A stretch of DNA of 64,000 bases from Patescibacteria group bacterium. GTDB taxonomy: Bacteria > Patescibacteriota > Minisyncoccia > UBA6257 > 1-14-0-10-40-38. The notes beneath the pieces were generated by a model. The model had not been told where the DNA came from and did no database searches. It worked only from the letters and a program-made list of their open reading frames with translations. The stretch covers positions 193,278-257,277 of the forward strand of contig JBBTRX010000002.1 of assembly GCA_038064975.1 (NCBI GenBank), read 5' to 3'. The translations under genes and the position numbers were made by a program. This document shows positions 1 to 64,000 of this stretch, one piece after another; within the stretch, counting starts at the first letter, position 1, and the number at the start of each line of letters is the position of its first letter.

Positions 1-680
1 ACGCCATCATCATCCACGATGATCGTTTCTGAATCTTCACAGGTATTCCCTAGAGTATCGGAACACATAATGGTATATATTGTTGATTTACTGATCGTTT
101 GGCTCATAGATCCGCTCGTTCCGCTCTGACCGGCGAGTCCGTCCGATCCGGTACAATCCACGGCATTCATAGAATCCCAAGAAATCTGGACTCCATCTCC
201 TTTAGAAGCAGAAGCATTAGAAACTGAAACATCGCAGGTGAGTTCTCCGCTTCCGGTAGACGGAACGCTTCCTAGTAATGTAAGCCATACATATCGTGGT
301 TGCCAAGACATACCGTTTGTAGTTTTGGCGAGAACGGTGTTGATAGCGCCAAATGACCCATTTGCAGAAATTCTTCCTCCACCTCCAATAGAGATGCTAC
401 CAATCACATCAAGCTTATGTGCAGGGTTTACTGTTCCAATACCAACCCGTCCAACGCTCGGTCCATTTCCTGCAACAACGAGGGTAGTAGGTGCGTTTTG
501 TGAAGTATTTAAAGCGATACCCCCTTGTTTTTGTTGTAATAATGAACTTTCATTGATCGCTGATTCTGGCACTGATCCTTGTGGAGCTCCTTGGGACGGT
601 TCACTCCAGGGGGTGGCGTAGGTGATAAAAACAAAAGCGAGTCCAAATCCAGACAAAAGAAAGAAAAAATATCGTTTCAT
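1..680 (-). CDS. secreted paralog C of a 3-gene family (5' start at 680, C-terminus beyond window edge); signal peptide, VGRVGIGTVNPAHKLDV motif, Cys-rich C-terminal part
   Basis: My own translation of the reverse strand from ATG at 678-680: MKRYFFFLLSGFGLAFVFITYA...VGRVGIGTVNPAHKLDVIGS... It is open to position 1. It is absent from the ORF track because no stop lies in the window. It is a paralog of 689..1282 and 1289..1876. Confidence 0.6.
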   Translation of the reverse strand, partial: MKRYFFFLLSGFGLAFVFITYATPWSEPSQGAPQGSVPESAINESSLLQQKQGGIALNTSQNAPTTLVVAGNGPSVGRVGIGTVNPAHKLDVIGSISIGGGGRISANGSFGAINTVLAKTTNGMSWQPRYVWLTLLGSVPSTGSGELTCDVSVSNASASKGDGVQISWDSMNAVDCTGSDGLAGQSGTSGSMSQTISKSTIYTIMCSDTLGNTCEDSETIIVDDDG

Positions 681-688
681 AGTTCCAT

Positions 689-1282
689 TTAAAATACGGC
701 GTAGCATGAACGAATACGATAGTAATGATTCGGGTAGGATGAGTCTGACAAACAGAGCTCGCTGTATTCCGTGTATCCCAGGTCGCTGCATTCTTGTGGT
801 GGAGCTCCTGTGCATCCTCCGACACCAATGCCTCCCACGAGCGTCATCCAGGAAAATCGATCGCGCCATTCTACGGTATTTCCGGTTCGTGAAAGTATTT
901 GCCCATTCACGCCCGCAGCTCCATTTGGTACGAACGCTCCATTATCAATACGAAGATTGCCAGAGAATATTTGTAGCTTCGCGATTTCTGGGAATGTACC
1001 GATGATGGGGGGCGCGATAGTAACTAAGCCGGTTCCTGCCGGAGCGCTTGCGGATGGCGGATTGCCGTCAACGGTAAGAGCTATCGTCTGTATACCGTCT
1101 CCCAACTGCACCCCCCCCGATTTTGCCTGCCCCGTTGCGGTGGTATTGAGTGGAGCAGACACTCCTCCTCCCGGATAAGGATTTGAAGGATTCTTCCATG
1201 GAGCGGCATATACAACAACTCCACTCGCAACAAAGAGTGCAAATAAAGAGATAATAAACGGGGATGTAGTAAAAATTTTCAT
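689..1282 (-). CDS. secreted paralog A (197 aa), N-terminal signal peptide, Gly/Asn-rich beta-type region, C-terminal Cys-rich module
   Basis: ORF track. The hydrophobic N-terminus is MKIFTTSPFIISLFALFVASGVVVYAAP. Architecture is shared with neighbours (…NPS..P.. / …G.GV.G…, C-terminal C..C..C). It is packed 8 nt from paralog C. Confidence 0.6.
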   Translation of the reverse strand: MKIFTTSPFIISLFALFVASGVVVYAAPWKNPSNPYPGGGVSAPLNTTATGQAKSGGVQLGDGIQTIALTVDGNPPSASAPAGTGLVTIAPPIIGTFPEIAKLQIFSGNLRIDNGAFVPNGAAGVNGQILSRTGNTVEWRDRFSWMTLVGGIGVGGCTGAPPQECSDLGYTEYSELCLSDSSYPNHYYRIRSCYAVF

Positions 1283-1288
1283 ACGTGT

Positions 1289-1876
1289 TTAAAAACCCTT
1301 TTTACATATTCTTGTCTGTTTGCCGATAGAAGATGTGCCGAGAGTTTCGGTGCAGGGAGGTGGGCTTACTGGAAAGAGTTCATGCATGATCCATCCTGAA
1401 GGACAAATGGGGAATATCTCCATACACCCGCCATATGCGGCGTCGTAAGTGTCTATGCGTTGTATGGTCAGCCATGCAATGTCCGATACCCATAATTGCT
1501 GGAGGGCATTAACGTTCGCAAGAATATCGTCTTTAGATCCAAAACCACCGCTCATAACAAGACTCCCTGTAAGACCAACGTTCCCATTTACATCAAGAAG
1601 TTCCTGCGGATTATTAGTGCCAATACCTACTCGTCCTGAAATAAGTTCAAGGCCGGAAAGTGCGGTTTTGTTTGTATTAAGATCAAGGCGTCCGAGTTTT
1701 GTTTGTCCGACTGGGCCGACATTGAGAGGTTCGGCAACATTAAGTTGCGGTGGATTATTGTTTGAAAAATTGATCCATCCGCCATAGCTCGTACGTGCAA
1801 GAAAGAAAAGAGAAATACCTAAAACAAAGAAGATAGAGTTAAAAATAATTTGCTTGGTTATATTTCGCATATCCAT
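1289..1876 (-). CDS. secreted paralog B (195 aa) with VGIGTNNPQELLDVNGNVGLTG motif
   Basis: ORF track. There is an N-terminal TM/signal segment, and the VGIGT-NP-x-LDV-G motif is shared with paralog C. The C-terminus is Cys-rich. Confidence 0.6.
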   Translation of the reverse strand: MDMRNITKQIIFNSIFFVLGISLFFLARTSYGGWINFSNNNPPQLNVAEPLNVGPVGQTKLGRLDLNTNKTALSGLELISGRVGIGTNNPQELLDVNGNVGLTGSLVMSGGFGSKDDILANVNALQQLWVSDIAWLTIQRIDTYDAAYGGCMEIFPICPSGWIMHELFPVSPPPCTETLGTSSIGKQTRICKKGF

Positions 1877-2131
1877 TTATTGGGCGGTAAGACGATCAAT
1901 AATTTTGGGATCAGGATATGAAGCAGAATCATCGTACGGTGCGGTAAGATTTTCCAGTACTTGTTCTTGGTCTAGTTCCGCTGGTCTTTTCGGAACGTCT
2001 TTCGTAACATTATCGCGTCGCATGATAGCAATGAAAAATATCAAAACAATAAGAATGACGACAAAAACTATTGCGACAAGAGTGTTGTGTGTTGGATGAT
2101 CGAAATCTTGAGGAGATTTTTTTTCAGGCAT
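1877..2131 (-). CDS. small single-pass membrane protein (84 aa), hypothetical
   Basis: ORF track. The hydrophobic core is LVAIVFVVILIVLIFFIAIM. Its stop abuts the start of paralog B, which gives operon-like packing. Confidence 0.4.
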   Translation of the reverse strand: MPEKKSPQDFDHPTHNTLVAIVFVVILIVLIFFIAIMRRDNVTKDVPKRPAELDQEQVLENLTAPYDDSASYPDPKIIDRLTAQ

Positions 2132-2189
2132 TACTTTAATAGCTTCAGTATAACGTAGAGAGTTGAAGTCTGCGAACGCGCCCTGTGGA

Positions 2190-4301
2190 TTACTCCAAGT
2201 GAATTTGCTTATGGAGCGTGTTCATTTTTTCTACGAGGAGTGGAAAAGCAGAAAGATCGGGACTTAAGGCGAGTGTTGCCTTCGCCGCAGTATGAGCGCT
2301 TTGGAGAAGATGTGGATCACGCAGGGCTTGCATGGCGATATCAGGAATTCCCGTTTGGCTACTTCCAAAAAATTGTCCGGGCCCGCGTAGGCGAAGGTCG
2401 TGTTCTGCAAGTTCAAAGCCGTTTTTCGCAGCAATCAGAGCTTTTAAGCGACTCTGCACCCCCTCGCTCTCTGATTCAGTAAATAAAAAACAATAGGACT
2501 GGTGCTCTCCACGGCCCACGCGCCCACGGAATTGATAAAGCTGAGCAAGACCAAAGTGTTCGGCGCCTTCAATCAGCATCACGGTTGCGTTCGGCACGTC
2601 TACGCCAACTTCAATTACGGAAGTTGAAACAAGAATATTACTCTCCCCTGCTTTAAACGCGCGCATGACGGCGTCTTTCTCTTTTCCTTTCATCCGTCCG
2701 TGGATCATCTGAACGGAAAGTTCGGGAAATATTGTTTCCGAAAGTCGCTTATATTCTTCGGTTACTGTTTTTGCGTCTAGCCATGCGGTATTTATTTTTT
2801 TCTTTTCATCATCCCCTGTTTCATTTTTTTCTATGCGTGGGCAAATAATAAACGCTTGGCGTCCTTCCGCAATTTGTTTTCGTAGAAACTCATACGCTCC
2901 AGTTCTTTTTTCCGGAGGAACAATATGGGTTTTAATGCTACGCCGTCCTTTTGGAAGTTCGTTTACAACAGAAAGATCTAAATCGCCAAAGAGGGCGAGT
3001 GAAAGCGTGCGTGGAATAGGAGTCGCACTCATGGAAAGAAAATGTGGCAAAACAGAATTTTCTTTTTTTACGCCCACGAGACGAGATCGTTGCTCTACGC
3101 CAAATCGGTGCTGTTCATCAATAATGACGAGCGCGAGATTTTTAAATGAAACATTTTTCTCAATGAGTGCATGTGTTCCGAAAACGAGTTTGACAGAGCC
3201 ATCAGCGATACCAGTAAGTATTCTTTTTTTATTTTTCGGTTCCAAGTCGCTTACTAAAAGATGGAGTGGAATGTTCCATTCGCGGAGAAGTTTGCCTAGT
3301 GTGTCGGAGAGCGTTCTATAATGTTGCCGAGCAAGAACTTCTGTCGGTGCCATAAAGGCGACTTGATATCCCTGTCGTACGGCGAGCAGTGCCGCAATCG
3401 CGGCAACAACTGTTTTTCCCGATCCGACATCCCCTTGCAATAGTCGATTCATCGGATGGGGTTCTGCCATATCAGCAAGGATTTGTTCAGTGCATGCCGA
3501 TTGCGCCGCAGTGAGCGTAAAAGGCAGATGACTCATGGCAATACTCGCTGTAAGTTCATCTCGAAGAATGGGAATTGCCTTCGCTCGCCCTAATGCTTCT
3601 CGCATTTTTGCATGCAGTAATTGAAGTAAAAAAAGATCTTCAAACGCGAATCTTCGGCGGGCAAGCTCCGCCTCTTCAATGGTTTCCGGAAAATGAATTG
3701 AACGGAGCGCATCTCTAAGCTCTGGCATGCCGGCGCTTCTTCGGACGGTTTCCGGGAGAAAATCAGGCAATGCCCCAAGAACATGGAGAATTGGTTTTAC
3801 AAGATAACGGATGCCGCGCGAAGTAAGACCTCTTGTTTCGGGATAGACCGGAACAAGACGTGCGGTGTGCCTATTCCCTCCGGTGCTTTGTGCCGGTTCA
3901 TATGAAGGGCTTGCAAGATAGAGTGAACCTTCGCGAGAAGAAACTTTTCCGGCAAAGTTTGCTTCCATACCGATCTGAAGCGTTTTTGCGATGAATGGCT
4001 GATTGAACCAGACTGCTTTTATTCCTCCGCTTGAGTCGGCAATAACAGCTTCCACGAGCGTCATTCTTCTCCGCCATGTTCTCCGCGATTCTATTTTCTT
4101 TACAATGCCTTGTATTGTTGCGGTTTCTCCGAGAGCGAGATCTGCGATGGAAGCGACACGGGTAAAATCTTCGTAGCGTGAGGGAAAATGCCACAGAAGA
4201 TTTTGAACGGTAAGAATACCCAACTTCTCTAATTTTGAGAGGAATGGTTTGCTGAGTCCCCGTATCTGTCCGAGGTTTGTTTTCAGCGTGATCGTATTCA
4301 T
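2190..4301 (-). CDS. recG: ATP-dependent DNA helicase RecG
   Basis: Helicase motifs GDVGSGKT and DEQHRFGV are present, with a RecG-like wedge/N-terminal region. The ORF track used a GTG at 4313. The ATG at 4301 (MNTITLKT...) lies just below the tRNA, so it is preferred. Confidence 0.9.
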   Translation of the reverse strand: MNTITLKTNLGQIRGLSKPFLSKLEKLGILTVQNLLWHFPSRYEDFTRVASIADLALGETATIQGIVKKIESRRTWRRRMTLVEAVIADSSGGIKAVWFNQPFIAKTLQIGMEANFAGKVSSREGSLYLASPSYEPAQSTGGNRHTARLVPVYPETRGLTSRGIRYLVKPILHVLGALPDFLPETVRRSAGMPELRDALRSIHFPETIEEAELARRRFAFEDLFLLQLLHAKMREALGRAKAIPILRDELTASIAMSHLPFTLTAAQSACTEQILADMAEPHPMNRLLQGDVGSGKTVVAAIAALLAVRQGYQVAFMAPTEVLARQHYRTLSDTLGKLLREWNIPLHLLVSDLEPKNKKRILTGIADGSVKLVFGTHALIEKNVSFKNLALVIIDEQHRFGVEQRSRLVGVKKENSVLPHFLSMSATPIPRTLSLALFGDLDLSVVNELPKGRRSIKTHIVPPEKRTGAYEFLRKQIAEGRQAFIICPRIEKNETGDDEKKKINTAWLDAKTVTEEYKRLSETIFPELSVQMIHGRMKGKEKDAVMRAFKAGESNILVSTSVIEVGVDVPNATVMLIEGAEHFGLAQLYQFRGRVGRGEHQSYCFLFTESESEGVQSRLKALIAAKNGFELAEHDLRLRGPGQFFGSSQTGIPDIAMQALRDPHLLQSAHTAAKATLALSPDLSAFPLLVEKMNTLHKQIHLE

Positions 4302-4304
4302 TTG

Positions 4305-4377
4305 TGCGCCCACCTGGATTCGAACCAGGGACCGTCTCCTTAAGAGGGAGCTGCTCTACCGACTGAGCTATGGGCGC
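4305..4377 (-). tRNA. tRNA-Lys (anticodon CTT)
   Basis: Manual cloverleaf. The acceptor is GCGCCCA/TGGGCGC. The D-arm is TAGCTCAGTCGGTAGAGC. The anticodon loop is CTCTTAA. The T-loop is GGTTCGAATCC. No CCA is encoded. Confidence 0.7.
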
Positions 4378-4389
4378 GTTACAGTGTTG

Positions 4390-4554
4390 TACGTCGCGTT
4401 TTGGTAAACTGCGACATCTTCGTCACTCTTCGCTTCATCGATAATCTTGCCTTAGGGTAGCATGTTGTTTTAGAAAAAAAAAGAGAGCGTATATGTAATA
4501 TAAAGTTCGTCGCGTTTTGCTAAACCGCGACATCTTCGTCGCTCTTCGCTCCTT
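4390..4554. repeat. two ~48-bp imperfect direct repeats (4390-4440 and 4503-4554), each with a GTCGCG...CGCGAC hairpin followed by ATCTTCGTCRCTCTTCGCT
   Basis: Direct sequence comparison shows about 44 of 48 identical positions. The repeats lie between tRNA-Lys and glgA. Confidence 0.6.
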
Positions 4555-4684
4555 GAGATGCGAAATTTATAATGCGAATGATGCAAAAAAGTTATTTGTC
4601 GTCAGTCGTTAGTTCTTTATCTTTCATTATTTATTATTCATCGCCCATTATTTTTCGGGATTAATTTATGATATACTCCCTGTT

Positions 4685-6217
4685 ATGGCGCTATTTAAGC
4701 GGCGGCATAAGCTCAATATACTTTTTGTCGCTCCAGAGGCAGTTCCTTTCGTAAAAGCAGGAGGGCTCGGCGAGGTTATGCTCGCGCTTCCTCGGGAATT
4801 AGTAAGATTAGGACACGACGCTCGAGTAATGATTCCGCGTTATGGCGGGATTGATGTAGAGAAATTTCCCACTGAAATGGAGGTGGAGGGTCTTGCCGTA
4901 CCTACCGGCAGTGACGGATCAAACGCCCAAGAACCGCAGGAGCTCATCTGCAATGTCCGCAAATTTGTTGCCGAGAGCGGTTTGGGATCGCCTGTTACGA
5001 CATATTTTTTAGAAAATCTTGAGTACTACGAAAAGCGGTCCAATATTTATGGATATAGTGACGACGCGATACGTTGGGCGCTTTTATCGCGCGGCACTTT
5101 GGAATTTATTAAGAAGAGTGATTGGGTTCCCGATGTTATCGTTGCTTCTGATTGGCAGACAGGATTTTTAGCGAACTACCTCCGCACAACCTATAAAGAT
5201 GATGAGGTTTTAAGTCGCATCGCAACTGTTTTTATCATCCACAATCTTTCGTATCAAGGAATGTTTGATCACCGTTTCGTGACAGAAATGGATTATGACG
5301 ATGGCCAATCAACTCTCCCTTCGTTCTTTGATCCGCGACTTCTTAAAGTAAATGGCATGAGGCGTGGCATTATTCATGCCGATGCTGTGAGTACCGTATC
5401 GCCGACCTATGCTCGGGAAATTATGACTCCGGAATATGGAGAGCTCTTGGATGATTTGCTGCGTGAGCGGAGAAGTAGAGTGTACGGAATCATGAATGGT
5501 ATTGATTACGACAATTATAATCCTGAATTAGATGAGTATTTGAGCGAAACATATGACGTCACATCGCTTAACCTGCGGAAAGCGAATAAAGCGGAATTGC
5601 AGGCGCGGTTTGGACTTAATGACGACGCGAATGCTTTTTTGATTGCTATCGCATCACGCTTAAGCGGACAGAAAGGATTCGATCTTCTTTTTTCTATTAC
5701 TGATCGGCTATTTAAAGAACTTAATATCCAGCTTGCGGTGTTAGGTGCAGGGGAAGGTCACTATATGGGTTTCTTTCAGGAGCTGGAGAAAAAATATCCG
5801 GGCCGCGTGGGAACGCACCTTTCGTTTGATGTGGTACTTCCCCATCTTATCCACGGCGGAGCGGATGCGATCCTCATTCCATCCCGTTTTGAACCGGCAG
5901 GACTTCTTCAGCTTGAAGCCATGCGGTACGGAGCAATTCCTATCGCAAGGAAAACCGGCGGACTCGCGGACACGGTTCAGGACTGTGATGTCCAGAAAAA
6001 AATCGGAACAGGATTTGTTTTTACGGATTTTGATCCTCAGTCAATGATGATTGCTATTACGCGAGCGTATGAAAATTTCAAAAATACTGGAGTATGGCGC
6101 ATGATCCAGAAAAATGCGATGGCTCAAGATTTTTCTTGGAGCAAAGCAGCAGATGAGTATGCGCGCTTATTTGTGCAAGCCGTCGGTTTCCGTCGGCGAG
6201 ATATAGACTCTGAATAA
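4685..6217 (+). CDS. glgA: glycogen/starch synthase (GT5), ADP-glucose type
   Basis: The N-terminal motif KAGGLGEV is present. Length and C-terminal GT-B features fit glycogen synthase. Confidence 0.85.
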   Translation: MALFKRRHKLNILFVAPEAVPFVKAGGLGEVMLALPRELVRLGHDARVMIPRYGGIDVEKFPTEMEVEGLAVPTGSDGSNAQEPQELICNVRKFVAESGLGSPVTTYFLENLEYYEKRSNIYGYSDDAIRWALLSRGTLEFIKKSDWVPDVIVASDWQTGFLANYLRTTYKDDEVLSRIATVFIIHNLSYQGMFDHRFVTEMDYDDGQSTLPSFFDPRLLKVNGMRRGIIHADAVSTVSPTYAREIMTPEYGELLDDLLRERRSRVYGIMNGIDYDNYNPELDEYLSETYDVTSLNLRKANKAELQARFGLNDDANAFLIAIASRLSGQKGFDLLFSITDRLFKELNIQLAVLGAGEGHYMGFFQELEKKYPGRVGTHLSFDVVLPHLIHGGADAILIPSRFEPAGLLQLEAMRYGAIPIARKTGGLADTVQDCDVQKKIGTGFVFTDFDPQSMMIAITRAYENFKNTGVWRMIQKNAMAQDFSWSKAADEYARLFVQAVGFRRRDIDSE

Positions 6218-6241
6218 CAACGGAGTCAATTAATCCCATTT

Positions 6242-7735
6242 ATGTATTGGGCAAATTTCTTACACGTCTACCAGCCGGCAGAACAGCAGTCGGATATTTT
6301 GGAAGCAATCGTCGCACAAAGCTACCGTTCAATCTTTGAACATATTCGGGACGCGAAGCGTGTGCGGGCTACATTAAATATTAATGGAGCGCTTTTGGAA
6401 CTTTTTGATAAGAACGGATACCAGGATTTGATTGATATGTTACGGGTAGCAGGATCAGAGGGTAGGCTGGAATTTACCGGATGCGCGAAATACCACGCTT
6501 TTCTGCCCTTTCTTGAAGAGAAAGAGATTATTCGCCAGATCAAAACGAACGACGAAACGAATAAATTTTTCTTAGGTGATATGTACGCGCCGCAAGGGTT
6601 TTTCCCTCCAGAAATGGCGTACAATCCAAAGCTTGCTCCTATTGTGGAGTCTCTGGGATTTAAGTGGATTATGCTTGATGAGATCGCGAAAGATGGCAAT
6701 CCCGGCTCCGTGGATTATTCAAAAATTTATACGATCCAGGGGACAAAGCTCGGTGTATTTTTCCGTGAGCGGAGAACGAGTAATATGATTATGAGCGCTA
6801 TCGTACGGTCTCCAGAAACGTTAGAGCAGGCAATGAAAGATGAATTGAATAAGAAGCGTTACCTGCTTACCGCGATGGACGGTGAAACGTTCGGGCATCA
6901 CCGCCCCGGGCTTGAGAAAATGCTTTTCTCCGTATGGGAATCTAAAAAATTCGATCTCGTTACCGTTTCCGAACTCGCTACTCATTTTAAAGAGCGGGCA
7001 GTGGTAAGCCCGGTTGCTTCTACGTGGGCATCAAGTAAAGAAGATATTGATAAGGGAATTCAGTTTTTATCGTGGTCGGATCCGGAAAATCGCATTCATA
7101 CTTGGCAGTGGGAGCTCGTTAAAATGACCCTTGAAGAAGTGTATACGATGGACTCAAAGCACCCGCGCTATGAGCGCGTACGGCATAAGATGGATTTAGG
7201 GCTTGCGAGCGATCACTTTTGGTGGGCATCCGCAAAACCGTGGTGGAGTTTAGAGATGATTGAAGACGGTGCGTATCGCCTCTTGGAAACAATCCGAACA
7301 ATCCCAGGAGTTTCCGAAGCAAAATTGTTCCGTGCTCGAGATTTGTATGAAAAAATAATTTCAACTGCTTTCAATTGGCAAAGAACGGGAAAAATTCGCC
7401 AAATGATGCGGGATCAGAAAGCAATTCTCCGCATTCCTTTTTATGATCGTACGATAACGAAAGGTGGCGCTGAAGAAGGTGTTTTTCATGCCTTTCTGGA
7501 TATGATAGGAGGGCTAGAAAAAGAAGCGGCTGCTCGGGGTGAATATGAAAAAGCAATTTTATGGAGAGATGCGGCATATAAATTGAAAAACAAATTAGAT
7601 ATTTACGATACGATTAATGCTATTGATCTCCTGCGCGTTGAGATTTCACATGATGACGTTGAAAAAACGATAGAGAAGTATAAAGCTGAATATCAGCGCA
7701 TTCGCGGAGGCCAGCCGGAACAGCGAGGCAATTAA
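6242..7735 (+). CDS. glycoside hydrolase family 57-like alpha-glucan processing enzyme
   Basis: The N-terminus FLHVYQP resembles the GH57 'HxHQP' signature. It sits between two glgA genes. The family call is from motif memory only. Confidence 0.55.
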   Translation: MYWANFLHVYQPAEQQSDILEAIVAQSYRSIFEHIRDAKRVRATLNINGALLELFDKNGYQDLIDMLRVAGSEGRLEFTGCAKYHAFLPFLEEKEIIRQIKTNDETNKFFLGDMYAPQGFFPPEMAYNPKLAPIVESLGFKWIMLDEIAKDGNPGSVDYSKIYTIQGTKLGVFFRERRTSNMIMSAIVRSPETLEQAMKDELNKKRYLLTAMDGETFGHHRPGLEKMLFSVWESKKFDLVTVSELATHFKERAVVSPVASTWASSKEDIDKGIQFLSWSDPENRIHTWQWELVKMTLEEVYTMDSKHPRYERVRHKMDLGLASDHFWWASAKPWWSLEMIEDGAYRLLETIRTIPGVSEAKLFRARDLYEKIISTAFNWQRTGKIRQMMRDQKAILRIPFYDRTITKGGAEEGVFHAFLDMIGGLEKEAAARGEYEKAILWRDAAYKLKNKLDIYDTINAIDLLRVEISHDDVEKTIEKYKAEYQRIRGGQPEQRGN

Positions 7736-7738
7736 AAA

Positions 7739-7885
7739 CGCTCGCATTCTTTTTCAAAAAGCTATAAGAATGACCTTTTTAGAAAGAATACTCGCTTGTA
7801 TGACGTAAGGTAGCTCGCATTCTTTTTCAAAACTAGGTCCTCGTCGCTATCGCGCCTGCGAGTAGTTTTTAAAAAGAATACTCGC
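7739..7885. repeat. two copies of an inverted-repeat unit (CTCGCATTCTTTTTCAAAA ... AGAAAGAATACTCGCTTG)
   Basis: Copies are seen at 7739-7800 and 7816-7885. A related GATATTCTTTT/AAAAGAATATC inverted repeat occurs at 40843-40894, upstream of recA. Confidence 0.5.
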
Positions 7886-7963
7886 TTGGAGCGTTATGAG
7901 TCGGTATAGGAGAAAAAAACATCCCCGTACGGTGGGGGTGTTTTTTGTGATACAATAAAATGC

Positions 7964-9397
7964 ATGAAAATACTTTTTGTCGCTTCGGAACTCACTCCGA
8001 TTGCAAAGGTTGGCGGCCTGGGAGACGTGATGGGCGCTCTTCCAAAGGCACTCACTCATATCGGTGTAGAAGCAGGTATGGTACTCCCCTTTTATGGTTT
8101 TATCCCTAGAAAAGGAGCGCGGCGCATTGCTCATAATATAATAGTACGGCTTGGAAACAGCGAAGAAGTTATTTCTCTCTATGAAACGGTTATTCCTAAT
8201 ACGACAACACCGCTTTTTCTTGTAGAGAATAAAAGATATTGGACACACGGCCCGGAACCATATTTTGAACAAACGGGTTTTACGGGCGCTAAAGACGAAA
8301 TTCAACGATTCACGTTTTTCTCGCGTGCTGTTTTTGAGCTTATTAAATTGGGTTATCTGAAGGCCGATATTTTACATTGCCAAGATTGGCATACCGGTGC
8401 TTTAGCTTCATATATTGCGCGTTTTCGGGGAGAGTTAGAGAACCCGAAGATCAAAACAATCTTCACTATTCATAACCTAAGCAATCAAGGCAAATGGAAT
8501 AAAGCGGATATAGACTTTTGGCTTTTCGGCAGTAATGAGGAGCCTTTCTTTAATGCCTTCGGAAAAGATTATAACTTTATTGCGGAAGGAATATTGACCG
8601 CGGATTATGTAACAACGGTCAGTCCAACATATGCTCTGGAAATTCAAACGAAAGAGTATGGTGCAGGGTTAGAAAAAGTTATCCAGAAACGCAGTGACCG
8701 GCTTGTCGGTATTTTAAACGGTATAGACTATGCCTTCTTTAATCCGGCTACCGATCCGCTGATTGAGCAACGGTATTCATATGACAGTCTTAATTTGAAG
8801 CGTGTTAATACCACTGCGTTCCGAGAAAGCTCTCATTTTGATGATACAGGAGGTCCCCTCTTTGGTTTCGTCGCGCGTCTCACTGCTCAAAAAAGCATTG
8901 ATCTTATCATTGATGCTTTAGAGAGTCTTCTTCCGAAATTGAATGCCCAATTTACATTCTTAGGAAGCGGAGCTAAGGAATACGAAGATCACCTCATTCA
9001 ATTAGCGAAGAATTTTCCAAATCATATTCGGGTGAAAATCGGTTTTGATGAAGCTCTCGCTCATCGCATATACGCCGCAAGCGATTTCTTTTTTATGCCC
9101 TCTCGTTTTGAACCATGTGGGCTCGGTCAGATGATTAGCATGCGGTATGGCTCTGTACCAATCGTGCGCGCAACCGGAGGATTAAAAGATTCCGTAGAGC
9201 ATCGCAAGACGGGATTTGTTTTCACTGATTCCAGTGTTTCTGCTCTCAAAAAAGAAATACTCGCGGCGCACGAGCTCTATATGAAAAAGCCGAAAGATCT
9301 CCAGAAAATGCAGGAGAACGGTATGAGAAAGAATTTTGATTTTGAAAATGTTGCTCGAGCATACAAGGACCTCTACCAAAAAGTTTCTGCACTCTAG
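7964..9397 (+). CDS. glgA: glycogen/starch synthase paralog (GT5)
   Basis: The N-terminal motif AKVGGLGDVM is present. It is a full-length GT5 architecture. Confidence 0.85.
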   Translation: MKILFVASELTPIAKVGGLGDVMGALPKALTHIGVEAGMVLPFYGFIPRKGARRIAHNIIVRLGNSEEVISLYETVIPNTTTPLFLVENKRYWTHGPEPYFEQTGFTGAKDEIQRFTFFSRAVFELIKLGYLKADILHCQDWHTGALASYIARFRGELENPKIKTIFTIHNLSNQGKWNKADIDFWLFGSNEEPFFNAFGKDYNFIAEGILTADYVTTVSPTYALEIQTKEYGAGLEKVIQKRSDRLVGILNGIDYAFFNPATDPLIEQRYSYDSLNLKRVNTTAFRESSHFDDTGGPLFGFVARLTAQKSIDLIIDALESLLPKLNAQFTFLGSGAKEYEDHLIQLAKNFPNHIRVKIGFDEALAHRIYAASDFFFMPSRFEPCGLGQMISMRYGSVPIVRATGGLKDSVEHRKTGFVFTDSSVSALKKEILAAHELYMKKPKDLQKMQENGMRKNFDFENVARAYKDLYQKVSAL

Positions 9398-9399
9398 AA

Positions 9400-9441
9400 A
9401 AATAAAAAAAATCGTCCCCTATTGCGGGGGCGATTTTTTAA
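9400..9441. terminator. bidirectional rho-independent terminator (A-run, hairpin ATCGTCCCC/GGGGGCGAT, T-run)
   Basis: The hairpin is seen in sequence. It lies between convergent glgA (+) and yraN (-). Confidence 0.6.
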
Positions 9442-9848
9442 TTGACGTTTTCAAAATGCTGGAGGTTTTTATCTATAAAATCTTTTTTATATATTGTCAA
9501 TGCGTCTCCTTCTAGTTCGGTATCTGGGAGTTGTATGGTGATAACATCAATTCTCCAGCCCTTCGAACTATTGACAAGTTTAGAATTTTGGTTTGCATAA
9601 AATAAAGCCGATCTCTTCATCTTTTTTATTTTTTGCGGAGTCATATTATCTTCAGGGCTAAGCTCGCTTCCCTGTTTCATTGTTTTTACTTCAACGAAGA
9701 CGATTGTTCCATCCTTGGTTTTAGCGATGAGATCTATTTCTCCCAAAGGTACAAATTCATTGTGCATCAAAATTTTCCATCCCATGTTTTGGAGATACTT
9801 ACCTGCAATATCCTCTCCAATCTTACCCACTGTCTGATTTTCACTCAT
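9438..9848 (-). CDS. yraN: YraN/UPF0102 family endonuclease (PD-(D/E)xK fold)
   Basis: The sequence GEDIAGKYLQNMGWKIL...GEIDLIA...VFVEVK matches the UPF0102 pattern. Confidence 0.75.
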   Translation of the reverse strand: MSENQTVGKIGEDIAGKYLQNMGWKILMHNEFVPLGEIDLIAKTKDGTIVFVEVKTMKQGSELSPEDNMTPQKIKKMKRSALFYANQNSKLVNSSKGWRIDVITIQLPDTELEGDALTIYKKDFIDKNLQHFENVN

Positions 9849-9853
9849 GTAAT

Positions 9854-10409
9854 TGTTTCACGTGAAACATCTGTATAACAAATTAATTCAAACACATTTT
9901 CTATTAAAATTGAAAGTAAGTAATTCAATTGTTTCACGTGAAACAATTTGGTTAATTAGTGGATTGTTAGAATTGTTAAGATGTTTCACGTGAAACATTG
10001 TTCACACGGGAAAATCTTAAATATTGAAGTGATTATTAATATATTCCATGTCCAGGATCTAATAATCCCTATATTTAGTATTTTTTGTTGTTTTCTATTT
10101 TTTGCATTGTTTCACGTGAAACAATGCAAAACAATTCTGTATCGCAAATTTCCTTTTTATAGAAATTGAATACAATGTTTCACGTGAAACATTGATCAAA
10201 GAACGAACTCCAGTTTTTCAATTGTTTCACGTGAAACAATTGAGATTCTTTTTATTCTCGCAATATCATCAAATTGCTATGGAAAATGGATATTTCTATG
10301 AAATTAATGTTTCTCAATTATTTATGCATTGTTTCACGTGAAACAATGCATAAATAGAATATGCTCGCTTGATGTGCTGAATCTGTTACAAAATGTTTCA
10401 CGTGAAACA
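9854..10409. promoter_or_regulatory. array of 8 perfect parS centromere sites, TGTTTCACGTGAAACA, at 9854, 9930, 9982, 10108, 10176, 10223, 10330 and 10394 (each 16 bp)
   Basis: Exact matches to the canonical ParB-binding palindrome were counted by eye. Each core is extended into a longer 20-38 bp palindrome. Spacing is irregular (47-126 bp). The region is non-coding and AT-rich. Confidence 0.85.
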
Positions 10410-10470
10410 TTTTGTAACAGATTTATTGAACTAAAATGTTTTACAGGTGTTTTACACTTAGTAATATATA

Positions 10471-10553
10471 CGGCAATGCGGCAATCATATGAAGAATGCG
10501 GCAATGAATACGGCAATGTATATACGGCAATAGGATACGGCAATTGCCGTATC
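10471..10553. repeat. iteron-like array of six direct RYRCGGCAAT repeats ending in the perfect 22-bp palindrome GGATACGGCAATTGCCGTATCC
   Basis: CGGCAAT starts at 10471, 10479, 10499, 10511, 10525 and 10538. An inverted copy lies at 10543-10549. Confidence 0.8.
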
Positions 10554-10559
10554 CTATAA

Positions 10560-10595
10560 AAATAAAATTGCCAGGGTTTTGTCTGGCAATTTTAT
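10560..10595 (-). terminator. rho-independent terminator of the M15 peptidase gene (AAATTGCCAG/CTGGCAATTT hairpin followed by T-run on the minus strand)
   Basis: Seen in sequence, immediately 3' of the 10625 stop. Confidence 0.6.
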
Positions 10596-10624
10596 TACAA
10601 ACTGAAATATAAGATTAAGCAAGT

Positions 10625-11581
10625 CTAATCGAAAATTTTAACTAAGTATTCGTCAATCTGCCTCTGCTCAAGATTATAGAAATCCTTATTCTGATCGTGT
10701 AAATATGTCGCGAGAGCAACTCCGACGAATCTCCAATGCCAGGGTTCAAAAATATAGTATCCATTGTTTTGTGGATAGGAGAGAATAAAACCATACTTAA
10801 ATGCATTATTTTGCATCCACGTATAAGCCGGAGTTTTATCAAAGCCATAAAGCTGTCCATTCAAACCCGTAGTTATGAAATCAGCGGTTGTTCCAAGTTG
10901 ATGCTCTGAATAGCCTTGATCAGCAGAAAATTGATTCGCCGTTCCGGCACCATAAGTCACCGTATAGGACGATTTCAAAGCTTCTTGTTCGTCAAAGCCG
11001 CGATAGGCCGATTTGACATAGATAGTTACTCCATTTGATTTTGCCGCGACAAGGAGGTTATTAAGATAAGGGAAGACACGCTCATGTATTTGTTCTGGTC
11101 GGTTTTCGCTATAGAGAAATTCTTTGCCAATTTCAACCACCCGTTCGGGAGCGTAGTGTTCATTCAAAAAGAATACTTTTGAATACTTCTGCAAAAGCTC
11201 CGGGTCGGTTTTGCTAAGTTTTTCCAGCGTTCCAACCGTGTTGGATATTACTCCAACCGTCTGTTCAAAGCCGCCGACTCGCGTTTGGACTCCTTCAATA
11301 TTCTGATTTGCAATGGAGAGTGTTTTAGAAATACCAAGAGATTCTTGTTCTAGGGCACCCGTCTTCTCATTTAATGTATTAATCGCGGTTGCGAATAGGG
11401 CAGTAGTAGAAGCGACTTCAGAAGAAAGCTGATCTATTTGTTTTGCAAGGGAATATGTCTGTATGTAGCCATACGTAAATAAACCGATGAGCACGGCAAT
11501 ACCGATTATTAAAGAACGATTGACTGATGAAAATTTTCTTACTTTTTGCCAATTCATGTGCGTGCTGAGGGGAGATCTCAC
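10625..11581 (-). CDS. D-alanyl-D-alanine carboxypeptidase, peptidase M15 (VanY-like), N-terminal TM and coiled coil
   Basis: Motifs SEHQLGTTADF and EPWHWRF are present. Confidence 0.8.
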   Translation of the reverse strand: MRSPLSTHMNWQKVRKFSSVNRSLIIGIAVLIGLFTYGYIQTYSLAKQIDQLSSEVASTTALFATAINTLNEKTGALEQESLGISKTLSIANQNIEGVQTRVGGFEQTVGVISNTVGTLEKLSKTDPELLQKYSKVFFLNEHYAPERVVEIGKEFLYSENRPEQIHERVFPYLNNLLVAAKSNGVTIYVKSAYRGFDEQEALKSSYTVTYGAGTANQFSADQGYSEHQLGTTADFITTGLNGQLYGFDKTPAYTWMQNNAFKYGFILSYPQNNGYYIFEPWHWRFVGVALATYLHDQNKDFYNLEQRQIDEYLVKIFD

Positions 11582-11685
11582 GTCGTCCGATTTTGCCGGA
11601 CTCCTTGAAACCCCTCGGTTTCAATAACTTCCGTCTCGGGAAAACTCCCGATTTTCCCGACCCCTTTCCCTGTTCGGATTCTGCG

Positions 11686-11758
11686 GTGCGCGCTGAGGGG
11701 ATCGAACCCACGACCTACTCGGTGTAAACGAGTCGCTCTGCCACTGAGCTAAGCGCGC
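11686..11758 (-). tRNA. tRNA-Val (anticodon TAC)
   Basis: Manual cloverleaf: acceptor GCGCGCT/AGCGCGC, anticodon stem ACTCG/CGAGT, loop TTTACAC, T-loop TTCGATC. Confidence 0.75.
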
Positions 11759-11775
11759 AAATATACTATCTGAAT

Positions 11776-12130
11776 AAATGAGCTATACTTCTTATTTGTC
11801 TCTTTCAAGCTTAAGCGAAGTGGGCCACTGCCTGTCCGTCCGCCCGCCTGAATGAAATTCATTTCGGGCAGGTAGTCAGGGCATTGCCGGACGAAGGAGG
11901 AAGCTAAGCGCGCATATATTCAGGAACTCATTGTATCCCGATTGTACAATAAAGAAAAGATCACGCCTACGGCGTGTAAATCCGCCGGAGGCCAGCCTCG
12001 CCGTAACTAGTCTAGGCGGGCGGGCAGGTCCTCCAAGGACGGATAAACCCGCCGAAGGTGGGCAGGCTTGCAAGAGAGTGCGTTAGTGAAGTACTGTTTT
12101 TATTAGCTCCATATTATACTAAGCGAGTCG
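11776..12130. ncRNA. candidate structured non-coding RNA of unknown class (strand undetermined)
   Basis: About 360 nt between two tRNAs with no credible ORF. It is GC-rich. There is long-range complementarity: CCTGTCCGTCCGCCCGCCT at 11831-11849 against AGGCGGGCGGGCAGG at 12025-12039 and GGACGGA at 12049-12055. Several internal hairpins are present. No GGAAAGUCC (RNase P) motif was found. Confidence 0.35.
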
Positions 12131-12138
12131 GACAAAAT

Positions 12139-12210
12139 CGGCCCATAGCTCAAGGGCAGAGCATCCGTCTTATACACGGGGGGTTGCAGGTTCGAATCCT
12201 GCTGGGCCGA
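12139..12210 (+). tRNA. tRNA-Ile with anticodon TAT (UAU), reading AUA
   Basis: Manual cloverleaf: acceptor CGGCCCA/TGGGCCG, D-arm GCTCAAGGGCAGAGC, anticodon stem TCCGT/ACGGG, loop CTTATAC, T-arm GCAGGTTCGAATCCTGC. Confidence 0.65.
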
Positions 12211-12217
12211 CAACAAA

Positions 12218-12248
12218 CAAAAAATCCTCGCCATGCGAGGATTTTTTG
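12218..12248. terminator. bidirectional terminator hairpin AATCCTCGC/GCGAGGATT plus T-run (shared by tRNA-Ile and convergent ftsH)
   Basis: Seen in sequence. Confidence 0.6.
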
Positions 12249-12256
12249 AAATACGT

Positions 12257-14095
12257 TTACGCAACTATCGTCATTGGTTTCAGATTGAACGGCTCAAGAA
12301 TCTGATTAAACTCTTCTTGTTCCAGTGTTTCTTTTTCCAGAAGTGCTCCTGCGATCGCGTCTAATACTTTTGTGCGAGTAGTAATTATTTTTTTCGCCAT
12401 TGCGTGTGCAATTTCAATAAATCGATGCACTTCGTGATCAATTTTTCCAGCAACTTCTTCGGAGTAATTTTTCTCATGCGCGATGTCGCGACCTAAGAAA
12501 ATCATGTCTTCAGTTCTGCCGAAGGTGATAGGTCCCAAATTACTCATGCCATATTTAGTTACTAATCGGCGAGAAAGTTCTGACGCTTCCTTTAGGTCAT
12601 TAGAAGCTCCGGTTGAGATATCGCTAAATATTTCGTGCTCGGCAACATATCCACCCATCATGACTGCAAGGTCATTCAAGAATTGTGATTTTGTTTTAAG
12701 GCGCATTTCCTCAAGAGGAAGCTTGAGAGTATATCCGCCCGCGCGTCCGCGGCTCACAATAGAAACCTTGTGTACTGGATCAGAATCTTTGAGGGAGGCG
12801 GTAACAAGCGCATGGCCGGCTTCATGATACGCGGTAACTTTCCTTTCTCTGTCTGAAATAACTCTGCTCTTGCGTGCCGGACCAAGCATGACTTTTTCAA
12901 TGGAATCGTAAATATCCTGTTGTGCGATTGTTTGTCGATTGTTACGAGCAGTAGCAATAGCTGCTTCGTTTAAGAGGTTTGCGAGATCAGCTCCGGAAAA
13001 TCCTGGTGTGCGTGTGGCGATCTTTGCGAAATCAACACCTTCACTCATAGGTTTGTTGCGCGCGTGGATTTTTAAGATCTCTTCGCGGTCTTTCATGTCG
13101 GGTAAATCAATAACGATTCTCCGATCAAAGCGGCCCGGACGAAGCAGTGCTTGATCCAAAACATCGGGACGGTTAGTTGCAGCGATGACGATAACTTTCG
13201 TGTCGCGGTCAAAGCCGTCCATCTCCACGAGAATTTGATTTAATGTCTGTTCGCGCTCGTCGTGTCCGCCGCCCAAACCTGCTCCGCGCTCTCTGCCGAT
13301 TGCATCAATCTCATCTATAAAGAGAATTGAAGGCGCAGCTTTCTTTGCGGTAGTAAATGCATCACGTGTACGCGCGGCACCTACGCCAACAAACATTTCT
13401 ACGAACTCAGACGCGGAGATATGAAAGAAGGGGACTTCACTTTCTCCTGCGATGGCGCGAGCGAGTAATGTTTTTCCTGATCCCGGAGGGCCCATCATAA
13501 GTACTCCGCGAGGAATACGGGCACCGACTTCAAGAAATTTTTTCGGATTTTTTAGGAAATCTACTACCTCCTCAACTTCTTCTTTTGCTTCTTTTAGTCC
13601 CGCGATGTCTTTGAACGTGATTTTATCCTTCTGGGGAGAAAATAGTTTTAAGTTTGAGCGGCCGAAATTAAATACCTGATTTGCCCCTCCCTGTGCTCTT
13701 CGAAAAATAATCCAAAAGACTGCAATGATAAGAATAAGGGGAAGTAATGTTGGGATAAGAATACCGAGCCAGAATCGCGCGCCGGATTCATCTTGAATTT
13801 CTATCTTTACGCCACGCAGATCATCTGCGGTAACTCCCAGGTTCATAAGCGTTTCGCTAAGTCCGGATTCGGATTCTTTTTGGACTTTAGCTTCCGTCCC
13901 ATCCGTAAGGAGGACGGTAAGATTGTTACCGCTTACCACAATACTAGAAACTGAACCTGCAGAAATGCGCTCCGCAAGGGTGTTAATGGAAAGGGTCTCC
14001 GGAGCTGTTGTGTCGCCGACGAGAAACGAGAAAATAAGGGAAACTGCGATTAACGTCGCAATCGCCCAAAGGATATTTTTATATAAGATGTTCAT
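12257..14095 (-). CDS. ftsH: ATP-dependent zinc metalloprotease FtsH
   Basis: The N-terminal TM is followed by the AAA motif [13 protein letters not shown] and the zinc site HEAGHAL. Confidence 0.95.
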
Positions 14096-14234
14096 GATGT
14101 AGTGCGATATGTTAGTTATAACTCTTCATGAGTAAAATAATATCACACTGTGCGGGCAGAAGTAATATTCCTCATTTACTCATGAAGCTTCCATGACGTC
14201 GTTGCTGGCGTAAAACAACTGTAAAACAATTTTT

Positions 14235-14250
14235 TGTTTTACGTGAAACA
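14235..14250. promoter_or_regulatory. degenerate parS-like site TGTTTTACGTGAAACA (1 mismatch), adjacent to palindrome TTGTCCGGCAAAGCCGGATCCGGCTTTGCCGGACAA
   Basis: Seen in the ftsH/xer divergent intergenic region. The adjacent palindrome contains the CCGGCAA motif. Confidence 0.55.
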
Positions 14251-14366
14251 TTTTGTCCGGCAAAGCCGGATCCGGCTTTGCCGGACAACTAGCGACTAAT
14301 AATGAATTTAATTGGTCAACTTATCTTCCGTATACTAGTGTCGCAAAATAATCTACTATTATAACC

Positions 14367-15275
14367 ATGACGCAGGCAGAAAAGCTTCTCAAGGAATATT
14401 TGGATTATTTGGAAATTGAGAAAAATCGTTCCGTGAAAACACGCGAAAACTACGAACGCTATCTTAAGTATTTTTTTAATTTCGCAAAAATAAATTCTGT
14501 GGAGGATATTACGGAAACTGCAGTACGGGAGTTTCGTCTTTCGCTTGCGAGGTCTAAGGGAAGCGAGGGGACCGTGCTCAAAAAAAATACTCAAAGTTAT
14601 TACGCTATCGCGGTCAGAAATTTTTTGAAATATCTTGCACGCCATGACTACAAGACGCTTGCGCCGGAAAAAATAGAACTTCCGAAATTAGGGATGCGCC
14701 AAATTGATATTGTGGAATACAAAGATCTTGAGCGAATGCTTGAGGCACCCAAAGGGGATAGTCTGCGAGCAGTGCGGGATCGCGCAATTTTAGAACTACT
14801 GTTTTCAACGGGATTACGTTTAGCGGAACTTTGCTCGCTGAGTCGATATCTTGATTTTAATCGGGGAGAAATAACAGTGCGGGGAAAAGGGGATAAGCTG
14901 CGCGTTGTTTTCGTTTCCGGGCGCGCACGAGGCGCGATTAAAGAGTATTTGGAAAAGCGTGCGGATGCCGGTGAGACATTATTTATAAGTCTTACAAAAA
15001 AAGGGAAACCACTCGGACGTATTAATCCGCGAACTGTTCAACGCATTGTAGATAAGTACGCGAGGGAAGCGGGGATTATGGACCCTGTAACTCCACACAC
15101 ATTCCGGCATATGTTTGCCACGGATCTTTTAATGAACGGAGCAGATCTCCGTTCCGTGCAGGCACTCCTCGGTCACTCTAATGTTGCAACTACACAAATC
15201 TACACGCATCTCACGAATAAAGAATTACGCGAAATCCACAAGGCATTTCATGGCACGCGAAGAGGGGAGAAGTAA
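14367..15275 (+). CDS. tyrosine site-specific recombinase, XerC/XerD family
   Basis: C-terminal catalytic motifs RHMFATDLL...LLGHSNVATTQIYTH. There is an N-terminal core-binding domain. Confidence 0.85.
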   Translation: MTQAEKLLKEYLDYLEIEKNRSVKTRENYERYLKYFFNFAKINSVEDITETAVREFRLSLARSKGSEGTVLKKNTQSYYAIAVRNFLKYLARHDYKTLAPEKIELPKLGMRQIDIVEYKDLERMLEAPKGDSLRAVRDRAILELLFSTGLRLAELCSLSRYLDFNRGEITVRGKGDKLRVVFVSGRARGAIKEYLEKRADAGETLFISLTKKGKPLGRINPRTVQRIVDKYAREAGIMDPVTPHTFRHMFATDLLMNGADLRSVQALLGHSNVATTQIYTHLTNKELREIHKAFHGTRRGEK

Positions 15276-15334
15276 TTTTATACTCCGCTCCAATAAAATA
15301 AAAATAGTACTGGGGGAGGGAATCTCACTACTCG

Positions 15335-15362
15335 GTCCGATAGTTATCGGACCTGCGTTTTA
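15335..15362 (+). terminator. terminator hairpin GGTCCGATAGTTATCGGACC followed by T-rich tract
   Basis: Seen in sequence, 3' of the recombinase gene. Confidence 0.5.
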
Positions 15363-15432
15363 AAAACCCTCCTCCTTCGTTAAAACTACGGACGGACAAG
15401 TCGGTTTTTAACATTTCTATACTAGTGGATAG

Positions 15433-15517
15433 TGGTGCTGGGGGAGGGACTTGAACCCACACGCCTTGCGGCGGCAGCTCCTAAAGCTGCTGCGTCTGCC
15501 AATTTCGCCACCCCAGC
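15433..15517 (-). tRNA. tRNA-Leu (anticodon TAG), type II with long variable arm, encoded CCA
   Basis: Manual fold: GCTGGGG...anticodon stem GCAGC/GCTGC, loop TTTAGGA, variable arm CGCCGCAAGGCGT, T-loop TTCAAGT, 3' CACCA. Confidence 0.75.
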
Positions 15518-15523
15518 GAGCCC

Positions 15524-15552
15524 TTGACTTTTACAAGGATTCCTGATATTAT
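15524..15552 (+). promoter_or_regulatory. sigma70-like promoter: TTGACT, 17-nt spacer, TATTAT
   Basis: Consensus hexamers were seen upstream of the SPFH gene. The -35 region TTGACTTTTAC is shared with the rpsA and 45057 promoters. Confidence 0.5.
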
Positions 15553-15646
15553 ATCACAGTTCTTTGATAACTCAAAGTAATAGTATTGCCTGCTTAGGCG
15601 ATGCTCGTCCAGCCCTAGTTTCAGCAACCAGAAAGAGAGGTCTCTT

Positions 15647-16651
15647 ATGGAGATCGCAGGTGGACTGCTCGTTTTGGCGTTGATTATTGCAGTTCTGTAT
15701 TTTTGCTTCATGGCGATAGCTTGGCTCTTCGGTCTTGCGATCACGTACAGTTACGTCATTCTTGGTATCGGCGTCACTATCCTAGTTGTCGCCATCCTTC
15801 TCGATTCGTACGCAATCGTCCCTTCTGCGCATTACGGGGTCAAGAAATTCCTCGAAAGGCGCATAACGAAAAAAAATAAAGAGGGAGATGAAGAGGGTGT
15901 CGTTGTGGATGAAGGGTTTCAATGGAAGCTTGCATTTTTTCACTCCTTCGACATTTTTTCTTATAAACGTGAGCCGATTGTTGTAGATGAAACATTCATG
16001 ACTGGGAAAGATCAGGATGGATCTCGATTAGAAATCTTCATTAATGGATTTATTCTTTATCGCGTGAATAGACAAGAAGTGGCAACAACTGCATTTGAAT
16101 TTTCAGAAGAAGCAACTAAAAAAGGCATCATAGCGGATGCGACTTCAGAATTCGGCGGTGTTACTGGTACGAAATCCGCTGAGGTATTTATTGATAATCG
16201 TGATACTGTCGAGGTTCTACTCGCATCTGCGTTGCAACTTGCGGATCCTCCTCATAAAAAGTTGCCCGCCGAGGAACGGTTTGAGTATTGCAGAGCTCAC
16301 TCTGTTGAGTTGCGAGAAGCGCTGAGGCGTGAATCAGAAACGTCGGAGAAAAGATCCGCTGTCGAACTCAGGTATGGAATCGATATCCTTAGCGTTTCTA
16401 TTAAGGACGTTGATTTCACTGAAAAAACAAAAGCAGCTCTTGAGAAGCAAAGACAGGATGCAGCCTTGGCTGCAGCCGCACGATCAAAACTAGGGCTTGT
16501 GAGAGAATTCAAAGCGGAAGGCCTAACACCAGAACGTGCCGTTGATGCCGCAGAAATTTCCCTTGGGCAAGGTACGAGACAACAAATCGGCCTTCAAGGG
16601 ATTCCTGCAGGATTCATCAATGTCTCGCTCGGATCCAAGGACGGTAACTAG
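15647..16651 (+). CDS. SPFH/band-7 (stomatin/prohibitin-like) domain membrane protein
   Basis: N-terminal TM helices are followed by an SPFH-like core (GFILYRV..., DILSVSIKDVDF) and a coiled-coil tail. Confidence 0.65.
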   Translation: MEIAGGLLVLALIIAVLYFCFMAIAWLFGLAITYSYVILGIGVTILVVAILLDSYAIVPSAHYGVKKFLERRITKKNKEGDEEGVVVDEGFQWKLAFFHSFDIFSYKREPIVVDETFMTGKDQDGSRLEIFINGFILYRVNRQEVATTAFEFSEEATKKGIIADATSEFGGVTGTKSAEVFIDNRDTVEVLLASALQLADPPHKKLPAEERFEYCRAHSVELREALRRESETSEKRSAVELRYGIDILSVSIKDVDFTEKTKAALEKQRQDAALAAAARSKLGLVREFKAEGLTPERAVDAAEISLGQGTRQQIGLQGIPAGFINVSLGSKDGN

Positions 16652-16665
16652 AAAGGAGAAGGGTT

Positions 16666-17313
16666 ATGACTAACAAGAGCGGATCGATCGAATCAATCTT
16701 CCGGTCCAAACCGAAGCGAATCATTTGGCTCGTTATCGGTATTGGATGCATCGTTGTTTGGGGCTTGATAGCTTGGCTTCACGACGGAGACGAAGCAGAG
16801 TCTCAATCCCAAATGCTTGAGAAACCTCCTGTTGCTTGCGAGCACGAGACTCCTCAAGTCCAATTCTCCGGACCAATCCCGAGCGCACTCAAAGGTGCGA
16901 AGGAAACGCTCCAGAATGTTCCCAACTTCGCCGAGAGTGTGACTGATGGGATCGCTAACGGGTTTGAATACGCCACGAGTAGTTACGCTACTCCTGGATT
17001 CGTGTACCAAGGAGACGTTGTCTACTTTGGTCCCAACGATACTCAAAAAGAAATCATGCTCCAGCGAGGAGCGTGGTCTCCAATGGTTCGGCTTCCTCCC
17101 GAGGTGGATTATCGCATTGATGTCTCGCCTCCGGACGGATACCGCATCAAGTTCATTGATGGAACAGAGCAAGACGTGCCTGCAAACGGCATTGCTTTCT
17201 TTGGAATCCGTCGCGCCGTGTTTCAGCTCCAGGGCAAGGTCCCTGGTCAGACTGCAACCATAACCACCACTCTCAACGATGGGCGTAGTCCCAAAAATGA
17301 GTGTAGGAGGTAA
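16666..17313 (+). CDS. hypothetical membrane-anchored protein (215 aa)
   Basis: ORF track. It has a single N-terminal TM and lies 15 nt after the SPFH gene. Confidence 0.4.
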   Translation: MTNKSGSIESIFRSKPKRIIWLVIGIGCIVVWGLIAWLHDGDEAESQSQMLEKPPVACEHETPQVQFSGPIPSALKGAKETLQNVPNFAESVTDGIANGFEYATSSYATPGFVYQGDVVYFGPNDTQKEIMLQRGAWSPMVRLPPEVDYRIDVSPPDGYRIKFIDGTEQDVPANGIAFFGIRRAVFQLQGKVPGQTATITTTLNDGRSPKNECRR

Positions 17314-17324
17314 GGCGCAAACAA

Positions 17325-17362
17325 CAAATCCCGCATGTGAACCATGCGGGATTTATCTTTTT
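17325..17362. terminator. bidirectional terminator AAATCCCGCATG/CATGCGGGATTT plus T-run
   Basis: Seen in sequence between convergent genes. Confidence 0.6.
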
Positions 17363-17377
17363 CTTAAAAATTTTTCT

Positions 17378-17767
17378 TTAGAAAACTGTTTCTACAACTA
17401 ACTGAATCACTGCTCGAGAAAGGAATGCTACGATGACAGCAATAATTGCGTAAATAATATACGTTTTTGCCTTCCCAATATTATCTTCATTGCCTCCAGC
17501 CATGAGATACAAGTACGCTGCCCAGAGGACAAAAACACCAGCGAGAAAAATGAGAAACCCAAAAGCCCAACCGACAAGATTATCAAGTGTTCTCTTGATG
17601 AGACTTGAATCAGCACTTGGTTGTATCGGATTGATTCCACCTTGTGCTCCTACTACCATAGGGAATGCTACGAGGAAAATAACTAATGCAATTAAGAGCC
17701 CTTTTTTCATATGTAATATATTAATGCGTTCTGAATTATGACAATCGACCAAATGCTTATGCCCCAA
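17378..17767 (-). CDS. TrbC/VirB2-like pilin family small membrane protein (paralog 3)
   Basis: There is a signal peptide and two C-terminal hydrophobic helices (LWAAYLYLMAGG...AKTYIIYAIIAVIVAFL). It is paralogous to its two upstream neighbours. Confidence 0.5.
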   Translation of the reverse strand: MGHKHLVDCHNSERINILHMKKGLLIALVIFLVAFPMVVGAQGGINPIQPSADSSLIKRTLDNLVGWAFGFLIFLAGVFVLWAAYLYLMAGGNEDNIGKAKTYIIYAIIAVIVAFLSRAVIQLVVETVF

Positions 17768-18179
17768 TTATCTCTTTAATTAAAGCAATAAGCGCACGGG
17801 ATATCAAGAGAACAGCAACACCAATAACAGCATACGTAATTGTTCTTTTTCCATTTTCAAATTCAGTGGGATCTCCTTTTGCAAACAATATTTGATATCC
17901 GCCCCAGATAATCATAAGTGTTGCTATGGTGAGACCGAGTCCAACAGCAAATCCGATAAGGTCATTTAAAATTTGTTCAAGTGATTTTGATGGAATAATC
18001 TGACCACCTATTCCAGTTTGAGAAGGTGGTTGTTGCCCGACTCCTGATTGAGAAGGTGGTTGTTGTCCAAATCCCGATTGCGCTAACGCTGACTGAACAA
18101 GAATTAAATTTTTTAAAAATAGGTTCATAGAGATATAAATTATGGATTGGGTACAGAGTTGTTGGAAAGTAAACTCCAA
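17757..18179 (-). CDS. TrbC/VirB2-like pilin family small membrane protein (paralog 2) with Q/P-rich linker
   Basis: It shows the IIWGGYQILFAKGDP...ITYAVIGVAVLLI two-helix module. There is an internal repeat SG(F/V)GQQPPSQ. Confidence 0.5.
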   Translation of the reverse strand: MEFTFQQLCTQSIIYISMNLFLKNLILVQSALAQSGFGQQPPSQSGVGQQPPSQTGIGGQIIPSKSLEQILNDLIGFAVGLGLTIATLMIIWGGYQILFAKGDPTEFENGKRTITYAVIGVAVLLISRALIALIKEIIGA

Positions 18180-18538
18180 ACGAGTGAAACGATAATACCT
18201 GCTCCGAATACGATTGCGACGCCAATGAGTGCAGTTGTAATAATTTGCCTTCCCTTGGCGAACTCACTTGAATTCCCGCGTGCCATGATTATCTTAAACC
18301 CGCCCCAGATAATCATCAAGACAGCAAGGGGAAGGACGATGACTTTTCCGAGATAATCTATTACTACCTTAATAAGGTAAGCAAAGCTATTTAATCCACA
18401 ACCGCCATTGTCCGGTGGAAGATTAGGATCGCATTGAAGATCAACTCCTAAAATATTTAAAGTATCTGCACTCGCAATTCCTGGCATCAATATTATTGAG
18501 CAGCTAAGTAGAAAGAAAAAGAAAAATAGTATCTTCAT
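18140..18538 (-). CDS. TrbC/VirB2-like pilin family small membrane protein (paralog 1)
   Basis: The signal peptide is MKILFFFFFLLSCSIILMPGIASA. A Cys pair is followed by the MIIWGGFKIIMARG...ITTALIGVAIVFG module. Confidence 0.5.
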   Translation of the reverse strand: MKILFFFFFLLSCSIILMPGIASADTLNILGVDLQCDPNLPPDNGGCGLNSFAYLIKVVIDYLGKVIVLPLAVLMIIWGGFKIIMARGNSSEFAKGRQIITTALIGVAIVFGAGIIVSLVWSLLSNNSVPNP

Positions 18539-18543
18539 AAATA

Positions 18544-19839
18544 TCAGAACGACGAATTTTGTTTTGCTGCCATAAGAGAAGTGATTGAGCTTTGTGCTTC
18601 TTGAATAGCGGCAGCAGGAAGCTTGCGTCCGTTTATTACGTCTTCAATTACTTTTGAGAGTATTTGTTCAACGGTTACATTATCAATCTGTGGCCATGAG
18701 CGTGCAGATAAGGCCTGTGTTGCAAAGACACCGAGTGAGGCATCGGTCTGTGCTATTTGAATAAGGGAACGGAGTGCCGGCGGTTTCCCCGTGCGGTCAG
18801 TATATCTTTTTCCTGCTGCGGGATCTGCTGTCATAGCGAGGATATAGCTCCACGCGCCGCTATAGTTCTGTGTTCTATTAGAAACACCGATACCCCAGTA
18901 GTTTCCGTAGTTTACAGACTTTGTGGATCCCGAAGGTTGTGGCAGAGGAGCCACGCGATATTTCAGAAACGGATTTTTATTTTCAATCGTCGGCATGTGG
19001 TAGGCGTAGCCCAGCATCATCGCAATGCTCTCGTCCGCAAATCCATCCAAAGAATTTTTGAACGTATCGGTCCACGTAAAGTTTTTGTCTGCGGGATTCG
19101 CAAAGTCAGTATAGAACTTAAGTGCCTGTGCTCCTTGTGATCCAAAATCGGCTCGAGAAAAATCGGAGGAAACCATAGGGGATCCCGATTGGAGCATGAG
19201 GAGAGAAAGGATGTCCGTCGCGCGGCTTATACTTTTATTTGATCCACCGATTGCTGCTCCTGCACGTACTACGCGACCTCCCGAATCAAGTTCACGGAGT
19301 CGAGGAATAAGATTTTGAAAATCCGTCCAAGTTGTTGGAGGAAGTGCGATGCCCTCGGAATCAAAAAGATCCTGATTGTAATAGAGCGCAAGCGTATCAA
19401 TAGAGAGTGGAAGGGCGTAGATGAGCCCGTCCGGAGCAAAATCTTGTTCTGCTACAGTCGGATATAATTGCCGGAACGTAGCAACGGTGAGCTGGCTCTC
19501 AGGAACTGGCGCAAGCTTGTCGTAGTGCTTCGGAATCCAGGTGTTATGCACCATGAACATGTCCGGCCCCTTCCCGGCAGCGAGAGCATTTACAAGCTCT
19601 GTTTCATAATTTTGCGGATCAAACTGGCGATAGGTTATCGCATACTGTCCCCCAAGTGCAGCCGTAAGCTCGTTAATAACAGCTGATGTTTCGAAAACTC
19701 CCCAAAACGTAAGGGCGGTTTTGTTTCTATCTTCCGGATTTTGGCGCCCGGGAATCACGCCGAGAAAAACAAGAACAAAAAAGATAATAACGAATCCTGT
19801 GATGCCAACGATAATCGCACGGGATTTTGGAATTGCCAT
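18544..19839 (-). CDS. extracellular solute-binding protein (ABC transporter SBP family 1-like), membrane-anchored
   Basis: N-terminal TM, about 430 aa, overall SBP_bac_1-like composition. No permease gene is adjacent. Confidence 0.5.
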   Translation of the reverse strand: MAIPKSRAIIVGITGFVIIFFVLVFLGVIPGRQNPEDRNKTALTFWGVFETSAVINELTAALGGQYAITYRQFDPQNYETELVNALAAGKGPDMFMVHNTWIPKHYDKLAPVPESQLTVATFRQLYPTVAEQDFAPDGLIYALPLSIDTLALYYNQDLFDSEGIALPPTTWTDFQNLIPRLRELDSGGRVVRAGAAIGGSNKSISRATDILSLLMLQSGSPMVSSDFSRADFGSQGAQALKFYTDFANPADKNFTWTDTFKNSLDGFADESIAMMLGYAYHMPTIENKNPFLKYRVAPLPQPSGSTKSVNYGNYWGIGVSNRTQNYSGAWSYILAMTADPAAGKRYTDRTGKPPALRSLIQIAQTDASLGVFATQALSARSWPQIDNVTVEQILSKVIEDVINGRKLPAAAIQEAQSSITSLMAAKQNSSF

Positions 19840-19873
19840 TAGTTACTATTATACAATGCACTGCTTCACAAAG

Positions 19874-19906
19874 TAAAAACTCCCTCTGGTTTAGAGGGAG
19901 TTTTTA
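19874..19906. terminator. terminator hairpin AAAAACTCCCTCT/AGAGGGAGTTTTT (3' of gyrA)
   Basis: Seen in sequence. Confidence 0.6.
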
Positions 19907-19935
19907 GATTCTATTTTCTAGTTACTAATTTCTAT

Positions 19936-22374
19936 TTAAAAACACGCAATCGCAACCAATCGATCTCCAGGACGGAGAGACATAATACGCACACCTTGCG
20001 TTGCGCGCCCTGCTACACGAACGGTTTTAATCGGAGTTCTGATGATTTGTCCTTTCGCCGAAATGGCGAGAATCTCTTCTTCTTCACCGATAAGTTTCGC
20101 GGAAACCATGGGGCCAGTTTTTGCCGTGATGCTTGCTGCTTTAGTACCGGATCCTCCGCGTGTTTGAATTCTGAATTGCGTAATTGGTGTTTGTTTGCCG
20201 TAACCGTTTGCCATAACCACGAGCAGGCGCTTACCTTCTTTTTCTTCGTCGCGCAAAATGTCCATTGAGCTTACGCCGTCGTTTTTCTTGAGGCGAATAG
20301 CGCGCACGCCGGAAGCAGTGCGTCCCATCACGCGGACGTTGGATTCTTTGAAACGAATAGATTGTCCATTTGCGGTTGTGATAATGATCTCGTCTTTTCC
20401 ATCTGTCATATCAACCCAGCGGAGCGAATCGTCTTTGTGAAGTTTAATCGCGATGATTCCAGTTTTTCGAACATTCGCAAAATCCGCAAGAGAAGTTTTT
20501 TTAATCATTCCCATGGAGGTGAGCATGACAAGAGACTTTCCTTTCGCTGCTTCGCCCTTCGTATCCGGATAGGCAATAATTGCCTGGATTTTTTCTTCAA
20601 GCGGAATTTCTAAAAAGTTATGTATCGGTTTTCCTTTTGCAGTGCGGGAGCTCTGCGGGATTTCCCAAACCTTTGTTTGGAATACGCGGCCGCGATCCGT
20701 GAAGAAAAGAATATTGTCGTGCGTTTTCGCGGTCACGAGGTGCGTCAAGAAATCGTCTTCCGAAACTTCGGATCCGATAAGTCCCTTGCCACCGCGGCGT
20801 TGGGTCTTGAATGTTTCCGGTGGAAGGCGCTTTACATAACCGGTTTGAGAGAACGTGATAACTGTATCTTCTTGCGGAATCAAATCTTCCTCGCGGAAAT
20901 CTTTAAGACCGGTTGCAACAACTCTCGTTCTTCGCGGGTCGGCGTATTTAGTCTTAATTTCTCCCAATTCCGTTTTGATAACCTCAAGAATTTTTTTGGA
21001 AGACGAAAGTAAAAGCTCTAAAGCTTTAATGAGTGTGTGCTTTTCTTTAAGTTCCTCGTCAATTTTTAGTCGCTCAAGTGCCGCTAATGTTTGCAGGCGC
21101 ATTTCCAAAATTGCGTTCGTCTGGAGTTCGGAAAGCTTGAATTTCTGCATCAAGTTATCGCGAGCATCGTCGCGGTCTTTTGATTTTTTGATCGTGGAGA
21201 TAACGGCATCAATGTTGTCCAATGCTTTCGCGAGCCCTTCTAATATATGGGCGCGTTCTTTCGCACGCTTCAAGTCAAACTCCGCACGGCGGCGTATTAC
21301 GACTTCGCGATGCGAAATATGTGCCTGAAGAATATCTTTTAATGAAAGTACTTGCGGCTGTATGCCGTCGACAAGCGCAATCATATTCATATGAAAATCT
21401 TTTTGCAGGTCAGTGTGTTGGTAGAGCTGGTTTAAAATCTTTTGAGGCGAAGCATCATTTTTAAGCTCAATAACAACGCGCAGGCCGTCTTTATCTGATT
21501 CGTCACGAAGATCTTTAATACCTTCAACTTTCTTGTCCTGTACAAGTTCCGCGATTTTAATAACGAGTTCGGATTTATTCACTTGGTAAGGAATTTCGGA
21601 AATAACAATATCAAAACCGTTCCGCGATTCTTTGCGTTCAACGACTTCTGCTACCGCGCGCATGGTGACCGGCCCTCTTCCTGAAGCGTAATTTTCCGCG
21701 ATATTTTTTGCGTCGTAGATAATACCTCCTGTTGGAAAGTCTGGTCCTTTTACAAAACGGACTAAATCCTGCACCGTCGCTTTCGGTTCATCAATCAAGT
21801 GAAGCGTTGCATCAATAATTTCTCCTAAGTTATGAGGAGGAATATTTGTCGCCATACCGACGGCAATACCGACTGCGCCGTTTAAGAGGAGCGTCGGAAG
21901 TTTTGCGGGGAGTACTTTTGGTTCTTCTCGGCTGTCGTCATAGTTCGGCTGCCAGTCAACCGTTTCTTTTTCGATGTCAGTCAAGAGTTCAGCTGCGATG
22001 CGCGAAAGCTTTGTTTCGGTATAACGCATGGCTGCTGCGTTATCACCATCAACTGATCCCCAGTTTCCTTGCCCGATGACGAGCGGATAGCGCAAAGAAA
22101 AATCCTGCGCCATACGGACGAGCGTATCGTAAATAGAAGAATCTCCATGGGGATGGTATTTTCCCATAACTTCTCCAACGACGTTTGCGGATTTGCGAAG
22201 CTTTGCGTCTGCGGTAAGGCCAGAGTCCCACATCGCCCAAAGAATTCTCCGTTGCACCGGCTTTAAACCGTCCCGCACATCGGGAAGCGCGCGCGAAACA
22301 ATAACAGACATCGCATAATCAAGATACGATTCCTGCAGTTCGCTGGTTATTTCTCGTTTTTCTACGTTATCCAT
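19936..22374 (-). CDS. gyrA: DNA gyrase subunit A
   Basis: The N-terminus is [29 protein letters not shown]. It is a full-length 812 aa topoisomerase A subunit. Confidence 0.95.
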
Positions 22375-22384
22375 GGAATTTGCA

Positions 22385-22789
22385 TTACGGAAGTTGAGTT
22401 GGCGGAATAACTTCTAGTGTTTCAAGTATAAAATTTTTCTGTGGAGTTTCTATAATAATCGTACGATCTTCGCTGATTTGATTCTTTGCGGATTCGGCAA
22501 TCTTGCCTCCTTGTTTTAATACGCCGCGCGTTCCTTCTCCTACAATCACCAGTCCTGCTTTAAATGATTCCGTAAACCCCATCTTTTCACTCTCTGCTTC
22601 CACGGTTGGAACTTCTGTGGAGGGGATGATTGCTTTAAGATACCCGACCCATACAAGAAGTACAACGAGCATCGTGCCGCCCGAGAGTATGACAAGCCAT
22701 CTTCGGCGGACCGATTCGCTTTGCTCCTGCAGATTCTGAATGAAACGGATAATGCTTCGCATGGGGGAATTAGATCGTAAGAACGACAA
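22385..22789 (-). CDS. hypothetical membrane-anchored protein (134 aa)
   Basis: ORF track. It has a single TM and lies immediately downstream of gyrA. Confidence 0.4.
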
Positions 22790-23378
22790 TGCGCGGATGC
22801 TCCGGCAAGTCTTTCTTTTTAATAACTAATTTTTCTTCTTTGCTGGATTCTCGCCCGATTTCTTTTACAAATTCTTCTATCGTGCCTGCTTTCCGCTTCA
22901 AATCTTTAATTTTGAAAAATGCAGGAATGATAATGCGGGGATTAATTTGCTTGATGATTTTAGCCACGGCTTCAATAGATATATGTGGCTCGTCTCCTGC
23001 GGGAACGATAAGGATCTCTGATCCGGCAAGGCCTTCCTGCGCATCCGGACGAAGAGGTTCGGTGAGTCCACCCAATATTCCTATCTTTATGTCTTCTAAA
23101 ACGACAGTATAGATAGTTTTCGCGGTTGCTGCGTTTTCTCCATCAGCAAATCCGGAGATCGCTACACCCTGTATTTCATATTCACCGGGACCTAAAACGC
23201 TATCAAACTCCCGTCCTGTCTCATAGGGGATGGGGTAAGGCGTTTCGGTCTGTATTGCGATATTTGGCTTAAATCGCGGAGCGGTGAGTCCGCTATCATC
23301 ATGTAATGAATCAAGGGCGATCGTAAGCTGTCCCGATTGGATTTTAAAGCATCCTTCTCCGTACCAGGTGATAATCAT
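22770..23378 (-). CDS. MBL-fold metal-dependent hydrolase (UPF0173-like)
   Basis: An internal Met gives MIITWYGEGCFKIQSG..., which is typical of the UPF0173 N-terminus. The start was trimmed from the ORF-track 23474. Confidence 0.55.
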   Translation of the reverse strand: MIITWYGEGCFKIQSGQLTIALDSLHDDSGLTAPRFKPNIAIQTETPYPIPYETGREFDSVLGPGEYEIQGVAISGFADGENAATAKTIYTVVLEDIKIGILGGLTEPLRPDAQEGLAGSEILIVPAGDEPHISIEAVAKIIKQINPRIIIPAFFKIKDLKRKAGTIEEFVKEIGRESSKEEKLVIKKKDLPEHPRIVVLTI

Positions 23379-23491
23379 GAGTGTTTGGGTCCCAATAACC
23401 GCGTAAGAAGCGATATAATAGGAAGTTCTATTATAGTAGCAAAAAATAAGTCTGTTTTCAAGCCCAAAATACATGAAAACGCCCCTATATA

Positions 23492-23520
23492 TTGACTTTT
23501 ACGCTACTCAACCTTATAAT
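23492..23520 (+). promoter_or_regulatory. sigma70-like promoter TTGACT-17-TATAAT for rpsA
   Basis: Perfect hexamers are seen. The ORF-track 'start' of rpsA is the TTG inside the -35 box. Confidence 0.6.
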
Positions 23521-23542
23521 TGCCCTACGTTTAATTTCCTCT

Positions 23543-24640
23543 ATGAATACGAATACAATACGGAAGCCGAACATCTCGCCGCTTGGGGCACTTATTAAGA
23601 AGTCATCCGAGTTTAAATTGTTCGTTGTGGGCGAAATCGTTGATGCTATTTTGATAGAAAAGGCGCAAAAAGCTGCCTATTTTAATTTAGGTCCCTTTGG
23701 AACAGGTATGGTATACGGCGCAGAATTTAGCAATGCGTCTCATATCTTAAAGAGTTTGAATCCCGGAGATCCTATTTCCGCAAAAGTAGTTTCTATGGAA
23801 GGCGAGAATGGCTACATTGAACTCTCTCTAGCAGAGGCGGGTATTCAGAAATCATGGGAAATTATTAAAGAACTGGAAGAGCGGGGCGAAATTATCTCGG
23901 TAAAAATTTCTGGAGCAAATGCCGGCGGCCTGCTTACGGAGCTTCATGGCATCCGTGCTTTCGTTCCTGTTTCTCAGCTTTCTCACGATCACTATCCTCG
24001 CATTGATGACGGCGATAGAACAAAGATAATGGAAGAGCTCAAAAAGTTTGTCGGTACGGACCTTAAGGTAAAAATTATTGATATGAAGCCGCGCGCGAAG
24101 AAACTTATTCTTTCCGAGCGCGAAGGATCTGATGCTGGCAATGCAAAAGAATTGCTGGAGAAATATAAAGTTGGCGAAACAATTGAAGGCGTAGTTTCCG
24201 GAGTCGCTGATTTCGGCGCGTTTATAAAATTCGTAGATAATCCGCAGATTGAAGGATTGGTACACATCTCCGAGCTTGATCATAAACTTATTGAAAGCCC
24301 GAAAGAGATTGTAAAAATCGGAGACGCAGTACAAGCAAAAATTATTGAAATTAAAGAAGGCAAGGTTTCCCTTTCGCTCAAAGCGTTGAAGCTGGATCCT
24401 TGGCTCAAGGTCGGCGAACGTTACAAGGCAGGTACCGAAGCTAAAGGAACAGTAACCCGATTTAATCCATTCGGCGCGTTTGTCGCGCTTGATTCGGAAA
24501 TCCAAGGTTTGATCCACGTTTCTGAATTCGGCAGTGTGGACGAAATGAAAGCGAAAATTGAAATCGGAAAAATATATTCGTTTTCTATTGAACTCGTAAA
24601 GCCTGAGGAGAAACGCATTATCCTTAAAATGAAAAAATAA
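23543..24640 (+). CDS. rpsA: 30S ribosomal protein S1 (short form, about 4 S1 domains)
   Basis: Repeated S1-domain signatures (GxV...G.FV.....GL.H.SE). The start was moved to the ATG at 23543, downstream of the promoter. Confidence 0.8.
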   Translation: MNTNTIRKPNISPLGALIKKSSEFKLFVVGEIVDAILIEKAQKAAYFNLGPFGTGMVYGAEFSNASHILKSLNPGDPISAKVVSMEGENGYIELSLAEAGIQKSWEIIKELEERGEIISVKISGANAGGLLTELHGIRAFVPVSQLSHDHYPRIDDGDRTKIMEELKKFVGTDLKVKIIDMKPRAKKLILSEREGSDAGNAKELLEKYKVGETIEGVVSGVADFGAFIKFVDNPQIEGLVHISELDHKLIESPKEIVKIGDAVQAKIIEIKEGKVSLSLKALKLDPWLKVGERYKAGTEAKGTVTRFNPFGAFVALDSEIQGLIHVSEFGSVDEMKAKIEIGKIYSFSIELVKPEEKRIILKMKK

Positions 24641-24641
24641 T

Positions 24642-24908
24642 ATGTTGACTTCCCGCAAAAAAAAGACAGTTATTAAAGAATACGGAATCCATGAAACGGA
24701 TACCGGATCGGCGCCGGTGCAGATCGCGGTTTTGACGAAGCAGATTAAAGAGCTTACGTCTCATTTGAAAAAGCATCCAAAGGATCATCATTCCCGACGG
24801 GGTCTTTTGAAAATGGTTGGCAAGCGCCGTCGTTTGCTTACGTATCTTTCTAAACAAAACGCGAAGTCTCACGGCACGCTCTTGAAGCGGCTTGAGCTCA
24901 AGAAATAG
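24642..24908 (+). CDS. rpsO: 30S ribosomal protein S15
   Basis: Typical S15 sequence, 88 aa. Classical rpsO-pnp arrangement. Confidence 0.9.
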   Translation: MLTSRKKKTVIKEYGIHETDTGSAPVQIAVLTKQIKELTSHLKKHPKDHHSRRGLLKMVGKRRRLLTYLSKQNAKSHGTLLKRLELKK

Positions 24909-24909
24909 A

Positions 24910-25473
24910 ATGGCTCATAAAGACCAGCGAGTAGGTATTTTCATAGACATTCAGAACCTGTACCACTCGGCTAAAAATTTGTACGGTGCTCGGGTAAATT
25001 ACAAAGAACTTATCAAGCATCTCGTTGATGGGAGGAATCTTATCCGCTCCATTGCGTATGTTGTAAAAACGGAGTCAACACTCGGCGAGAGTTCTTTTTT
25101 TGAAGCGTTGAAGCAGTCCGGTCTTGAGCTTCGCACAAAAGATTTGCAAATTTATCCCGGCGGCATGAAAAAAGCTGACTGGGACGTTGGTATGGCAATT
25201 GATGCAGTGCGCCTTGCCGGCAGTATGGACGTGATCATACTCGTCACAGGCGACGGGGATTTCCTTCCGCTCGTTGATTATCTCCGCTGGGGTTTTGGAA
25301 AAGAAATTGAAGTTGCTGCATTCTCTCGTACGACGTCAGGAAAATTGAAAGAAGTTGCGGATAAATACACTGCCATTGAAGACGTTCCGCGAGGGCTTTT
25401 AAAGAGTAAGCGTGCACGAGCAGGACGAATATCAAAAAAGGAAGGAGGTGAACAACAGGGGGAGGGAGAATAG
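24910..25473 (+). CDS. NYN/LabA-like domain protein (PIN-like RNase fold)
   Basis: RVGIFIDIQNLYHS...DVGMAIDAV...ILVTGDGDF fits the NYN/LabA pattern. It is inserted between rpsO and pnp. Confidence 0.65.
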   Translation: MAHKDQRVGIFIDIQNLYHSAKNLYGARVNYKELIKHLVDGRNLIRSIAYVVKTESTLGESSFFEALKQSGLELRTKDLQIYPGGMKKADWDVGMAIDAVRLAGSMDVIILVTGDGDFLPLVDYLRWGFGKEIEVAAFSRTTSGKLKEVADKYTAIEDVPRGLLKSKRARAGRISKKEGGEQQGEGE

Positions 25474-25565
25474 AGAGTTAAACAGGTGATCAGTTAATCA
25501 GTTGAAGAGTTAAGCTCGTTATTAGTTATAAGTCATTAGTTGTTAGTTATCCTAATATATATTTT

Positions 25566-27665
25566 ATGAAAATTGATCGGCAGGAATTTAAAACGACATT
25601 TGCAGGACAAGAGGTAGTACTTACAACGTCCGGGCTTGCTGGACAGGCGAACGCTGCAGTATTCGGGCGCCATGGCGATACGGAAGTTTTAGCGACGGTA
25701 GTTATGGGTCGCGAAGATCGCGCGGTTGATTTCTTTCCGCTCACCGTTGATTACGAAGAACGTTTTTATGCTGCGGGGAAAATTTTAGGCAGTCGCTATA
25801 TGCGACGTGAAGGTAGGCCATCGGAAGAAGCTATTCTTGCTGGGCGCATTATTGACCGCACTATCCGTCCTCTTTTTGACCATCGCATCCGCCGCGACGT
25901 CCATGTCGTGGTAACCGTGCTTTCCGTTGATGAAAAAAATGACGTTAATTTTATTGCACTTCTTGCAACATCAGCTGCGCTCGCGATTTCAGATATTCCG
26001 TGGAGCGGACCGGTTGCTGGTGTAAAGGTAACGATTGGGAAAGACGGCAAATTTGTTTTCAATCCGGTAAACGGCGAAGCAACGAACACTCATCCGAAAC
26101 TAACGAGCTTTGTCGCAGGAACAGCGGACAGAATCAACATGATAGAAATGGAAGGAGTTGAATCTTCTGAAAGTGAAACTGCAGAAGCGTTCATCGCCGC
26201 GCATAACGAAATTAAAAAACTCGTTGTATGGCAGAACGAGATGATAGGAAAAATTGGAAAGAAGAAAACAAAAGTCCATTTAGACGAACTCCCCACAGAA
26301 CTCCGTGATAAAGCACGCGTATTCCTTGAACCAAAAATTGAAAAGGCAATGTATGTTTCGGATAAAACGGAACGCGAACTGGCACTTGCCGAAGCGCACA
26401 AGGAACTTGATGCCTTTTTAGAAAAAGAATTAGGAGAAGCGTCTCCGCATCATGCGCTTTTAATTTTTGAAGAAGAAACCGATGGTTTAGTGCATCGCAA
26501 TGTTATTGAACGCAATCGCCGTCCGGACGGACGGGGCTTAGATGAAATTCGCGAACTCCACGGGGAAGCGGGAGTGCTCGCACGCGCGCACGGATCGGCA
26601 ATTTTTATGCGTGGCAATACGCAAGCGCTCGCTGTTATTACGCTAGGACCCCCGTCTGCGGAGCAGATTGTAGAAAGTATCGGGTTTACGGGAAAGCGCA
26701 AATTTTTATTGCACTACAACTTTCCTAAATTTTCTGTGGGAGAAGCGGGGACATCTCGTGGTCCAGGACGGCGAGAAATCGGGCACGGCGCGCTTGCAAG
26801 TAAAGCGATTGAGAGCGTACTTCCAACGTCAGCGGAGTTTCCGTATACGATTCGCATCGTTTCAGAAATTCTTTCGTCAAACGGATCTTCATCTATGGCG
26901 ACAGTCTGCGCGGGAATATTAGCGCTTATGGATGCTGGTGTTCCCATTAAGAAACCGGTTGCCGGAATCGCGATGGGACTTATGACTGACAGTAAGGGAA
27001 ATCATAAGGTTTTGACTGACATTCAAGGACCAGAAGATCATTATGGTGATATGGATTTTAAAGTTGCAGGAACAAAAGACGGCATAACTGCTGTCCAACT
27101 TGATGTGAAGATTAGCGGCATTACGCCTGAGATGATTAAAGAAGTTTTGGATAAAGCAAAAATCGCACGCGAAAAGATTTTAGACGTCATGAACGGCGTG
27201 CTCGCAAAGCCACGCGCAGAACTTTCTCCATACGCTCCGATTATTATTACAACGAAGATTGCTCCGGAAAAGATCGGAGAATTAATCGGTCCTGGCGGAA
27301 AGATGATTAACGGCATCATTGAGCGCACAGGCGCCCTCTCAATTGATATTGAAGAAGATGGTTCGGTATTTATCACCGCGGACAAGAAAGAACTCGCCGA
27401 AGCTGCACTGGACGAAGTCCGTGCGATCGGTAAAGTATTTGCGATTGGAGAAGTGATTGATAACGCTGAAGTGGTTCGTATCCTTGATTTTGGAGCTATT
27501 GTCCAAATTGACGCGCATCACGACGGCATGGTTCACGTCTCGGAACTCAAAGACGGATTTGTAAAAAGTGTTACTGACGTTGTAAAAGTGGGGGACAAGA
27601 TTCGCGTAAAAATAGTTCGCATTGAAGACGGCAAGATTGGGCTCTCCATGAAGCAAGCGAGATAG
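25566..27665 (+). CDS. pnp: polyribonucleotide nucleotidyltransferase (PNPase)
   Basis: Two RNase PH-like domains plus C-terminal KH and S1 domains. 699 aa. Confidence 0.95.
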   Translation: MKIDRQEFKTTFAGQEVVLTTSGLAGQANAAVFGRHGDTEVLATVVMGREDRAVDFFPLTVDYEERFYAAGKILGSRYMRREGRPSEEAILAGRIIDRTIRPLFDHRIRRDVHVVVTVLSVDEKNDVNFIALLATSAALAISDIPWSGPVAGVKVTIGKDGKFVFNPVNGEATNTHPKLTSFVAGTADRINMIEMEGVESSESETAEAFIAAHNEIKKLVVWQNEMIGKIGKKKTKVHLDELPTELRDKARVFLEPKIEKAMYVSDKTERELALAEAHKELDAFLEKELGEASPHHALLIFEEETDGLVHRNVIERNRRPDGRGLDEIRELHGEAGVLARAHGSAIFMRGNTQALAVITLGPPSAEQIVESIGFTGKRKFLLHYNFPKFSVGEAGTSRGPGRREIGHGALASKAIESVLPTSAEFPYTIRIVSEILSSNGSSSMATVCAGILALMDAGVPIKKPVAGIAMGLMTDSKGNHKVLTDIQGPEDHYGDMDFKVAGTKDGITAVQLDVKISGITPEMIKEVLDKAKIAREKILDVMNGVLAKPRAELSPYAPIIITTKIAPEKIGELIGPGGKMINGIIERTGALSIDIEEDGSVFITADKKELAEAALDEVRAIGKVFAIGEVIDNAEVVRILDFGAIVQIDAHHDGMVHVSELKDGFVKSVTDVVKVGDKIRVKIVRIEDGKIGLSMKQAR

Positions 27666-27718
27666 TAGGAGAGTTAATGAGTAAACAGTTAATCAGTTGA
27701 GCAGTTGATTTGGAGATC

Positions 27719-27754
27719 AATAATCCCGACCAAAGCGTCGGGATTATTAGTTTT
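27719..27754 (+). terminator. pnp terminator: AATAATCCCGAC-CAAAGC-GTCGGGATTATT plus T-run
   Basis: Seen in sequence. It lies inside the ORF-track ORF 27705.., whose start is therefore rejected. Confidence 0.65.
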
Positions 27755-27794
27755 CCACAGCGTAGTTTGTTTCTTCGTGTGGTATAATTTCGCT

Positions 27795-28811
27795 ATGAAT
27801 GGAGACAATATGAATACGGGCTCGTTTGGTAATTCGCCGGGAGCAGGTGCCCCTGGCCAGCCGCCACAACCGCCCCAGCAACCACAGCAGAATCAACAAA
27901 ATCAGCAGTTTGCTCCGCCTCCTCCTAAGGAAGTGGATGTTCGCACAATGGGATCGGATACAAAATCTATGGAACGGGGAGATATTTCTCCTATGCCAGA
28001 CAAAATGGCGCCTCCGCAGTTTGGCGCAGAGCCGAGCTTTGCTCCTGAAACGCAGATTGGAGGAGATTTTGGTGGTAAAGAAACAGTAGCGGACCCTGCA
28101 AAAAGCCAAAAGGTTTGGATTTGGACCGCTATTATCGCGGCCGTTGTTGTTCTGGGTGTTGGAGGATACTTCGCGCTCCCGTTCATTACTGGTACGCCTG
28201 ATCCAATAGTTGAAGAGGTTCCAGGAACTCCGATTGTTCCCGTCATTCAACATCAGTCATATCTTGTGCCCGCGCCGCTTTCTCAAAGTACTATCCAGCT
28301 TTCAGCTATCACTCAACTTGCAGCAAGAAATTCTTTAGAACTCGTTGCAGGAAATTCGCAGTCTGCAGGAACGCTCCAAGAAGTGAGCGTGCAGAATTCA
28401 ACCGGAGGGCAAATTCCTTTTGCTCAGTACATGAGTGTTTTCGCTCCCGAGCTTACGGTTACGAACATGGAGCAGTGGTTTGACGAAGACTTTACGACGT
28501 TTATCCATTATGATGCGAACGGTGCATGGCCAGGGTATGTCGCACGCTTAAAGAGTGGGGTGAATATTGATGAGGTTCGCGCGAGCGTAATGGCATTGGA
28601 AGGAACGATGATTGCAAACTTCTACCTCGGCAACCCTGGAACATTCGGCGCATTCAAAGACGGACAGATTAACACCATGCCAACCCGCTACAGCGTAGGG
28701 AGCATACCCGGCGCATCATTTAACTTTGCCATCCTCGGTAATTACTTTGTAATTACGACATCGTATCCAGGATTGCAGGCAGTGACACCTCTTCTAGGGT
28801 TTAGCCAATAG
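27795..28811 (+). CDS. hypothetical membrane protein with Q/P-rich N-terminal region and one TM (start uncertain: 27795 or 27810)
   Basis: ORF track frame. A TATAAT box at 27783-27788 sits just upstream, suggesting a short or leaderless 5' end. Confidence 0.45.
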   Translation: MNGDNMNTGSFGNSPGAGAPGQPPQPPQQPQQNQQNQQFAPPPPKEVDVRTMGSDTKSMERGDISPMPDKMAPPQFGAEPSFAPETQIGGDFGGKETVADPAKSQKVWIWTAIIAAVVVLGVGGYFALPFITGTPDPIVEEVPGTPIVPVIQHQSYLVPAPLSQSTIQLSAITQLAARNSLELVAGNSQSAGTLQEVSVQNSTGGQIPFAQYMSVFAPELTVTNMEQWFDEDFTTFIHYDANGAWPGYVARLKSGVNIDEVRASVMALEGTMIANFYLGNPGTFGAFKDGQINTMPTRYSVGSIPGASFNFAILGNYFVITTSYPGLQAVTPLLGFSQ

Positions 28812-28837
28812 GGTATAGGGGTTAAGGGAACAGAAAT

Positions 28838-28866
28838 AAAAAACCGCTCAAGAGAGCGGTTTTTGA
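28838..28866 (+). terminator. terminator AAAAACCGCTC/GAGCGGTTTTT
   Basis: Seen in sequence. Confidence 0.6.
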
Positions 28867-28899
28867 TATATTTTTTTTAAATTTGCTATACTATCAGCC

Positions 28900-29634
28900 A
28901 TGTATGCATTTATAGATGAATCCGGAGATCATAACCTCGATATAATTACTGTAGATAATTCCTACAACGTTTTTGTTTTAGGTACTATTTTGATCAAAAA
29001 GGAAGATTATGACGTTCTAGATCGTGAGTTCAAAAGATTCAAAAAGGATTTTTTTGGCGGTGAGGATTTTATATTACATACCGCGGAACTCACACACCCA
29101 AATCATAAGAAGTCTGATAAGAGAAACAGGATTATGTATAATCCAAAAAAAAGAGCCGAATTTTACACAAAAATAAACTTACTTTTGGAGAATGCACCGT
29201 TTAGCGTATGTTTTGTTGTTATACGAAAATTACATTTCATAACCCAATATGTAACTCCTTTAGATCCTTATGATCTTTCTTTCGAAAATGCCCTTAATAG
29301 AATTTTATATTACTCAAAAAGCAATAATATAAATATATATGCAGAAAAACGGATAAAACATTTAGACATACGACTAGAGCTAGACTTTCAAAAATATCGG
29401 GAGACAGGGATCGAATTTCATAGTGCAGAGGAGATAAAACAAAGGATTAATAATTTTGAGTTAAAGGATAAAAAAGAAAACATAACCGGGCTACAAATTA
29501 TTGATTTATTTGCAAGTCCAGTTGGTAGGCATTTTTTGGGGAAACCGCCGCGCCCATTAGGAAATGAAGTTCCTTATATATTGGCCATGAAAAAACTAGC
29601 TGGCCCAATAGCTTTAACTACAATTCCATCATAA
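28900..29634 (+). CDS. DUF3800 family protein
   Basis: The N-terminus is MYAFIDESGDH (the DUF3800 'IDESG' start motif). The gene is AT-rich and is the first gene of the AT-rich island. Confidence 0.55.
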   Translation: MYAFIDESGDHNLDIITVDNSYNVFVLGTILIKKEDYDVLDREFKRFKKDFFGGEDFILHTAELTHPNHKKSDKRNRIMYNPKKRAEFYTKINLLLENAPFSVCFVVIRKLHFITQYVTPLDPYDLSFENALNRILYYSKSNNINIYAEKRIKHLDIRLELDFQKYRETGIEFHSAEEIKQRINNFELKDKKENITGLQIIDLFASPVGRHFLGKPPRPLGNEVPYILAMKKLAGPIALTTIPS

Positions 29635-30002
29635 AGTGAAGGAGCGCCCCGCGATTGCAGTGCGCTCCTTACTTACGTAAGCGTAACATGGCGGATTTTA
29701 GTTATCCACACCTAAAAGATAATCTGAGGGAACTCGTTTCTTGCCGAGATGATAACGCTTAGTTTCATTTCTGTCCTTCACCCATGATGAGGGTAATTAT
29801 CACTAGACAAACAAGAAATATGCCCCATATAACAATCCGTTGTAAAACCTCGTAATGTTCCATAGTTATAGCTTACAGCGTGCCACCATTGGCGTTATTT
29901 TGCCCTCTGCGGGCATTTCATTTGTATCAATTCCAAGCCATAGGAGCCACCCGAAAATACCTAGATCTCCCAAAATAATAAACTTTTTCAGTATTGTTTT
30001 CA

Positions 30003-30263
30003 TTATAAGGTTTCACATGCTATTCCATCATTATCCCTATCTAATCCATGATAGTCATCGTCTGGCCCTCCCTCAATTTCAAAAAATTCTTGAGCTTCTT
30101 TTTGTGTATTAAAATCTGGACAATCGTAATCTCCATACTCTTCGCGTGAGCGTTCCACTTCTGGGTCGTCATTATTTATAAGTCTTGGAGTTGAGGTGCT
30201 ATTACTTGAAGTGAAAAACCAAATTGCTCCAATAACTGCTCCTATGCCCAGGAGATATTTCAT
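30003..30263 (-). CDS. secreted Excalibur calcium-binding domain protein
   Basis: Signal peptide. The C-terminus [38 protein letters not shown] matches the Excalibur consensus. Confidence 0.7.
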
Positions 30264-30391
30264 ATTTTTATTTATGAACCAAATTTTTGAACACAGATTT
30301 CGTCTCTTTTTTCTCTCGCTGCATCTAGCTCATCCCTTCGAGACTTCGGTAAACCGCAGTTGCACGTTGTCTGAAATTCATTAACCTTAAC

Positions 30392-30817
30392 TCATGCTTC
30401 TTTTAGTACTTCATCAAAAGTTTTACCAGACGGGTCGGGTTTGTTAGCGGGAAATACCTTAGCATAACTAATTAAGACTTCAGCATAATTTTTTGTACCT
30501 CCAAATACCTCCGAGCACGTTTTAGGTGCTTCGCCAACATTTGGATCGCCACATAAAGCTAGGTGAGAAGTAGTTCGTTCGTACTCGCTTTCTTCTAAGC
30601 ATGTTGCAAAATTTATTTTTCTTTCTTCTTCCATTTCCAATTCAGTCGCTATTCTTGCCTCTTCCGCCGCAATTTTTGCTTCTTCTATTTCTTGAGCTTT
30701 TTGTGGCTGAATCACAAAAGCATTATATAAAATCCAAACAATAAAAACCCCAATTGCTAAAATTCCTACTTTAAACCAATGTTCTTTAAGCCAATCCATA
30801 TTAATATCCCATATCAA
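30392..30817 (-). CDS. hypothetical single-TM protein with coiled-coil and Cys-containing C-terminus
   Basis: ORF track. It lies in the AT-rich island. Confidence 0.4.
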   Translation of the reverse strand: MIWDINMDWLKEHWFKVGILAIGVFIVWILYNAFVIQPQKAQEIEEAKIAAEEARIATELEMEEERKINFATCLEESEYERTTSHLALCGDPNVGEAPKTCSEVFGGTKNYAEVLISYAKVFPANKPDPSGKTFDEVLKEA

Positions 30818-31205
30818 TCAATTTAAGTATTACTGGCTGAGCAAAGCCCCAAATAAATCCAATAATGATAGCCGTTATCGCGAATCCTCTTCCTTTCTGA
30901 TGAGTATATTTTATTTGAGTTAGAGCAACAATTCCTAAAATAAAACCAATAATACCTGCTAAACCGATGCCGAACATTGAAACAAGCGATATCGCGAATC
31001 CGACGATCGCCGACTTATTAAGGCTATTTTTTAGATTATTTTCGGCAGATGAGCTAATCTTCTCAACATCAATAATGCCCTTGTCCGCAATCCTTGTTTC
31101 ATACTCTTCGGCTTCTTTGGTAGATGTCGGCATATTTCTGCAATATCCACATACATGATCCCACCATGCGCCTTCTCTCTTTTTGCATTTAATACATATT
31201 CTCAT
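30801..31205 (-). CDS. zinc-ribbon plus DUF4190-like membrane protein
   Basis: The N-terminus has CIKC...CGYC. The Gly-rich TM pair GFAISLVSMFGIGLAGIIGFILGIVAL follows. Confidence 0.45.
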   Translation of the reverse strand: MRICIKCKKREGAWWDHVCGYCRNMPTSTKEAEEYETRIADKGIIDVEKISSSAENNLKNSLNKSAIVGFAISLVSMFGIGLAGIIGFILGIVALTQIKYTHQKGRGFAITAIIIGFIWGFAQPVILKLIDMGY

Positions 31206-31240
31206 AGATATTGACTATTATTTACAGATTTTTCTAATCT

Positions 31241-31615
31241 TCATTTTTTAAAACACTCATCTCGTTCATTTTTCCATAATTTAAGATTTTGCTGTTTTTC
31301 AACGCTTGTATCTCCCATAATATTGTAAGAAGTAATTGAGACGGGCATATTCTCCCACTGCCCAGGATTTGAGATTCTGCTAATCCTCTCAAAAACAGAG
31401 AGGTATTTCCAATCAGCAGAAGACAAACAATCATTTAATATCTTTTCTAAATTCTCTTTTTCTAATTGCTCTTGCGCTATTTTTACTTGCTGTTGCCTTT
31501 CAATAGAGTTTTGTTTACTTATTTGAGTTGCATAATAAAAGCCCCCCAAAATAATGCTTGCTATCAAAATCGTGGTCGGTAGTGTTAGTTTGTTTATTTT
31601 GTCCATAAAGCTCAT
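31241..31615 (-). CDS. hypothetical membrane-anchored protein (124 aa)
   Basis: ORF track. AT-rich. Confidence 0.4.
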   Translation of the reverse strand: MSFMDKINKLTLPTTILIASIILGGFYYATQISKQNSIERQQQVKIAQEQLEKENLEKILNDCLSSADWKYLSVFERISRISNPGQWENMPVSITSYNIMGDTSVEKQQNLKLWKNERDECFKK

Positions 31616-31728
31616 TAATTTAATATAAAAGCCCTATTTTATTATTCGGAATGGAATTAAACATTTATATATTTATATGCCTATAAAATACAAGAGTCAA
31701 ACTAAACCTCGTCCCTTATTCCCATTCT

Positions 31729-33267
31729 TCACGCCTCCTCCCTTAATCTATAACTAAACGCTTCTTTGAGATGATTTGCAGAAACGGTTGGGGATTCGTC
31801 TAAATCCGCGATGGTTTGTGCGACGCGGAGAATGCGGTAGTATCCTCTCGCGGAGAGCATCGCTTTATCAAAAACAGTTTTAGTAAATTGTTCCGCATTA
31901 GCATCGCAGGTGATAAGCTCGTCACATTCCTTTGACGAGAGATCAGAATTTCTAAACTTATGTTTCAGTGCAGCAGTGCGTGCTTTTTGAATTTCATGCG
32001 CTTTTCGGATTGACGCCTTAATTGCTGATTCATCGGTGAGTGCTTGCTCTGTATCTTTACCTTGGAGAGTTTCTAGTGACACGCGAGGAACAGTAATTTG
32101 AATATCAATTCTGTCCAAAAGCGGACCGGAAACTTTTTTGTTATAGCGGATTACATCATATGGGGCACACGTGCATGCCTTTGCTTCGTCTCCGTAATAT
32201 CCACAAGGGCACGGATTCATTGCTGCGACGAGCATGAAGCGGGCAGGGAATATAAGATTATTTTTTACCCGAGAGACGATTGCTCTACCGGATTCCAATG
32301 GTTGGCGGAGACTCTCTAAAATATCCCGTCTGAACTCCGGAAGTTCATCTAAGAAAAGCACGCCACGGTGGGCGAGACTGATTTCTCCTGGGCGGGGATT
32401 TTGCCCGCCACCTACCATCGCGGCAGGGGATGCCGATTGGTGCGGAGCACGGAACGGCCGATTTTTTATAATGCCTCTATCGCCCAATAAATTCGCCGCA
32501 CTGTAAACTTTCGTAATCTCAATCATTTCTTCGGGAGCAGGCTCGGGAAGAATAGAGGCGAGTGCTTGCGCGAGCATGGTCTTTCCCGTGCCCGGAGGGC
32601 CAACCATAAGCATGTTGTGCCCGCCTGCGGCGGCGATCATAAGTGCGCGCTTTGCGGATGCTTGTCCTTTAATTTCTGAAAGTTTTACAAAAAGCGTTTC
32701 GTTTTCCGGTTCAAGATTCGTAGGCTCTTGGGGAGCGATTACAGAACGTTTCTCTAGGTGATGAATGAGCTCCGCGAGACTCGTAATGGGAATAATGGTC
32801 GCGCCGCGTACAGCCCCTGCTTCCTTTGCGTTCGCTTTCGGAATGAATAATGTCTTCCCTGTTTTTTCCGCGAGAGACGCAATAGAGAGCGCTCCTGCGA
32901 TAGGACGGAGCTTACCCTCAAGTGAAAGTTCTCCGGAGAAAATCATCGTCTCGGAGTCGCATGGCTTGAGTTGCGCTGTTGCTAAGAGATAGGCGACTGC
33001 GATTGCGAGATCGTATTGCGACCCCGTTTTCTTAATATCCGCAGGAGCGAGGTTTACTACGATTTTTCTATTCTCGCGATTCGGCGGCTTCACCCCGGTA
33101 TTTTTAAGAGCCGAGTTTACCCGTTCCTTTGCTTCGGTGAGCGCCTTATCCGCAAGTCCTACGATAGAAAAAGAATGGAGACCAACGTTAATGTCGGTCT
33201 CCACTTCAATGAGTTTCGCTTCAATGCCATCCAGTTCTGCCGAGAATGTCCGGGAAATATTTGCCAT
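31729..33267 (-). CDS. comM: YifB/ComM family Mg-chelatase-like AAA+ ATPase
   Basis: N-terminal Lon-like region, AAA+ Walker motifs and C-terminal ChlI-like domain. 512 aa. Confidence 0.85.
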   Translation of the reverse strand: MANISRTFSAELDGIEAKLIEVETDINVGLHSFSIVGLADKALTEAKERVNSALKNTGVKPPNRENRKIVVNLAPADIKKTGSQYDLAIAVAYLLATAQLKPCDSETMIFSGELSLEGKLRPIAGALSIASLAEKTGKTLFIPKANAKEAGAVRGATIIPITSLAELIHHLEKRSVIAPQEPTNLEPENETLFVKLSEIKGQASAKRALMIAAAGGHNMLMVGPPGTGKTMLAQALASILPEPAPEEMIEITKVYSAANLLGDRGIIKNRPFRAPHQSASPAAMVGGGQNPRPGEISLAHRGVLFLDELPEFRRDILESLRQPLESGRAIVSRVKNNLIFPARFMLVAAMNPCPCGYYGDEAKACTCAPYDVIRYNKKVSGPLLDRIDIQITVPRVSLETLQGKDTEQALTDESAIKASIRKAHEIQKARTAALKHKFRNSDLSSKECDELITCDANAEQFTKTVFDKAMLSARGYYRILRVAQTIADLDESPTVSANHLKEAFSYRLREEA

Positions 33268-33279
33268 AGCGGAAGAATA

Positions 33280-33633
33280 TTACTTTCCTTGTTTGCACGC
33301 CTTACAGAGGCGAGACTCGGGATCAATTGTGAGTAATTCGTAATCAATCGCTTTTCCGCATTCTTCGCACATGCCGTATTTCCCCTCACTCATTTTGCGG
33401 AGTGCGTGCGCAATATCTTCGCGCCGAGTGCCCATAGCGTTCCCGATACCGGCATTCGTGCTGAATCCTTCCGCCTCGTTCGTTTCTTCTTCAAACGAAT
33501 CAACGTCCGAGCCGAAATCCGGAGTCTCTTCCAGCGAGGTAATCTCTTTTCCAAGTTCTTTTTCTTTCTCTTCTAGTTTTTTGCGAAGCTCCGCTAATTG
33601 GTCGTGGGTAAGCATAGGATTGATAGTATTCAT
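33280..33633 (-). CDS. DksA/TraR family C4 zinc-finger protein
   Basis: The C-terminus is CEECGKAIDYELLTIDPESRLCKACK, with an acidic coiled-coil N-terminus. Confidence 0.7.
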   Translation of the reverse strand: MNTINPMLTHDQLAELRKKLEEKEKELGKEITSLEETPDFGSDVDSFEEETNEAEGFSTNAGIGNAMGTRREDIAHALRKMSEGKYGMCEECGKAIDYELLTIDPESRLCKACKQGK

Positions 33634-33707
33634 ATATTGTAAGCCGTAAGGCGCACCCCATGCAACTTGCCAAGTTTTAGGAGCTACGCTATACTTTTCC
33701 CCACATT

Positions 33708-33944
33708 ATGCCAAATACAGCATCAGCCAAAAAAGCATTGAGACAGGGTGATCGCAGGCGGGAAAAGAACCTCGCCGGCATGAAAGACCTGAAAACGGTC
33801 ATAAAGACCTTTAGAAAAGCCCCTTCAGCGGGTGCGCTTTCTATAGTTTATAAAAAGCTTGATAAAGCTGCCAAGGTAAACTTGATCAAGAAGAATGCCG
33901 CAGGACGAATGAAGTCTCGCCTTTCAAAATTGCTCAAAGTGTAG
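33708..33944 (+). CDS. rpsT: 30S ribosomal protein S20
   Basis: Typical basic S20 sequence MPNTASAKKALRQ... Confidence 0.85.
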   Translation: MPNTASAKKALRQGDRRREKNLAGMKDLKTVIKTFRKAPSAGALSIVYKKLDKAAKVNLIKKNAAGRMKSRLSKLLKV

Positions 33945-33995
33945 AATCTAGTATCTAGAAAATAGAATCTAGAAGTTGGTAGTTTGAAAGAAAAT

Positions 33996-34026
33996 ATAAA
34001 AAAGCCCTGAAATAGGGGCTTTTTGG
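33996..34026 (+). terminator. terminator AAAAGCCC-TGAAATAG-GGGCTTTT (part of conserved terminator-promoter cassette)
   Basis: Seen in sequence, 3' of rpsT. Confidence 0.55.
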
Positions 34027-34032
34027 TGTATA

Positions 34033-34062
34033 TTGACAAATAGCATAAAAGTATGCTATATT
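34033..34062 (+). promoter_or_regulatory. sigma70-like promoter TTGACA-18-TATATT
   Basis: Seen in sequence. The ORF-track start at 34033 is the TTG of the -35 box. Confidence 0.5.
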
Positions 34063-34113
34063 CTAATCAGGTCCTTCCCACGAAAACTATTCCTTACACA
34101 GGAGACCGTTAAG

Positions 34114-34620
34114 ATGAACAAGTCAGGATTGTGGTTCCCCATCGCTCTCATGATATGTCTTGGTGTGTTCGCTCTCGTTAACTTTGACGTTATTCGAGCT
34201 AGGGAGGCGAGAGGCGCTCAGTCGATACCGAGCGCAACGATCACTGAGCCCACTCTCTCCACTTTCGGCTTCTCAAGGGGAGAAGAGCCGGACTCTTCTG
34301 TCTTCTCTTTCTATGGAAGCAAAAACGCTACCGTGACGGATGGCAAAGGAGACGGGCGGAAGATCATCTCTCTTGCTCCCGGCGAACGGTACACTACCGA
34401 AAGTGGTGGAACCTACTCCAACGTGTCTGGACTCGGATCGTTTGCGGTTCGCGATCGCAAGACAGGAACCATCCTACTCTCAAAAGAATCCTTGAAGTCT
34501 TTCTCGGTTTCATTTGGAAGTCAGGGTTCCTCCAAGATTACTTGGACGGATATGGACGGGAAAGAACACGCACAAGAGTTCACCGACGTCACTCTTGATG
34601 TCGCTACTCCGCAGGAGTAG
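34114..34620 (+). CDS. hypothetical secreted protein (signal peptide MNKSGLWFPIALMICLGVFALVNF)
   Basis: ATG at 34114 preceded by GGAGAC. The start was trimmed from the ORF-track 34033. Confidence 0.5.
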   Translation: MNKSGLWFPIALMICLGVFALVNFDVIRAREARGAQSIPSATITEPTLSTFGFSRGEEPDSSVFSFYGSKNATVTDGKGDGRKIISLAPGERYTTESGGTYSNVSGLGSFAVRDRKTGTILLSKESLKSFSVSFGSQGSSKITWTDMDGKEHAQEFTDVTLDVATPQE

Positions 34621-34628
34621 CGCCCAAC

Positions 34629-34666
34629 AGAGCCCCCACTCCATCTGGAGTGCCGGGGCTCTTTTC
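34629..34666 (+). terminator. compound hairpin terminator AGAGCCCC-CACTCCA-TC-TGGAGTG-CC-GGGGCTCT plus TTTC
   Basis: Seen in sequence. Confidence 0.5.
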
Positions 34667-34711
34667 TATCTTCTCTATACCCTAGTGGCTAATGGCTAGA
34701 CCCCTAATTCT

Positions 34712-35455
34712 CTAATCCCTAAGTATGAGATCTAAAAGTGCTTCTTCGTATTCAAGCTTCCCCGATTTAATGGCCACGTCATAGTTGGCCATTCTGATTT
34801 TTTGGATTGGCGTTGCAAGAGATGTAGAAACATTAAAAATCGCGACAGGGTCATTATTTTGGAGTAACCATTCTAGAGAAGAAAGGCGCGACCCCAGTGT
34901 TCCGCGCATGAAGCCCTGAATGAGTGGAAAGAAATCCTTCCCTGCTTCACCGTTTGGAGTTGCGCCTCCGAGCGAGAGTTTTTCTAGCTCATGCACGATA
35001 CCCCAGGTATCTGATCCGCATAAGAGAGCGAGGGATGCAACCTGCGCGTCAGAAACTTCCACGTTTTGTTTTTTCGCTTCTTTACGTATGAACGAGGAGA
35101 GTTCAGTGCCTTTTAGTTCCGGAAACTCTTGAGATTGAACAGGGTCTTTGAGAAGAAAAGCGAATTCTTTAGATAATTTTTTTTCTGCAATAATAAGAAG
35201 CGTTTTTGATTCGTTTGCAACTAAGGTCTTAATGAGCTTCGCGTTTTCCGGCTCTACTTCGGAGACAATCGCAAAACCTTTTGGAGAAAAAAGTGATTGG
35301 GACTCCAAAAAGGAAAGCAGTCGCGCGTAATCATTTTTTTCGCTCAGCACGAAGCGTTCTGGGGCATGGCCGTATTTTTTTTCATACGTCGCGACAATCT
35401 GGCGCTCTTTTTGCGAGCGTTGGTACGCATCGGGACCGTAGAGATGGATCAGCAT
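34712..35455 (-). CDS. holA: DNA polymerase III subunit delta
   Basis: An internal Met gives MLIHLYGPDAYQRSQK..., typical of HolA. The upstream extension of the ORF runs into the structured repeat element and is rejected. Confidence 0.65.
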   Translation of the reverse strand: MLIHLYGPDAYQRSQKERQIVATYEKKYGHAPERFVLSEKNDYARLLSFLESQSLFSPKGFAIVSEVEPENAKLIKTLVANESKTLLIIAEKKLSKEFAFLLKDPVQSQEFPELKGTELSSFIRKEAKKQNVEVSDAQVASLALLCGSDTWGIVHELEKLSLGGATPNGEAGKDFFPLIQGFMRGTLGSRLSSLEWLLQNNDPVAIFNVSTSLATPIQKIRMANYDVAIKSGKLEYEEALLDLILRD

Positions 35456-35464
35456 AGCGTTAGT

Positions 35465-35735
35465 GCCCTGTGTACAAAATAGCTTATCATGGAAAGAGAA
35501 TGTTTGAGAAATATTCGAGGAATGACGACGAATCTGTGCGTGGAACGCACTGCGAGGAGGAATGACGAAAAAGATTGCCAAACATTCTCTTTCCCTTTGG
35601 GCAGATGCTCTTTTTCGTCATCTGCAGCGTTATTCGTCGCTTACGTACCCTTTCAGGTACGCTTCGCTCCTCACGTCTTGCATATGACGAAAAATAAAAT
35701 CTGCCATGGCAAGCTATTTTGTACACAGGACACTT
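35465..35735. repeat. nested inverted-repeat element: outer ~30-bp IR (GTGCCCTGTGTACAAAATAGCTTATCATGG / CCATGGCAAGCTATTTTGTACACAGGACAC), with inner IRs GGAAAGAGAATGTTTG/CAAACATTCTCTTTCC and AATGACGAAAAAG/CTTTTTCGTCATC
   Basis: Inverted repeats were identified by eye. There are three copies of ATGACGA(A/C)GAA. No credible ORF is present. Confidence 0.55.
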
Positions 35736-36219
35736 GTATAGCAGAAATGAAGAGCGCACCCAGTTTTCCACACTTGCGCATCGTGAAATAATTGTTACTA
35801 TACAAAAAGCCCTTTCGTTTTTTTCCTCTCTGCTAACTCGGAGGACGAAGTGCCTAACGAAACTACAACGAGACCGTACGGAATTGAGAATGATCTCAAA
35901 ACAGGAAGAAAAGCTGTTTTCACCACGACACCAACTCTTGGAGAGATTCATTCCGCAGCGTTTGATGAGTTTCGGGATATTCCCTTGCACTGTCTTGAGG
36001 TGACGAGCAGACCCAATAGTCACCTCGTCATCTTGCAGGTTCGCTCCACTCCGGCAAGCGGCGGATAATCAGAAGAGATGGGAGAAATCCCGTATACCAA
36101 AAGCGTCCGGCAATGCCGGACGCTTTCCTTATACTAATGCACAAACTAACTGCTTCGCATCTCGAGGAGCGAGGAGCGACGAAGATATCGTAACTTAGTA
36201 AAGTGCGATAAGCCTTGTT

Positions 36220-38175
36220 CTACAAGAGAAACGGAACAATAAGCAATGCAACGATATTCATTACTTTAATCAAAGGATTAATCGCTGGACCAACAGTGTC
36301 TTTATAAGGATCTCCCACGGTGTCTCCGGTAACAGCTGCTTTATGCGCGTCTGATCCCTTACCGCCGAATTTACCGTCTTCAATATATTTCTTTGCGTTA
36401 TCCCAAGCGGCTCCTCCGGTCGTCATGGAAATTGCCATAAAGATTCCGGAAATGATTGAGCCGATTAAGAACCCTCCGAGCGCTTCCGCGCCGAGCAGAA
36501 AGCCAACAGCGATAACCGCGAGAATTGGAATGAGCGCAGGAAGGATCATTTTTTTAAGCGCTGCCGTGGTTACGATATCAACTGCGCGTCCGTAGTCAGG
36601 CTTCGCTGTTCCTTCTAAGATTCCCGGTATTTCGCGGAACTGGCGGCGCACTTCTTCTACAACTGCCCCAGCTGCCTGTCCTACCGCGAGCATGGCGAGC
36701 GATCCGAAGAAGTAAGGAATCATGCCTCCCAAGAATAGTCCGATGATGACGCTTGGATTTTGAAGATCAAAGAGAACGGTCGGTAATTCTTCCGCGTAGC
36801 CTGCAAAGAGTACGAGCGCGGCAAGTCCGGCGGATGCGATGGCGTATCCTTTCGTAACTGCTTTTGTAGTGTTGCCTACTGCGTCCAATGCGTCCGTCAC
36901 TTTGCGTACGTCATGGGGAGCGTTAGACATTTCTGCGATGCCGCCTGCGTTATCCGTAATCGGTCCGAACGAATCAATCGCGACAATGATGCCGGCAACG
37001 GAAAGCATTGAGGTTGCTGCTATCGCGATGCCGTAGAGACCGAGTAAGGAGTAGCTCCCCCAGATTCCGGCTACGATAACGAGAATAGGAAGAATGGTGG
37101 ATTCCATACCAACCGCAAGGCCCATAATAATATTGGTGCCGTGTCCTGAATTTGATGCCTCTGCGATGGAGTGGACTGGGCGATATTTTTTAGACGTATA
37201 GTAATCCGTAATCACAACCATGAGCGCCGTGACTCCAAGGCCGATCAAGCTTACCCAGAACACGCTCAAAGCTTCATCAGGGACAAACATCTTTGCCGCG
37301 AAGTAGAAAAGAACTCCTGAAATAACGAGCGATGCAATGAGTCCTTTGTAGAGTGCTCCCATAATGTTGCCCGTGGATCCGAGTCGTACAAAGAGTGCAC
37401 CGATAAGGGATGCGATGATAGCGAGTCCACCCAAGATAAGGGGGAAGAGGACATTTCCTACCCCTGCACTGACAGCAAGAATGAGGGCGGCCGTAAGCGT
37501 TACGGCATATGTTTCAAAAAGATCTGCTGCCATACCTGCGCAGTCGCCGACATTGTCTCCCACATTGTCTGCGATGACACCCGGATTTCGCGGATCGTCT
37601 TCAGGAATTCCAGCTTCAACTTTTCCGACAAGATCAGTTCCCACATCTGCGGCTTTGGTATAAATTCCTCCGCCTAATCGTGCGAAGACAGAGATTAAGC
37701 TTGCGCCGAAGCCGAGGGCGATAAGCGCTGTGATGTCTTCTGTCGCGAGATAAAACCCTGCTACCGAGAGAAGTCCAAGTGCTACGACAAGAAATCCGGT
37801 CACTGACCCTGCTCTAAAGGCGAGCGAGAGTGCGGGAGCGAGACCTTGGCGTGCAACTTCCGCGGTGCGTGCGTTTGCACGAACGGCGATTTGCATTCCG
37901 ATTACGCTTGCGAGCGTGGAAGCGAGTGCTCCAATTAAAAATCCTATTGCGGAGGTTATATTGAGCGTAACCGCAATAATTACGAAGAGAATGATGGCTA
38001 CAACAGAGACGGCGCGATATTGCCGTTTAAGATACGCGGATGATCCTTCGCGGATTGCATCCGAGATGTCCTGCATTTCTTTATTTGGCTTTGGGCGCTT
38101 CTGCATCCAAAAAATAATTCCTGCGCTGTAAAGTATGGCTGCGGCAATCGGAGCAAAAATGATGGTATTCAGCAT
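36220..38175 (-). CDS. hppA: membrane-bound proton/sodium-translocating pyrophosphatase
   Basis: [20 protein letters not shown] and [21 protein letters not shown] motifs, with a multi-TM architecture. Confidence 0.95.
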
Positions 38176-38193
38176 ATGAGGTAAATCAGTGGG

Positions 38194-39399
38194 TTATTCT
38201 TTGTCTTCAGACTTTTTTGTTGCTTTCGGCTTTTCTTCTTCGGCTTCTTCAGCTATTCCTTCGGCTTGCGTCTCTTCAGGTTTTGAATTGGAGCGGACAT
38301 CTATCTTCCAACCTGTGAGCCGTGCGGCGAGCCGAACATTCTGGCCACCTTTGCCAATCGCGAGTGAGAGCTGATCTTCAGGAATAAATACTCTCGCTTC
38401 CTTACGTGGCATGACTTCAATGCTTTCTACTTTTGCTGGGGAAAGAGCGTTGCCGATAAATTTTGCAGGATCTTCGGACCACTCAATGATATCTATTTTT
38501 TCATGGCCGAGTTCGTTGGAGACCGCCATAACGCGTGTTCCGCGCTGGCCAACGCATGCGCCAACTGGATCAACTCCATCTGTTCCCGACGCTACGGCTA
38601 TTTTAGTCCGGCTTCCGGCTTCGCGTGCGATGGCTTTAATCTGTACCGTCTCATCTGCTATTTCTGGCACTTCAAGTGCAAAAAGGCGGGAGACAAATTT
38701 CGGATGCGAACGGGAAAGGATGATGCCGGGGATGCGCGCCTCTTCCTGAATGGCAAGAACATAAAACTTCATGCGGTCACCGGTTTTATAGTGCTCTCCC
38801 GGAATGGATTCGCTTTGAAACATAATGCCGGTAGCGCGTCCCAACTCCACCATCACGCCTCCACGCTCAAAACGTTGGATAACGCCGCTTACGATTTCTC
38901 CCTCGCGGTTGCGGAATTCAGAAAGCACGGATTCGCGTTCCGCGTCGCGGAGTTTTTGGAGTACTACTTGCTTTGCAGTTTGTGCCGCGATGCGTCCAAA
39001 GTCTTCGCGTGTTTCAAGGGGAAACTCAAGCTCTTCACCGAGTACGGTACTCTTCTTAACTTCTTTCGCTTCTGGGAGAAGAATATGGCGATCAGGATTG
39101 TAGCGGGGAAGCACTGACTCGTCGCCCTCCGTTACCGGAGTTTCAGGTTCTGTTGACTCCTCTCCTTCTTTGGGGATGCGGACGGTTGTTTCGTCAACAA
39201 CAGTTTTTACCTGCCAGAATTTGAGTTTTCCGCTTTCTACGTCAAACTTTGCTTTAATAATTTCTCCTCGTTTCTCATACTCGCGCTTATATGCAGCCGC
39301 GATCGCAGCTTCAATCGCTTCAATAATTCGCTCCGCAGGAATTCCCTTTTCGGTAGCGATTTGTTCAACGGCGCGCTTAATTGTTTTTAGGTCCATCAT
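38194..39399 (-). CDS. nusA: transcription termination/antitermination factor NusA
   Basis: The N-terminus is MMDLKTIKRAVEQIATEKGIP, followed by S1 and two KH domains. The start was trimmed to 39399. Confidence 0.9.
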   Translation of the reverse strand: MMDLKTIKRAVEQIATEKGIPAERIIEAIEAAIAAAYKREYEKRGEIIKAKFDVESGKLKFWQVKTVVDETTVRIPKEGEESTEPETPVTEGDESVLPRYNPDRHILLPEAKEVKKSTVLGEELEFPLETREDFGRIAAQTAKQVVLQKLRDAERESVLSEFRNREGEIVSGVIQRFERGGVMVELGRATGIMFQSESIPGEHYKTGDRMKFYVLAIQEEARIPGIILSRSHPKFVSRLFALEVPEIADETVQIKAIAREAGSRTKIAVASGTDGVDPVGACVGQRGTRVMAVSNELGHEKIDIIEWSEDPAKFIGNALSPAKVESIEVMPRKEARVFIPEDQLSLAIGKGGQNVRLAARLTGWKIDVRSNSKPEETQAEGIAEEAEEEKPKATKKSEDKE

Positions 39400-39489
39400 A
39401 TGTTGGTAAATAATTTTTGTTAAAAATGGTCGCTCCAAGAGCGACCATTCGTGTACCCCTATCATAGGGCAAAAAAGCGTATCTGTCAA

Positions 39490-39678
39490 TTAAATCTTAC
39501 TCAAGAGGTTCATGCCATAAATACAAAGCATGCACATTGCAATCATAGTGAGAAAGCGAGCGGGTCCTTCGCCCGTGTCGTCTTTATCCCAGATTCGTCG
39601 TGCTGGCCAAAAAAGATAAACGACAAACGAGAGAATGAGTAGGGTGCCAACTAGTCCATACCAGAACTCTCTGTGCAT
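39490..39678 (-). CDS. possible small 2-TM membrane protein (62 aa)
   Basis: ORF track, hydrophobic, between recA and nusA. This is weak evidence. Confidence 0.3.
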   Translation of the reverse strand: MHREFWYGLVGTLLILSFVVYLFWPARRIWDKDDTGEGPARFLTMIAMCMLCIYGMNLLSKI

Positions 39679-39729
39679 GAGAACCTCCTTTTAAAGAAAC
39701 GAACCGAAAAAAGTATAGGACGGGGGCGT

Positions 39730-40749
39730 CTATTTTGCAACTTCGCGAACTTTTTTCTCTATTTCTTTAAGAAGCTTACTATCTTCTTTAAGTTTTGCTT
39801 TTACGTTTTCAATGCCTACACCGAGCTTTTCTTCTCCAAACGAGTACGTTGCTCCGGACTTGGTAACCACTTCGTATTTAATCGCGGCATTCATAACATC
39901 TCCTTCAAATGAAATGCCTTCCCCAAACATAATATCAAACTCTGCTTGGCGGAATGGGGGAGCGATTTTGTTTTTAACAACTTTCGCTTTTACTCTACTT
40001 CCCACAACATCCTCTCCCTTTTTAACCTGTGCGATGCGCCGAATATCAATGCGTACAGAGGAATAGAATTTAAGCGCTCTGCCTCCCGGGGTTGTTTCGG
40101 GATTCCCGAACATAATGCCAATTTTCTCTCGAAGTTGGTTGATAAAAATGATAAGCGTTCCTGATCGCGCTGCGATTGCAGTCAGTTTGCGAAGTGCCTG
40201 CGACATCATGCGTGCCTGAAGGCCAACATGGTGCGCGCCCATTTCTCCCTCAATCTCTGCTTTGGGAGTAAGGGCTGCTACCGAATCAACAACAACAACA
40301 TCTATCATCTCCGAGCGTACTAATGATTCTAAAATATTCAGTGCTTCCTCTCCATTATCCGGTTGTGAAATAAGAAGGTCCGTCACTTGGACGCCAAGCT
40401 TCTTCGCATATTCGGGGTCCATGGCGTGCTCTGCATCAATGAATGCAGCTTTGCCTCCTCGTTTTTGGGCTTGAGCCACTACGTTTAAGGCGAGTGTCGT
40501 CTTTCCACTGGATTCAGGACCAAAGATTTCAACAATTCTTCCTTTTGGAACACCTCCCACGCCGAGCGCGAGATCCAGCGAGAAGGATCCTGTAGGGATA
40601 ACATCCACATCAACTTTCCGTACTTCGCCAAGACGCATAATCGCGCCTTCGCCGAACTTATCGCGCAAACCTTCTATTAGTTTCTCAAGATCTTTAGGAT
40701 CGCTCGCGGGCGTACCAGCCTGTTTTTTTGTTGCCATATCCCTTAACAA
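39730..40749 (-). CDS. recA: recombinase RecA
   Basis: [12 protein letters not shown] Walker A and the conserved RecA core. Confidence 0.95.
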
Positions 40750-40791
40750 TACAGCTCAAAATTTAAAAATCAAATCTCAAAAACAAGAACT

Positions 40792-40823
40792 AAAACAGCT
40801 GCCATATATGGCAGCTGTTTTAG
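40792..40823. terminator. symmetric terminator AAAACAGCTGCCATATATGGCAGCTGTTTT
   Basis: Seen in sequence between the RodZ-like gene and recA. Confidence 0.55.
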
Positions 40824-40900
40824 TTGTGACGTTTTAGCGAGGATATTCTTTTAAGAAAGGTCATTCTAATAGCTTTCGCAAAAGAATATCAGAGGGTATT

Positions 40901-41527
40901 TTATGGCTGATAGATAATCTGCCGCGTTATCGTTGTTTCTCTCCCTAAAAGTCTTCGAGCCGTAAACGTAATGCGATTTAATCCCTCATCTAAATTATAA
41001 CTTTTTGAAAAATTGCCTTTTGTATCGGTTGTTTGCGGTTCGCCGTCAATCACGAGCGCATCTTTTGGATCAATTGAGCCAGTAATTAAAATAACGTTTG
41101 CGGTGGTAACCAAGGTCTCCGATCCGGGATTTTGAATAACGAGTGATGGCTTTCCCAGAAAGCGGTCTACGTTTGCTGCGCCATAGGCAAGCACGACTAT
41201 AGCAATCAGCGTTCCGATAATAACACTGCTATTTAAGCGCTTGAGTGCAAACCTATTATGAGGGAGCCTATCCGCAGCACCGGATGTTTGAATAAGACTC
41301 TCTTTCATCTCCCGTTCGTAAATACTCCATAGTTCATCGCCGTTTGCGTTCAGTACATTCGCCATTTTTAGGAGGTATCCGCGAATATAGGGAGCGGGAG
41401 GAAGTTTACGAGATTCTCCAATTAAAATTGCTTCAATATGGCGCAACGAAACTCCGCTCAACTCAGCGAGCTTCTCGTGTGAAATATTTTTAGCATCAAT
41501 ATGTTCTTTTAATTTTTCCTGGAACAT
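40901..41527 (-). CDS. HTH (XRE-type) domain protein with TM and C-terminal domain, RodZ-like
   Basis: N-terminus ISHEKLAELSGVSLRHIEAI. A mid-protein TM is present. Confidence 0.5.
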   Translation of the reverse strand: MFQEKLKEHIDAKNISHEKLAELSGVSLRHIEAILIGESRKLPPAPYIRGYLLKMANVLNANGDELWSIYEREMKESLIQTSGAADRLPHNRFALKRLNSSVIIGTLIAIVVLAYGAANVDRFLGKPSLVIQNPGSETLVTTANVILITGSIDPKDALVIDGEPQTTDTKGNFSKSYNLDEGLNRITFTARRLLGRETTITRQIIYQP

Positions 41528-41532
41528 ATATA

Positions 41533-43596
41533 TTATTCGCTTCCATCAATCAATATTTCTCGGGGCTTTGCGCCCTCTCCTGGACCCACAATACCCCGTT
41601 CCTCCATGATGTCAATAAGTCGCGCTGCACGAGCATACCCAACCTTGAGCCGGCGCTGGAGGAGTGATGCAGATGCCTTACCTGAACTTTTTACTACCTC
41701 TACTGCTTCCTGGAATAGATCATCTTCATCGCCTTCTTCAAAGCCATCAAAAATATCACCATTCGGGCGCAGGCCTCGCGTGTCCTCTTCTCCCGCGACT
41801 TCTTCCACAGGTTCTTCGACGACTTCGTTTTTCTCACGAATAAAGTCGGTAACGCCTTTCAGTTCTTCTTCACTCAAGTACGCACTCTGGACACGTTTCG
41901 GTTTGGAATATTCTGATGAAATAAAGAGTAAATCCCCTCCTCCCAAAAGTTTTTCTGCTCCCGCGATATCAAGAATAGTGCGGGAATCAATCTGGCTCGC
42001 GACTTGGAGCGCGATGCGAGCCGTAATGTTTGCTTTAATGAGTCCCGTTACGACTTCAACTGAAGGTCGCTGAGTAGAAAGGATAAGATGGATGCCAGTT
42101 GCGCGTGCCATTTGGGCAAGGCGGACGATTGATCCTTCAATTTCGCGTCCATAGCGCGACATGAGATCCGCCATTTCATCCACGACAATCACAATATACG
42201 GCAAGAGTTCCTCACGGTCTTTGTTGTATCCCTTAATGTCTCTGCATCCGGCCTTGAGTAATGTTTCGTAACGGCGATCCATTTCCGCAATTGCCCACCT
42301 AAATACGCCAACGCTCTTTTTTGCGTCAGTAATAACGGGAGCCGCCAAATGGGGGATGCCTTCATACGCTGAAAGCTCAACACGTTTCGGGTCAATGAGA
42401 ATTAGTTTTAATGTTGCAGGAGCGTTTTTAAAAAGCAGGGAAGTAAGAATGCTGTGGATTGTGATTGATTTGCCCGATCCCGTGCTTCCCGCAACCAACA
42501 TATGAGGAAGGCGCTCAATATCCACGAATATCGGATCACCGCTTACGTCTCTGCCAAGTGGGAAGACGAGCGGGCCTTTTTCAGTAAATTCCTTATAGTT
42601 CATCAAACTGCCGAGGCGGACAATCGCTGCGGATTTGTTTGGAACTTCAATACCAACTAAAGATTTCCCAGGAATTGGTGCCTCAATGCGGATAGGGTGT
42701 GCTGCAAGCGCAAGCGCGAGGTCTTGGTTCAATGCAAGGATGCGCGCAAGCTTTACCCCTTCAGCAGGCTTCAAGGTATAGCGCGTTACTTTAGGGCCGA
42801 TATTAATTTCTCCCATTTCAACGGGAATACCAAAGCTCTCCAGTGTTCTCTTAATGATATTTGCGTTTGCGCGCAAATCGCCGGATGTTGGTTTTTCCGT
42901 TGTTGATTTAAGTAAAGAAAGCGGAGGAGCGACATAATCTTTTATGGATATCGCTTTGATGCGCGTGGTAGGTGTTGGCGAAGATTCTCTCACGTCCAAC
43001 TCTTTCTCTTCTTCGGGTTCTTCGGCTACTTCTTCTTCCGGTTTTTCTTCTGCTTCGGCGGTAGCTGAGTCGCCGGTTACCATAAGATCTTCGTCTTCCA
43101 TTTCTTTTTCGTCACGTTTCTTATCAGTGAGCCAGCTTGGCTTAAAGATAAGAGAAGCGTTAAAAGCGATAAGAAGCGCGATCATTGCAAGCATGGCGAC
43201 AATGATAATTGCAGCGACTTTGCCGAACGCGAATTCAATGGATCCAATTGCATTACCGACAAGCCCTCCATGCGTCGGAAAAAGAATATCAATGAGTCCG
43301 AGTAAGAAAAGAATAGCCGCTCCTCCACCTGCAAACGTGAGTGTTAAAAGTTTTTTGCCATGACTTACGAGAAACATAACGCCAATTGCGATAGCAATAA
43401 CAGGAACAAGATAATACCCCCATCCAAAAAGCCCTTCTAAGATTTTCAAAATAATGCGCCCGGCAGGACCTGCTTTTTCAAGTTTCGCGAGGACAAGGAG
43501 CGCGGAAATGCCAAAGAGGACGACTGCCGAGATACTTGCCTTAGTTTCGTGCGGAATAGTTATGCCAAAGGATTTCTTTTGTTTTGATCGTGCCAT
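41533..43596 (-). CDS. ftsK: DNA translocase FtsK/SpoIIIE
   Basis: N-terminal TMs, an acidic linker, a motor domain (GSTGSGKS, VIVVDEMADLM) and a gamma domain (LLQRRLKVGYARAARLID). Confidence 0.9.
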   Translation of the reverse strand: MARSKQKKSFGITIPHETKASISAVVLFGISALLVLAKLEKAGPAGRIILKILEGLFGWGYYLVPVIAIAIGVMFLVSHGKKLLTLTFAGGGAAILFLLGLIDILFPTHGGLVGNAIGSIEFAFGKVAAIIIVAMLAMIALLIAFNASLIFKPSWLTDKKRDEKEMEDEDLMVTGDSATAEAEEKPEEEVAEEPEEEKELDVRESSPTPTTRIKAISIKDYVAPPLSLLKSTTEKPTSGDLRANANIIKRTLESFGIPVEMGEINIGPKVTRYTLKPAEGVKLARILALNQDLALALAAHPIRIEAPIPGKSLVGIEVPNKSAAIVRLGSLMNYKEFTEKGPLVFPLGRDVSGDPIFVDIERLPHMLVAGSTGSGKSITIHSILTSLLFKNAPATLKLILIDPKRVELSAYEGIPHLAAPVITDAKKSVGVFRWAIAEMDRRYETLLKAGCRDIKGYNKDREELLPYIVIVVDEMADLMSRYGREIEGSIVRLAQMARATGIHLILSTQRPSVEVVTGLIKANITARIALQVASQIDSRTILDIAGAEKLLGGGDLLFISSEYSKPKRVQSAYLSEEELKGVTDFIREKNEVVEEPVEEVAGEEDTRGLRPNGDIFDGFEEGDEDDLFQEAVEVVKSSGKASASLLQRRLKVGYARAARLIDIMEERGIVGPGEGAKPREILIDGSE

Positions 43597-43723
43597 AGGA
43601 ATATTCAAATCTGTCGCGTTAGTGACAGGCAACATGTCACATGGGACATGTCCCGCTCTGTGGTGCTACCTGGTATACTAGGAGTATATAGGATTATACG
43701 GAAAATTATGCGTTCTGGCGAAC

Positions 43724-45027
43724 ATGAAACTCTCACCTTCGATTTTTAAAGCATATGATGTGCGGGGGAAATACCCCGGCGAAATAAATGAAGACGTTGC
43801 GCTGCTCCTTGGCAAGGCGCTTGGTTTGCGATGGATGGGGGGAGAAATAATCGTGGGGTACGATGCTCGTGTGAGCTCTCCAGAACTTGCCGAGGCGCTC
43901 ACAAAGGGTATTCGGGCTGCAGCTCCGGAGAGTACGGTGACGAGTGTTGGGTTAATAACCACGCCAATGCTTACCTATCTTATCCATTCGCGCGGAGCAA
44001 AAGCGGGTGTTGTCGTAACCGCATCGCACAATCCAAAAGAATATAACGGATTTAAAGCAGTGGAAGGACATGGAACGGCGTGGATAACAGGAACGGATAT
44101 GCAAAAACTGATAGCGCAATTGTTATGAATCATTACCAGGAATACGCTGAGTTTTTAAAAAAATTTGTGAGTGTCGCCTCTCCGATCCGTGTTGTTTTTG
44201 ATTCATCAGACGGCGCGACAGGGCCTGTGCTTCACGAACTTTTTACAACTCATCAACTCATCAACTCAATACTCATTAACTCAAAGCCCAATGGAGAGTT
44301 TCCGGCACATGGGCCGAATCCTCTTGCTCGCGGTGCGCAAAAAGATTTGAGAATCGTGGTTAAGAAAAATAATGCCGACTTGGGTGTTATTTTTGACGCG
44401 GACGGGGATAGGGTATTTTTTATTGATAACGAAGGGCGCGAAATTCGATCAGACATTGCTGCGCTTCTCATGTCAGAGGTGTTTCAAGGCCCATTTGTTT
44501 TTGATATCCGAGCAGGATACGCGCTCCGCGATAGGCTGGATGAAACAAAAAAGAAAGCAATCTACTCTCGTGTGGGACACGTGTTTATGAAACGCGCTAT
44601 GCGTGAGCACGGCGCGGAGTTTGGTGGGGAACTCTCCGGACATTTTTATTTTAAAGATTTCTTTTTTGCCGATTCAGGAATTGTTGCCGCGCTTACGATG
44701 ATACGAATTGTCTCTCAATTAGTGCAGAACGAGTCTTCACTCGCTGCGCGACTGGATAGCATTCCCGCAACATATTATTCCGGAGAAGTAAGTATTACGG
44801 TATCTCGTAATGATTCTGCGATAGAGCGGGTTGTCTCTGCGTTTCAAGCCGTTGCGGAACATGTTGACCACACGGACGGCGTGCGTATAGATGCTAAAGA
44901 CTTCTGGATAAGTGTACGGGCATCCAACACCGAGCCTGTCATCCGTTTTGTGCTTGAAGCGCGAGAGAAAAGCGTATTTAACCGTGAACTCAAAAAACTT
45001 AAAGAAGCTATAGGAACAGCAAATTAG
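43724..45027 (+). pseudogene. phosphohexomutase (GlmM/ManB family) split by a frameshift at an A5 tract (44103-44107)
   Basis: ORF 43724..44128 carries the TASHNP active-site loop. ORF 44080..45027 (frame -1) carries DADGDR, GELSGH and RASNTEP. Inserting one A restores ...DMQKTDSAIVMNHYQEY. Confidence 0.8.
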
Positions 45028-45056
45028 TCCCTAAAATAGGGGCTTTTTGAGGAATA

Positions 45057-45085
45057 TTGACTTTTATAACTCACTATGCTATAAT
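45057..45085 (+). promoter_or_regulatory. sigma70-like promoter TTGACT-17-TATAAT
   Basis: Seen in sequence. It is part of a cassette repeated at 34008-34062. Confidence 0.55.
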
Positions 45086-45136
45086 AATAGAAGTTCTTCT
45101 CTCAACCCGAAAACCCAAGAATTACGGAGGTAGCTC

Positions 45137-45562
45137 GTGAAGGCAAGGGATATTTCAGCATTCTTTCTTGGTGTTCTCCTCACGCTCTGTGTCGTGCTCT
45201 TCCGGACCGACGGCAATGAGCAGGTGCAGATCTGGGGACTGCAATGGGACACGTTCGTGCAAGACGGCAAGGCTGTGCAAGTTCCTGTCTTGTCCTACAA
45301 CGAAGAGGCTTTTGCTGTTTTGGATACGCCACACGGCCTCGTGACATCCAACATTCAATATTTGCCTTTGCCACTCGAAGAACAACACTTTGGTATCAAT
45401 CGGCTTTCCGGAGAGTTTCATGTCCTGAACCCCAAAGTCGATTCCATCATGCTTGTTCGCGAGTATCCCCCGTATACTGAGGCAACCGAATTCTACAGAG
45501 CAACAATCTCTCCTCTGGGGGGAAATATTGCTCTAACGCCGGTCTTGCCCGCGAGGTACTGA
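45137..45562 (+). CDS. hypothetical secreted protein (GTG start, RBS GGAGG)
   Basis: ORF track. A signal peptide is present. A strong terminator follows. Confidence 0.5.
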   Translation: MKARDISAFFLGVLLTLCVVLFRTDGNEQVQIWGLQWDTFVQDGKAVQVPVLSYNEEAFAVLDTPHGLVTSNIQYLPLPLEEQHFGINRLSGEFHVLNPKVDSIMLVREYPPYTEATEFYRATISPLGGNIALTPVLPARY

Positions 45563-45569
45563 CCCATCG

Positions 45570-45608
45570 AGCCCGCGCTCCACGTTGTGTGGAACACGGG
45601 CTCTTTTA
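45570..45608 (+). terminator. terminator GAGCCCG...CGGGCTC with inner CTCCAC/GTGGAA stem, followed by TTTT
   Basis: Seen in sequence. Confidence 0.6.
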
Positions 45609-45635
45609 ATTCATAAATTTCTTTAGCCACTAATT

Positions 45636-46202
45636 TTAAAACAGTGTCGCCGGAATATCGGCTTCAATGAGATTGAGATTGACTTTGGAAAGCACTCCGG
45701 TGATTTTATCCGGAACCATAACATACCCCTGTTTTTTAATAAGTTCGTATAAATCTTTAGTAAGTTTCACGTCCTGCAGGCAATAGTCTTTTAATTCCTG
45801 TATTCGACCTTCCTTAAATAACTTAATCGCTTCAAGTCCGCTCTCATGCAGTTTGGAAGCTCCCAGATTAACTTGCGAGAGTATGTTCAGGCTTATTCTC
45901 CTGCCGGAGGCAAGCTCAATTTCGTCTAACAGGTCAAGGCGATTCATCGCCATCATATTATAGTTGCACTTTGAATTTAAAATCGGTACGTCAAAACGAT
46001 TAATGGCGAATCCAATAATAAGGCCAGCTTTTTGGATAATAGAAAGACACTCCTCTAGTTGATGTCCCTCAAAGGCGAGATATTCGTTCCTGTTGTAAGA
46101 ATATATTCCAACGAGCGAAACATTGAACCTATCCATGTTTTGACTTCCGCCGATATCCGCAAAAGTATTTGAAGTTTCAATATCAATAACAAGTTTGTCC
46201 AT
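45636..46202 (-). CDS. DEDD-family 3'-5' exonuclease (RNase H-like fold)
   Basis: VIDIETS (Exo I), N.FD.P and Y...D...LY motifs. Confidence 0.55.
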   Translation of the reverse strand: MDKLVIDIETSNTFADIGGSQNMDRFNVSLVGIYSYNRNEYLAFEGHQLEECLSIIQKAGLIIGFAINRFDVPILNSKCNYNMMAMNRLDLLDEIELASGRRISLNILSQVNLGASKLHESGLEAIKLFKEGRIQELKDYCLQDVKLTKDLYELIKKQGYVMVPDKITGVLSKVNLNLIEADIPATLF

Positions 46203-46308
46203 AGACTATGCGAAAATACGAATATAGCACGAATATACGAAACTATTCCAATATACAAATGTAGCGCGAATATAATTGAGCATGAAGATGCTCATGCACT
46301 AAGTTTGT

Positions 46309-46701
46309 TCATTTGGATGTATTGAGAACGCGACGATGGCGAACGCCGTCTTTAAGAAAATAGATCATAATTGCAAGCTCTAGGTGAGTGCCTTTTAGAT
46401 AGGAAACTACTTGATTAATATGCGTATATCCCATTTTTGGGACTACTTTCAATTCAACAACTATTTTATTCTCTATAACGAAATCAAGAAACTCTTTTCC
46501 TACTTGCTGCCCATTATAAGAAGTGCTTACAAACTTTTCTCGTTCAAAAATAATTCCAGCTTCATCAAATGCAATCGCTAAAGCGTTTTGATAAATGTTT
46601 TCTTTATGCCCCCAACCGAGTTTGTTGAAAACATCAAACGCAGCGCCGAGGATCTTGTAACTCAATTCAGGATAAAGCAAATCTTCTCGCTGTACCGCCA
46701 T
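46309..46701 (-). CDS. GxxExxY family protein (PD-(D/E)xK nuclease superfamily)
   Basis: GWGHKENIYQNAL carries the G..E..Y motif. 130 aa. Confidence 0.75.
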   Translation of the reverse strand: MAVQREDLLYPELSYKILGAAFDVFNKLGWGHKENIYQNALAIAFDEAGIIFEREKFVSTSYNGQQVGKEFLDFVIENKIVVELKVVPKMGYTHINQVVSYLKGTHLELAIMIYFLKDGVRHRRVLNTSK

Positions 46702-46738
46702 ATTCGTATATTAGCGCCTGATTAGTATATTCGGATAG

Positions 46739-47221
46739 TTACACGTGGCGGTCAGCAACTTTGCTCGCAGCGTAACTATCAGGCTTCGTTTTCGCTTCAA
46801 AATTATTCGCTCGGATAATGCCGACAAGTTCCTGGATAATTACTTTTGTTGCGCCGTTTGTTCCCGCGTCAACGTGGATCTCAAACGCAAAATCAAAAAA
46901 TGATTTTGCTTTTGCGGCTTCAAGAAAAGAATGGGCAACTTCAAGCGAGAGTAATACCTCTTCCAAAATTCTGTCACGAAGAGTATGAAATCTTTTTTCA
47001 GTTACCATCCTGCGCCAGAAATATCTCCCACCGTTCCCGACGCGGTGAATTACAATTGCGGTTACAAAATCTGCCGTTCCGTTTGGCCGGCGTTCAGAAT
47101 CTGATCCAATAATGACTTTATATTCTCGGGCGGGAGCTACTGCCATAAACGTTATCATCTCCGCGATGATCTCGTCTGCTGCCATTTGCTTACCCTCGGA
47201 GCTTACGAAAAGCTGATTCAT
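46739..47221 (-). CDS. YkuK/DUF458-like RNase H-fold protein
   Basis: YKVIIGSDSE...FVTAIVIHRVGNGG pattern. The start was trimmed to the ATG at 47221. Confidence 0.4.
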   Translation of the reverse strand: MNQLFVSSEGKQMAADEIIAEMITFMAVAPAREYKVIIGSDSERRPNGTADFVTAIVIHRVGNGGRYFWRRMVTEKRFHTLRDRILEEVLLSLEVAHSFLEAAKAKSFFDFAFEIHVDAGTNGATKVIIQELVGIIRANNFEAKTKPDSYAASKVADRHV

Positions 47222-47266
47222 GATGCGCTTTACTATATTCCCTTTCGCGCCTCGAAGCAATTTCCT

Positions 47267-49237
47267 TTATTTTGCCTTCGGAAGAGTCGCAAAAAACACC
47301 GATCCTTTGTTTTCTATGGAATCAAACCATACTGACCCACCATGCTGTTCCAAAATAGATTTTACAATAAAGAGTCCAAGTCCTGTCCCTACATTTTTTT
47401 TCTGGGTTGCGTTGCGTGCACGGAAAAACTGCTGGAAAATTGACTGTTTGTCCTCCTGGGGAATGCCAATGCCGGTATCCTGCACGGCAAGCGTAATATG
47501 CTCTGCATCTTCTGATAGCGTTACCGTAACCGTGCTGTTCTCATGCGAATAATCAACGGCGTTATCAATAAGATTCTCAAATGCCTTTTCAAGCATGAAT
47601 GCATTAGCGTTCGCGGTTACATGTTCTGCTTTGTTAATAAAGGAAATAGTAATGCCTTTTGTTTCTGCAGGATGTTTTAGATGATCGAGAGCTTGAGCGA
47701 GTATTGGAGTGATGGGGGTATTTTTTGCATTCGTTTTCTCGCTCGCGAAATCTATCTGTGAGAGTGTGAGTAAGTCATTTACGATATCGGAAATGCTGCG
47801 TGCGCTTTCCGTAATAGCGCCGGCGCTCTCCTTAATTTTATCCGGAGGCGTATTCGGATCTTCAAACGAAGCAGCTGCCCAGTTAATAACAGAGAGCGGA
47901 GTGTTGAGTTGATGGGAAAGCGTGGTGATAAATTGATCTTTGAGTTTGGAGAGGTCCTGTTCTTTCCGCAAACTTTCGGAAAGGAGATTCGCCCGCAAAC
48001 GGAGTTCTTTTAATTCTTCCAAGCCCTTCAGACTCTCTGCCATCTTATTTAGGTTGGCACCTAGGTCCTCCAGCTCGTCTCCCGTTTTTATATCCACGCG
48101 ATAGGCAAAGTTACCGCTTCCGATAACGCTCGTACCCTGGCGCAATTCAGCAATCGGTTGGATGAGCTTGAACGCTGTCCAGCTCGCGATAATCATGAGC
48201 ACGATGAGCGCAAAGAGCGAGAAGCCAATGATTTGCCAGGTGATCGTGCGGATAAGGCGTTGAGTTTCCTCGCGAGGCCACTCTACGATAACGCCCAAAT
48301 TCATTCCGGTAACTCCCGCCCATGCTCCGCTTACTTTTTCTCCTATCACGCCGTCATAAAAAGCTGTTTCTGTTTTTTTCTCTTCTTCTGCTGCTGCAAT
48401 GAAACTTTGTACGGTAGGATTCTCTTTTTCCGCGCGTCCGATAAATTCAGCATCGCGATGGGCGATGATCGTGCCCTCGCGGTCCACAAGATACGCATAA
48501 CCTGTTTCTTCCAAGGTCGTCGTGCGGATAATATCTTGGAATGCAGCGTTCGTCATTGTGCCTAAAATAACGGCGATGATCTGGCTATTCTTATTTAAAA
48601 TAGGGGTCGCAAAAGAAACAGTGATGTCGTTGTTCACAAAAGAAATAGGACTGAAATATTGCCTACCCTCGCGTGCCTCTAGGAAAGCCGGATCGCTTAC
48701 AATTGTTCGTAAACTCGGATGTTTGAAGAGCTGGTTTTTATCCCGTGCCCATCTGCTCGTTTCTTGCCCTGTGGTGCAAACTTGGGGCGTGACACATACG
48801 AACGAAGCTTCGCGGAGACTCGGTATGCGCGTCATGATGCCTTCAAGAATGATGTCTTGTTGGTTAAAAGCTATAGGAGCAAATTCTTCAAACGTTACGA
48901 TGAGATCAAATTCAGCGATGACATTACTGACATATTTTTCAATTTCAGTTGCGGTTTCGTTAGCAACGATCTGTTCAATGGCTTGTACATCAATGCGGTG
49001 AGTGAGATTAACGAGGTACATTGTCGCTACTCCCATGAGTACCAGCGGTACGATGCCTGCGATAAGAAAAACGCGGACAAATTTTCTCCGCAGGCGGCTT
49101 GGGCCTAAAAATGTTTTCCACAGCCAATACCAATATCGTGTTTTAATGGGGCGATTAAAAAATTTCATTATACTTGACCGTCTCTTGCCTCTAACGCTTT
49201 TTGCTATTATAACAGGAGAACCGATAAGTGATAACAA
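47267..49237 (-). CDS. sensor histidine kinase (TM, extracytoplasmic sensor, HAMP, HisKA, HATPase_c), orphan
   Basis: H-box LSHQLNTPL and the G-boxes GTGLGLFIVK. No response-regulator gene is adjacent. Confidence 0.8.
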   Translation of the reverse strand: MLSLIGSPVIIAKSVRGKRRSSIMKFFNRPIKTRYWYWLWKTFLGPSRLRRKFVRVFLIAGIVPLVLMGVATMYLVNLTHRIDVQAIEQIVANETATEIEKYVSNVIAEFDLIVTFEEFAPIAFNQQDIILEGIMTRIPSLREASFVCVTPQVCTTGQETSRWARDKNQLFKHPSLRTIVSDPAFLEAREGRQYFSPISFVNNDITVSFATPILNKNSQIIAVILGTMTNAAFQDIIRTTTLEETGYAYLVDREGTIIAHRDAEFIGRAEKENPTVQSFIAAAEEEKKTETAFYDGVIGEKVSGAWAGVTGMNLGVIVEWPREETQRLIRTITWQIIGFSLFALIVLMIIASWTAFKLIQPIAELRQGTSVIGSGNFAYRVDIKTGDELEDLGANLNKMAESLKGLEELKELRLRANLLSESLRKEQDLSKLKDQFITTLSHQLNTPLSVINWAAASFEDPNTPPDKIKESAGAITESARSISDIVNDLLTLSQIDFASEKTNAKNTPITPILAQALDHLKHPAETKGITISFINKAEHVTANANAFMLEKAFENLIDNAVDYSHENSTVTVTLSEDAEHITLAVQDTGIGIPQEDKQSIFQQFFRARNATQKKNVGTGLGLFIVKSILEQHGGSVWFDSIENKGSVFFATLPKAK

Positions 49238-49312
49238 TAAACAAGCTGATAATGGACAATAGGGAATTGGGAATGTATTGAAAATTGTAAATTAATAATT
49301 GTAAATTCTCTT

Positions 49313-50503
49313 ATGAATCGTATTTATCTCGATTATGCGGCAACAACGCCACTAGACTCTGCAGCGAGGCGCGCCATGGATCCGTTCTACGGAAAAGTTT
49401 TTGGAAACCCAAGCTCGTTGCACTCATTTGGACAAGAAGCTTCCCGTGCTGTCTTTGTGTCGCGCAAATCTATCGTGGATTATGTAGGAGTTCGCTATGA
49501 CGAAGTTATTTTTACCGGATCAGCGACAGAGGCAAATAATATGGTCATGCAAGGAGCGGTGCGCGCATTCCGTCACAATCATGAAAATAATAAAGGACCC
49601 GTCCGCGCTATCATCTCCGCAATTGAACACGACTCTATATTGAAGGCGCTCCAGAATTTTCCTGAAGTTGAAATGGTAATAATTCCCGTTGATTCGGCAG
49701 GAATGATTGATGTGCAAGCTCTGGAGCAAGCGCTGAATGAAAATACGGCAATCGTTTCCGTGGGATACGTAAACGGAGAAGTAGGAACTATTCAAAATAT
49801 TGCGGCAATCGGCAAACGCATTGCCGCATTCCGCGGAGCAAAGCGTTTTCCTCTATTCCATACCGATGCCGTTCAGGCGTTACAGTATCTCAACATGGAA
49901 GTTAAAAATTTAGGAGTGGATGCTATGACACTTTCCGCTCATAAGGTATATGGCCCTAAGGGCATCGGCGCTTTAGTTCTGCGGCATCCGGATAGTAATT
50001 CCATTACCGCAAATATTATTAACCCCCTTATCTCGGGCGGAGATCAAGAATTCGGCATGCGCCCTGGCACAGAAAACGTCGCCGCGATTGTGGGATTTGC
50101 ATCTGCCGTAGATATTCTCCGGAAGATACAGTCAAAAGAAATAAAGCGGATGCAAAAGCTTGGGAAAGTATTTTTCACTTCACTCTCTAAGGCTTTGCCC
50201 GGAATTGAACTAAATGGTCCATTATTCGGCAATGATCGGATTTCGAACAACATTAATGTATATCTGAGGGATTTAGCGGGTCCATTGCAAAACTTTTTAG
50301 TGCGTCTGGATCGTGCGGGAGTTGCCGCTTCCAGCGGATCTGCCTGCGCTTCGCGAAAAGCTGAAGCTTCTCACGTCCTTCGTGCGTTATATAGAGATAA
50401 GGAGCGTAGAGAGAAAAGTGTACGATTTACCCTTGGCAAAATGACAACAGGAGAAGAAGTTCTGCGTGCGGTCAAAATTATAAAAAATATTCACACTACG
50501 TAA
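49313..50503 (+). CDS. cysteine desulfurase (NifS/IscS family aminotransferase class V)
   Basis: The PLP-lysine region SAHKVYGPKGIGAL is present. The N-terminus is LDYAATTP. Confidence 0.85.
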   Translation: MNRIYLDYAATTPLDSAARRAMDPFYGKVFGNPSSLHSFGQEASRAVFVSRKSIVDYVGVRYDEVIFTGSATEANNMVMQGAVRAFRHNHENNKGPVRAIISAIEHDSILKALQNFPEVEMVIIPVDSAGMIDVQALEQALNENTAIVSVGYVNGEVGTIQNIAAIGKRIAAFRGAKRFPLFHTDAVQALQYLNMEVKNLGVDAMTLSAHKVYGPKGIGALVLRHPDSNSITANIINPLISGGDQEFGMRPGTENVAAIVGFASAVDILRKIQSKEIKRMQKLGKVFFTSLSKALPGIELNGPLFGNDRISNNINVYLRDLAGPLQNFLVRLDRAGVAASSGSACASRKAEASHVLRALYRDKERREKSVRFTLGKMTTGEEVLRAVKIIKNIHTT

Positions 50504-50509
50504 GAGATT

Positions 50510-51733
50510 ATGAATAAAAAACGATATTCCCTAATTGTGATCGTTGGTGCTTTTCTCGCGGGAGGTGCCATGTTTGTTGCTATTTCTGCGGCAGAAGCGA
50601 ATCTTTTCACTGATATTATTAATATCTTTGATTCAGATGGAAACGCTCCTGCCGAAACCCAAGCTCCGCCGTATGTATCTTCGGTGAATTACGAAGCGGC
50701 GATTATTAATGCGGTAAAAAGCGCATCGCCTTCGGTTATTTCTATTGTCGTAAGTAAAGATGTTTCTACGCTAGAGCAATGTTCCGGAGATCCCTTCGCG
50801 GGAATCCCACCGGAATTTAGAGATTTTTTCGGCCCATTTCCGTTTAACGGCCAATGCGAAACGGGAACGATAAAGCAGGAAATTGGGGGTGGATCAGGAT
50901 TTATTGCAACTCCAGAAGGGCTTATTGTTACCAATAAACATGTTGTAGCGGATTTGGATGCCGACTATACCGTCTTTACAAACGATGGCAAGAAACATGC
51001 GGCAACGGTTATCGCTCGAGATCCTGTTCAAGATATCGCGATTGTAAAAATTGCAGGGAGTAATTTCCCCACGCTTCCACTTGCAGATTCCGATTCTGTT
51101 CAGCTTGGACAAACGGCAATTGCAATAGGTAATGCACTTGGCGAGTTTAGAAATACAGTTTCCACCGGGATTGTTTCCGGTCTTGCTCGAGCAATTGAAG
51201 CTTCAGGAACGGGATTTACAGAGCGTTTAGAGGGGCTTATTCAAACTGATGCAGCAATTAATCCAGGAAACTCCGGTGGTCCGCTTTTAAATCTTCGGGG
51301 CGAGGTTATTGGTATTAATACCGCTGTAGCGCGAGGAGCTGAAAACATCGGTTTTGCTATCCCCGTAGATCGGATTAAAAAAGATATTGAGTCCGTAAGG
51401 GCGACGGGTAAAATCACCGTTGCATTTCTTGGTGTGCGATATATTCCACTTACTGAAGACCTTGCAGAAGAAGAGAATTTGCCTGTTGCAAACGGCGTAC
51501 TACTCCGTGGAAGTGAAGGAGGGCAGGCTGTCGTTTCTGGATCTCCCGCGGCGAAAGCAGGGCTTATGGCAGGGGATATTATTATTGAAGTGGGCGGAAA
51601 ACCAGTAAATCAAGAGAATTCTCTTGCCGCTCTTATTCAAAACTACAATGTAGGGGAAACAGTAGCGCTAAAAATTCTTCGGGACGGGAAAGAAATGACA
51701 CTTTCCGCGACGCTAGCAGAACTTAAACCATAA
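50510..51733 (+). CDS. HtrA/DegP-type trypsin-like serine protease with PDZ domain
   Basis: TNKHVV (His), D, GNSGGPL (Ser) catalytic triad regions. There is a C-terminal PDZ. Confidence 0.85.
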   Translation: MNKKRYSLIVIVGAFLAGGAMFVAISAAEANLFTDIINIFDSDGNAPAETQAPPYVSSVNYEAAIINAVKSASPSVISIVVSKDVSTLEQCSGDPFAGIPPEFRDFFGPFPFNGQCETGTIKQEIGGGSGFIATPEGLIVTNKHVVADLDADYTVFTNDGKKHAATVIARDPVQDIAIVKIAGSNFPTLPLADSDSVQLGQTAIAIGNALGEFRNTVSTGIVSGLARAIEASGTGFTERLEGLIQTDAAINPGNSGGPLLNLRGEVIGINTAVARGAENIGFAIPVDRIKKDIESVRATGKITVAFLGVRYIPLTEDLAEEENLPVANGVLLRGSEGGQAVVSGSPAAKAGLMAGDIIIEVGGKPVNQENSLAALIQNYNVGETVALKILRDGKEMTLSATLAELKP

Positions 51734-51973
51734 ATTTCATTTTCTTTTCAGCACCACTCTAGTTTTCTAGAGATACATCTCTAGGTATCGGAGTGTTATT
51801 ATACATAAGTAAGGTGAGAGGAATGGGAATGTGAATTAGGTATGATTAGCACTCTTGACATGAGACTGCCAATGGGGATAGCATTAATACAGTATCTAGA
51901 ATCTAGTATTTAGAAATTAGTAGCAATGAAACTAATCAACTCTTTAACTGATTAACTCCTAAACTGTACAACC

Positions 51974-54625
51974 ATGATGCGTAATTTTAATAAATTCACG
52001 ATAAAAGCTCAGGAGGCGCTCCAAAACGCCCAGGATCTAGCCGCGCAACGGAATCATGGCGAATTTCGGGCACTCCATCTGCTTTCCAGTCTTATTGTTG
52101 ACGATCAGTCGCTGGTGCGTCCGCTTCTTATTAAAGCGGGGGTAAGTTTAGAATCTTTAGATAAGTTAATTGAAGAAGAGCTTAATAAATTGCCGAAGAT
52201 ATTTGCCGCATCCTCGGTGGGACAGCTCTATCTCTCTCAGGAATTGATGCAAGTTTTGGATAAGGCGGGAAAAATCGCCCTTTCTCAGAAAGACGAATTC
52301 GTCTCGTGTGAACACTTACTCCTTAGTATTTTAGAAACGCCATCCCCAACCCAATCATTATTGGAGAAATTTGGTTTGCGCCGTGAAAACGCATTCCGTA
52401 TTTTGGCACAGTTGCGCGGTTCTACTCGCATTACAGACGAAACTCCGGAAACAAAATTCCAGGTTTTGGAAAAATATGCCATCAATCTTACGGAACGGGC
52501 ACGAGAAGGCAAACTTGATCCGGTAATCGGACGAGAAGAAGAGCTTCGTCGTGTTATTCAGGTACTTTCCCGAAGGACGAAAAATAATCCGGTATTAATC
52601 GGAGAACCGGGCGTAGGAAAAACAGCTATTGTAGAAGGCTTGGCTCAAAGAATTATCGCTGGTGATGTTCCAGAGCCCTTAAAAGGCAAGGAAATCATCA
52701 TGCTGGATTTAGGATCTCTTATCGCAGGAACTAAGTTCCGCGGAGAATTTGAAGATCGCTTAAAAGCATTTATTAAAGAAATCCAAAACGCAGCAGGTCG
52801 CCTTATTCTTTTCATTGACGAGATTCATATGATAGTAGGCGCCGGTGCCGCTGAAGGCGCGGTAGATGCTTCCAACCTTTTAAAGCCACCCCTTGCTCGC
52901 GGAGAATTACATGCCGTGGGAGCAACTACGATTCGCGAATATCAGCGTCATATTGAAAAAGATCCCGCTCTTGAACGGCGTTTTCAGCCCATTGTAGTTG
53001 AAGAGCCTTCACTTGAAGACACAATTGCTATTTTGCGTGGATTAAAAGAAAAATATGAAATTCACCATGGTCTTCGCATCAGCGACGAGGCTCTTGTTGC
53101 CGCAGCTCATCTTTCCGCACGTTACATTACGGACCGCTTTCTTCCGGACAAAGCGGTTGATTTAATTGACGAAGCGGCCGCAGCGCGGCGTCTTGAATCA
53201 GAAAGTCTTCCTGCGGAAATAGATAAAGTCCGCCAGGCGATCATGCGCTTGGAAATTGAGAAGTCTGCGATTTCAAAGGAATCTGGTGAAAAAAATAAAG
53301 AGCGGGTTAAAACCATTGAAAAAGAACTTGTAGTTCTGAAAGAACAGAACGATGATTTATCCGCAAAATGGCATGCGGAGAAGCTCGCGTTTGAAAATTT
53401 ACATAGTTTGCGGCGGAAAATTGACGATCTTCGCCGCGAGTCGGAACAAGCGGAGCGCGGAGGAGACTTAGAGCGTGTTGCCCAGATTTTGTACGGAGAA
53501 TTGCCTCAAGCCGAAAAAGATTTTGCTACATTTGAAAAGAAGCATTTTGGTACTTCAAAGAAACAAAAGAAAAAAGGAAAAGAAGACGATCAAGTTTTTA
53601 TTAAAGAGGTGGTTGATGAGGAAGATATTGCTTCCGTAGTTTCTCGTTGGACTAATATCCCGGTCATGAGAATGCTGGAGTCCGAAAGTGAAAAACTCTC
53701 TCGCATTGAAGAAGTGCTCGGGAATCGGGTTATTGGTCAGGAAGAAGGCATTCTCGCTGTTTCTAGCGCCTTGCGGCGCGCTCGTGCTGGCCTTGCGGAC
53801 GAGAACAGGCCGACAGGGTCGTTCATGTTCTTAGGGCCGACCGGTGTCGGTAAAACCGAGCTCGCCCGTGCGCTTGCCGAGTTCATGTTCAACGACGACA
53901 AGGCGATGATTAGAGTGGATATGTCGGAGTATATGGAAAAGCACGCCGTTGCGCGTCTTATTGGTTCGCCTCCGGGATATGTGGGTTTTGAAGAAGGGGG
54001 GCAACTCACGGAAGCAGTACGTCATCGTCCGTATAGTTTGATTTTGTTTGATGAAATAGAGAAAGCTCATCCCGATGTTTTTAACGTTCTCTTACAGCTC
54101 TTAGATAATGGCCGGCTCACGGACGCAAAAGGCAAAACCGTTAACTTTAGAAATGCGATTATTATCATGACTTCAAACGTTGGAAGTCATTACTACAAGC
54201 AGATGTCTCAAGTCGGTTTTTCCACATCAGAAAAGGAAATACGGGCCGAAGAGGAGACCTTTAAGGACAAAGCCCGTACGTCGCTCCGTCAGACTTTTAA
54301 GCCGGAATTCTTGAACCGCATAGACGAAATTGTCGTGTTCAATGCGCTCAAACGAAAAGATATTGAACAGATTGTTGATGTCCAAATTGCCGAAGTTAAA
54401 AAGAAATTAAGCAACCGCGGTATCACGGTCTTAGTTGACGCGCCCGCAAGAAAATATATTGTTGATAATGGGTTTGATCCGGATTTTGGAGCTCGGCCTA
54501 TTAAGCGGCTGATCCAAAAGACGATTGTTGATAAACTGGCTGATAGAATTATTAGGGGGCAACTCAAACATGGCGATAAGGTTAAAATCGGTTTTTCAGG
54601 ATCGGCGCTCAGCGTTACTCCTTAA
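51974..54625 (+). CDS. clpB: ATP-dependent chaperone ClpB
   Basis: N-domain, two AAA+ modules and a long middle coiled-coil. 883 aa. Confidence 0.9.
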
Positions 54626-55358
54626 GGCCGTAGTATTCGGGGTATTTTTGTGGATAGCACAGGCGGGGGAAGGCGGATTTGCCCCCGCTTTGTTTTTTAT
54701 ACTCGTTTCCGGCGTGCTCTATTTTTCCCCGTCATTCCGAGGCGGAAAATATATTGGATCAATACTTGTACTCGTGAGTCTCGCTCTATTTTTGGAGCGC
54801 AATACCGTGAGTACCGCTTTCTCTCTTCTCGGTATCCCGTTTTTTAGTGCCCTCGCTTTCTTTCTTTTTGGTGCAAAAGAGCTTGTATTCGCGCGGGCGC
54901 GCACATGGGCACTTTTATTTGCTTTTGGAGTTACTTATGCAGCAACGCTTGCCTTATTTTTAATAGAATCAGATGCGTTTATTCGCGCTGCTTTTACCTA
55001 TGGCATTATGATTTTTCTCACCTGGAGAGATTTCTTTTCCTCCACAGCCTCTACTCGCATTTCTACTGACACTCCTTTAGTCGGCAATGAAAGTGGTGAA
55101 GAGAAAATTGTACAACTCCGCGGGAGCCATTATTTCTCGGCGCTCGTCATAACCTATTTAGGAGTGGAAACGGCATGGGCCGTTCGCTTGCTTCCGTTAG
55201 ATGCTATTGGGGGAGCAAACCTTACTTTCCTTGGACTCATTGCCGTTCTCAATATTATCTTGCGCAGTGCAGAGCAGGGGCTTTCAAAGCGCATTCTTCT
55301 TATGAGCGTTACGGTGTTTATTGCCCTTCTCCTCTTTATGCTGTGGATGAATCTGTAA
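54570..55358 (+). CDS. hypothetical multi-pass membrane protein (start uncertain; overlaps clpB 3' end)
   Basis: ORF track. It is strongly hydrophobic. Confidence 0.4.
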   Translation: MAIRLKSVFQDRRSALLLKAVVFGVFLWIAQAGEGGFAPALFFILVSGVLYFSPSFRGGKYIGSILVLVSLALFLERNTVSTAFSLLGIPFFSALAFFLFGAKELVFARARTWALLFAFGVTYAATLALFLIESDAFIRAAFTYGIMIFLTWRDFFSSTASTRISTDTPLVGNESGEEKIVQLRGSHYFSALVITYLGVETAWAVRLLPLDAIGGANLTFLGLIAVLNIILRSAEQGLSKRILLMSVTVFIALLLFMLWMNL

Positions 55359-55472
55359 CGTAAAATAAAATATCAAATATTAAATCTCAAAAACCATCTA
55401 ACCAATCAACTAATTCACCATTTAACTAATTAACTATTTTCCGCACGCAATCCGGCAACGGATTGACGGAAA

Positions 55473-56204
55473 ATGTTAATTGCCGTATATTCTTGCCGTA
55501 TGGATATCCAGCGGCAATCACAACTAGTAAGCTTTGCGGCACTTCGAATTGCCGCATATGTAAAAAGGAGAGAGCTGCGCGATCGCTTAAGCCGTCTCGC
55601 GTTTGATCTTATTGAGGCAGTTTCACAGAAAGATACTCATAAAATAAGCGAAGTTATCCTCTCTTTGCAGGGGCTTATATCGTTAGGTAAGGCATTGTAC
55701 GAAGTTGAGCCTACAAACGCCGATATTGTTATTGAGGAATCAGGTAAAATACTTGAGTTTGAGTTTGGAGAGGATACTCAAGATAAACCGGCAATCAAAG
55801 AAGTGGATATTTCTGGAATATTCAAAAAAGAGAGAACGCTCTTTTCTCATGAATTAGAGAAACCGAAAGAGATAAAGAAAAGCGGCAACGGCAATAAGGC
55901 AGAAGGTGTTAAAAAAATAATGCGGCAAGAGGATACGGCAAAAGAGAATAAGGCAATAGTCATAACTCCAGAGAAGCCACATATAAAGCAAAGCCAGGAG
56001 GAAAACCCGGCAATACGGCAATCGGCAATGCGAGATAAGATACGGCAAATAGGGGAGGCAGAGTTAAAGGATCTTATTGCCGCATTTCCCAATGTGAGCG
56101 AACGGACGATACGGTATGACGTGCAACGGTTATGTGCTGATGGATTAGTGGAGCGTATAGGTCCTGGAGGACCCGGAAGTTTCTATCGGGTAAGATCGGT
56201 GTAA
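55473..56204 (+). CDS. putative DNA-binding protein with C-terminal winged-helix motif (SERTIRYDVQRLCADGLVERIG); start uncertain
   Basis: ORF track. The C-terminal wHTH-like segment is the basis. Its 5' region and body are rich in ATTGCCGTAT/CGGCAAT motifs. Confidence 0.4.
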   Translation: MLIAVYSCRMDIQRQSQLVSFAALRIAAYVKRRELRDRLSRLAFDLIEAVSQKDTHKISEVILSLQGLISLGKALYEVEPTNADIVIEESGKILEFEFGEDTQDKPAIKEVDISGIFKKERTLFSHELEKPKEIKKSGNGNKAEGVKKIMRQEDTAKENKAIVITPEKPHIKQSQEENPAIRQSAMRDKIRQIGEAELKDLIAAFPNVSERTIRYDVQRLCADGLVERIGPGGPGSFYRVRSV

Positions 56205-56737
56205 TATACTCTTTTTTCTTCCGTTATACACGATATAGCTCAATAATCATTTAAGATATTCACAGTTGTGTATTTTTTATGAGGTATTGAGTAATATGGA
56301 TTTTGTTGATATAGTTAGTTTTGCTTAGGTGAGGCTAAGCATGCATCGAACGGAATAGCTTATAAACTGAATAACTGATAACTCTTTCTGAGTTACTGGT
56401 TGTAAGGTATGAGTTATAAGTTTGTGCGTATAGCCTCGCTTTAAAAGCGAGTTTTTTATTTATTTGATACTAGAGTCAAGCGTTTTGCTAGTGAGGTCGA
56501 TTCCCCTCCCCAGCTTTCATTTAAAAATGCCTAGCACAGGCACAAGAAGGTTGCGGTGGGGAAAATAGCATCAAAGCGCATGGCTTCCCGAAATGTAAGT
56601 TGTAGTGCATGAGATTCATTCAATAGAAATAATAAAAAAGGGAAGGCAGTCGTGGTCGGTAGGTGCCCTCCCGGTGATCAATTCCAAATGGTCACTACTA
56701 GTAACAAGTTAAAATAATATAAAAGTCACAATTAATT

Positions 56738-59700
56738 ATGAGTATTAAAGCGAAAATCTTTTCAGTAGTTTTCTCAGTTTTGATGGTTTTCGCGCTTTCC
56801 GGTGCGTCATTCGCTACACCGGTGGCTCATGGTCAGTCAGCTTCTGATCTCCAATCACAAATCAATGCTCTTCTCGCACAGCTAAATGCTATGCAAGGAG
56901 GTAGCTCTAGCGTCGCTTGCAACTTCACCCGCTCCCTCACAGTGGGTATGACTGGTGCAGACGTTAAGTGCTTACAGCAGTATTTGAATGGTGCAGGATT
57001 TACAGTTTCTGCTTCTGGCGCAGGGTCCGCAGGTAACGAATCAACGTTCTTCGGAATGCTTACGAAAGCCGCAGTTTCAAAATGGCAGGCAGCAAATGGA
57101 GTTGCTCCAGCAGTCGGCTATTTTGGTCCTATTTCTCAAGCAAAGTACACAACACTCGCAGCAGGTAGCGGAACAGGCACAGGAACCGGTACAGGTACCG
57201 GAACCGGCACTGGCACTGGTAGCACAGGGACTGGCCTTATGGTTTCTCTCTCTGGTAACCAGCCAGCAAACGGTATTTTTGGCGAAAGCTTTAACAGCCG
57301 CCCATTTACCGCTTTGAACTTTACCGCAGGATCTAGCGGCGACATTACCGTCCAATCAGTAACGGTTGAACGCACCGGTCTTTCAAACGACGCGGTATTC
57401 AGCGGAATCGTTTTACTTGATGAAAACGGTATTCGCATCACGGATTCAAAAACATTTGGATCTGATCACACAGCAAAGTTCACTAACAAATTCATAGTAA
57501 AAGCGGGACAAACCCGAACCGTTTGGATTGCTGGTGACTCTGACTCTGATCAAGATGCATATAATGGACAAACGGTCAGCCTCACGCTTAAAGCAGTTGA
57601 TGGCGGTTCTGGCGTAACGGTTACAGGCATTCCGTCAACCGGTCTTACTGGTGCGACGCATACCGTAAACAGCACGCTTGCAATCGGTTCAGTAACTGTT
57701 GAACGTGGTACGACTGATCCAGGTAATGGTCCGACAAAAGAAGTAGGAACCACAGGATATATATTCTCTGCTCTTAAACTTACTGTTGGATCAGTTGAAG
57801 CGGTTCGTGTAAAAGTCATTAAGTGGTACAATACCGGATCTATCTCTGCATCTGACCTCGCGAATGTAAAAATTCTCGTTGGCGGAACAGCGTATGATGC
57901 GGTTGTAAGCGCTGATGGCAAATATTATTCCGCGGTAATCGGTTCTGGTCTCGTGCTTGATAAAGGCGCAACAACCGAACTCGCAATCAAAGCTGATATC
58001 GTAAGCGGATCAAACCGTTCGGTAGACTTTGATATGAATTACCTCAACGACATCGTTGCTGTAGGCGAAACCTACGGATTCGGAATTGCTCCAACGTATA
58101 CGAATTCTGCAGATTCTGCGACTGACGATGATGGAACGATTCAGACTGCAACTCCGCAGTATGACGCGTATGAAGTTACCGTTGGTGCAGGAGCCTTGAC
58201 GATTGAGAACTCAACCACCATTGCGCCTTCCCAGAACATCGCTATCGGTGTTCAGGATCAGCCACTCGGTGGATTTAAAGTTACTTCAAAAGGCGAACCA
58301 GTAAGCGTTACACAGATGGTGTTCAGACTTTCTCGCTGGTTTGGTTCGGGTGCTTCAGCAAGCACGCAGGATATCACGAATGTAAAACTTATTCGTGATG
58401 ACGGCGTAATTGTTGCTGGCCCAGTAGATATTGCCGCAAGCGCAGCAACAGTAACCTTCTCGGATACTGTTGAATTTCCGGTAGGCGCTTATACCTACAA
58501 ACTAGTAGGAAAGCTCGGAACTGATTTTGCAAGCGATAACACTATTGCCGCATCAACAACGCCAAATAGTGATTGGTCTAGCCCGAAGGGTGTAAACACT
58601 AATCAGAGTATTACGCTTACATCAGCGACACTTACTTCACAGACAATGACGGTGAAGAGCGGAGCGCTCGCTGTTTCCACATCTCCAACTCCGATTGCTC
58701 AAACGATCGTTGCTGGCGTACAGGGTTTCAACCTTGCAAATTTCACGTTTGATACAACTGCATCCGGAGAAGATGTCCGCTTGAACAGTACTCAAGTAGA
58801 ATTCAACTTCGGCCAAGCAAATTCAAACGATGATTTGACGCAATGTCAGCTCTGGGATGGAACCGTAGCACTCAACACTGGTACAAACGTAGTAAATGGC
58901 GCGAACGGTGACACGACTGCCGATGATAAGACCTTTACCTTTGATAATAGTTTGACTATTCCAAAAGGCATGGTTAAAACTCTCGCTTTGAAGTGTAATA
59001 CCGCAGCTACCACGACGACCGCGGCTTCCACATATAACTGGACTATTGAAATCCCAGGTGATGCGGATGATATGGTTCCGTCGGGTATAGTGTCAGGTAC
59101 TACAATCACAGAAACCTATAGTGATACGACCGGACAGGCAATTACCTTGTCTAGCGGCGGATCATTGGCGGTTAACCTTGATGAGGCTTCTAGCCCAGCA
59201 GTTGCTCTCGCAGCTGGAAATACTTCTAACGTTGCCTTGAGCGCATACCGCTTCACGGCAACCAACGAAGATATTAAAGTGACGCAGATCGGTCTTACTC
59301 TTGCGGGCGTTGCTTCCAACACTCCTCAAGATTTGACGAAAGTCACCTTGTGGGATGGATCAATAAAGATCGGTGAAGCAGTCTTTACTGGTGATACGGC
59401 TACCGTAACCATCTCTAATGGTGTCTATCCAGACTTCATTGTTGCAAAGGATACGGACAGAGTGCTCACCATTAAGGGTGATATCGCTAAAATCGGAACA
59501 TCGGATCCTGCACGTCCAGGTCATCTGGTACGCGTAGAAATTGATGCAGCCGCTGCCGATTCATCCGGTGACACAACGCGAGGTATCGGTATTTCTTCGG
59601 GAACAACGGTATACTCCTCTGCTACGTCATTCACAGCCTCAGGAGGCGTAAGAATCTTCAAAACGGTTCCGATCGTTGCGAAGATCAGTCTCCCGACGTC

Positions 59701-60340
59701 TGAGACGACGTACAGTGGTAACCCGAGCGATAAGATGCTCTACCGCTTCTCCGTAACCGCACCTTCAACAGGATCTGTTGGACTCTATAAGTTCACCTTC
59801 AGCGTAGCTACATCAACCACAGGATTGCCTACGTTTGCAATCACTGGCCTTCAGGCATATGGCTATTCTGATTCTGGATTCTCAACGGGTGCATACGGCA
59901 GTCAAGGCGGACTCTTGAATGTTGCAACGACCAATATCAATGATGGAACTGGACTCTTCGGCATTACCTTTGACCCAGTTGGTCAAGCTGGTACCGCAGA
60001 AGCAATCCAAATTCTAGCAGGTAGCACTCGCTACTTCCAATTGATTGGAGACTTCGCAAATTCAAGCGCTACATCGTCAAGCGTTACAGTGAATCTTCAG
60101 GGAGATGTCTATTACTTCAAGGCGGCTAACGACGGCGATACCTTTACAGGTAGCGGCGCAGGCCAATATGCCTTTGCAACGACAGCAGCTCTCGTAGACG
60201 CTGATCCGAACGATGACTTTATCTGGTCAGACAATGCTACAACGACATCCGGCGTAGCAACGTATGATTGGGTAAACGGCTTCCAAATTCCTGGACTTCC
60301 AGCGACCAATCTTGGCGGCGAAAACATTAATGCGAACTAA
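56738..60340 (+). CDS. giant secreted surface protein (1200 aa): signal peptide, peptidoglycan-binding domain, (GT)n linker, long beta-rich repeats
   Basis: PG_binding_1-like segment LTVGMTGADVKCLQQYL.... The motif SGTGTGTGTGTGTGTGSTG is present. The remainder is T/S/G/A-rich. Confidence 0.7.
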   Translation: MSIKAKIFSVVFSVLMVFALSGASFATPVAHGQSASDLQSQINALLAQLNAMQGGSSSVACNFTRSLTVGMTGADVKCLQQYLNGAGFTVSASGAGSAGNESTFFGMLTKAAVSKWQAANGVAPAVGYFGPISQAKYTTLAAGSGTGTGTGTGTGTGTGTGSTGTGLMVSLSGNQPANGIFGESFNSRPFTALNFTAGSSGDITVQSVTVERTGLSNDAVFSGIVLLDENGIRITDSKTFGSDHTAKFTNKFIVKAGQTRTVWIAGDSDSDQDAYNGQTVSLTLKAVDGGSGVTVTGIPSTGLTGATHTVNSTLAIGSVTVERGTTDPGNGPTKEVGTTGYIFSALKLTVGSVEAVRVKVIKWYNTGSISASDLANVKILVGGTAYDAVVSADGKYYSAVIGSGLVLDKGATTELAIKADIVSGSNRSVDFDMNYLNDIVAVGETYGFGIAPTYTNSADSATDDDGTIQTATPQYDAYEVTVGAGALTIENSTTIAPSQNIAIGVQDQPLGGFKVTSKGEPVSVTQMVFRLSRWFGSGASASTQDITNVKLIRDDGVIVAGPVDIAASAATVTFSDTVEFPVGAYTYKLVGKLGTDFASDNTIAASTTPNSDWSSPKGVNTNQSITLTSATLTSQTMTVKSGALAVSTSPTPIAQTIVAGVQGFNLANFTFDTTASGEDVRLNSTQVEFNFGQANSNDDLTQCQLWDGTVALNTGTNVVNGANGDTTADDKTFTFDNSLTIPKGMVKTLALKCNTAATTTTAASTYNWTIEIPGDADDMVPSGIVSGTTITETYSDTTGQAITLSSGGSLAVNLDEASSPAVALAAGNTSNVALSAYRFTATNEDIKVTQIGLTLAGVASNTPQDLTKVTLWDGSIKIGEAVFTGDTATVTISNGVYPDFIVAKDTDRVLTIKGDIAKIGTSDPARPGHLVRVEIDAAAADSSGDTTRGIGISSGTTVYSSATSFTASGGVRIFKTVPIVAKISLPTSETTYSGNPSDKMLYRFSVTAPSTGSVGLYKFTFSVATSTTGLPTFAITGLQAYGYSDSGFSTGAYGSQGGLLNVATTNINDGTGLFGITFDPVGQAGTAEAIQILAGSTRYFQLIGDFANSSATSSSVTVNLQGDVYYFKAANDGDTFTGSGAGQYAFATTAALVDADPNDDFIWSDNATTTSGVATYDWVNGFQIPGLPATNLGGENINAN

Positions 60341-60361
60341 CATTCTTGAGGGTTAATTCGC

Positions 60362-60403
60362 AAAAACAATCACCCCCGCATAATGCGGGGGTGATTTGTT
60401 TTT
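60362..60403 (+). terminator. terminator AATCACCCCCGCAT/ATGCGGGGGTGATT plus T-run
   Basis: Seen in sequence. Confidence 0.65.
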
Positions 60404-60452
60404 AGTGTTGACTCATGTATATGGAACGTCTATGATATGTATCGTTGAATCT

Positions 60453-61154
60453 ATGAAAAATAAAATCCTACTCATAGGTATCGGGGGAGTCGTTATCGCT
60501 ATCGGTATTTTTTTGTTACCGACGTTTTCCAATAATGGAAAGAAGGAAAGTAATGATAGTAATGCATTGGAATTTGCGACGACAAGCAACAAAAACGATA
60601 GTAACGAAAAAGAGAAAGAGATTGTATATCCTAAATCCGGACAGGAAAAAAATATTGTGTTACCTGTTTACACCGGCGAGGATATTACAGCAATAGGGTC
60701 AGATCCTTTTATAGCCTCTCTCTCTCAGGAATTAAAAAATCAATACATTGGAGAGCTTAACGATTTAAAGTTAGTGGTAACAAATAATCCTAATAATTTT
60801 GACGCTTGGATGCGCATCGGGATTATTAAAGTTTTTTTTAATAACTACTTTGGTGCTCGAGATGTATGGGAGTACACAAGTATTATTTTCCCCAAAAACT
60901 CTCTATCCTATCTTAATTTGGGGAATCTCTACTCCGCGCATTTGAAAGATAACCAAAAAGCTGAACAGAATTATCTACGGGCGATTAATAATGATCCGAG
61001 CCTCCCCCAGCTTTATGTGGCGCTTGCGGATTTTTATTGGACATTTGATGGGCAAAAAAAGGAGAAAGCAGTCGCAATTATCCAAGATGGTTTGAAGAGA
61101 ATTCCTGAAGACGTCTCACTTCTGAATGCCTTGAAATTTTATTCTGCACAGTAG
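60453..61154 (+). CDS. membrane-anchored TPR-repeat protein
   Basis: MKNKILLIGIGGVVIAIGIFL TM is followed by TPR-like helices. The start was trimmed to 60453. Confidence 0.55.
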   Translation: MKNKILLIGIGGVVIAIGIFLLPTFSNNGKKESNDSNALEFATTSNKNDSNEKEKEIVYPKSGQEKNIVLPVYTGEDITAIGSDPFIASLSQELKNQYIGELNDLKLVVTNNPNNFDAWMRIGIIKVFFNNYFGARDVWEYTSIIFPKNSLSYLNLGNLYSAHLKDNQKAEQNYLRAINNDPSLPQLYVALADFYWTFDGQKKEKAVAIIQDGLKRIPEDVSLLNALKFYSAQ

Positions 61155-62269
61155 ATCTGTTTCGTTTTTCTTATCATGGTTTCAAGTGAAAATTCTTCCA
61201 TAACTCTTTTTCGATTTATCTCGCCAGTTTCTCGCGCTTGAGGTTTGTCATGAGCTAACGCAATTATTTTCCTTGCAAGGATTTTCGCGTTCCGTATCGG
61301 GATAATATGTAAGGGATTTGAAATTGCTTCAGGCATTCCTCCAGTATTGGTTATAATTGATGGAATTTCTGCCGCCATAGCTTCAAGAAGTACATAGGGT
61401 AGCCCTTCTTTTATTGAGGTCATTGTAAAAATATCAAATGCTTTGAGATATTCTGCATCTTCCCCAGTCGGAGGAACGATAAAAAATCGATCATTCATTT
61501 TTAGATTTGAGATTTTAGATTTGAGATTTGATTTCTCCTTTCCTTCTCCAATGATGAAAAAATAAACATCCGGGACTAAAGCCGCAGTTCGAACAAGAGT
61601 TTCATAATCTTTTTCTTTTGTTAGGCGGCCGATTGAACCTATCCATATCCCATGAGTTGTTAGTTGTTGGTTGTTAGTTGTTAGCTTCTTGACGATTTCT
61701 TTTCGTGCATTATCTCTATCTAAAAAAGGTATATTGGGGTCAATCCCATTATGAATAGTGACCAGCTTATGGGGTGGGGCGATTCTATAGTGTAGGGCGA
61801 GGTCATGGTCATGTTGCGATACATTAATAATCACGTTTTGGAATAAAGCGGCAATGCGATGGAGTATTCTATAAAATAATTGTATAGGTTTTGCTACCGC
61901 ATTCGTTGGGTTGAAAACCCATCCGTGAGCGGTGAAAATAATTTTGGGACATGGGACGTGTGACGGGCGACAGGTAAACTTATACAGCCATCCAGCAAGG
62001 GAACCAATCACTCCAGCTTTAGAACTATTCAGATGGATGACGTTGGGTCTTTCTTTTCTGAAAATGCTCACGAGCTCAATAACTGCAAAAATATCGTTTG
62101 CAAAAAGAGCGAAAGGAAGCGTTCTATTAGAAAGCCATTTCACATCAACCCCTCCTCGTATGATTTTAGGATCAAAAACAGATTGATCTAATTTCCCTGC
62201 AAGATCAGCAACATATTTTTGTGCTCCTCCAGTATCCTGTTTTGTGATAACGTAAAGTATCTTTTGCAT
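61139..62269 (-). CDS. glycosyltransferase family 4
   Basis: GT-B fold with EX7E region EGLPYVLLEAMAAEIP. It contains in-frame low-complexity inserts (KSNLKSKISNLK; TTNNQQLTT). Confidence 0.75.
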   Translation of the reverse strand: MQKILYVITKQDTGGAQKYVADLAGKLDQSVFDPKIIRGGVDVKWLSNRTLPFALFANDIFAVIELVSIFRKERPNVIHLNSSKAGVIGSLAGWLYKFTCRPSHVPCPKIIFTAHGWVFNPTNAVAKPIQLFYRILHRIAALFQNVIINVSQHDHDLALHYRIAPPHKLVTIHNGIDPNIPFLDRDNARKEIVKKLTTNNQQLTTHGIWIGSIGRLTKEKDYETLVRTAALVPDVYFFIIGEGKEKSNLKSKISNLKMNDRFFIVPPTGEDAEYLKAFDIFTMTSIKEGLPYVLLEAMAAEIPSIITNTGGMPEAISNPLHIIPIRNAKILARKIIALAHDKPQARETGEINRKRVMEEFSLETMIRKTKQIYCAE

Positions 62270-62320
62270 GGCTTATTTCCATCTTTAGACTGTTTAATCT
62301 AACCTATCTACTATAGCGCT

Positions 62321-64000
62321 ATGTCACCAGTATCGTCTCGTATAGCAGTGTTTTCGCTTGCCTACGCCCCGCATGAAGCGGGAGCGGAAATTGCAGTACG
62401 TGAAATCATGGAGCGAATGCCTACTACTCATTTTACGGTATTCGCCCAAAGCTTTGATGCCTCGCTTCCAATACTTTCTTCGAAAGATAATATTAGCCTC
62501 CATCGCGTAGGTGCAGGGAAAAATATTTTTTCAAAGTTGCTTTATATTATGCGTGCCTGGCGCGCGGCAGAATCTGCTCACAAGAACGACCCATTTACGG
62601 CCGTTTGGGCTGTGATGGCAGCATATGCTGGAGGCGCGGCACTTCTTTTTAAACTTCGCCATCCGCGCATACCATTGCTTCTCACACTTCAGGAGGGGGA
62701 CTCTGAAAAACATATTCTCCGTCGTGTCTTTTTGTTCTATCCGCTTTGGCGCCTCATCTTTAAAAAAGCTGACCATGTACAGGCGATAAGTTCTTACTTG
62801 GCTGATTTCGCTCGCAGGCACGGAGCTGCGTGTCCTATTGATATTATTCCAAATGGAGTCGATGTGGAGAAAATAAAATCTCAAATATTAAATCTCAAAT
62901 CTGATGAGAAAAATAAAAAAGATTTTCGTATCATAACTACATCACGGCTTGTGAATAAAAATGGGATTGATACCCTTTTACGGGCAAGCGCTATTCTCAA
63001 GAAGAAAAATATTCCGTTTGAGCTATGGATAGTAGGAAGTGGTCCTGAAGAGAGAAGACTCAAAGCGCTTGCTGCAGAACTTGATCTTGAAGACAAGGTA
63101 GTATGGCACGGATCCGTCCCAGCGGAGGCTATTCCTTCGTATCTTAAAGCCGCTACGGTATTTGTGCGCGCATCCCGATCCGAAGGATTAGGAAATTCTT
63201 TTCTTGAAGCTATGGCTTCAGGGCTTCCGATTATTGGAACTCCTGTCGGAGGCATCCCCGATTTTTTGAAAGACGGAGAAACGGGATTATTTACAGATGT
63301 AGATGATTCTCACGATCTTGCATGGAATATAGAGCGCCTATTTGCCGATATTCATTTACGGAATCGCCTCATTGTGAATGGGCAAGCGCTTGTACGCGAT
63401 CAGTATTCTTGGAATTATGTTGTGAAAGAAATGCTAAATATATTTAGCACTCTTTGTGTGCGATATCGTATTATCATCGCATCGGGGATCGTGCCTCCTG
63501 AGATTGGAGGGCCGGCTTATTATGCGAAGGAGCTTTCTCAAGCATTAGAAATTCAAGGTAATAAGGCGCGATTGATTGCTTATGGACGTCTGAAACGCCT
63601 GCCAACCGGCCTACGGCATATCGCTTATAGTTTCAAGCTTTTATTTTCTCTCATTTTTTCTCGCCCCTCTTTTCTTATAGCGCTGGATACGTTTAGCGTT
63701 GGCTTTCCTGCGGTCCTTATGGGGAAGCTCATGGGCGTGCCGGTTATGGTCCGTACCGGAGGAGATTTCTTATGGGAGTTTTATGTAGAGCGTACCGGAG
63801 AAAAAATAATGCTCTCTGATTTTTATAGGCAACCTCGTGCATTTACGTTAAAAGAAAGAATTATTTTTCGCCTTACAGGGTGGACGCTGCTTCATGCGAA
63901 GTTCGTGATATTTAGTACTCCGTATCAGCGAGATATTTTTATCCCTGCTTACGGAATAAACGAATCACGTACGGCTATTATTGAAAATTGCTATGACGTC
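62321..64000 (+). CDS. glycosyltransferase family 4, apparently fused to a second GT4 N-terminal domain (open to window end)
   Basis: My own translation from ATG 62321 has no stop to the end of the window. It contains EGLGNSFLEAMASGLPIIGTP, then RIIIASGIVPPEIGGPAYYAKEL (a GT4 N-terminus). It is missing from the ORF track because it has no stop. Confidence 0.6.
   Translation, partial: MSPVSSRIAVFSLAYAPHEAGAEIAVREIMERMPTTHFTVFAQSFDASLPILSSKDNISLHRVGAGKNIFSKLLYIMRAWRAAESAHKNDPFTAVWAVMAAYAGGAALLFKLRHPRIPLLLTLQEGDSEKHILRRVFLFYPLWRLIFKKADHVQAISSYLADFARRHGAACPIDIIPNGVDVEKIKSQILNLKSDEKNKKDFRIITTSRLVNKNGIDTLLRASAILKKKNIPFELWIVGSGPEERRLKALAAELDLEDKVVWHGSVPAEAIPSYLKAATVFVRASRSEGLGNSFLEAMASGLPIIGTPVGGIPDFLKDGETGLFTDVDDSHDLAWNIERLFADIHLRNRLIVNGQALVRDQYSWNYVVKEMLNIFSTLCVRYRIIIASGIVPPEIGGPAYYAKELSQALEIQGNKARLIAYGRLKRLPTGLRHIAYSFKLLFSLIFSRPSFLIALDTFSVGFPAVLMGKLMGVPVMVRTGGDFLWEFYVERTGEKIMLSDFYRQPRAFTLKERIIFRLTGWTLLHAKFVIFSTPYQRDIFIPAYGINESRTAIIENCYDV

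Follow-up and report, generated by a model that had tools for sequence, protein, structure and literature searches.

Background

The mosaic adhesive trimer (MAT) fibres of Bdellovibrio bacteriovorus (PDB 8ojn, 8ond, 8ol4, 8oml, and 8on4) are surface-displayed prey-recognition adhesins, in which the N-terminal end is conserved and the tip is variable (Caulton et al. 2024, PMC10769870). In the trimeric beta-helix shared by MATs, the S74 fibres of phages T5 and K1F, and MyRF, the capping loop has the motif V-G-[GN]-pi-x-x-P-x-x-x-L (PMC10769870). In the type IV pilus (T4P) loci of Saccharibacteria, the lectin-like proteins PilX1 and PilX2 have no PilD-type signal, and efficient binding to the host depends on PilX2 (PMC11623550).

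In the present study, we analysed 64,000 nucleotides (hereafter, the window) from the MAG of an ultrasmall groundwater bacterium of the Patescibacteria (CPR). Patescibacteria are very abundant and mostly uncultured. To our knowledge, the way in which they find and attach to their hosts is largely unexplained, and among the factors involved only type IV pili and a few lectin-like proteins of the pilus have been characterised. At one edge of the window we found three paralogous proteins, A, B, and C, which on balance appear to be trimeric mini-fibre adhesins for host recognition, possibly associated with pili. Our account as a whole is a bioinformatic reading of hypothetical proteins.

Organization of the locus

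As stated in the original prediction, the window contains three consecutive co-oriented genes, which lie on the minus strand. Gene A (1289..1876; ORF, BLASTP, and motif) encodes 195 amino acid residues (193 in the NCBI call), and gene B (689..1282; ORF and BLASTP) encodes 197. Gene C starts at 680 and leaves the window, also as predicted; positions 1..680 cover the first 226 of its 357 residues. The predicted size of about 195 residues thus fits A and B but not C, and the gaps among the three genes are 6 and 8 nt instead of 8-9 nt. The small transmembrane (TM) protein gene (1877..2131, minus strand, 84 residues; recognized by its ORF and a hydrophobic window) is the first gene of the module, and recG (2190-4313) lies on the same strand, in agreement with the predicted co-orientation. 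Just outside the window, the start of gene D overlaps the end of C by 1 nt. The order in this tightly packed operon is the small TM protein with LTAP repeats, A, B, C, and D. A check for more paralogs, suggested earlier, found none in the window or in the 10 kb past its start.

Between recG and the small TM gene lies a spacer of 58 nt (2132..2189) with a sigma-70-like site on the minus strand (TTCGCA-18-TATACT, 2176 to 2147), which may be a candidate operon promoter; as such sites are no more numerous in the region than expected from shuffled sequence, the assignment is one of positional plausibility.

The surroundings comprise recG, tRNA-Lys, glycogen metabolism genes, D, and a 1996-aa SpvB/TcdB/RHS protein on the same strand, located about 2 kb beyond C and about 1 kb beyond D. 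No phage genes are nearby. recG is an unrelated neighbour of the module, and a functional tie to it was dropped, as recG is missing from the other loci listed. A DGR target or a recent duplication was dropped, as no DNA repeats involve 1-2131, and a defence system was dropped, as PADLOC gave no match.

Domain layout of the three proteins

BLASTP over the N-terminal region of about 140 residues gave 3e-8 for A-C, 7e-15 for B-C, and 5e-4 for A-B, which bears out the predicted paralogy. Each protein is composed of a predicted Sec-type signal peptide, a head, one fibre unit, and a C-terminal knob with four cysteines. In A, the signal peptide (about residues 1-32) is followed by the head GWINFSNNNPPQLNVAEPLNVGPVGQTKLG and the fibre unit RVGIGTNNPQELLDVNG...GGFGSKDDILANVNALQQLW. 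In B (cleavage likely at VYA|AP), the head PWKNPSNPYPGGGVSAPLNTTATGQAKSGG precedes a degenerate capping loop, IIGTFPEIAKLQIFSG, and then NGAAGVNGQILSRTGNTVEW. In C (TYA|TP), the head PWSEPSQGAPQGSVPESAINESSLLQQKQGG is followed by the fibre unit RVGIGTVNPAHKLDVIG...NGSFGAINTVLAKTTNGMSW; a Cys/Gly-rich insert of about 170 residues and the knob lie past the window edge (L001 10603-11676).

The signal peptides, which had been proposed earlier, are predicted from one N-terminal hydrophobic segment in each protein followed by a small-x-small site, namely SYG|G (A), VYA|A (B), and TYA|T (C). Cleavage would probably occur 0-2 residues ahead of the conserved Trp of the head. The segment, which forms helix 3-29 in the AF2 model of A, could instead be an uncleaved anchor.

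The head of about 35 residues has the consensus A|W-T-E-P-T-x-x-P-P-x-x-N-V-x-A-P-[IL]-N-x-G-x-x-x-Q-x-K-x-G-G-L, with the core W-x-x-P...P-L-N...Q-x-K-x-G conserved in all three proteins, and would be the constant, presentation end of the protein. On the basis of this element we defined a head/fibre family (F) by a signal peptide, the pattern [WF]-[TSQ]-x-P...PP-x-x-N...P-[ILV]-N/H...Q-x-K-x-G, at least one fibre unit, and a position on the same strand next to D. A, B, and C belong to this family, and all match its profile from position 1-2.

The knob has the scaffold C...(N)P...C-P-S-G-[WFY]...C-x2-4-end in A, B, and C and also in six other CPR loci. Its cysteines are C151, C158, C175, and C191 in A (with CPSGW) and C157, C165, C177, and C193 in B. 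Despite this common scaffold, pairwise similarity among the three C-termini is not significant in BLASTP. The knob is likely the binding tip. The earlier description of the family as Cys-rich suits C (14 cysteines) but not A and B, which have just four each, all in the knob.

Such disulfide-type C-termini, together with the RHS protein past D, speak for a reading in which A, B, and C are secreted, Cys-stabilised effector or toxin-like peptides that act with the nearby RHS/Tc-type toxin and not as adhesins. We consider this highly improbable, as the fibre unit and the head are structural, fibre-type elements, and 81 related loci (see below), in a search and screen that did not take in RHS proteins, have D, the LTAP protein, and pilus genes as the conserved partners.

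Capping-loop motif and structural models

One copy of the fibre unit, with the consensus GNVGIGTxxPxxKLDVxG...GxxGQ[VI]LxSxGxGxxW, is found in each protein. The original prediction gave the motif VGIGTxNPxxxLDVxG to two of the three proteins. The exact motif indeed occurs in A and C, within RVGIGTNNPQELLDVNG and RVGIGTVNPAHKLDVIG, where the capping loop V-G-[GN]-pi-x-x-P-x-x-x-L reads VGIGTNNPQELL and VGIGTVNPAHKL, respectively; B is not devoid of it, since it retains the later half of the unit along with the degenerate loop.

A profile of the shared region matched 38,562 proteins at E<=1e-3 among 1.84 billion, and the best-scoring matches carry 15-50 repeats of the fibre unit. Judged by these matches, the motif is far beyond chance, and low-complexity noise, named earlier as the alternative, fails to explain it. 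Among PDB entries, the profile matches were limited to Bdellovibrio MAT fibre proteins (8ojn, E 1.3e-4; 8ond; 8ol4) and MyRF. A alone matched MyRF (7dc3, residues 18-69, E 0.0013), and a 599-aa relative with the same head (P0125) matched Bd2133 (8ond, E 1.8e-10); phmmer of C against PDB gave no match. In word-indexed homology searches, A, B, and C retrieved only themselves and one weak relative (P0002), and no family of Pfam, NCBIfam, PHROGs, or PADLOC rose above threshold for A, B, C, the small TM protein, or D. Single-sequence searches give the three proteins virtually no relatives; therefore, everything presented here rests on profile-level similarity.

The motif had been called characteristic of phage tail fibres or endosialidase chaperones. 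The PDB matches to MAT fibres and MyRF agree with the fibre part of this claim, but the S74 chaperone domain is not present: Peptidase_S74 (PF13884) matched none of the three proteins at a threshold as loose as E<=1, and all of them lack an S-D-x-x-x-K dyad (the aligned segment of A is GSKDDIL, without Lys at +5). The relatives P0129 and P0147 and a D-adjacent, head-bearing member (F674 of locus L017) do end in this domain. As the motif matches MAT fibres and MyRF and relatives carry Peptidase_S74, a surface adhesin or receptor-binding role is reasonable.

The AF2 model of A (monomer, 32-row MSA) had a pLDDT of 65 and a pTM of 0.29 and was confident solely in the loop region (about 80-100); single-sequence AF2 of C gave a pLDDT of 33.6. 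In Foldseek against PDB, the top 15 matches were all MAT fibres or MyRF, with a local rmsd of 1.3-3.0 A over 28-36 residues, but these local matches were not significant and no whole-domain fold match was (best E 0.17). The similarity to tail-fibre or adhesin folds that the original prediction asked for is thus seen at most locally, in the loop, and not over the whole fold. One fibre unit may be too short for a stable beta-helix.

Comparison with MAT and S74 fibres

MATs start with a signal peptide and, right after it, a conserved N-terminal domain, ahead of the capping-loop units of a trimeric beta-helix; in A, B, and C, for which the trimer is presumed, the predicted signal peptide, the head, and the fibre unit take up corresponding positions. 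The likeness of the two N-terminal modules is one of position; the MAT N-domain is beta-rich and about 130 residues long, and the F head, at about 35 residues, is much shorter. In both the MAT and the F family the C-terminal ends appear to be varied, with members that have and members that lack an S74 domain, and both families occur in bacteria that must attach to other bacteria. MATs contain many units in about 600-1,100 residues, whereas A (195), B (197), and C (357) have one unit each; head-bearing F relatives of 600-3,500 residues exist. The tip is a TNF-like, C-type lectin, or beta-sandwich domain in MATs and a 4-Cys knob in A, B, and C. The operon partners of the F family (the LTAP protein and D) and its pilus-locus context are not described for MATs.

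The S74 phage fibres and tailspikes (T5 pb1, 4UW8; K1F endosialidase, 3GW6) and MyRF share the capping loop and fibre unit with A and C and, in a form with a degenerate loop, with B. We weighed the possibility that the genes are left over from a prophage or from a tail-fibre cassette of phage origin and serve no purpose in the cell. In its favour are weak matches of the motif to PHROG tail fibres (E 0.006-0.1) and the Foldseek BFVD matches, which are local and non-significant and are enriched in S74 and tail-fibre proteins. In contrast to S74 fibres, which are virion components with PF13884 and its Ser-Lys dyad at the C-terminus and are encoded among tail genes in phages or prophages, A, B, and C have neither feature, are cellular and carry predicted Sec signal peptides, and lie beside recG, tRNA-Lys, glycogen genes, D, and the RHS protein. 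The module is also kept on the chromosome across many CPR lineages, tied to D, the LTAP protein, and pilus genes. PADLOC found nothing, and a profile scan of viral contigs returned a single locus because its search pattern was too narrow. With phage context absent, we rejected a prophage origin, and such a cassette seems far-fetched.

The fold is trimeric in the solved relatives, and the number of genes here is three; the tight spacing of 6-8 nt suggests co-translation. One chain each of A, B, and C could thus form a single heterotrimeric fibre in place of three homotrimers. This arrangement is improbable, as related loci contain anywhere from 1 to 4 copies (with tandem paralogs numbering four in L032 and three in L075), C exceeds A and B by 160 residues, and the solved MAT and S74 fibres are homotrimers.

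The small TM protein and D as parts of a conserved module

The small TM protein is bitopic: a short tail at the N-terminus leads into a single TM helix (about residues 17-36), which is followed by an acidic tail with VLENLTAP and a C-terminal IIDRLTAQ. Similar small TM proteins with h-h-x-x-L-T-A-P repeats are found immediately upstream of the module in other CPR loci, and ORFs with an LTAP-type C-terminal motif are 66-fold enriched at this position (Fisher p = 8e-9). The similarity to an 84-aa protein at the equivalent position in L005 is weak (BLASTP, E 0.004). D is a GWIxF-repeat protein with a sub-threshold PKD match; it is homologous to a 435-aa protein of L005 (3e-20), and its profile had no match in PDB.

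The linkage was examined in 81 CPR loci that were found through D alone. F and D occur together in 40 of the 81 loci, on the same strand in every case. All 51 F proteins in these loci are on the strand of D, 49 of them within 3 kb and 19 within 100 bp. As read from these loci, the small TM protein, the F proteins, and D are one conserved chromosomal module across many CPR lineages. It is a recurrent three-family set outside the curated databases, matched by no Pfam, NCBIfam, or PADLOC model, and we found no published description of it in the literature.

Relation to type IV pili

Of the 81 loci, 26 have T4P machinery within 10 kb, with the recurring order pilM-O-B-T-C-pilin-pilD-[TM]-[F]-D-minor pilins. 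The module is located between pilD and the minor-pilin genes in about a dozen loci (L005, L013, L018, L028, L029, L037, L044, L048, L062, L065, L070, and L079). This linkage raises the possibility that A, B, and C belong to the type IV pilus itself as accessory or tip subunits, similar to PilY1 or PilX. Their head would be inserted into the minor-pilin tip complex or would cap it, and the fibres would stand at the pilus tip and not on the cell body.

As predicted exported proteins with no PilD-type signal, A, B, and C resemble PilX1 and PilX2 of Saccharibacteria (PMC11623550) and PilY1 of Pseudomonas and Myxococcus, judged by the descriptions of the latter. PilX1, PilX2, and PilY1 are encoded in T4P loci beside minor pilins, the genomic position taken by relatives of the F module, and all of these proteins, F included, have proposed host- or glycan-binding tips; the precedent of PilX2, a lectin-like protein that serves host binding, favours a pilus subunit. 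The architectures differ: PilX1 and PilX2 combine a pilin helix and a globular pilin domain with a jelly-roll or beta-propeller, and PilY1 is a large beta-propeller protein, whereas A, B, and C are fibre-type and have no pilin domain. Canonical pilins were rejected, as A, B, and C lack a class III (G|FTLIE) signal; Pfam N_methyl did not match them, and no ORF of the window has the motif G[FYW][TS][LIVM][LIVM]E. A Pro-rich head follows the hydrophobic segment, instead of a long pilin alpha-1 helix and a globular pilin domain. Moreover, no pilus genes were found in the 64-kb window or in the 10 kb past its start, and about two thirds of the related loci, many of them on truncated contigs, have none within reach. 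We regard a pilus subunit as rather unlikely.

Proposed role in host recognition

The best reading is that A, B, and C represent a minimal form of a tail-fibre-like protein family whose members would be exported by Sec and displayed on the surface. Their stalk-and-tip build resembles that of a phage tail fibre, and in related bacteria the module is often inside a T4P cluster; a probable function is therefore to aid host recognition or adhesion. After export, the proteins would trimerise through the fibre unit, that is, the capping loop and the strands of an intertwined trimeric beta-helix. The head would dock the trimer to a cell-surface partner, for which the LTAP protein, D, and the tip of a type IV pilus are candidates. 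The knobs would then touch surface structures, probably glycans, of the host bacterium that carries the episymbiont, and the three paralogs would provide three different tips.

A broader proposal, which we put forward tentatively, is that the LTAP membrane protein, the head/fibre proteins, and the GWIxF protein constitute an undescribed, Patescibacteria-wide apparatus for host recognition. Tail-fibre-like trimers, mounted on T4P or on a dedicated membrane dock or handed over to them, would play the part in CPR that MAT prey-recognition fibres play in Bdellovibrio, and tandem mini-fibre paralogs might set the host range. The module combines the fibre chemistry of phage tail fibres and Bdellovibrio prey-recognition fibres with repeated embedding in pilus loci. 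If the proteins are host-range determinants, they offer concrete gene targets in cultivable Saccharibacteria systems, and the head motif, fibre unit, and Cys knob together offer a signature for predicting host-interaction genes in metagenomes.

Range of the family

The head-bearing F members span 150 to 3,500 residues. The loci recovered for the family are almost all from Patescibacteria (CPR) MAGs. One locus, L007, is labelled 'Bdellovibrionales', and its genes are housekeeping genes only.

Gene organization

The three tandem paralogs are minus-strand ORFs: A (195 aa, 1289-1876), B (197 aa, 689-1282), and C, which starts with an ATG at 678-680 and reaches the window edge after 226 codons. In the locus extended past the window start (L001), the full length of C is 357 aa. 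TM84, an 84-aa single-TM protein (ORF 1877-2131, minus strand), precedes A by 0-6 nt, depending on the choice of ATG; the A-B and B-C gaps are 6 nt and 8 nt, respectively. By exact sequence match, the window belongs to a 227,827-bp groundwater contig in ENA. In NCBI, the three paralogs are entered as AAB407_01450/55/60 under a 'Patescibacteria group bacterium' MAG, with no annotation other than hypothetical. Just past the window start, gene D (L001 11676-12620), on the same strand as the operon and with a 1-nt overlap with the C stop, encodes a 314-aa exported protein. The search for extra paralogs past the window start, proposed in the original prediction, covered 10 kb and found none, and none was present in the rest of the window. 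No DNA-level repeats involving 1-2131 were detected; thus, the duplications are old, and there is no DGR-type repeat pair.

The recG ORF (2190-4313, minus strand) is separated from TM84 by a 58-nt spacer with a plausible promoter lacking statistical support. It had been noted as co-oriented with the paralogs; it did not recur in the other loci with the module (an LTAP protein such as TM84, a head/fibre protein, and D) and is not a member of it. About 1 kb past D, outside the window and on the same strand, lies a 1996-aa SpvB/TcdB_toxin_midN/RHS-repeat polymorphic-toxin-like protein (L001 13649-19639). With this neighbor, A, B, and C might be regarded as toxin accessories, which we consider less likely than a fibre function. 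Two 89-90-aa multi-TM proteins follow the RHS protein (19652-20275) and could be immunity proteins.

Sequence relationships and identity of the motif

BLASTP over the N-terminal ~140 residues related all three pairs (A-C, 3e-8; B-C, 7e-15; A-B, 5e-4). The exact VGIGTxNPxxxLDVxG motif is found in A and C, and a degenerate form, IIGTFPEIAKLQIFSG, in B. The second half of the fibre unit is kept in all three; for example, NGAAGVNGQILSRTGNTVEW in B aligns to the G-x-x-G-Q-V-L-x-S-x-G-x-G-x-x-W segment of giant-protein repeats. Each paralog has a single N-terminal hydrophobic stretch with a small-x-small site at its end, followed directly by a conserved Trp. Among the 31 family members compared, the A/G of this site is 0-2 residues ahead of [WF]-[TSQ]-x-P, a pattern that would fit cleavage by signal peptidase I. 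The C-termini show no mutual BLAST similarity and have a common four-Cys scaffold, C...(N)P...C-P-S-G-[WFY]...C-x2-4-end, in which the chain stops 2-4 residues past the last Cys; the same scaffold occurs in small family members of six other genomes.

Pfam, NCBIfam, and PADLOC scans of A, B, and C gave no match, and the PHROG scan gave only weak tail-fibre matches, located on the motif. We then used the shared N-terminal ~120 residues as a profile against 1.84 billion representative proteins, of which 38,562 matched at E<=1e-3. The best-scoring matches are proteins of 1-7.7 kaa with the unit present 15-50 times, and some matches have Pfam Peptidase_S74 at the C-terminal end; none of the three paralogs has this chaperone domain. 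When PDB sequences were searched, the profile matched only MyRF and Bdellovibrio bacteriovorus fibre proteins (8ojn at E 1.3e-4, then 8ond/Bd2133, 8ol4, 8oml, and 8on4). A 599-aa relative, P0125, which shares this N-terminus, matched Bd2133 at 1.8e-10, and A as the sole query matched MyRF 7dc3 at 0.0013. The sequence V-G-[GN]-pi-x-x-P-x-x-x-L forms the capping loop at the edges of an intertwined trimeric beta-helix, common to the mosaic adhesive trimer (MAT) fibres of Bdellovibrio, S74 phage fibres (T5 pb1, K1F endosialidase), and MyRF (Caulton et al., PMC10769870). The PDB matches and this loop bear out the original assignment of the motif to the tail-fibre type. The three genes could also be a prophage remnant; we regard this as less likely than membership of the family described below.

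Structure models

The AF2 model of C from a single sequence reached a pLDDT of only 33.6. For A, a 32-row alignment gave a pLDDT of 65 and a pTM of 0.29. The N-terminal helix (3-29) is modelled with confidence, the loop region (~80-100) with fair confidence, and the remainder poorly, as expected from a single chain of a probable trimer. Foldseek of the A model against 350,542 PDB chains gave nothing significant (best E, 0.17); the top 15 chains were without exception MAT fibres or MyRF, in which 28-36-residue matches superposed at 1.3-3.0 A with 36-50% identity. The BFVD matches were weak, with an enrichment of phage proteins of the S74/ICA-domain, tail-fibre, and C1q-tip kinds. Because the fold matches are non-significant and the model is partial, whole-fold similarity and trimerisation stay predictions.

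The head-bearing family

A subset of the profile matches, including P0125, P0143, P0008, P0047, and P0053, has a ~35-aa head right behind the signal peptide (A|W-T-E-P-T-x-x-PP-x-G-N-V-x-AP-[IL]-N-V-G-x-x-x-Q-x-K-x-G-x-L). This constant N-terminal module fronts proteins of ~150 to ~3,500 aa; as in MATs, a constant presentation end is combined with a diversified distal end. A 674-aa head-bearing, D-adjacent member in L017 has a C-terminal Peptidase_S74 (E 1.8e-9), a direct link between the CPR family and S74-type fibres. Another member, of 452 aa (L075 12168-13523), has a Hint/intein-like segment (sub-threshold Hint, Vint, and PT-HINT Pfam matches), suggesting that, besides the S74 case, some members may have an autoprocessing C-terminus. 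The sole weak database relative of A, P0002 (L003 2737-6138 region), is a head/fibre protein of 293 aa in which the unit occurs twice. In that genome, an 838-aa TraG/VirD4-like ATPase (DUF87/DUF8128) lies directly downstream and hints at a connection with a type IV secretion-like system.

Conservation of the module and linkage to pilus loci

The 1043-aa P0143 is encoded inside a type IV pilus cluster in the order pilM, pilO, pilB, response regulator, pilT, pilC, pilin, pilD, 84-aa TM protein, P0143, 435-aa GYAWSENIGWITF-repeat protein, and three minor-pilin-like genes. The GYAWSENIGWITF-repeat protein is homologous to D (3e-20), and the local order of TM, head/fibre, and D genes matches that in the window. 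As a test independent of the fibre motif, an alignment of D was scanned against one genome per GTDB species, giving 80 loci, nearly throughout from Patescibacteria MAGs. In these loci and L005 (81 loci, 1.15 Mb), the head/fibre profile found 51 proteins, all on the strand of D, 49 within 3 kb and 19 within 100 bp of it. The matches usually start at profile positions 2-7 and protein residues ~26-35, right after the signal peptide. Many of the D-linked proteins are small (150-300 aa), and tandem sets occur (four in L032, three in L075, and two in several other loci). Contigs with the labels Bdellovibrionales and Pirellulales (L007, L060, L065) also carry the head/fibre and D genes together, reflecting either mis-binning or real spread to predatory bacteria; the L007 neighbors are housekeeping genes only, at 40-43% GC.

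D has G[YH]AWSxN[LI]GWIxF and GGWDGWIKL repeats and a weakly PKD-like C-terminus, and it defines a Patescibacteria-wide family. In other genomes, its gene lies between pilD and the minor pilin genes, immediately behind pilD. D might be a PilY1-like tip protein. With L005 proteins as queries, pilus machinery was detected within 10 kb in 26 of the 81 loci; perhaps 3-6% would be expected by chance for a random 20-kb stretch (~1-Mb genomes, one or two pilus loci), a rough estimate rather than a computed control. In about a dozen loci, the genes are contiguous and run pilD-[TM]-[F]-D-minor pilins, where F is the head/fibre gene. A reading of A, B, and C as canonical pilins is less likely, as no class III signal was found in them. 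At this locus, no pilus genes were found across the 64-kb window and the 10 kb beyond its start.

At least 19 of 72 loci have a small single-TM ORF immediately ahead of the module. Many of these ORFs have h-h-x-x-L-T-A-P repeats, one within a few residues of the C-terminal end (...IIESLTAPE, ...VIKSLTAPSR), and ORFs with this C-terminal feature are 66-fold enriched just upstream of the module (6/53 vs 8/4,143; Fisher p = 8e-9). TM84 has VLENLTAP internally and IIDRLTAQ at the C-terminal end. These repeats and the positional enrichment indicate that TM84, noted originally as lying alongside the paralogs, is a genuine module member.

Possible function

In the best-supported reading, A, B, and C would be minimal representatives, with one unit each, of a CPR family whose proteins are exported, tail-fibre-like, and predicted to be trimeric. 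The constant head would be the docking end and the small disulfide-stabilised knob the distal end, and expression of the three would be shared with that of a membrane protein and of a GWIxF/PKD protein. Cultivated Patescibacteria are episymbiotic. This lifestyle, the precedent of prey recognition by MATs, and the recurrence of the module in pilus loci point to a probable role in host recognition and binding. The fibres would recognise and bind the host bacterium, with the paralogs as alternative tips; three adjacent relatives of a predicted trimer could instead build one heterotrimer, which we consider less likely. Candidate locations of the fibres are the cell body, a dedicated dock (TM84 or D), and the pilus tip. 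Saccharibacteria pilus loci encode lectin-like proteins without a PilD signal that are required for host binding (PMC11623550).

The motif and the fibre architecture (tail-fibre/MAT-like adhesins) are already known. No curated model in Pfam, NCBIfam, or PADLOC matched the head/fibre family, the D family, or the LTAP protein, and no description of the module was found in the literature within an incomplete searchable library. The module offers a way to test how CPR bacteria recognise their hosts.

Other observations in the window

A 46-nt direct repeat (91% identical; 4389-4434 and 4505-4550), with no family in Rfam, lies between tRNA-Lys and a glycogen-synthase-like gene, and has an inverted match of 71 nt (76% complementary) at 36154-36224, 31.6 kb off. 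ARAGORN predicted a tRNA-Ile with the anticodon TAT at 12139-12211; most bacteria have a TilS-modified tRNA-Ile with the anticodon CAT rather than TAT.

What the first reader, a model, noticed from the sequence alone, without database searches (positions are those of the whole stretch)
9854..10409. Eight perfect canonical parS sites packed into 560 bp of non-coding DNA (chromosomal centromere cluster)
TGTTTCACGTGAAACA is the consensus ParB/Spo0J-binding parS palindrome. Most chromosomes carry a few copies scattered over tens of kb, usually inside genes. Here eight exact copies sit at irregular 47-126 bp spacing in one intergenic block. Each is embedded in a longer 20-38 bp palindrome, and some arm extensions are shared pairwise (4 with 7, 2 with 6). 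This resembles a plasmid-type tandem centromere or synthetic parS array more than a typical chromosome. No parAB is in the window, so the partner genes lie elsewhere. The block marks the origin-proximal region and is probably a ParB nucleation and SMC-loading hub.
Basis: partly seen in the sequence, partly recalled or inferred. Interest (0 to 1): 0.85.

Follow-up and report, generated by a model that had tools for sequence, protein, structure and literature searches.

The report
Dense parS centromere array beside yraN
Eight perfect copies of the bacterial centromere sequence parS sit in 560 bp just upstream of the DNA-repair/transformation nuclease gene yraN in a groundwater CPR (Patescibacteria) bacterium; related genomes keep the same module, sometimes with a drifted core sequence, so it is a real and unusual variant of a known kind of element.

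Summary
Eight exact TGTTTCACGTGAAACA sites lie at 9854-10409 in a 776-bp intergenic gap, against 0.03 expected by chance. The window is chromosomal DNA of a groundwater Patescibacteria (CPR) MAG.

The array is best read as a compact ParB-loading centromere.
- No parA, parB or dnaA lies within 91 kb.
- The array has no GC-skew switch and no DnaA-box cluster.
- Dense arrays are not plasmid-like oddities. A truncated census found at least 120 species with perfect parS pairs 30-60 bp apart. Six of them have 5 or more sites per 600 bp, mostly in classical origin-proximal contexts (beside parAB, mnmG/rsmG or gyrA).

The new point is that the array is one part of a module kept in related CPR genomes. 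The order is CGGCAAT iterons, then 4-10 parS-type palindromes, then the start of yraN, which encodes a transformation D-loop nuclease. Spacers are unalignable while the sites persist. In three relatives the central bases (positions 6-7) have drifted from canonical parS, but the TGTTT/AAACA arms are largely kept and the central CG mostly kept.

So this is a known kind of element in a new, yraN-coupled, evolving variant. ParB binding, distance to the origin and any effect on yraN remain untested.

The parts
9854..9869 (.). parS site 1. It is an exact 16-bp consensus with no palindromic extension. It ends 5 nt upstream of the yraN ATG (9848, minus strand).
   Evidence: An in-frame TGA 12 nt upstream of the ATG means the yraN 5' UTR must contain this site (read).
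9927..9948 (.). parS site 2 (core 9930-9945) inside a 22-bp perfect palindrome. Its flanks are shared with site 6.
   Evidence: (I2)
9981..9998 (.). parS site 3 (core 9982-9997) inside an 18-bp palindrome.
10100..10131 (.). parS site 4 (core 10108-10123) inside a 32-bp perfect palindrome. Its flanks are 94% identical to those of site 7.
   Evidence: (I1)
10173..10194 (.). parS site 5 (core 10176-10191) inside a 22-bp palindrome.
10218..10243 (.). parS site 6 (core 10223-10238) inside a 26-bp palindrome.
10319..10356 (.). parS site 7 (core 10330-10345) inside a 38-bp perfect palindrome.
   Evidence: (I18)
10380..10423 (.). parS site 8 (core 10394-10409) inside a 44-bp perfect palindrome, AATCTGTTACAAAA|parS|TTTTGTAACAGATT. 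It is the site furthest from yraN. The extension is conserved at the equivalent site of L206, with a symmetric A/T to G/C change.
   Evidence: (I11)
10470..10554 (.). Iteron block at the far edge of the array. It has six direct copies of (A/G)CGGCAAT plus one inverted copy, and ends in the 22-bp palindrome GGATACGGCAATTGCCGTATCC (10533-10554). The binder is unknown.
   Evidence: (D3-D5). Across the window, RCGGCAAT occurs 27 times against 5.95 expected, and 7 of those are here. The same motif sits at the same place in L123, L130, L206, L207 and L253.
10567..10590 (-). Hairpin ATTGCCAG-N8-CTGGCAAT followed by a T-run on the minus strand. It is the likely vanY terminator and is built from two more copies of the GGCAAT motif.
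   Evidence: The terminator reading is inference from the sequence.
9438..9848 (-). yraN (UPF0102 family, PD-(D/E)xK nuclease, 136 aa). Its 5' end abuts the array.
   Evidence: One search gives PF02021 at 3e-20. One search shows NCBI names the identical protein 'YraN family protein [Patescibacteria group bacterium]'. One search shows that the conserved N-terminal residues G8, G11 and E12 fix the start. The function comes from bioRxiv 10.1101/2024.02.06.579203.
14235..14250 (.). Ninth, one-mismatch parS-like site (TGTTTTACGTGAAACA) in the divergent ftsH/xerC intergenic region.
14255..14286 (.). 32-bp perfect palindrome GTCCGGCAAAGCCGGA|TCCGGCTTTGCCGGAC, 4 nt from the ninth site. It carries the same CCGGCAA motif as the iterons.

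Best explanation
The block is a compact chromosomal centromere of a small-genome CPR bacterium.

Proposed mechanism, with the basis for each step:
1. Each of the eight consensus parS sites recruits a ParB dimer. This rests on established ParB/parS knowledge.
2. With CTP, ParB closes into a clamp, slides off and frees the site for the next dimer. This also rests on established knowledge.
3. Eight sites in 560 bp therefore act as a high-flux loading zone that builds one dense partition complex. The complex would serve ParA-driven segregation and probably SMC loading. This is inference.

Shown here: the array is inherited, not recent. It is part of a module kept in related CPR genomes, in the order CGGCAAT iterons, parS-type array, yraN. 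Only the 16-mers, the iterons and one extended palindrome are conserved in it.

Secondary inference: site 1 ends 5 nt before the yraN start codon, and the yraN 5' UTR must run through it. The same nucleoprotein complex probably also dampens expression of this transformation nuclease.

The array lies away from parAB and is not at a GC-skew turning point. The cognate ParB and the origin lie elsewhere in the genome.
For: Sequence identity:
- Eight of eight sites are exact matches to the pan-bacterial parS consensus. This is the same consensus used as the idealised site in PMC7383237.

Selection on the sites:
- Orthologous loci have the same gene order. L206 runs xerC-ftsH-tRNA-Ile(tat)-tRNA-Val-array-yraN-tRNA-Lys-recG. 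L123 runs tRNA-iterons-array-yraN-GH57-glgA.
- These loci carry 9-10 parS-type sites, although proteins are only 40-70% identical.
- After the palindromes are masked, the spacers show no similarity beyond the iteron motif.

Centromere context of dense arrays elsewhere:
- In the census, 66 of 120 loci with close parS pairs encode ParA within 8 kb, and 60 of 120 encode ParB.
- The densest arrays sit upstream of parA-parB (L048), between or after mnmG and rsmG (L119, L058), or beside gyrA (L083, L108).

Not a dispersed repeat:
- TGTTTCAC occurs only in these sites within 64 kb.

Benefit of many sites:
- In vitro, ParB-CTP condensation strength rises with parS number. Condensation was seen with 7, 13 and 26 sites but not with 1-4 in that assay. 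The authors state that more parS gives a higher clamp-loading rate (PMC8299390).

Precedent for natural clusters:
- Myxococcus xanthus has 24 parS sites upstream of parAB (PMC3778016).

Double-stranded DNA protein site rather than RNA hairpin:
- In L207 the two half-sites of one palindrome vary independently.
Against: - No ParB, ParA, SMC or DnaA gene was found in the 91 kb that could be read. Presence of a cognate ParB in this genome is therefore assumed, not shown.
- Origin proximity is not shown. There is no skew switch at the array and no DnaA boxes in it.
- The strict linkage to the yraN start in most of the closest relatives fits an operator at least as well as a centromere.
- In L130, L207 and L253 the sites are not canonical parS at positions 6-7. 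The binder in those lineages cannot be a ParB of standard specificity.
- A second conserved motif, the CGGCAAT iterons, has no place in the standard ParABS model.
Confidence: 0.68

Rival explanations
1. The array is primarily an operator array for yraN, not a segregation centromere. A ParB, or a ParB/Noc-like paralogue, binds the sites and silences or times expression of the transformation D-loop nuclease. The iterons bind a co-regulator or act as a boundary.
For: - yraN is the only constant neighbour. The other flanks differ: vanY or glgA in the window, tRNA or GH57 in L123, tRNA-Val or recG in L206, dksA-comM or nusA in L130, JAB or nusA in L207, and an MGMT-like gene or peptidase M17 in L078.
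- The proximal site ends 5 nt before the ATG in the window, about 27 nt before it in L123 and about 18 nt before it in L130.
- L255 and L254 keep only half-sites right at the yraN start.
- There is precedent for repression. P. aeruginosa ParB represses the promoters at parS3 and parS4. S. pneumoniae ParB-parS dampens the competence operon comCDE (review PMC7022226).
- The core drift in L130, L207 and L253 is easier for a local regulator than for a genome-wide centromere code.
Against: - Eight to ten high-affinity sites spread over 0.4-0.9 kb is far more than a promoter needs.
- The sites in the window, L078, L123 and L206 are exactly the universal chromosomal parS, so ParB would load and spread there whatever else happens.
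- No regulator gene travels with the module.
- Chromosomal ParB complexes usually do not silence neighbouring genes, for example in B. subtilis.
Confidence: 0.2
2. The block is part of, or an accessory to, the replication origin. It would be an oriC-linked or DnaA-titrating region, with the iterons as initiator or accessory-protein sites and the parS sites coupling initiation to segregation.
For: - In a Parcubacteria MAG (L079), perfect DnaA boxes TTATCCACA alternate with parS-type sites inside a tandem array.
- L206 has one exact DnaA box between its iterons and its array.
- gyrA lies 10 kb away.
- The iterons are reminiscent of initiator-binding repeats.
Against: - No DnaA box with up to 1 mismatch lies in 9849-10624, and none in L123.
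- No dnaA or dnaN lies within 91 kb.
- Cumulative GC skew runs straight through the array and only flattens about 8 kb further on, next to a mobile-looking island with an RHS toxin, a type III restriction-modification system and a serine recombinase.
Confidence: 0.06
3. The palindromes are selfish or mutational by-products with no protein partner. They would be REP/MITE-like palindromic repeats, or palindromes grown by hairpin template-switching. Alternatively they act as RNA hairpins in the yraN 5' UTR.
For: - Long perfect palindromes (up to 44 bp) and pairwise-shared flanks suggest copying between sites.
- Two sites score as terminator-like hairpins.
Against: - There are no copies elsewhere in 64 kb.
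- The core is exactly the ParB consensus.
- The sites are retained at the orthologous position while the spacers randomise.
- Half-sites vary independently in L207, which would break RNA stems.
- No Rfam family matches at a meaningful score.
Confidence: 0.04

Closest known systems
Chromosomal parS clusters bound by ParB/Spo0J. Examples: Myxococcus xanthus with 24 parS upstream of parAB (PMC3778016), Corynebacterium glutamicum (PMC7083940), Pseudomonas aeruginosa parS1-4 (PMC4368675) and Bacillus subtilis with 10 sites.
   Same: They share the same 16-bp palindrome in several copies in one region of the chromosome. The presumed role is also the same, as ParB-CTP clamp loading sites that nucleate the partition complex.
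   Different: - The density here is about one site per 70 bp.
- All eight sites are perfect and all are intergenic.
- The array is not next to parAB; none lies within 91 kb.
- Origin proximity is not shown.
- The array is fixed to the start of yraN and bracketed by CGGCAAT iterons.
- The core drifts in relatives.
Dense perfect-parS arrays found here on other chromosomes: L083 and L108 (Bacilli, beside gyrA), L048 (Lachnospiraceae, upstream of parA-parB), L119 and L058 (at mnmG-rsmG) and L078 (Paceibacterota, upstream of yraN).
   Same: They have 5-9 exact parS sites within 600 bp of non-coding DNA.
   Different: - Most of them are recent tandem duplications with a fixed period, for example 55 bp in L083 and repeated units of about 110 bp in L078.
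- Most sit in classical origin-proximal contexts.
- The window array has irregular spacing and unrelated spacers, so it is old and maintained site by site.
Plasmid tandem-repeat centromeres, such as F sopC (12 x 43 bp) and the centromere-operators of type Ib/II par loci. This comparison rests on my own knowledge.
   Same: Both have many binding sites packed in a short non-coding block that overlaps a promoter or 5' UTR.
   Different: - The window array has no fixed repeat unit.
- It has no adjacent par operon.
- It uses the chromosomal consensus sequence.
- It sits in a core chromosomal neighbourhood (ftsH, xerC, recG, tRNAs) that is syntenic in relatives.
ParB acting as a local repressor. Examples: P. 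aeruginosa parS3/parS4 upstream of PA0011/PA0013, and S. pneumoniae parS near comCDE (PMC7022226).
   Same: parS sits in a promoter region. In the pneumococcal case there is also a link to competence or transformation genes.
   Different: Those cases involve single sites. Here a whole array lies next to yraN, and the effect on expression is untested.
Noc and its NBS sites, and evolution of ParB/Noc specificity (PMC7383237).
   Same: The variant arrays in L207, L130 and L253 differ from parS at the base that separates parS from NBS. This is adenine 6 in that paper's numbering, or position 7 of the 16-mer.
   Different: - The sequences are not NBS, which is TATTTCCCGGGAAATA.
- The sites are clustered in one array rather than dispersed over the chromosome.

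Membership tests
Chromosomal parS centromere (ParABS) | A 16-bp palindrome matching the consensus TGTTTCACGTGAAACA | tested here: met
   Eight of eight sites match exactly, and a ninth has one mismatch.
Chromosomal parS centromere (ParABS) | A cognate ParB (ParB_N CTPase domain plus HTH) and ParA encoded in the genome | not testable with these tools
   None was found in the window or in about 27 kb of flanks, by Pfam or by tblastn with a ParA/ParB pair on the window and the first ~18 kb of flank (L203, L205); the last ~10 kb (L252) has precomputed Pfam only. The rest of the genome could not be read.
Chromosomal parS centromere (ParABS) | Location in the origin-proximal part of the chromosome | tested here: inconclusive
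   No dnaA gene or DnaA-box cluster is present. GC skew shows no turn at the array and flattens about 8 kb away. The contig is 227.8 kb of a genome of unknown size.
Chromosomal parS centromere (ParABS) | Sites maintained by selection, meaning they are conserved where the neighbouring DNA is not | tested here: met
   The orthologous arrays in L123 and L206 keep 9-10 sites, yet the spacers are unalignable once the sites are masked.
Chromosomal parS centromere (ParABS) | ParB binding, spreading and a segregation function in vivo | not testable with these tools
   This needs EMSA, ChIP-seq or genetics.
Plasmid-type tandem-repeat centromere | Head-to-tail repeats of a fixed unit next to its own par operon | tested here: not met
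   Spacings range from 47 to 126 bp with no shared unit beyond about 33 nt. No par genes are present. The surroundings are syntenic housekeeping genes.
REP/MITE-like dispersed palindromic repeats | Many copies scattered through the genome | tested here: not met
   The half-site TGTTTCAC occurs 17 times in 64 kb, all within the nine sites.
oriC | A cluster of DnaA boxes, usually beside dnaA or dnaN, at the GC-skew minimum | tested here: not met
   No box with up to 1 mismatch lies in 9849-10624. No dnaA lies within 91 kb. The skew does not turn at the array.
Noc-binding sites (NBS) | The consensus TATTTCCCGGGAAATA, dispersed over the chromosome | tested here: not met
   The window sites have G at position 2 and A at position 7, so they are parS and not NBS.
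Known RNA families (Rfam 15) | A match to a covariance model at or near its gathering score | tested here: not met
   Within 9849-10624 only sub-threshold chance hits appear, for example miRNA and snoRNA models with E of 0.12 or worse.

The most novel reading that the evidence does not exclude
In one CPR clade the chromosome's centromere has been reduced to a single compact array. This array is physically and functionally coupled to the transformation nuclease gene yraN and to a second DNA-binding factor that recognises the CGGCAAT iterons. Because all sites sit in one array, the parS code is free to co-evolve with its ParB. The drift at positions 6-7 in L130, L207 and L253 would be the result. 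That would give a natural series of ParB-parS specificity changes, and a direct link between the segregation complex and the control of competence or recombination.
Probability: 0.2. Interest if true: 0.75.

Novelty: new variant of a known kind. Interest (0 to 1): 0.55.

Why it matters
parS is one of the most conserved protein-binding sequences in bacteria, and nothing is known about chromosome segregation in CPR/Patescibacteria. My literature searches for parS and ParB together with Patescibacteria or Saccharibacteria returned no paper.

This locus offers three things:
- A natural high-density ParB loading array, of the kind so far mainly built synthetically for single-molecule work.
- A conserved, testable coupling between a parS array and yraN, the ComM-partner nuclease of natural transformation, in a group where competence is thought to be central to the lifestyle.
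- A set of related arrays whose core has drifted at exactly the base that separates parS from Noc sites. With the genomes in hand, one could test directly whether ParB specificity residues co-vary with the sites.

If ParB turns out to be absent, or the sites are bound by something else, that would be more surprising still.

Tried and rejected
- I looked for parA, parB and dnaA by Pfam on all sizeable ORFs of the window. I also used tblastn with a ParA/ParB pair from L048. I walked the source contig 9 kb to the right and 19 kb to the left. Nothing was found, and further walking was blocked by the look-up cap.
- Two exact-protein look-ups failed because the gene starts differ from the gene caller's.
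- A DnaA-box scan found no cluster at the array. The window-wide excess, 33 against 13 expected, is scattered.
- Rfam returned only chance hits.
- The promoter/terminator scan found nothing above the shuffled background for promoters. Two parS palindromes score as weak terminator-like hairpins, which I consider incidental.
- A de novo search for any other repeated palindrome upstream of about 80 yraN genes found only arrays with TGTTT...AAACA arms.
- A yraN protein tree was too weakly resolved to say whether loci with arrays form one clade.
- Literature searches for parS and ParB in Patescibacteria or Saccharibacteria returned no paper. The CPR paper I checked (PMC10633639) does not mention ParB.
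- I considered DNA-uptake sequences, given the yraN/comM link to transformation. I rejected this because the motif is not dispersed.
- I considered LexA/SOS boxes and rejected this as well. The half-site order is opposite to the Gram-positive Cheo box, and 8-10 copies would be unprecedented. This rests on my own knowledge.

Full report
**1. The observation**

A pattern search finds eight zero-mismatch copies of TGTTTCACGTGAAACA. They start at 9854, 9930, 9982, 10108, 10176, 10223, 10330 and 10394. The only other near match in 64 kb has one mismatch and lies at 14235. Shuffles of the window give 0.03 matches on average.

Start-to-start spacings are 76, 52, 126, 68, 47, 107 and 64 bp. This does not fit any helical phase.

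The block lies in a 776-bp gap between two minus-strand genes. One is a UPF0102/YraN gene (9438-9848). The other is a VanY-type carboxypeptidase gene (10625-11581).

Palindromy continues beyond the 16-mer by 0, 3, 1, 8, 3, 5, 11 and 14 bp per arm. An arm of 8 or more occurs at 2e-4 of random centres in this window. Sites 4/7 and 2/6 share flanks.

The same array is present in an independent 227.8-kb ENA contig. A short Logan contig carries four of the sites and breaks inside the array.

**2. Where the window comes from**

The neighbours are housekeeping genes: recG, two glgA, GH57, ftsH, xerC-like, gyrA, pnp, recA, nusA, ftsK, clpB and an H+-PPase. There are also three tandem T4SS-pilin-like genes and a tRNA-Ile(UAU).

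The YraN protein is identical to an NCBI entry from a 'Patescibacteria group bacterium' MAG. The source contig is from a 0.1-µm groundwater fraction. This is chromosomal DNA of a CPR bacterium, not a plasmid or phage.

**3. How unusual a dense array is**

I scanned one genome per GTDB species for two perfect parS sites 30-60 bp apart. Hits came from Streptomyces, Lachnospiraceae, Chloroflexota, Acidobacteriota, Bacteroidota, Proteobacteria and CPR.

- Most loci have just the pair.
- Six loci have 5-9 exact sites within 600 bp.
- ParA is encoded within 8 kb in 66 of the 120 loci, and ParB in 60.
- The densest arrays sit in classical origin-proximal places:
  - upstream of parA-parB (L048);
  - at mnmG-rsmG (L119, L058);
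  - beside gyrA (L083, L108).
- IMG/VR contigs hold 43 further loci with such pairs, with up to six sites per 600 bp.

The window's array is therefore at the top of the density range, but it is not unique and not specifically plasmid-like. It does differ from most of the others in one respect. Those are regular tandem duplications, with a 55-bp period in L083 and repeated units of about 110 bp in L078. The window's spacers are unrelated to each other.

**4. The array is one part of a conserved module**

I searched metagenomes with a YraN alignment. I then looked up the contigs of the closest YraN homologues. This produced the following loci.

| Locus | YraN identity to window | Upstream of yraN |
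|---|---|---|
| L123 | 41% | tRNA, iterons, then 9 sites in about 635 bp (5 exact, 4 variant), yraN, GH57, glgA |
| L206 | 46% | xerC, ftsH, tRNA-Ile(tat), TTGCC iterons, tRNA-Val(tac), then 10 sites (4 exact) plus 4 half-sites, yraN, tRNA-Lys(ctt), recG |
| L207 | 51% | iteron palindrome CAATGCGGCAATTGCCGCATTG, then 8 variant sites, yraN |
| L130 | 41% | comM, dksA-like gene, CCGGCAAT iterons, then 4 variant sites at a 37-bp period, yraN, nusA |
| L253 | 47% | iterons, then 6 variant sites, an inserted LAGLIDADG gene, yraN |
| L255 | 46% | four direct TGTTTCACG half-sites, then yraN-glgA-GH57-glgA as in the window |
| L078 | 33% | 7 exact sites plus 1 degenerate site, yraN; this is a complete Paceibacterota chromosome |

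- L206 has the window's gene order, apart from vanY and the glycogen genes.
- About 70 more distant yraN loci show no repeated palindrome of any kind upstream.
- Housekeeping proteins of these relatives are 40-70% identical to the window's.
- After the palindromes are masked, the only similarity left in the intergenic regions is the iteron motif and the extension of site 8. The iteron motif includes a 19-nt match to L130 at E = 2e-4, and the 12-mer CGGCAATTGCCG is exact in the window, L130 and L207.
- The site-8 extension (TGTTACAAAA|parS|TTTTGTAACA) recurs at the equivalent, yraN-distal site of L206 as TGTTACAAAG|parS|CTTTGTAACA. This is a symmetric change that keeps the palindrome.

The sites, the iterons and at least one long palindrome are therefore under selection. 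The rest is not.

**5. Drift of the core**

Half-site profiles show the following.

- TGTTT is invariant in six of the seven arrays (position 5 is C in 4 of 12 L253 half-sites), and C8 is nearly invariant in all.
- Positions 6-7 change between lineages:

| Array | Bases at positions 6-7 |
|---|---|
| window, L078 | CA |
| L123, L206 | C/G at 6, A at 7 |
| L207 | A/G at 6, C/A at 7 |
| L130 | G/A at 6, T/G at 7 |
| L253 | mixed |

Position 7 is the 'adenine 6' that distinguishes parS from Noc-binding sites. It is read by defined specificity residues in ParB/Noc proteins (PMC7383237).

In L207 the two halves of a site vary independently. This argues for a dimeric protein reading double-stranded DNA rather than for an RNA hairpin.

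**6. What is not there**

- No ParA, ParB, SMC or DnaA domain was found in the window.
- None was found in about 27 kb of added flank. In all, 91 kb was read, extending 62 kb and 29 kb from the array.
- No DnaA box with up to 1 mismatch lies in the block.
- Cumulative GC skew over 81.6 kb runs through the array without turning. It only flattens about 8 kb further on, beside a mobile-looking island.
- Origin proximity is therefore unproven. parAB adjacency is excluded.
- By contrast, a Parcubacteria array (L079) alternates parS-type sites with perfect TTATCCACA boxes. In some CPR, arrays therefore do sit with DnaA boxes.

**7. Interpretation**

The exact, eightfold, selectively maintained match to the universal parS consensus makes ParB binding by far the most economical reading.

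Under the CTP-clamp model, each site is a loading gate that is vacated once the clamp slides away. Site number therefore sets loading flux. In vitro, ParB-dependent condensation strengthens with parS number and was detectable from 7 sites upward (PMC8299390).

I therefore read the block as a compact, high-flux centromere (confidence about 0.68).

The invariant linkage to yraN is the feature that the standard model does not explain.

- YraN is reported as the endonuclease partner of the ComM helicase in resolving the transformation D-loop (bioRxiv 10.1101/2024.02.06.579203).
- comM, recA and nusA lie in the same window. In L130, comM is the divergent neighbour of the module.
- ParB bound at promoter-proximal parS represses genes in P. 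aeruginosa. It dampens the competence operon in S. pneumoniae (PMC7022226).
- A dual role, as centromere and as brake on yraN, is plausible.
- A purely regulatory role is the main rival (confidence about 0.2).

The iterons remain unexplained. A boundary or roadblock for sliding ParB, or the site of a co-factor, are guesses. Notably, the isolated ninth parS-like site at 14235 is also followed within 4 nt by a 32-bp palindrome built on the same CCGGCAA motif.

**8. Verdict**

The element belongs to a known kind, chromosomal parS. Its form is not described in the literature I could search. It is ultra-dense and separate from parAB. It is coupled to yraN and flanked by iterons. In sister lineages its core is drifting.

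The key unknowns need the full genomes or experiments:
- whether the genome encodes ParB;
- how far the array lies from oriC;
- whether the array affects yraN expression.

Noticed in passing
window 10470-10590; also L123 471-551, L130 4710-4770, L206 4700-4735, L207 1-22, L253 3991-4021: A second conserved element sits at the yraN-distal edge of the array. It is a cluster of (N)CGGCAAT iterons, direct plus inverted, often including the palindrome CGGCAATTGCCG. The binder and function are unknown.
   Followed up: partly
window 14235-14286: A one-mismatch parS lies in the divergent ftsH/xerC promoter region. It is followed after 4 nt by a 32-bp perfect palindrome, GTCCGGCAAAGCCGGATCCGGCTTTGCCGGAC, which carries the iteron motif. 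This is a second pairing of a parS with GGCAA.
   Followed up: partly
L130 4850-4976, L207 63-409, L253 4137-4433: Arrays upstream of yraN in related CPR contigs keep the TGTTT/AAACA arms (L253 has TGTTC in four half-sites) and mostly the central CG but have non-parS bases at positions 6-7. Examples are TGTTTGTCGACAAACA and TGTTTACCGGCAAACA. This may reflect ParB-parS co-evolution or a ParB-like paralogue.
   Followed up: partly
L079 4400-4920 (Parcubacteria MAG JAAZHW010000091.1): This is a tandem array in which parS and near-parS sites alternate with perfect DnaA boxes (…GAAACACTTTATCCACAG…). Each parS is preceded by ATCTGGCA. It looks like an origin-embedded centromere. The neighbouring gene is iPGM, not dnaA.
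   Followed up: partly
L208 5456-5893, L253 4464-4934, L254 1089-1565: In three relatives, a free-standing LAGLIDADG homing-endonuclease gene sits immediately upstream of yraN and divergent from it. In L253 it lies between the array and yraN.
   Followed up: no
census loci L003-L122: Across 321 exact parS sites from many phyla, palindromy extends on average 1.96 bp per arm beyond the 16-mer. The null, estimated from this window, is 0.34. About 9% of sites have arms extended by 7 bp or more. The cause is unknown. Possibilities are wider ParB contacts, outer half-sites or hairpin-templated mutation.
   Followed up: partly
window 12139-12211 (also L206 4527-4599): A tRNA-Ile with anticodon TAT (UAU) is present and is conserved in the syntenic relative. 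This anticodon is uncommon in bacteria, which usually decode AUA with a lysidine-modified CAU tRNA (my own knowledge).
   Followed up: no
window 11605-11665; L206 4380-4438: A conserved 61-nt non-coding element lies next to the tRNA genes (79% identity, E = 2e-8). It has no Rfam match. The GC-rich 11760-12138 tRNA-Val/tRNA-Ile spacer also has no match.
   Followed up: partly
window 17378-18538: Three tandem small ORFs carry the T4SS_pilin (PF18895) domain and sit next to a solute-binding protein gene. The same arrangement is present in the source contig.
   Followed up: no
window 55473-56204: A 243-aa ORF with no Pfam match has coding sequence unusually rich in CGGCAAT/ATTGCCG, with 11 copies in 600 bp. 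This is probably coincidental with the iterons. Its C-terminus looks like a winged-helix DNA-binding domain by eye.
   Followed up: no
L203/L252 (source contig 130-147 kb, just left of the window): A mobile-looking island lies here. It holds a 1,996-aa SpvB/RHS-type toxin, an AAA_14 ATPase, SpoVG, a type III restriction-modification methylase with its helicase, and a serine recombinase. The cumulative GC skew flattens at this point.
   Followed up: no
Viral-contig loci L209-L251: Forty-three IMG/VR contigs carry perfect parS pairs 30-60 bp apart, with up to 6 sites per 600 bp in L240. Only one of them (L216) shows a ParB homologue nearby.
   Followed up: partly

What the first reader, a model, noticed from the sequence alone, without database searches (positions are those of the whole stretch)
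10471..10553. Iteron-like array of six direct CGGCAAT repeats capped by a perfect 22-bp palindrome, directly abutting the parS cluster
Six RYRCGGCAAT direct repeats at 8-20 bp spacing end in GGATACGGCAATTGCCGTATCC, which is two inverted copies. This architecture, direct repeats plus an inverted pair, is typical of iterons or type Ib/II partition sites, or of operators for a second DNA-binding protein. The same ATACGGCAAT/ATTGCCGTAT motif recurs upstream of and within the wHTH gene at 55440-56060. A related palindrome, GTCCGGCAAAGCCGG, sits next to the degenerate parS at 14235.
Basis: seen in the sequence. Interest (0 to 1): 0.6.

Follow-up and report, generated by a model that had tools for sequence, protein, structure and literature searches.

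The report
Repressor-box array beside a chromosomal centromere
A real and conserved cluster of short DNA boxes (AAT-N-CGGCAAT) sits beside the chromosome-segregation site of an uncultured Patescibacteria bacterium, and is most likely a docking platform for a lineage-specific DNA-binding protein whose own gene is packed with the same boxes.

Summary
There are six direct AT[A/G]CGGCAAT copies plus one inverted copy at 10468-10552. The terminal palindrome is 28 bp (10530-10557), not 22, and lies 58 bp from the last of eight perfect parS sites.

The window is a Patescibacteria (CPR) chromosome, not a plasmid. It contains no Rep, ParA/ParM or DnaA-box cluster and no GC-skew switch, so the iteron and type Ib/II partition-site readings are not supported.

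The "operator of a second DNA-binding protein" reading is supported by comparison:
- 49 of those loci lie inside homologues of the window's winged-helix gene (55500-56204).
- At least 16 lie in the same locus as here (glgA, yraN, parS cluster, array, tRNA-Val/Ile, ftsH/xer).
- In 8 of 8 homologue genes picked by protein similarity alone, CGGCAA exceeds every one of 2000 synonymous recodings.
- In 41 of 51 genes, boxes lie within 80 bp upstream of the start, typically filling the spacer between the -35 and -10 elements, as expected for an autorepressor operator.

The binder's identity and the array's role at the centromere (barrier or insulator) are inferred, not shown.

The parts
10468..10544 (+). 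Six direct boxes AT[A/G]CGGCAAT, starting at 10468, 10476, 10496, 10508, 10522 and 10535
   Evidence: cluster statistics
10543..10552 (-). Seventh box in inverted orientation, overlapping the sixth
10530..10557 (.). 28-bp perfect palindrome ATAGGATACGGCAATTGCCGTATCCTAT: two head-to-head boxes, probably the highest-affinity dimer site
   Evidence: folds as a 12-bp hairpin on either strand
10437..10456 (+). Two direct half-parS-like repeats (TGTTTTACA x2, 11 bp apart) between the parS cluster and the array. The same element type sits in this position in L133, L138, L140, L158, L193, L204, L217, L222 and L228
9854..10409 (.). Cluster of eight perfect parS sites, most embedded in copy-specific longer perfect palindromes (up to 44 bp)
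9438..9848 (-). yraN (UPF0102) gene. The array lies on its 5' side with the parS cluster in between, the same order as in 15 of 16 related loci
10561..10597 (-). Hairpin plus T-run terminator of the VanY-like gene. Its stem carries near-boxes ATTGCCAG/CTGGCAAT
11685..11758 (-). tRNA-Val(tac), transcribed towards the array. In relatives it lies directly next to the array; here the VanY-like gene (10625-11581) is inserted between them
55463..55491 (+). Promoter-like site of the winged-helix gene: TTGACG, 17 nt, TATATT
55479..55501 (-). Two boxes (ATACGGCAAT at 55479-55488 and ATACGGCAAG at 55492-55501) overlapping the -10 element, the expected transcription start and the ATG at 55500: a putative auto-operator
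55500..56204 (+). Gene for the 234-aa protein (Avd-like four-helix bundle, disordered linker, C-terminal DeoR-type winged helix). It holds 12 CGGCAA copies in all three reading frames, mostly on the sense strand
14211..14286 (.). Second, compact composite: two direct half-parS repeats (14211-14229), a 1-mismatch parS (14235-14250), and a 32-bp palindrome with a CGGCAA/TTGCCG pair (14255-14286)

Best explanation
The array is a multi-site docking platform for a Patescibacteria-specific, autoregulated winged-helix protein, which in this genome is the 234-aa product of 55500-56204. The recognition unit is about 11 bp, AAT-N-CGGCAA-T.

Shown by comparison:
- The protein's own promoter carries two tandem boxes in or next to the -35/-10 spacer, the position of a classic autorepressor operator.
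- Its coding sequence is loaded with boxes far beyond what the amino-acid sequence requires.
- Arrays of boxes converging on a CGGCAATTGCCG palindrome sit at the far edge of the chromosomal parS cluster upstream of yraN, in a locus conserved across many Patescibacteria.

Inferred:
- The protein is an Avd-like four-helix bundle (a fold that oligomerises in its solved relatives), a roughly 80-residue flexible linker and a C-terminal winged helix. It would bind as a multivalent oligomer, and flexible tethers would explain why box spacing is irregular (8-20 bp).
- The 28-bp palindrome would nucleate binding and the six direct boxes would extend it.
- At the centromere the resulting complex would form a barrier on the tRNA-proximal side of the parS cluster. 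It could stop RNA polymerase reading through from tRNA-Val/VanY into the ParB-parS complex, could limit ParB sliding in that direction, or both. This last step is the weakest.
For: 1. Box clustering in the candidate's gene is conserved and acts at the DNA level.
- CGGCAA(T) is the top 6/7-mer in homologue genes of 33-36% protein identity (L001, L002, L004), in all three reading frames.
- In 8 of 8 genes chosen only by protein similarity, observed counts of 6-13 exceed all 2000 synonymous recodings, whose means were 0.4-2.8.

2. Operator position.
- 41 of 51 homologue genes have at least one box within -80..+15 of the start codon, and 33 of 51 have at least two.
- The typical layout is cTTGCAA-TTGCCGGATTGCCGGAT-TATAAT, then 8-10 nt, then ATG.
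- The density is 1.69 sites per 95 bp against 0.40 upstream of other ORFs.
- The window's own promoter has boxes over the -10 element and the start. These sites lie upstream of the transcript, which argues for DNA rather than RNA recognition.

3. The architecture recurs.
- 49 of these loci are inside winged-helix homologues.
- 16 of the 35 remaining loci with GC below 0.5 lie next to yraN. Many also carry glgA, ftsH, xer or tRNA-Val(tac)/tRNA-Ile(tat), as in the window.

4. Link to parS.
- 11 of those 35 low-GC loci have TGTTT-N6-AAACA sites within about 0.8 kb, and 9 have at least two. The background is 1 site in 131 kb of other Patescibacteria DNA.
- Both parS loci in the window have a CGGCAA palindrome beside them, as does the second parS of L140.

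5. Box consensus and protein conservation.
- The position weight matrix is the same in intergenic arrays and in the genes (AAT-N-CGGCAA-T).
- The box core is invariant while the protein diverges to about 30% identity, yet the protein keeps an invariant recognition helix (S200, R202, R205, Y206, D207).

6. Structure.
- AlphaFold2 gives a confident bundle (residues 3-89) and winged helix (170-231) joined by a disordered linker.
- Foldseek places the C-terminus among DNA-binding winged helices, including the pNOB8 centromere binder AspA, with weak E-values of about 0.02.

7. Every complete tRNA gene found on the array side points at the array (7 cases, counting the window), which fits a barrier role.
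Against: - No binding experiment exists. A different factor could recognise the boxes and merely regulate the winged-helix gene.
- Both array types could be paired within one genome only for the window itself, so co-occurrence of the protein family with the centromere arrays is untested.
- The 49 gene-internal loci were selected by the search pattern. The unbiased sets are only the 8 genes tested for box enrichment, and the promoter regions, which the pattern did not target.
- Part of the gene-internal signal coincides with conserved peptide motifs (AIRQSAI, RIRQSGNCR), so protein-level and DNA-level constraints are entangled.
- The barrier role rests on position only. The tRNA orientation is part of an inherited gene order, so the cases are not independent.
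- The orientation of the array relative to parS is not fixed between loci.
- Oligomerisation of the bundle is inferred from fold similarity at 6-13% identity.
- Some arrays occur in other contexts (L142/L221, L236, L172/L190), so the regulon may be broader than the centromere.
Confidence: 0.58

Rival explanations
1. The boxes are bound by another factor tied to ParB/parS, such as a ParB paralogue or an unknown centromere protein. On this view the winged-helix gene is simply one of its regulated targets and not the binder.
For: - The boxes are tightly linked to parS clusters.
- In relatives the parS-like 16-mers themselves vary in their core. TGTTTGCCGGCAAACA and hybrids such as TGTTTCACGGCAAACA contain the CGGCAA core inside a parS frame.
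- No binding data exist for the winged-helix protein.
Against: - An operator inside the core promoter of a DNA-binding protein's own gene is most simply autoregulation.
- The array unit shares no outer bases with the parS half-site.
- The window has only canonical parS, with no TGTTTGCCGGCAAACA even at 3 mismatches, yet it has the array.
- No second HTH candidate is conserved next to the arrays. yraN is nuclease-like.
Confidence: 0.2
2. The element acts through nucleic-acid structure: as an RNA hairpin or small RNA, or as a DNA cruciform. Examples would be a terminator or insulator downstream of tRNA-Val/VanY, or a roughly 110-nt small RNA with repeated CGGCAAU that sequesters a protein.
For: - The region 10462-10602 folds into two strong hairpins on both strands (z = -7.7).
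- A weak promoter-like site, TTTACA-16-TAATAT, lies at 10440-10467, and a terminator hairpin lies at 10561-10597.
- In L222 the array starts 12 bp after tRNA-Val, and its palindrome is followed by a U-rich tract.
- The parS sites in the region also sit in copy-specific extended palindromes.
Against: - The palindrome has no T-run on either strand and was not called as a terminator.
- Array orientation relative to its neighbours varies, and arrays are often two-armed, which does not fit a transcript with one fixed sense.
- The same boxes occupy non-transcribed promoter spacers.
- There is no Rfam match.
Confidence: 0.08
3. The repeats are iterons of a replication origin or an origin-control site.
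For: - The layout of direct repeats plus an inverted pair resembles an iteron origin with an auto-operator.
- Perfect DnaA boxes (TGTGGATAA) lie within 70 bp of arrays in L158, L217 and L236.
Against: - The window has no Rep gene, no DnaA-box cluster and no GC-skew switch.
- The unit is 10-11 bp at irregular spacing.
- No dnaA or dnaN lies next to the DnaA-box-bearing loci examined.
- Arrays also occur inside a coding gene.
Confidence: 0.04
4. The array is a plasmid-style type Ib/II centromere with its own adaptor protein and motor, or a dif/Xer recombination site. The dif idea rests on the 28-bp palindrome reading as 11-6-11 and on a xer gene nearby.
For: - The array is made of short direct and inverted repeats.
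- The palindrome is 28 bp and splits as ATAGGATACGG-CAATTG-CCGTATCCTAT.
- A xer gene lies 4 kb away in the window and within about 0.15-5 kb of the array in L187, L224 and L118.
Against: - No ParA, ParM or ribbon-helix-helix operon is present.
- Palindromes of this kind occur at several loci per genome, whereas dif must be unique.
- There is no skew switch.
- It shows no resemblance to the bacterial dif consensus (from memory).
Confidence: 0.04
5. The repeat tract is non-functional, produced by replication slippage of an 8-bp unit.
For: - The commonest spacing is 8 bp.
- Some arrays differ from one another by a single 8-bp unit.
Against: - Position and core sequence are conserved across lineages whose flanking proteins are only 35-55% identical.
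- The boxes are placed precisely in promoter spacers.
- The boxes are enriched beyond what synonymous recoding produces.
Confidence: 0.03

Closest known systems
Iteron plasmids with autoregulated initiators (RepA of pPS10, RepE of F, RepA of P1)
   Same: Direct repeats sit next to an inverted repeat of the same unit. The binder's own promoter carries copies of the unit and is auto-repressed. The binder uses winged-helix domains.
   Different: There is no replication function here: no Rep family match, no DnaA boxes or unwinding element, and no skew switch. The unit is 10-11 bp rather than 17-22 bp, and spacing is irregular. The context is chromosomal and conserved across a phylum. Boxes also fill the binder's coding sequence.
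Omega repressor heptad arrays of pSM19035 (type Ib partition; from established knowledge)
   Same: Seven- to eight-bp units in direct and inverted orientation, often contiguous, are bound cooperatively. The same arrays serve as promoter operators and as centromere-region sites.
   Different: Omega is a ribbon-helix-helix dimer on a plasmid and works with the Delta ParA ATPase. Here the candidate is a winged helix with an Avd-like bundle, the true centromere is the neighbouring ParB-type parS cluster, and no dedicated motor is evident.
Chromosomal site-specific organisers that act beside ParB-parS: RacA-ram, Noc-NBS (Bacillus subtilis), MatP-matS (from established knowledge)
   Same: A second sequence-specific DNA-binding system is co-located with, or defined relative to, the segregation domain.
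   Different: Those sites are single palindromes scattered over tens to hundreds of kb. Here the sites form tight arrays of 4-16 boxes within 100-250 bp. None of those proteins is known to have its gene saturated with its own site.
AspA, the winged-helix centromere-binding protein of pNOB8 (PDB 5k5q, 4rs8)
   Same: It is among the best Foldseek matches of the C-terminal domain. It is a small winged-helix protein that nucleates on a palindrome and extends along DNA at a centromere.
   Different: The match is weak (E about 0.02, 15% identity) and no better than matches to MarR, PadR or ROK regulators. AspA is archaeal, plasmid-borne and part of a three-protein partition machine.
DeoR-family regulators
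   Same: The HTH_DeoR profile matches 30 of 31 family members. DeoR-type regulators often use several direct or inverted half-sites and oligomerise.
   Different: The helix-turn-helix domain is C-terminal rather than N-terminal. The DeoRC effector domain is absent and is replaced by an N-terminal four-helix bundle and a disordered linker.
Protein roadblocks at centromeres: RepE-bound iterons limiting SopB spreading on F (from established knowledge)
   Same: An array of tightly bound proteins lies immediately beside a parS-type site and defines one edge of the partition complex.
   Different: This is purely an analogy for the inferred barrier role. Nothing here measures ParB distribution.

Membership tests
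Iteron replication origin | Adjacent gene for a Rep-type initiator | tested here: not met
   Pfam scans of ORFs of at least 100 aa across the window found none.
Iteron replication origin | Regularly spaced 17-22 bp direct repeats with DnaA boxes and an AT-rich unwinding element | tested here: not met
   The unit is 10-11 bp with spacings of 8, 20, 12, 14 and 13 bp. No DnaA box with up to 1 mismatch lies within 200 bp.
Iteron replication origin | Strand-composition switch at the origin | tested here: not met
   GC skew is 0 or positive in every 2-kb bin from 1 to 22 kb.
Type Ib / type II plasmid partition site | Site array flanking an operon for a ParA or ParM motor plus a small adaptor (ribbon-helix-helix protein or ParR) | tested here: not met
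   No ParA/CbiA, ParM/actin-like or ParB family match in the ORFs scanned. The neighbours are yraN, a VanY-like gene, tRNAs and ftsH. ORFs under 100 aa were not scanned.
Type Ib / type II plasmid partition site | Short repeats in direct and inverted orientation, bound cooperatively | tested here: inconclusive
   The repeat geometry is compatible. Cooperative binding cannot be tested with these tools.
Chromosomal ParB parS site | 16-bp palindrome TGTTNCACGTGAAACA | tested here: not met
   The array units do not match. The adjacent cluster at 9854-10409 does, with 8 perfect copies.
Autorepressor and operator pair (for the boxes and the 55500-56204 product) | Operator copies overlapping the regulator gene's own core promoter | tested here: met
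   Window: boxes lie over the -10 element and the start. Across homologues, 41 of 51 have at least one box in -80..+15, typically filling the 17-nt spacer.
Autorepressor and operator pair (for the boxes and the 55500-56204 product) | Specific binding of the protein to the boxes | not testable with these tools
   Needs EMSA, DAP-seq or a protein-DNA structure prediction.
DeoR family of transcription regulators | N-terminal HTH_DeoR domain followed by a C-terminal DeoRC sugar-phosphate-binding domain | tested here: not met
   HTH_DeoR matches residues 173-220, at the C-terminus. No DeoRC is present, and the N-terminus is a four-helix bundle. There is no NCBIfam match.
Avd / S23-IVP four-helix-bundle proteins (N-terminal domain) | Four-helix bundle of about 90-110 residues that forms homo-oligomers | tested here: inconclusive
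Intrinsic terminator | GC-rich hairpin followed by a T-run | tested here: not met
   The 28-bp palindrome has no T-run on either strand and was not called. The neighbouring hairpin at 10561-10597 does qualify by eye.
TIGR or CRISPR-type guide arrays | Regular repeat-spacer period with an adjacent tas or cas gene | tested here: not met
   Spacing is irregular and short (8-20 bp) and no such genes are present. The TIGR period of 36 nt is taken from PMC12045711.
dif / Xer site | A single site per replicon at the terminus, with 11-6-11 architecture | tested here: not met
   The length fits. However, there are several such palindromes per genome or metagenome locus and no skew switch.

The most novel reading that the evidence does not exclude
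Patescibacteria carry a previously undescribed system that flanks the chromosomal centromere. Its protein is a multivalent, autoregulated DNA binder made of an Avd-like oligomerising bundle, a disordered tether and a winged helix, and it recognises AAT-N-CGGCAAT boxes. The protein's coding sequence doubles as a binding platform, because the boxes are written into all three reading frames of the linker and the first helix. A second array, assembled at the edge of the parS cluster, insulates or organises the ParB partition complex.
Probability: 0.3. Interest if true: 0.8.

Novelty: new variant of a known kind. Interest (0 to 1): 0.68.

Why it matters
Patescibacteria (CPR) make up a large share of bacterial diversity, are almost all uncultured, and have essentially no characterised transcription factors or chromosome-organisation factors.

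This work gives a precise and testable pair:
- A protein family with 531 clusters at 50% identity and E no greater than 1e-30, restricted to Patescibacteria wherever members are named.
- A roughly 11-bp box.
- Three defined target types: the family's own promoter spacer, its own coding sequence, and the flank of the chromosomal centromere.

It would be an unusually clear case of a coding sequence shaped by the need to carry its product's binding sites. It would also point to an accessory component of ParABS centromeres.

Finally, it marks a conserved centromere locus (yraN, parS cluster, array, tRNA-Val/Ile) that could help orient and annotate CPR genomes.

Tried and rejected
- **Genome-contig scan with three CGGCAAT copies.** This was wasted. 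Only L118 (Candidatus Portnoybacteria) was relevant.
- **Synteny through the VanY-like gene.** Homologues at about 60% identity lie in unrelated neighbourhoods with no parS or array. VanY is an insertion in this genome. yraN is the conserved anchor.
- **Rfam.** Only tRNAs reached the gathering score, and sub-threshold hits were hairpin noise.
- **Origin of replication.** The window has no DnaA-box cluster, dnaA or skew switch. The loci with DnaA boxes beside arrays (L221, L236) have no dnaA or dnaN.
- **dif/Xer and terminator readings.** Both were rejected, as detailed in the membership table.
- **TIGR arrays (PMC12045711).** Considered because they occur in CPR and sometimes with ParB-like genes. 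Rejected on period and on the absence of tas genes.
- **Viral contigs.** One irrelevant coding hit.
- **Literature.** Nothing was found on this motif, this protein family or parS in Patescibacteria. The one promising hit matched an author's surname.
- **PDB sequence search and NCBIfam for the protein.** No matches.
- **Covariation of the variable box position N.** The window uses A/G in both of its clusters while most other genomes use C/T. N also varies within single arrays, so I do not count this as evidence.

Full report
**What is in the window.** Positions 10468-10552 hold six direct copies of AT[A/G]CGGCAAT and one inverted copy. The last two copies form a perfect palindrome that is 28 bp long (ATAGGATACGGCAATTGCCGTATCCTAT, 10530-10557), not 22 bp. 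CGGCAAT occurs 40 times in the window against 11.5 +/- 3.5 in dinucleotide shuffles. Seven copies fall within 100 bp, against at most two in 100 Markov simulations. Only two dense clusters exist in the 64 kb: this one, and 55479-56082.

Upstream of the array lie eight perfect parS sites at 9854-10409. Most of them sit inside longer, copy-specific perfect palindromes of up to 44 bp. A pair of direct half-parS repeats (TGTTTTACA x2, 10437-10456) lies between the parS cluster and the array. Downstream is the hairpin terminator of a VanY-like gene (10561-10597).

**Context.** The window is chromosomal. It carries recG, two glgA genes, a GH57 gene, yraN, ftsH, xer, gyrA, pnp, nusA, recA, ftsK, clpB and htrA. 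It belongs to a Patescibacteria MAG, because the 55500-56204 product is 100% identical to an NCBI protein from a 'Patescibacteria group bacterium'. I found no Rep, ParA, ParM, ParB or DnaA gene in the window. No DnaA box with up to one mismatch lies within 200 bp of the array. GC skew does not change sign around 10 kb. Rfam finds only tRNAs. The array is therefore neither an iteron origin nor a plasmid-type partition site.

The family is large. It has 454 clusters at 90% identity with E no greater than 1e-8, and 531 clusters at 50% identity with E no greater than 1e-30. Every named member is from Patescibacteria. The gene sits in a conserved neighbourhood: clpB, a roughly 240-aa protein, sometimes a nucleotidyltransferase, the winged-helix gene, and then a 1100-1260-aa protein with a peptidoglycan-binding domain.

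**The boxes are a conserved, DNA-level feature of that gene.** In homologues of only 33-36% protein identity, CGGCAA(T) is again the commonest 6/7-mer. It occurs in all three reading frames and mostly on the sense strand. I tested eight genes chosen only by protein similarity. Each has 6-13 CGGCAA copies, against means of 0.4-2.8 in 2000 synonymous recodings drawn from local codon usage. The observed count exceeded every recoding in all eight genes.

Part of the signal coincides with conserved peptides: AIRQSAI and RIRQSGNCR can be written as ATC-CGG-CAA-TCC-GGC-AAT-TGC-CGA. The remainder lies in the variable linker.

The box also occupies the promoter. In 41 of 51 genes at least one copy lies within -80..+15 of the start codon, and in 33 of 51 at least two do. 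The typical sequence is cTTGCAA-TTGCCGGATTGCCGGAT-TATAAT followed 8-10 nt later by ATG, so two tandem boxes fill the 17-nt spacer of a near-consensus promoter for a leaderless mRNA. The promoter regions were not part of the pattern used to retrieve these loci. In the window the promoter is TTGACG-17-TATATT (55463-55491), with boxes over the -10 element and over the start. This is the classic layout of an autorepressor, and it argues for DNA rather than RNA recognition.

**The array next to parS is conserved.** I scanned metagenome contigs for CGGCAATTGCCG followed by two ATTGCCG copies.
- 49 loci are inside winged-helix homologues. There, in the sense orientation, direct boxes run into the palindrome just before the winged-helix coding part. 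This is the same architecture as at 10468-10557.
- 70 loci are not. About half of these are GC-rich coding coincidences.
- Of the 35 non-gene loci with GC below 0.5, 16 carry a yraN homologue beside the array. Several also carry glgA, ftsH, xer, or tRNA-Val(tac) and tRNA-Ile(tat), as in the window.

In 15 of those 16 loci, and in the window, the order is array, then parS-type sites, then the yraN start. Eleven of the 35 loci have TGTTT-N6-AAACA sites within about 0.8 kb, and nine have two or more. The background is one such site in 131 kb of other Patescibacteria DNA.

Within the window the second, degenerate parS (14235) is also flanked by two half-parS repeats and by a 32-bp palindrome carrying CGGCAA/TTGCCG (14255-14286). 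The second parS of L140 has a CGGCAA-N9-TTGCCG hairpin beside it. One genome-collection hit, Candidatus Portnoybacteria L118, shows the same palindrome-plus-repeats array.

**Anatomy of the element.** Pooled units give AAT-N-CGGCAA-T, both in the intergenic arrays (133 units) and in the genes (90 units). The commonest spacings are 8 bp (tandem units sharing AAT) and 6 bp (the palindrome), with a tail out to 20-30 bp. Arrays usually have two arms of direct boxes converging on the palindrome. The window's array is one-armed, with six boxes on the parS side. Intergenic palindromes are commonly 20 bp or longer, for example AATCCGGCAATTGCCGGATT.

**How it most likely works.**

Shown by comparison: one box type marks three targets, namely the promoter spacer of the winged-helix gene, that gene's coding sequence, and the outer flank of the chromosomal parS cluster.

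Inferred:
- The winged-helix protein is the binder and represses its own gene.
- Its bundle oligomerises, as Avd and S23/IVP proteins do.
- The long flexible linker lets several winged helices reach irregularly spaced boxes, so one oligomer can cover an array of five to seven boxes, nucleating on the palindrome.

Weakest step: at the centromere the complex acts as a barrier. In all seven cases where a complete tRNA gene lies on the array side, that gene is transcribed towards the array, and the array stands between it and the parS cluster. This orientation is part of an inherited gene order, so the seven cases are not independent. A barrier could stop read-through transcription, could limit ParB sliding, or both. 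A titration role for the arrays is an alternative that I cannot separate from this.

**Rivals.**
- Another parS-associated factor may bind the boxes. In relatives the parS-like 16-mers have variable cores, including TGTTTGCCGGCAAACA and half-and-half hybrids. The window, however, has the array with only canonical parS.
- A structural RNA or DNA role is possible, because the region folds strongly. Against it, array orientation is not fixed, the palindrome has no T-run, and the boxes also sit in untranscribed spacers.
- The origin, dif, plasmid-centromere, TIGR and slippage readings each fail specific tests, listed in the membership table and under what I tried and rejected.

**Novelty and verdict.** I found no description of this box, this protein family or parS organisation in Patescibacteria in the searchable literature. 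The element belongs to a known kind, an operator-type repeat array for an autoregulated winged-helix protein. It departs from known cases in three ways: a conserved partnership with the chromosomal centromere, the writing of the boxes into the regulator's own coding sequence across a phylum, and the bundle-linker-winged-helix architecture.

Noticed in passing
window 9854-10423: Seven of the eight perfect parS sites are embedded in longer perfect palindromes whose flanks differ from copy to copy (18-44 bp; for example 10380-10423 is a 44-bp palindrome). Across 37 symmetric parS-type sites in the window and related loci, the mean extension is 3.5 bp per side against about 0.3 expected, with a maximum total length of 50 bp. 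Symmetry without sequence conservation suggests selection for hairpin or cruciform potential, or a symmetrising repair process.
   Followed up: partly
L158, L217, L133, L145, L140, L195, L210, L134 (coordinates): In related Patescibacteria the parS-like 16-mers keep the TGTTT...AAACA arms but vary in the central six bases. Variants include CACGTG, GCCGGC, AGCGCT and ACCGGC, and also half-and-half hybrids such as TGTTTCACGGCAAACA, all mixed within one cluster. This points to relaxed or diversified ParB core specificity in this phylum. The window itself has only the canonical core.
   Followed up: partly
window 10437-10456 and 14211-14229; also L133, L138, L140, L158, L193, L204, L217, L222, L228: Pairs of parS half-sites (TGTTTTACA or GTGTGAAACA), usually direct and 11 bp apart but sometimes inverted, sit between the CGGCAAT array and the full parS sites. 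Their function is unknown.
   Followed up: partly
window 14211-14286: In the divergent ftsH/xer promoter region there is a compact copy of the whole composite: two half-parS repeats, a 1-mismatch parS, and a 32-bp perfect palindrome GTCCGGCAAAGCCGGATCCGGCTTTGCCGGAC.
   Followed up: partly
window 55463-55502 and 51 homologue loci: The winged-helix gene appears to be expressed from a near-consensus promoter as a leaderless or nearly leaderless mRNA, with the ATG 8-10 nt after the -10 element.
   Followed up: partly
window 56205-56737; L001, L002, L004, L247-L250: A long non-coding gap (about 320-830 bp) always separates the winged-helix gene from the downstream 1100-1260-aa protein, which has a peptidoglycan-binding domain match in several of the loci. 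In L247 the gap also holds a small GIY-YIG gene. Rfam finds nothing there. It could hold an undescribed leader or RNA.
   Followed up: no
window 49803-49829: An inverted pair, GCGGCAAT-N10-ATTGCCGC, lies inside the class-V aminotransferase gene, with a third box at 49746. This may be a real extra site, or it may be a by-product of Ala-Ala-Ile and Ile-Ala-Ala codons.
   Followed up: no
window 12139-12211; also L140, L145, L153, L222: tRNA-Ile with anticodon UAU is conserved next to tRNA-Val(UAC) in this locus.
   Followed up: no
window 17378-18538: Three tandem small genes match the type IV secretion pilin family (T4SS_pilin/TrbC). They lie next to a solute-binding protein gene and gyrA.
   Followed up: no
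L158 (about 680), L217 (about 1140), L236 (about 3870): Perfect DnaA boxes (TGTGGATAA/TTATCCACA) lie within 70 bp of CGGCAAT arrays in three related loci, with near-perfect boxes in L133 and L142/L221. No dnaA or dnaN was found nearby in L221 or L236. There is nothing comparable in the window.
   Followed up: partly
L172/L190 (one contig, Ga0172379_10003506): Two CGGCAATTGCCG palindromes with flanking boxes lie inside what looks like a repeat-rich coiled-coil coding region (peptide ...NSAIAEL...). This is a third context for the boxes and was not examined further.
   Followed up: no
window 10625-11581: The VanY-like carboxypeptidase gene, with its own terminator, is inserted between tRNA-Val and the array in this genome only. 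Homologues at about 60% identity sit in unrelated neighbourhoods elsewhere.
   Followed up: yes
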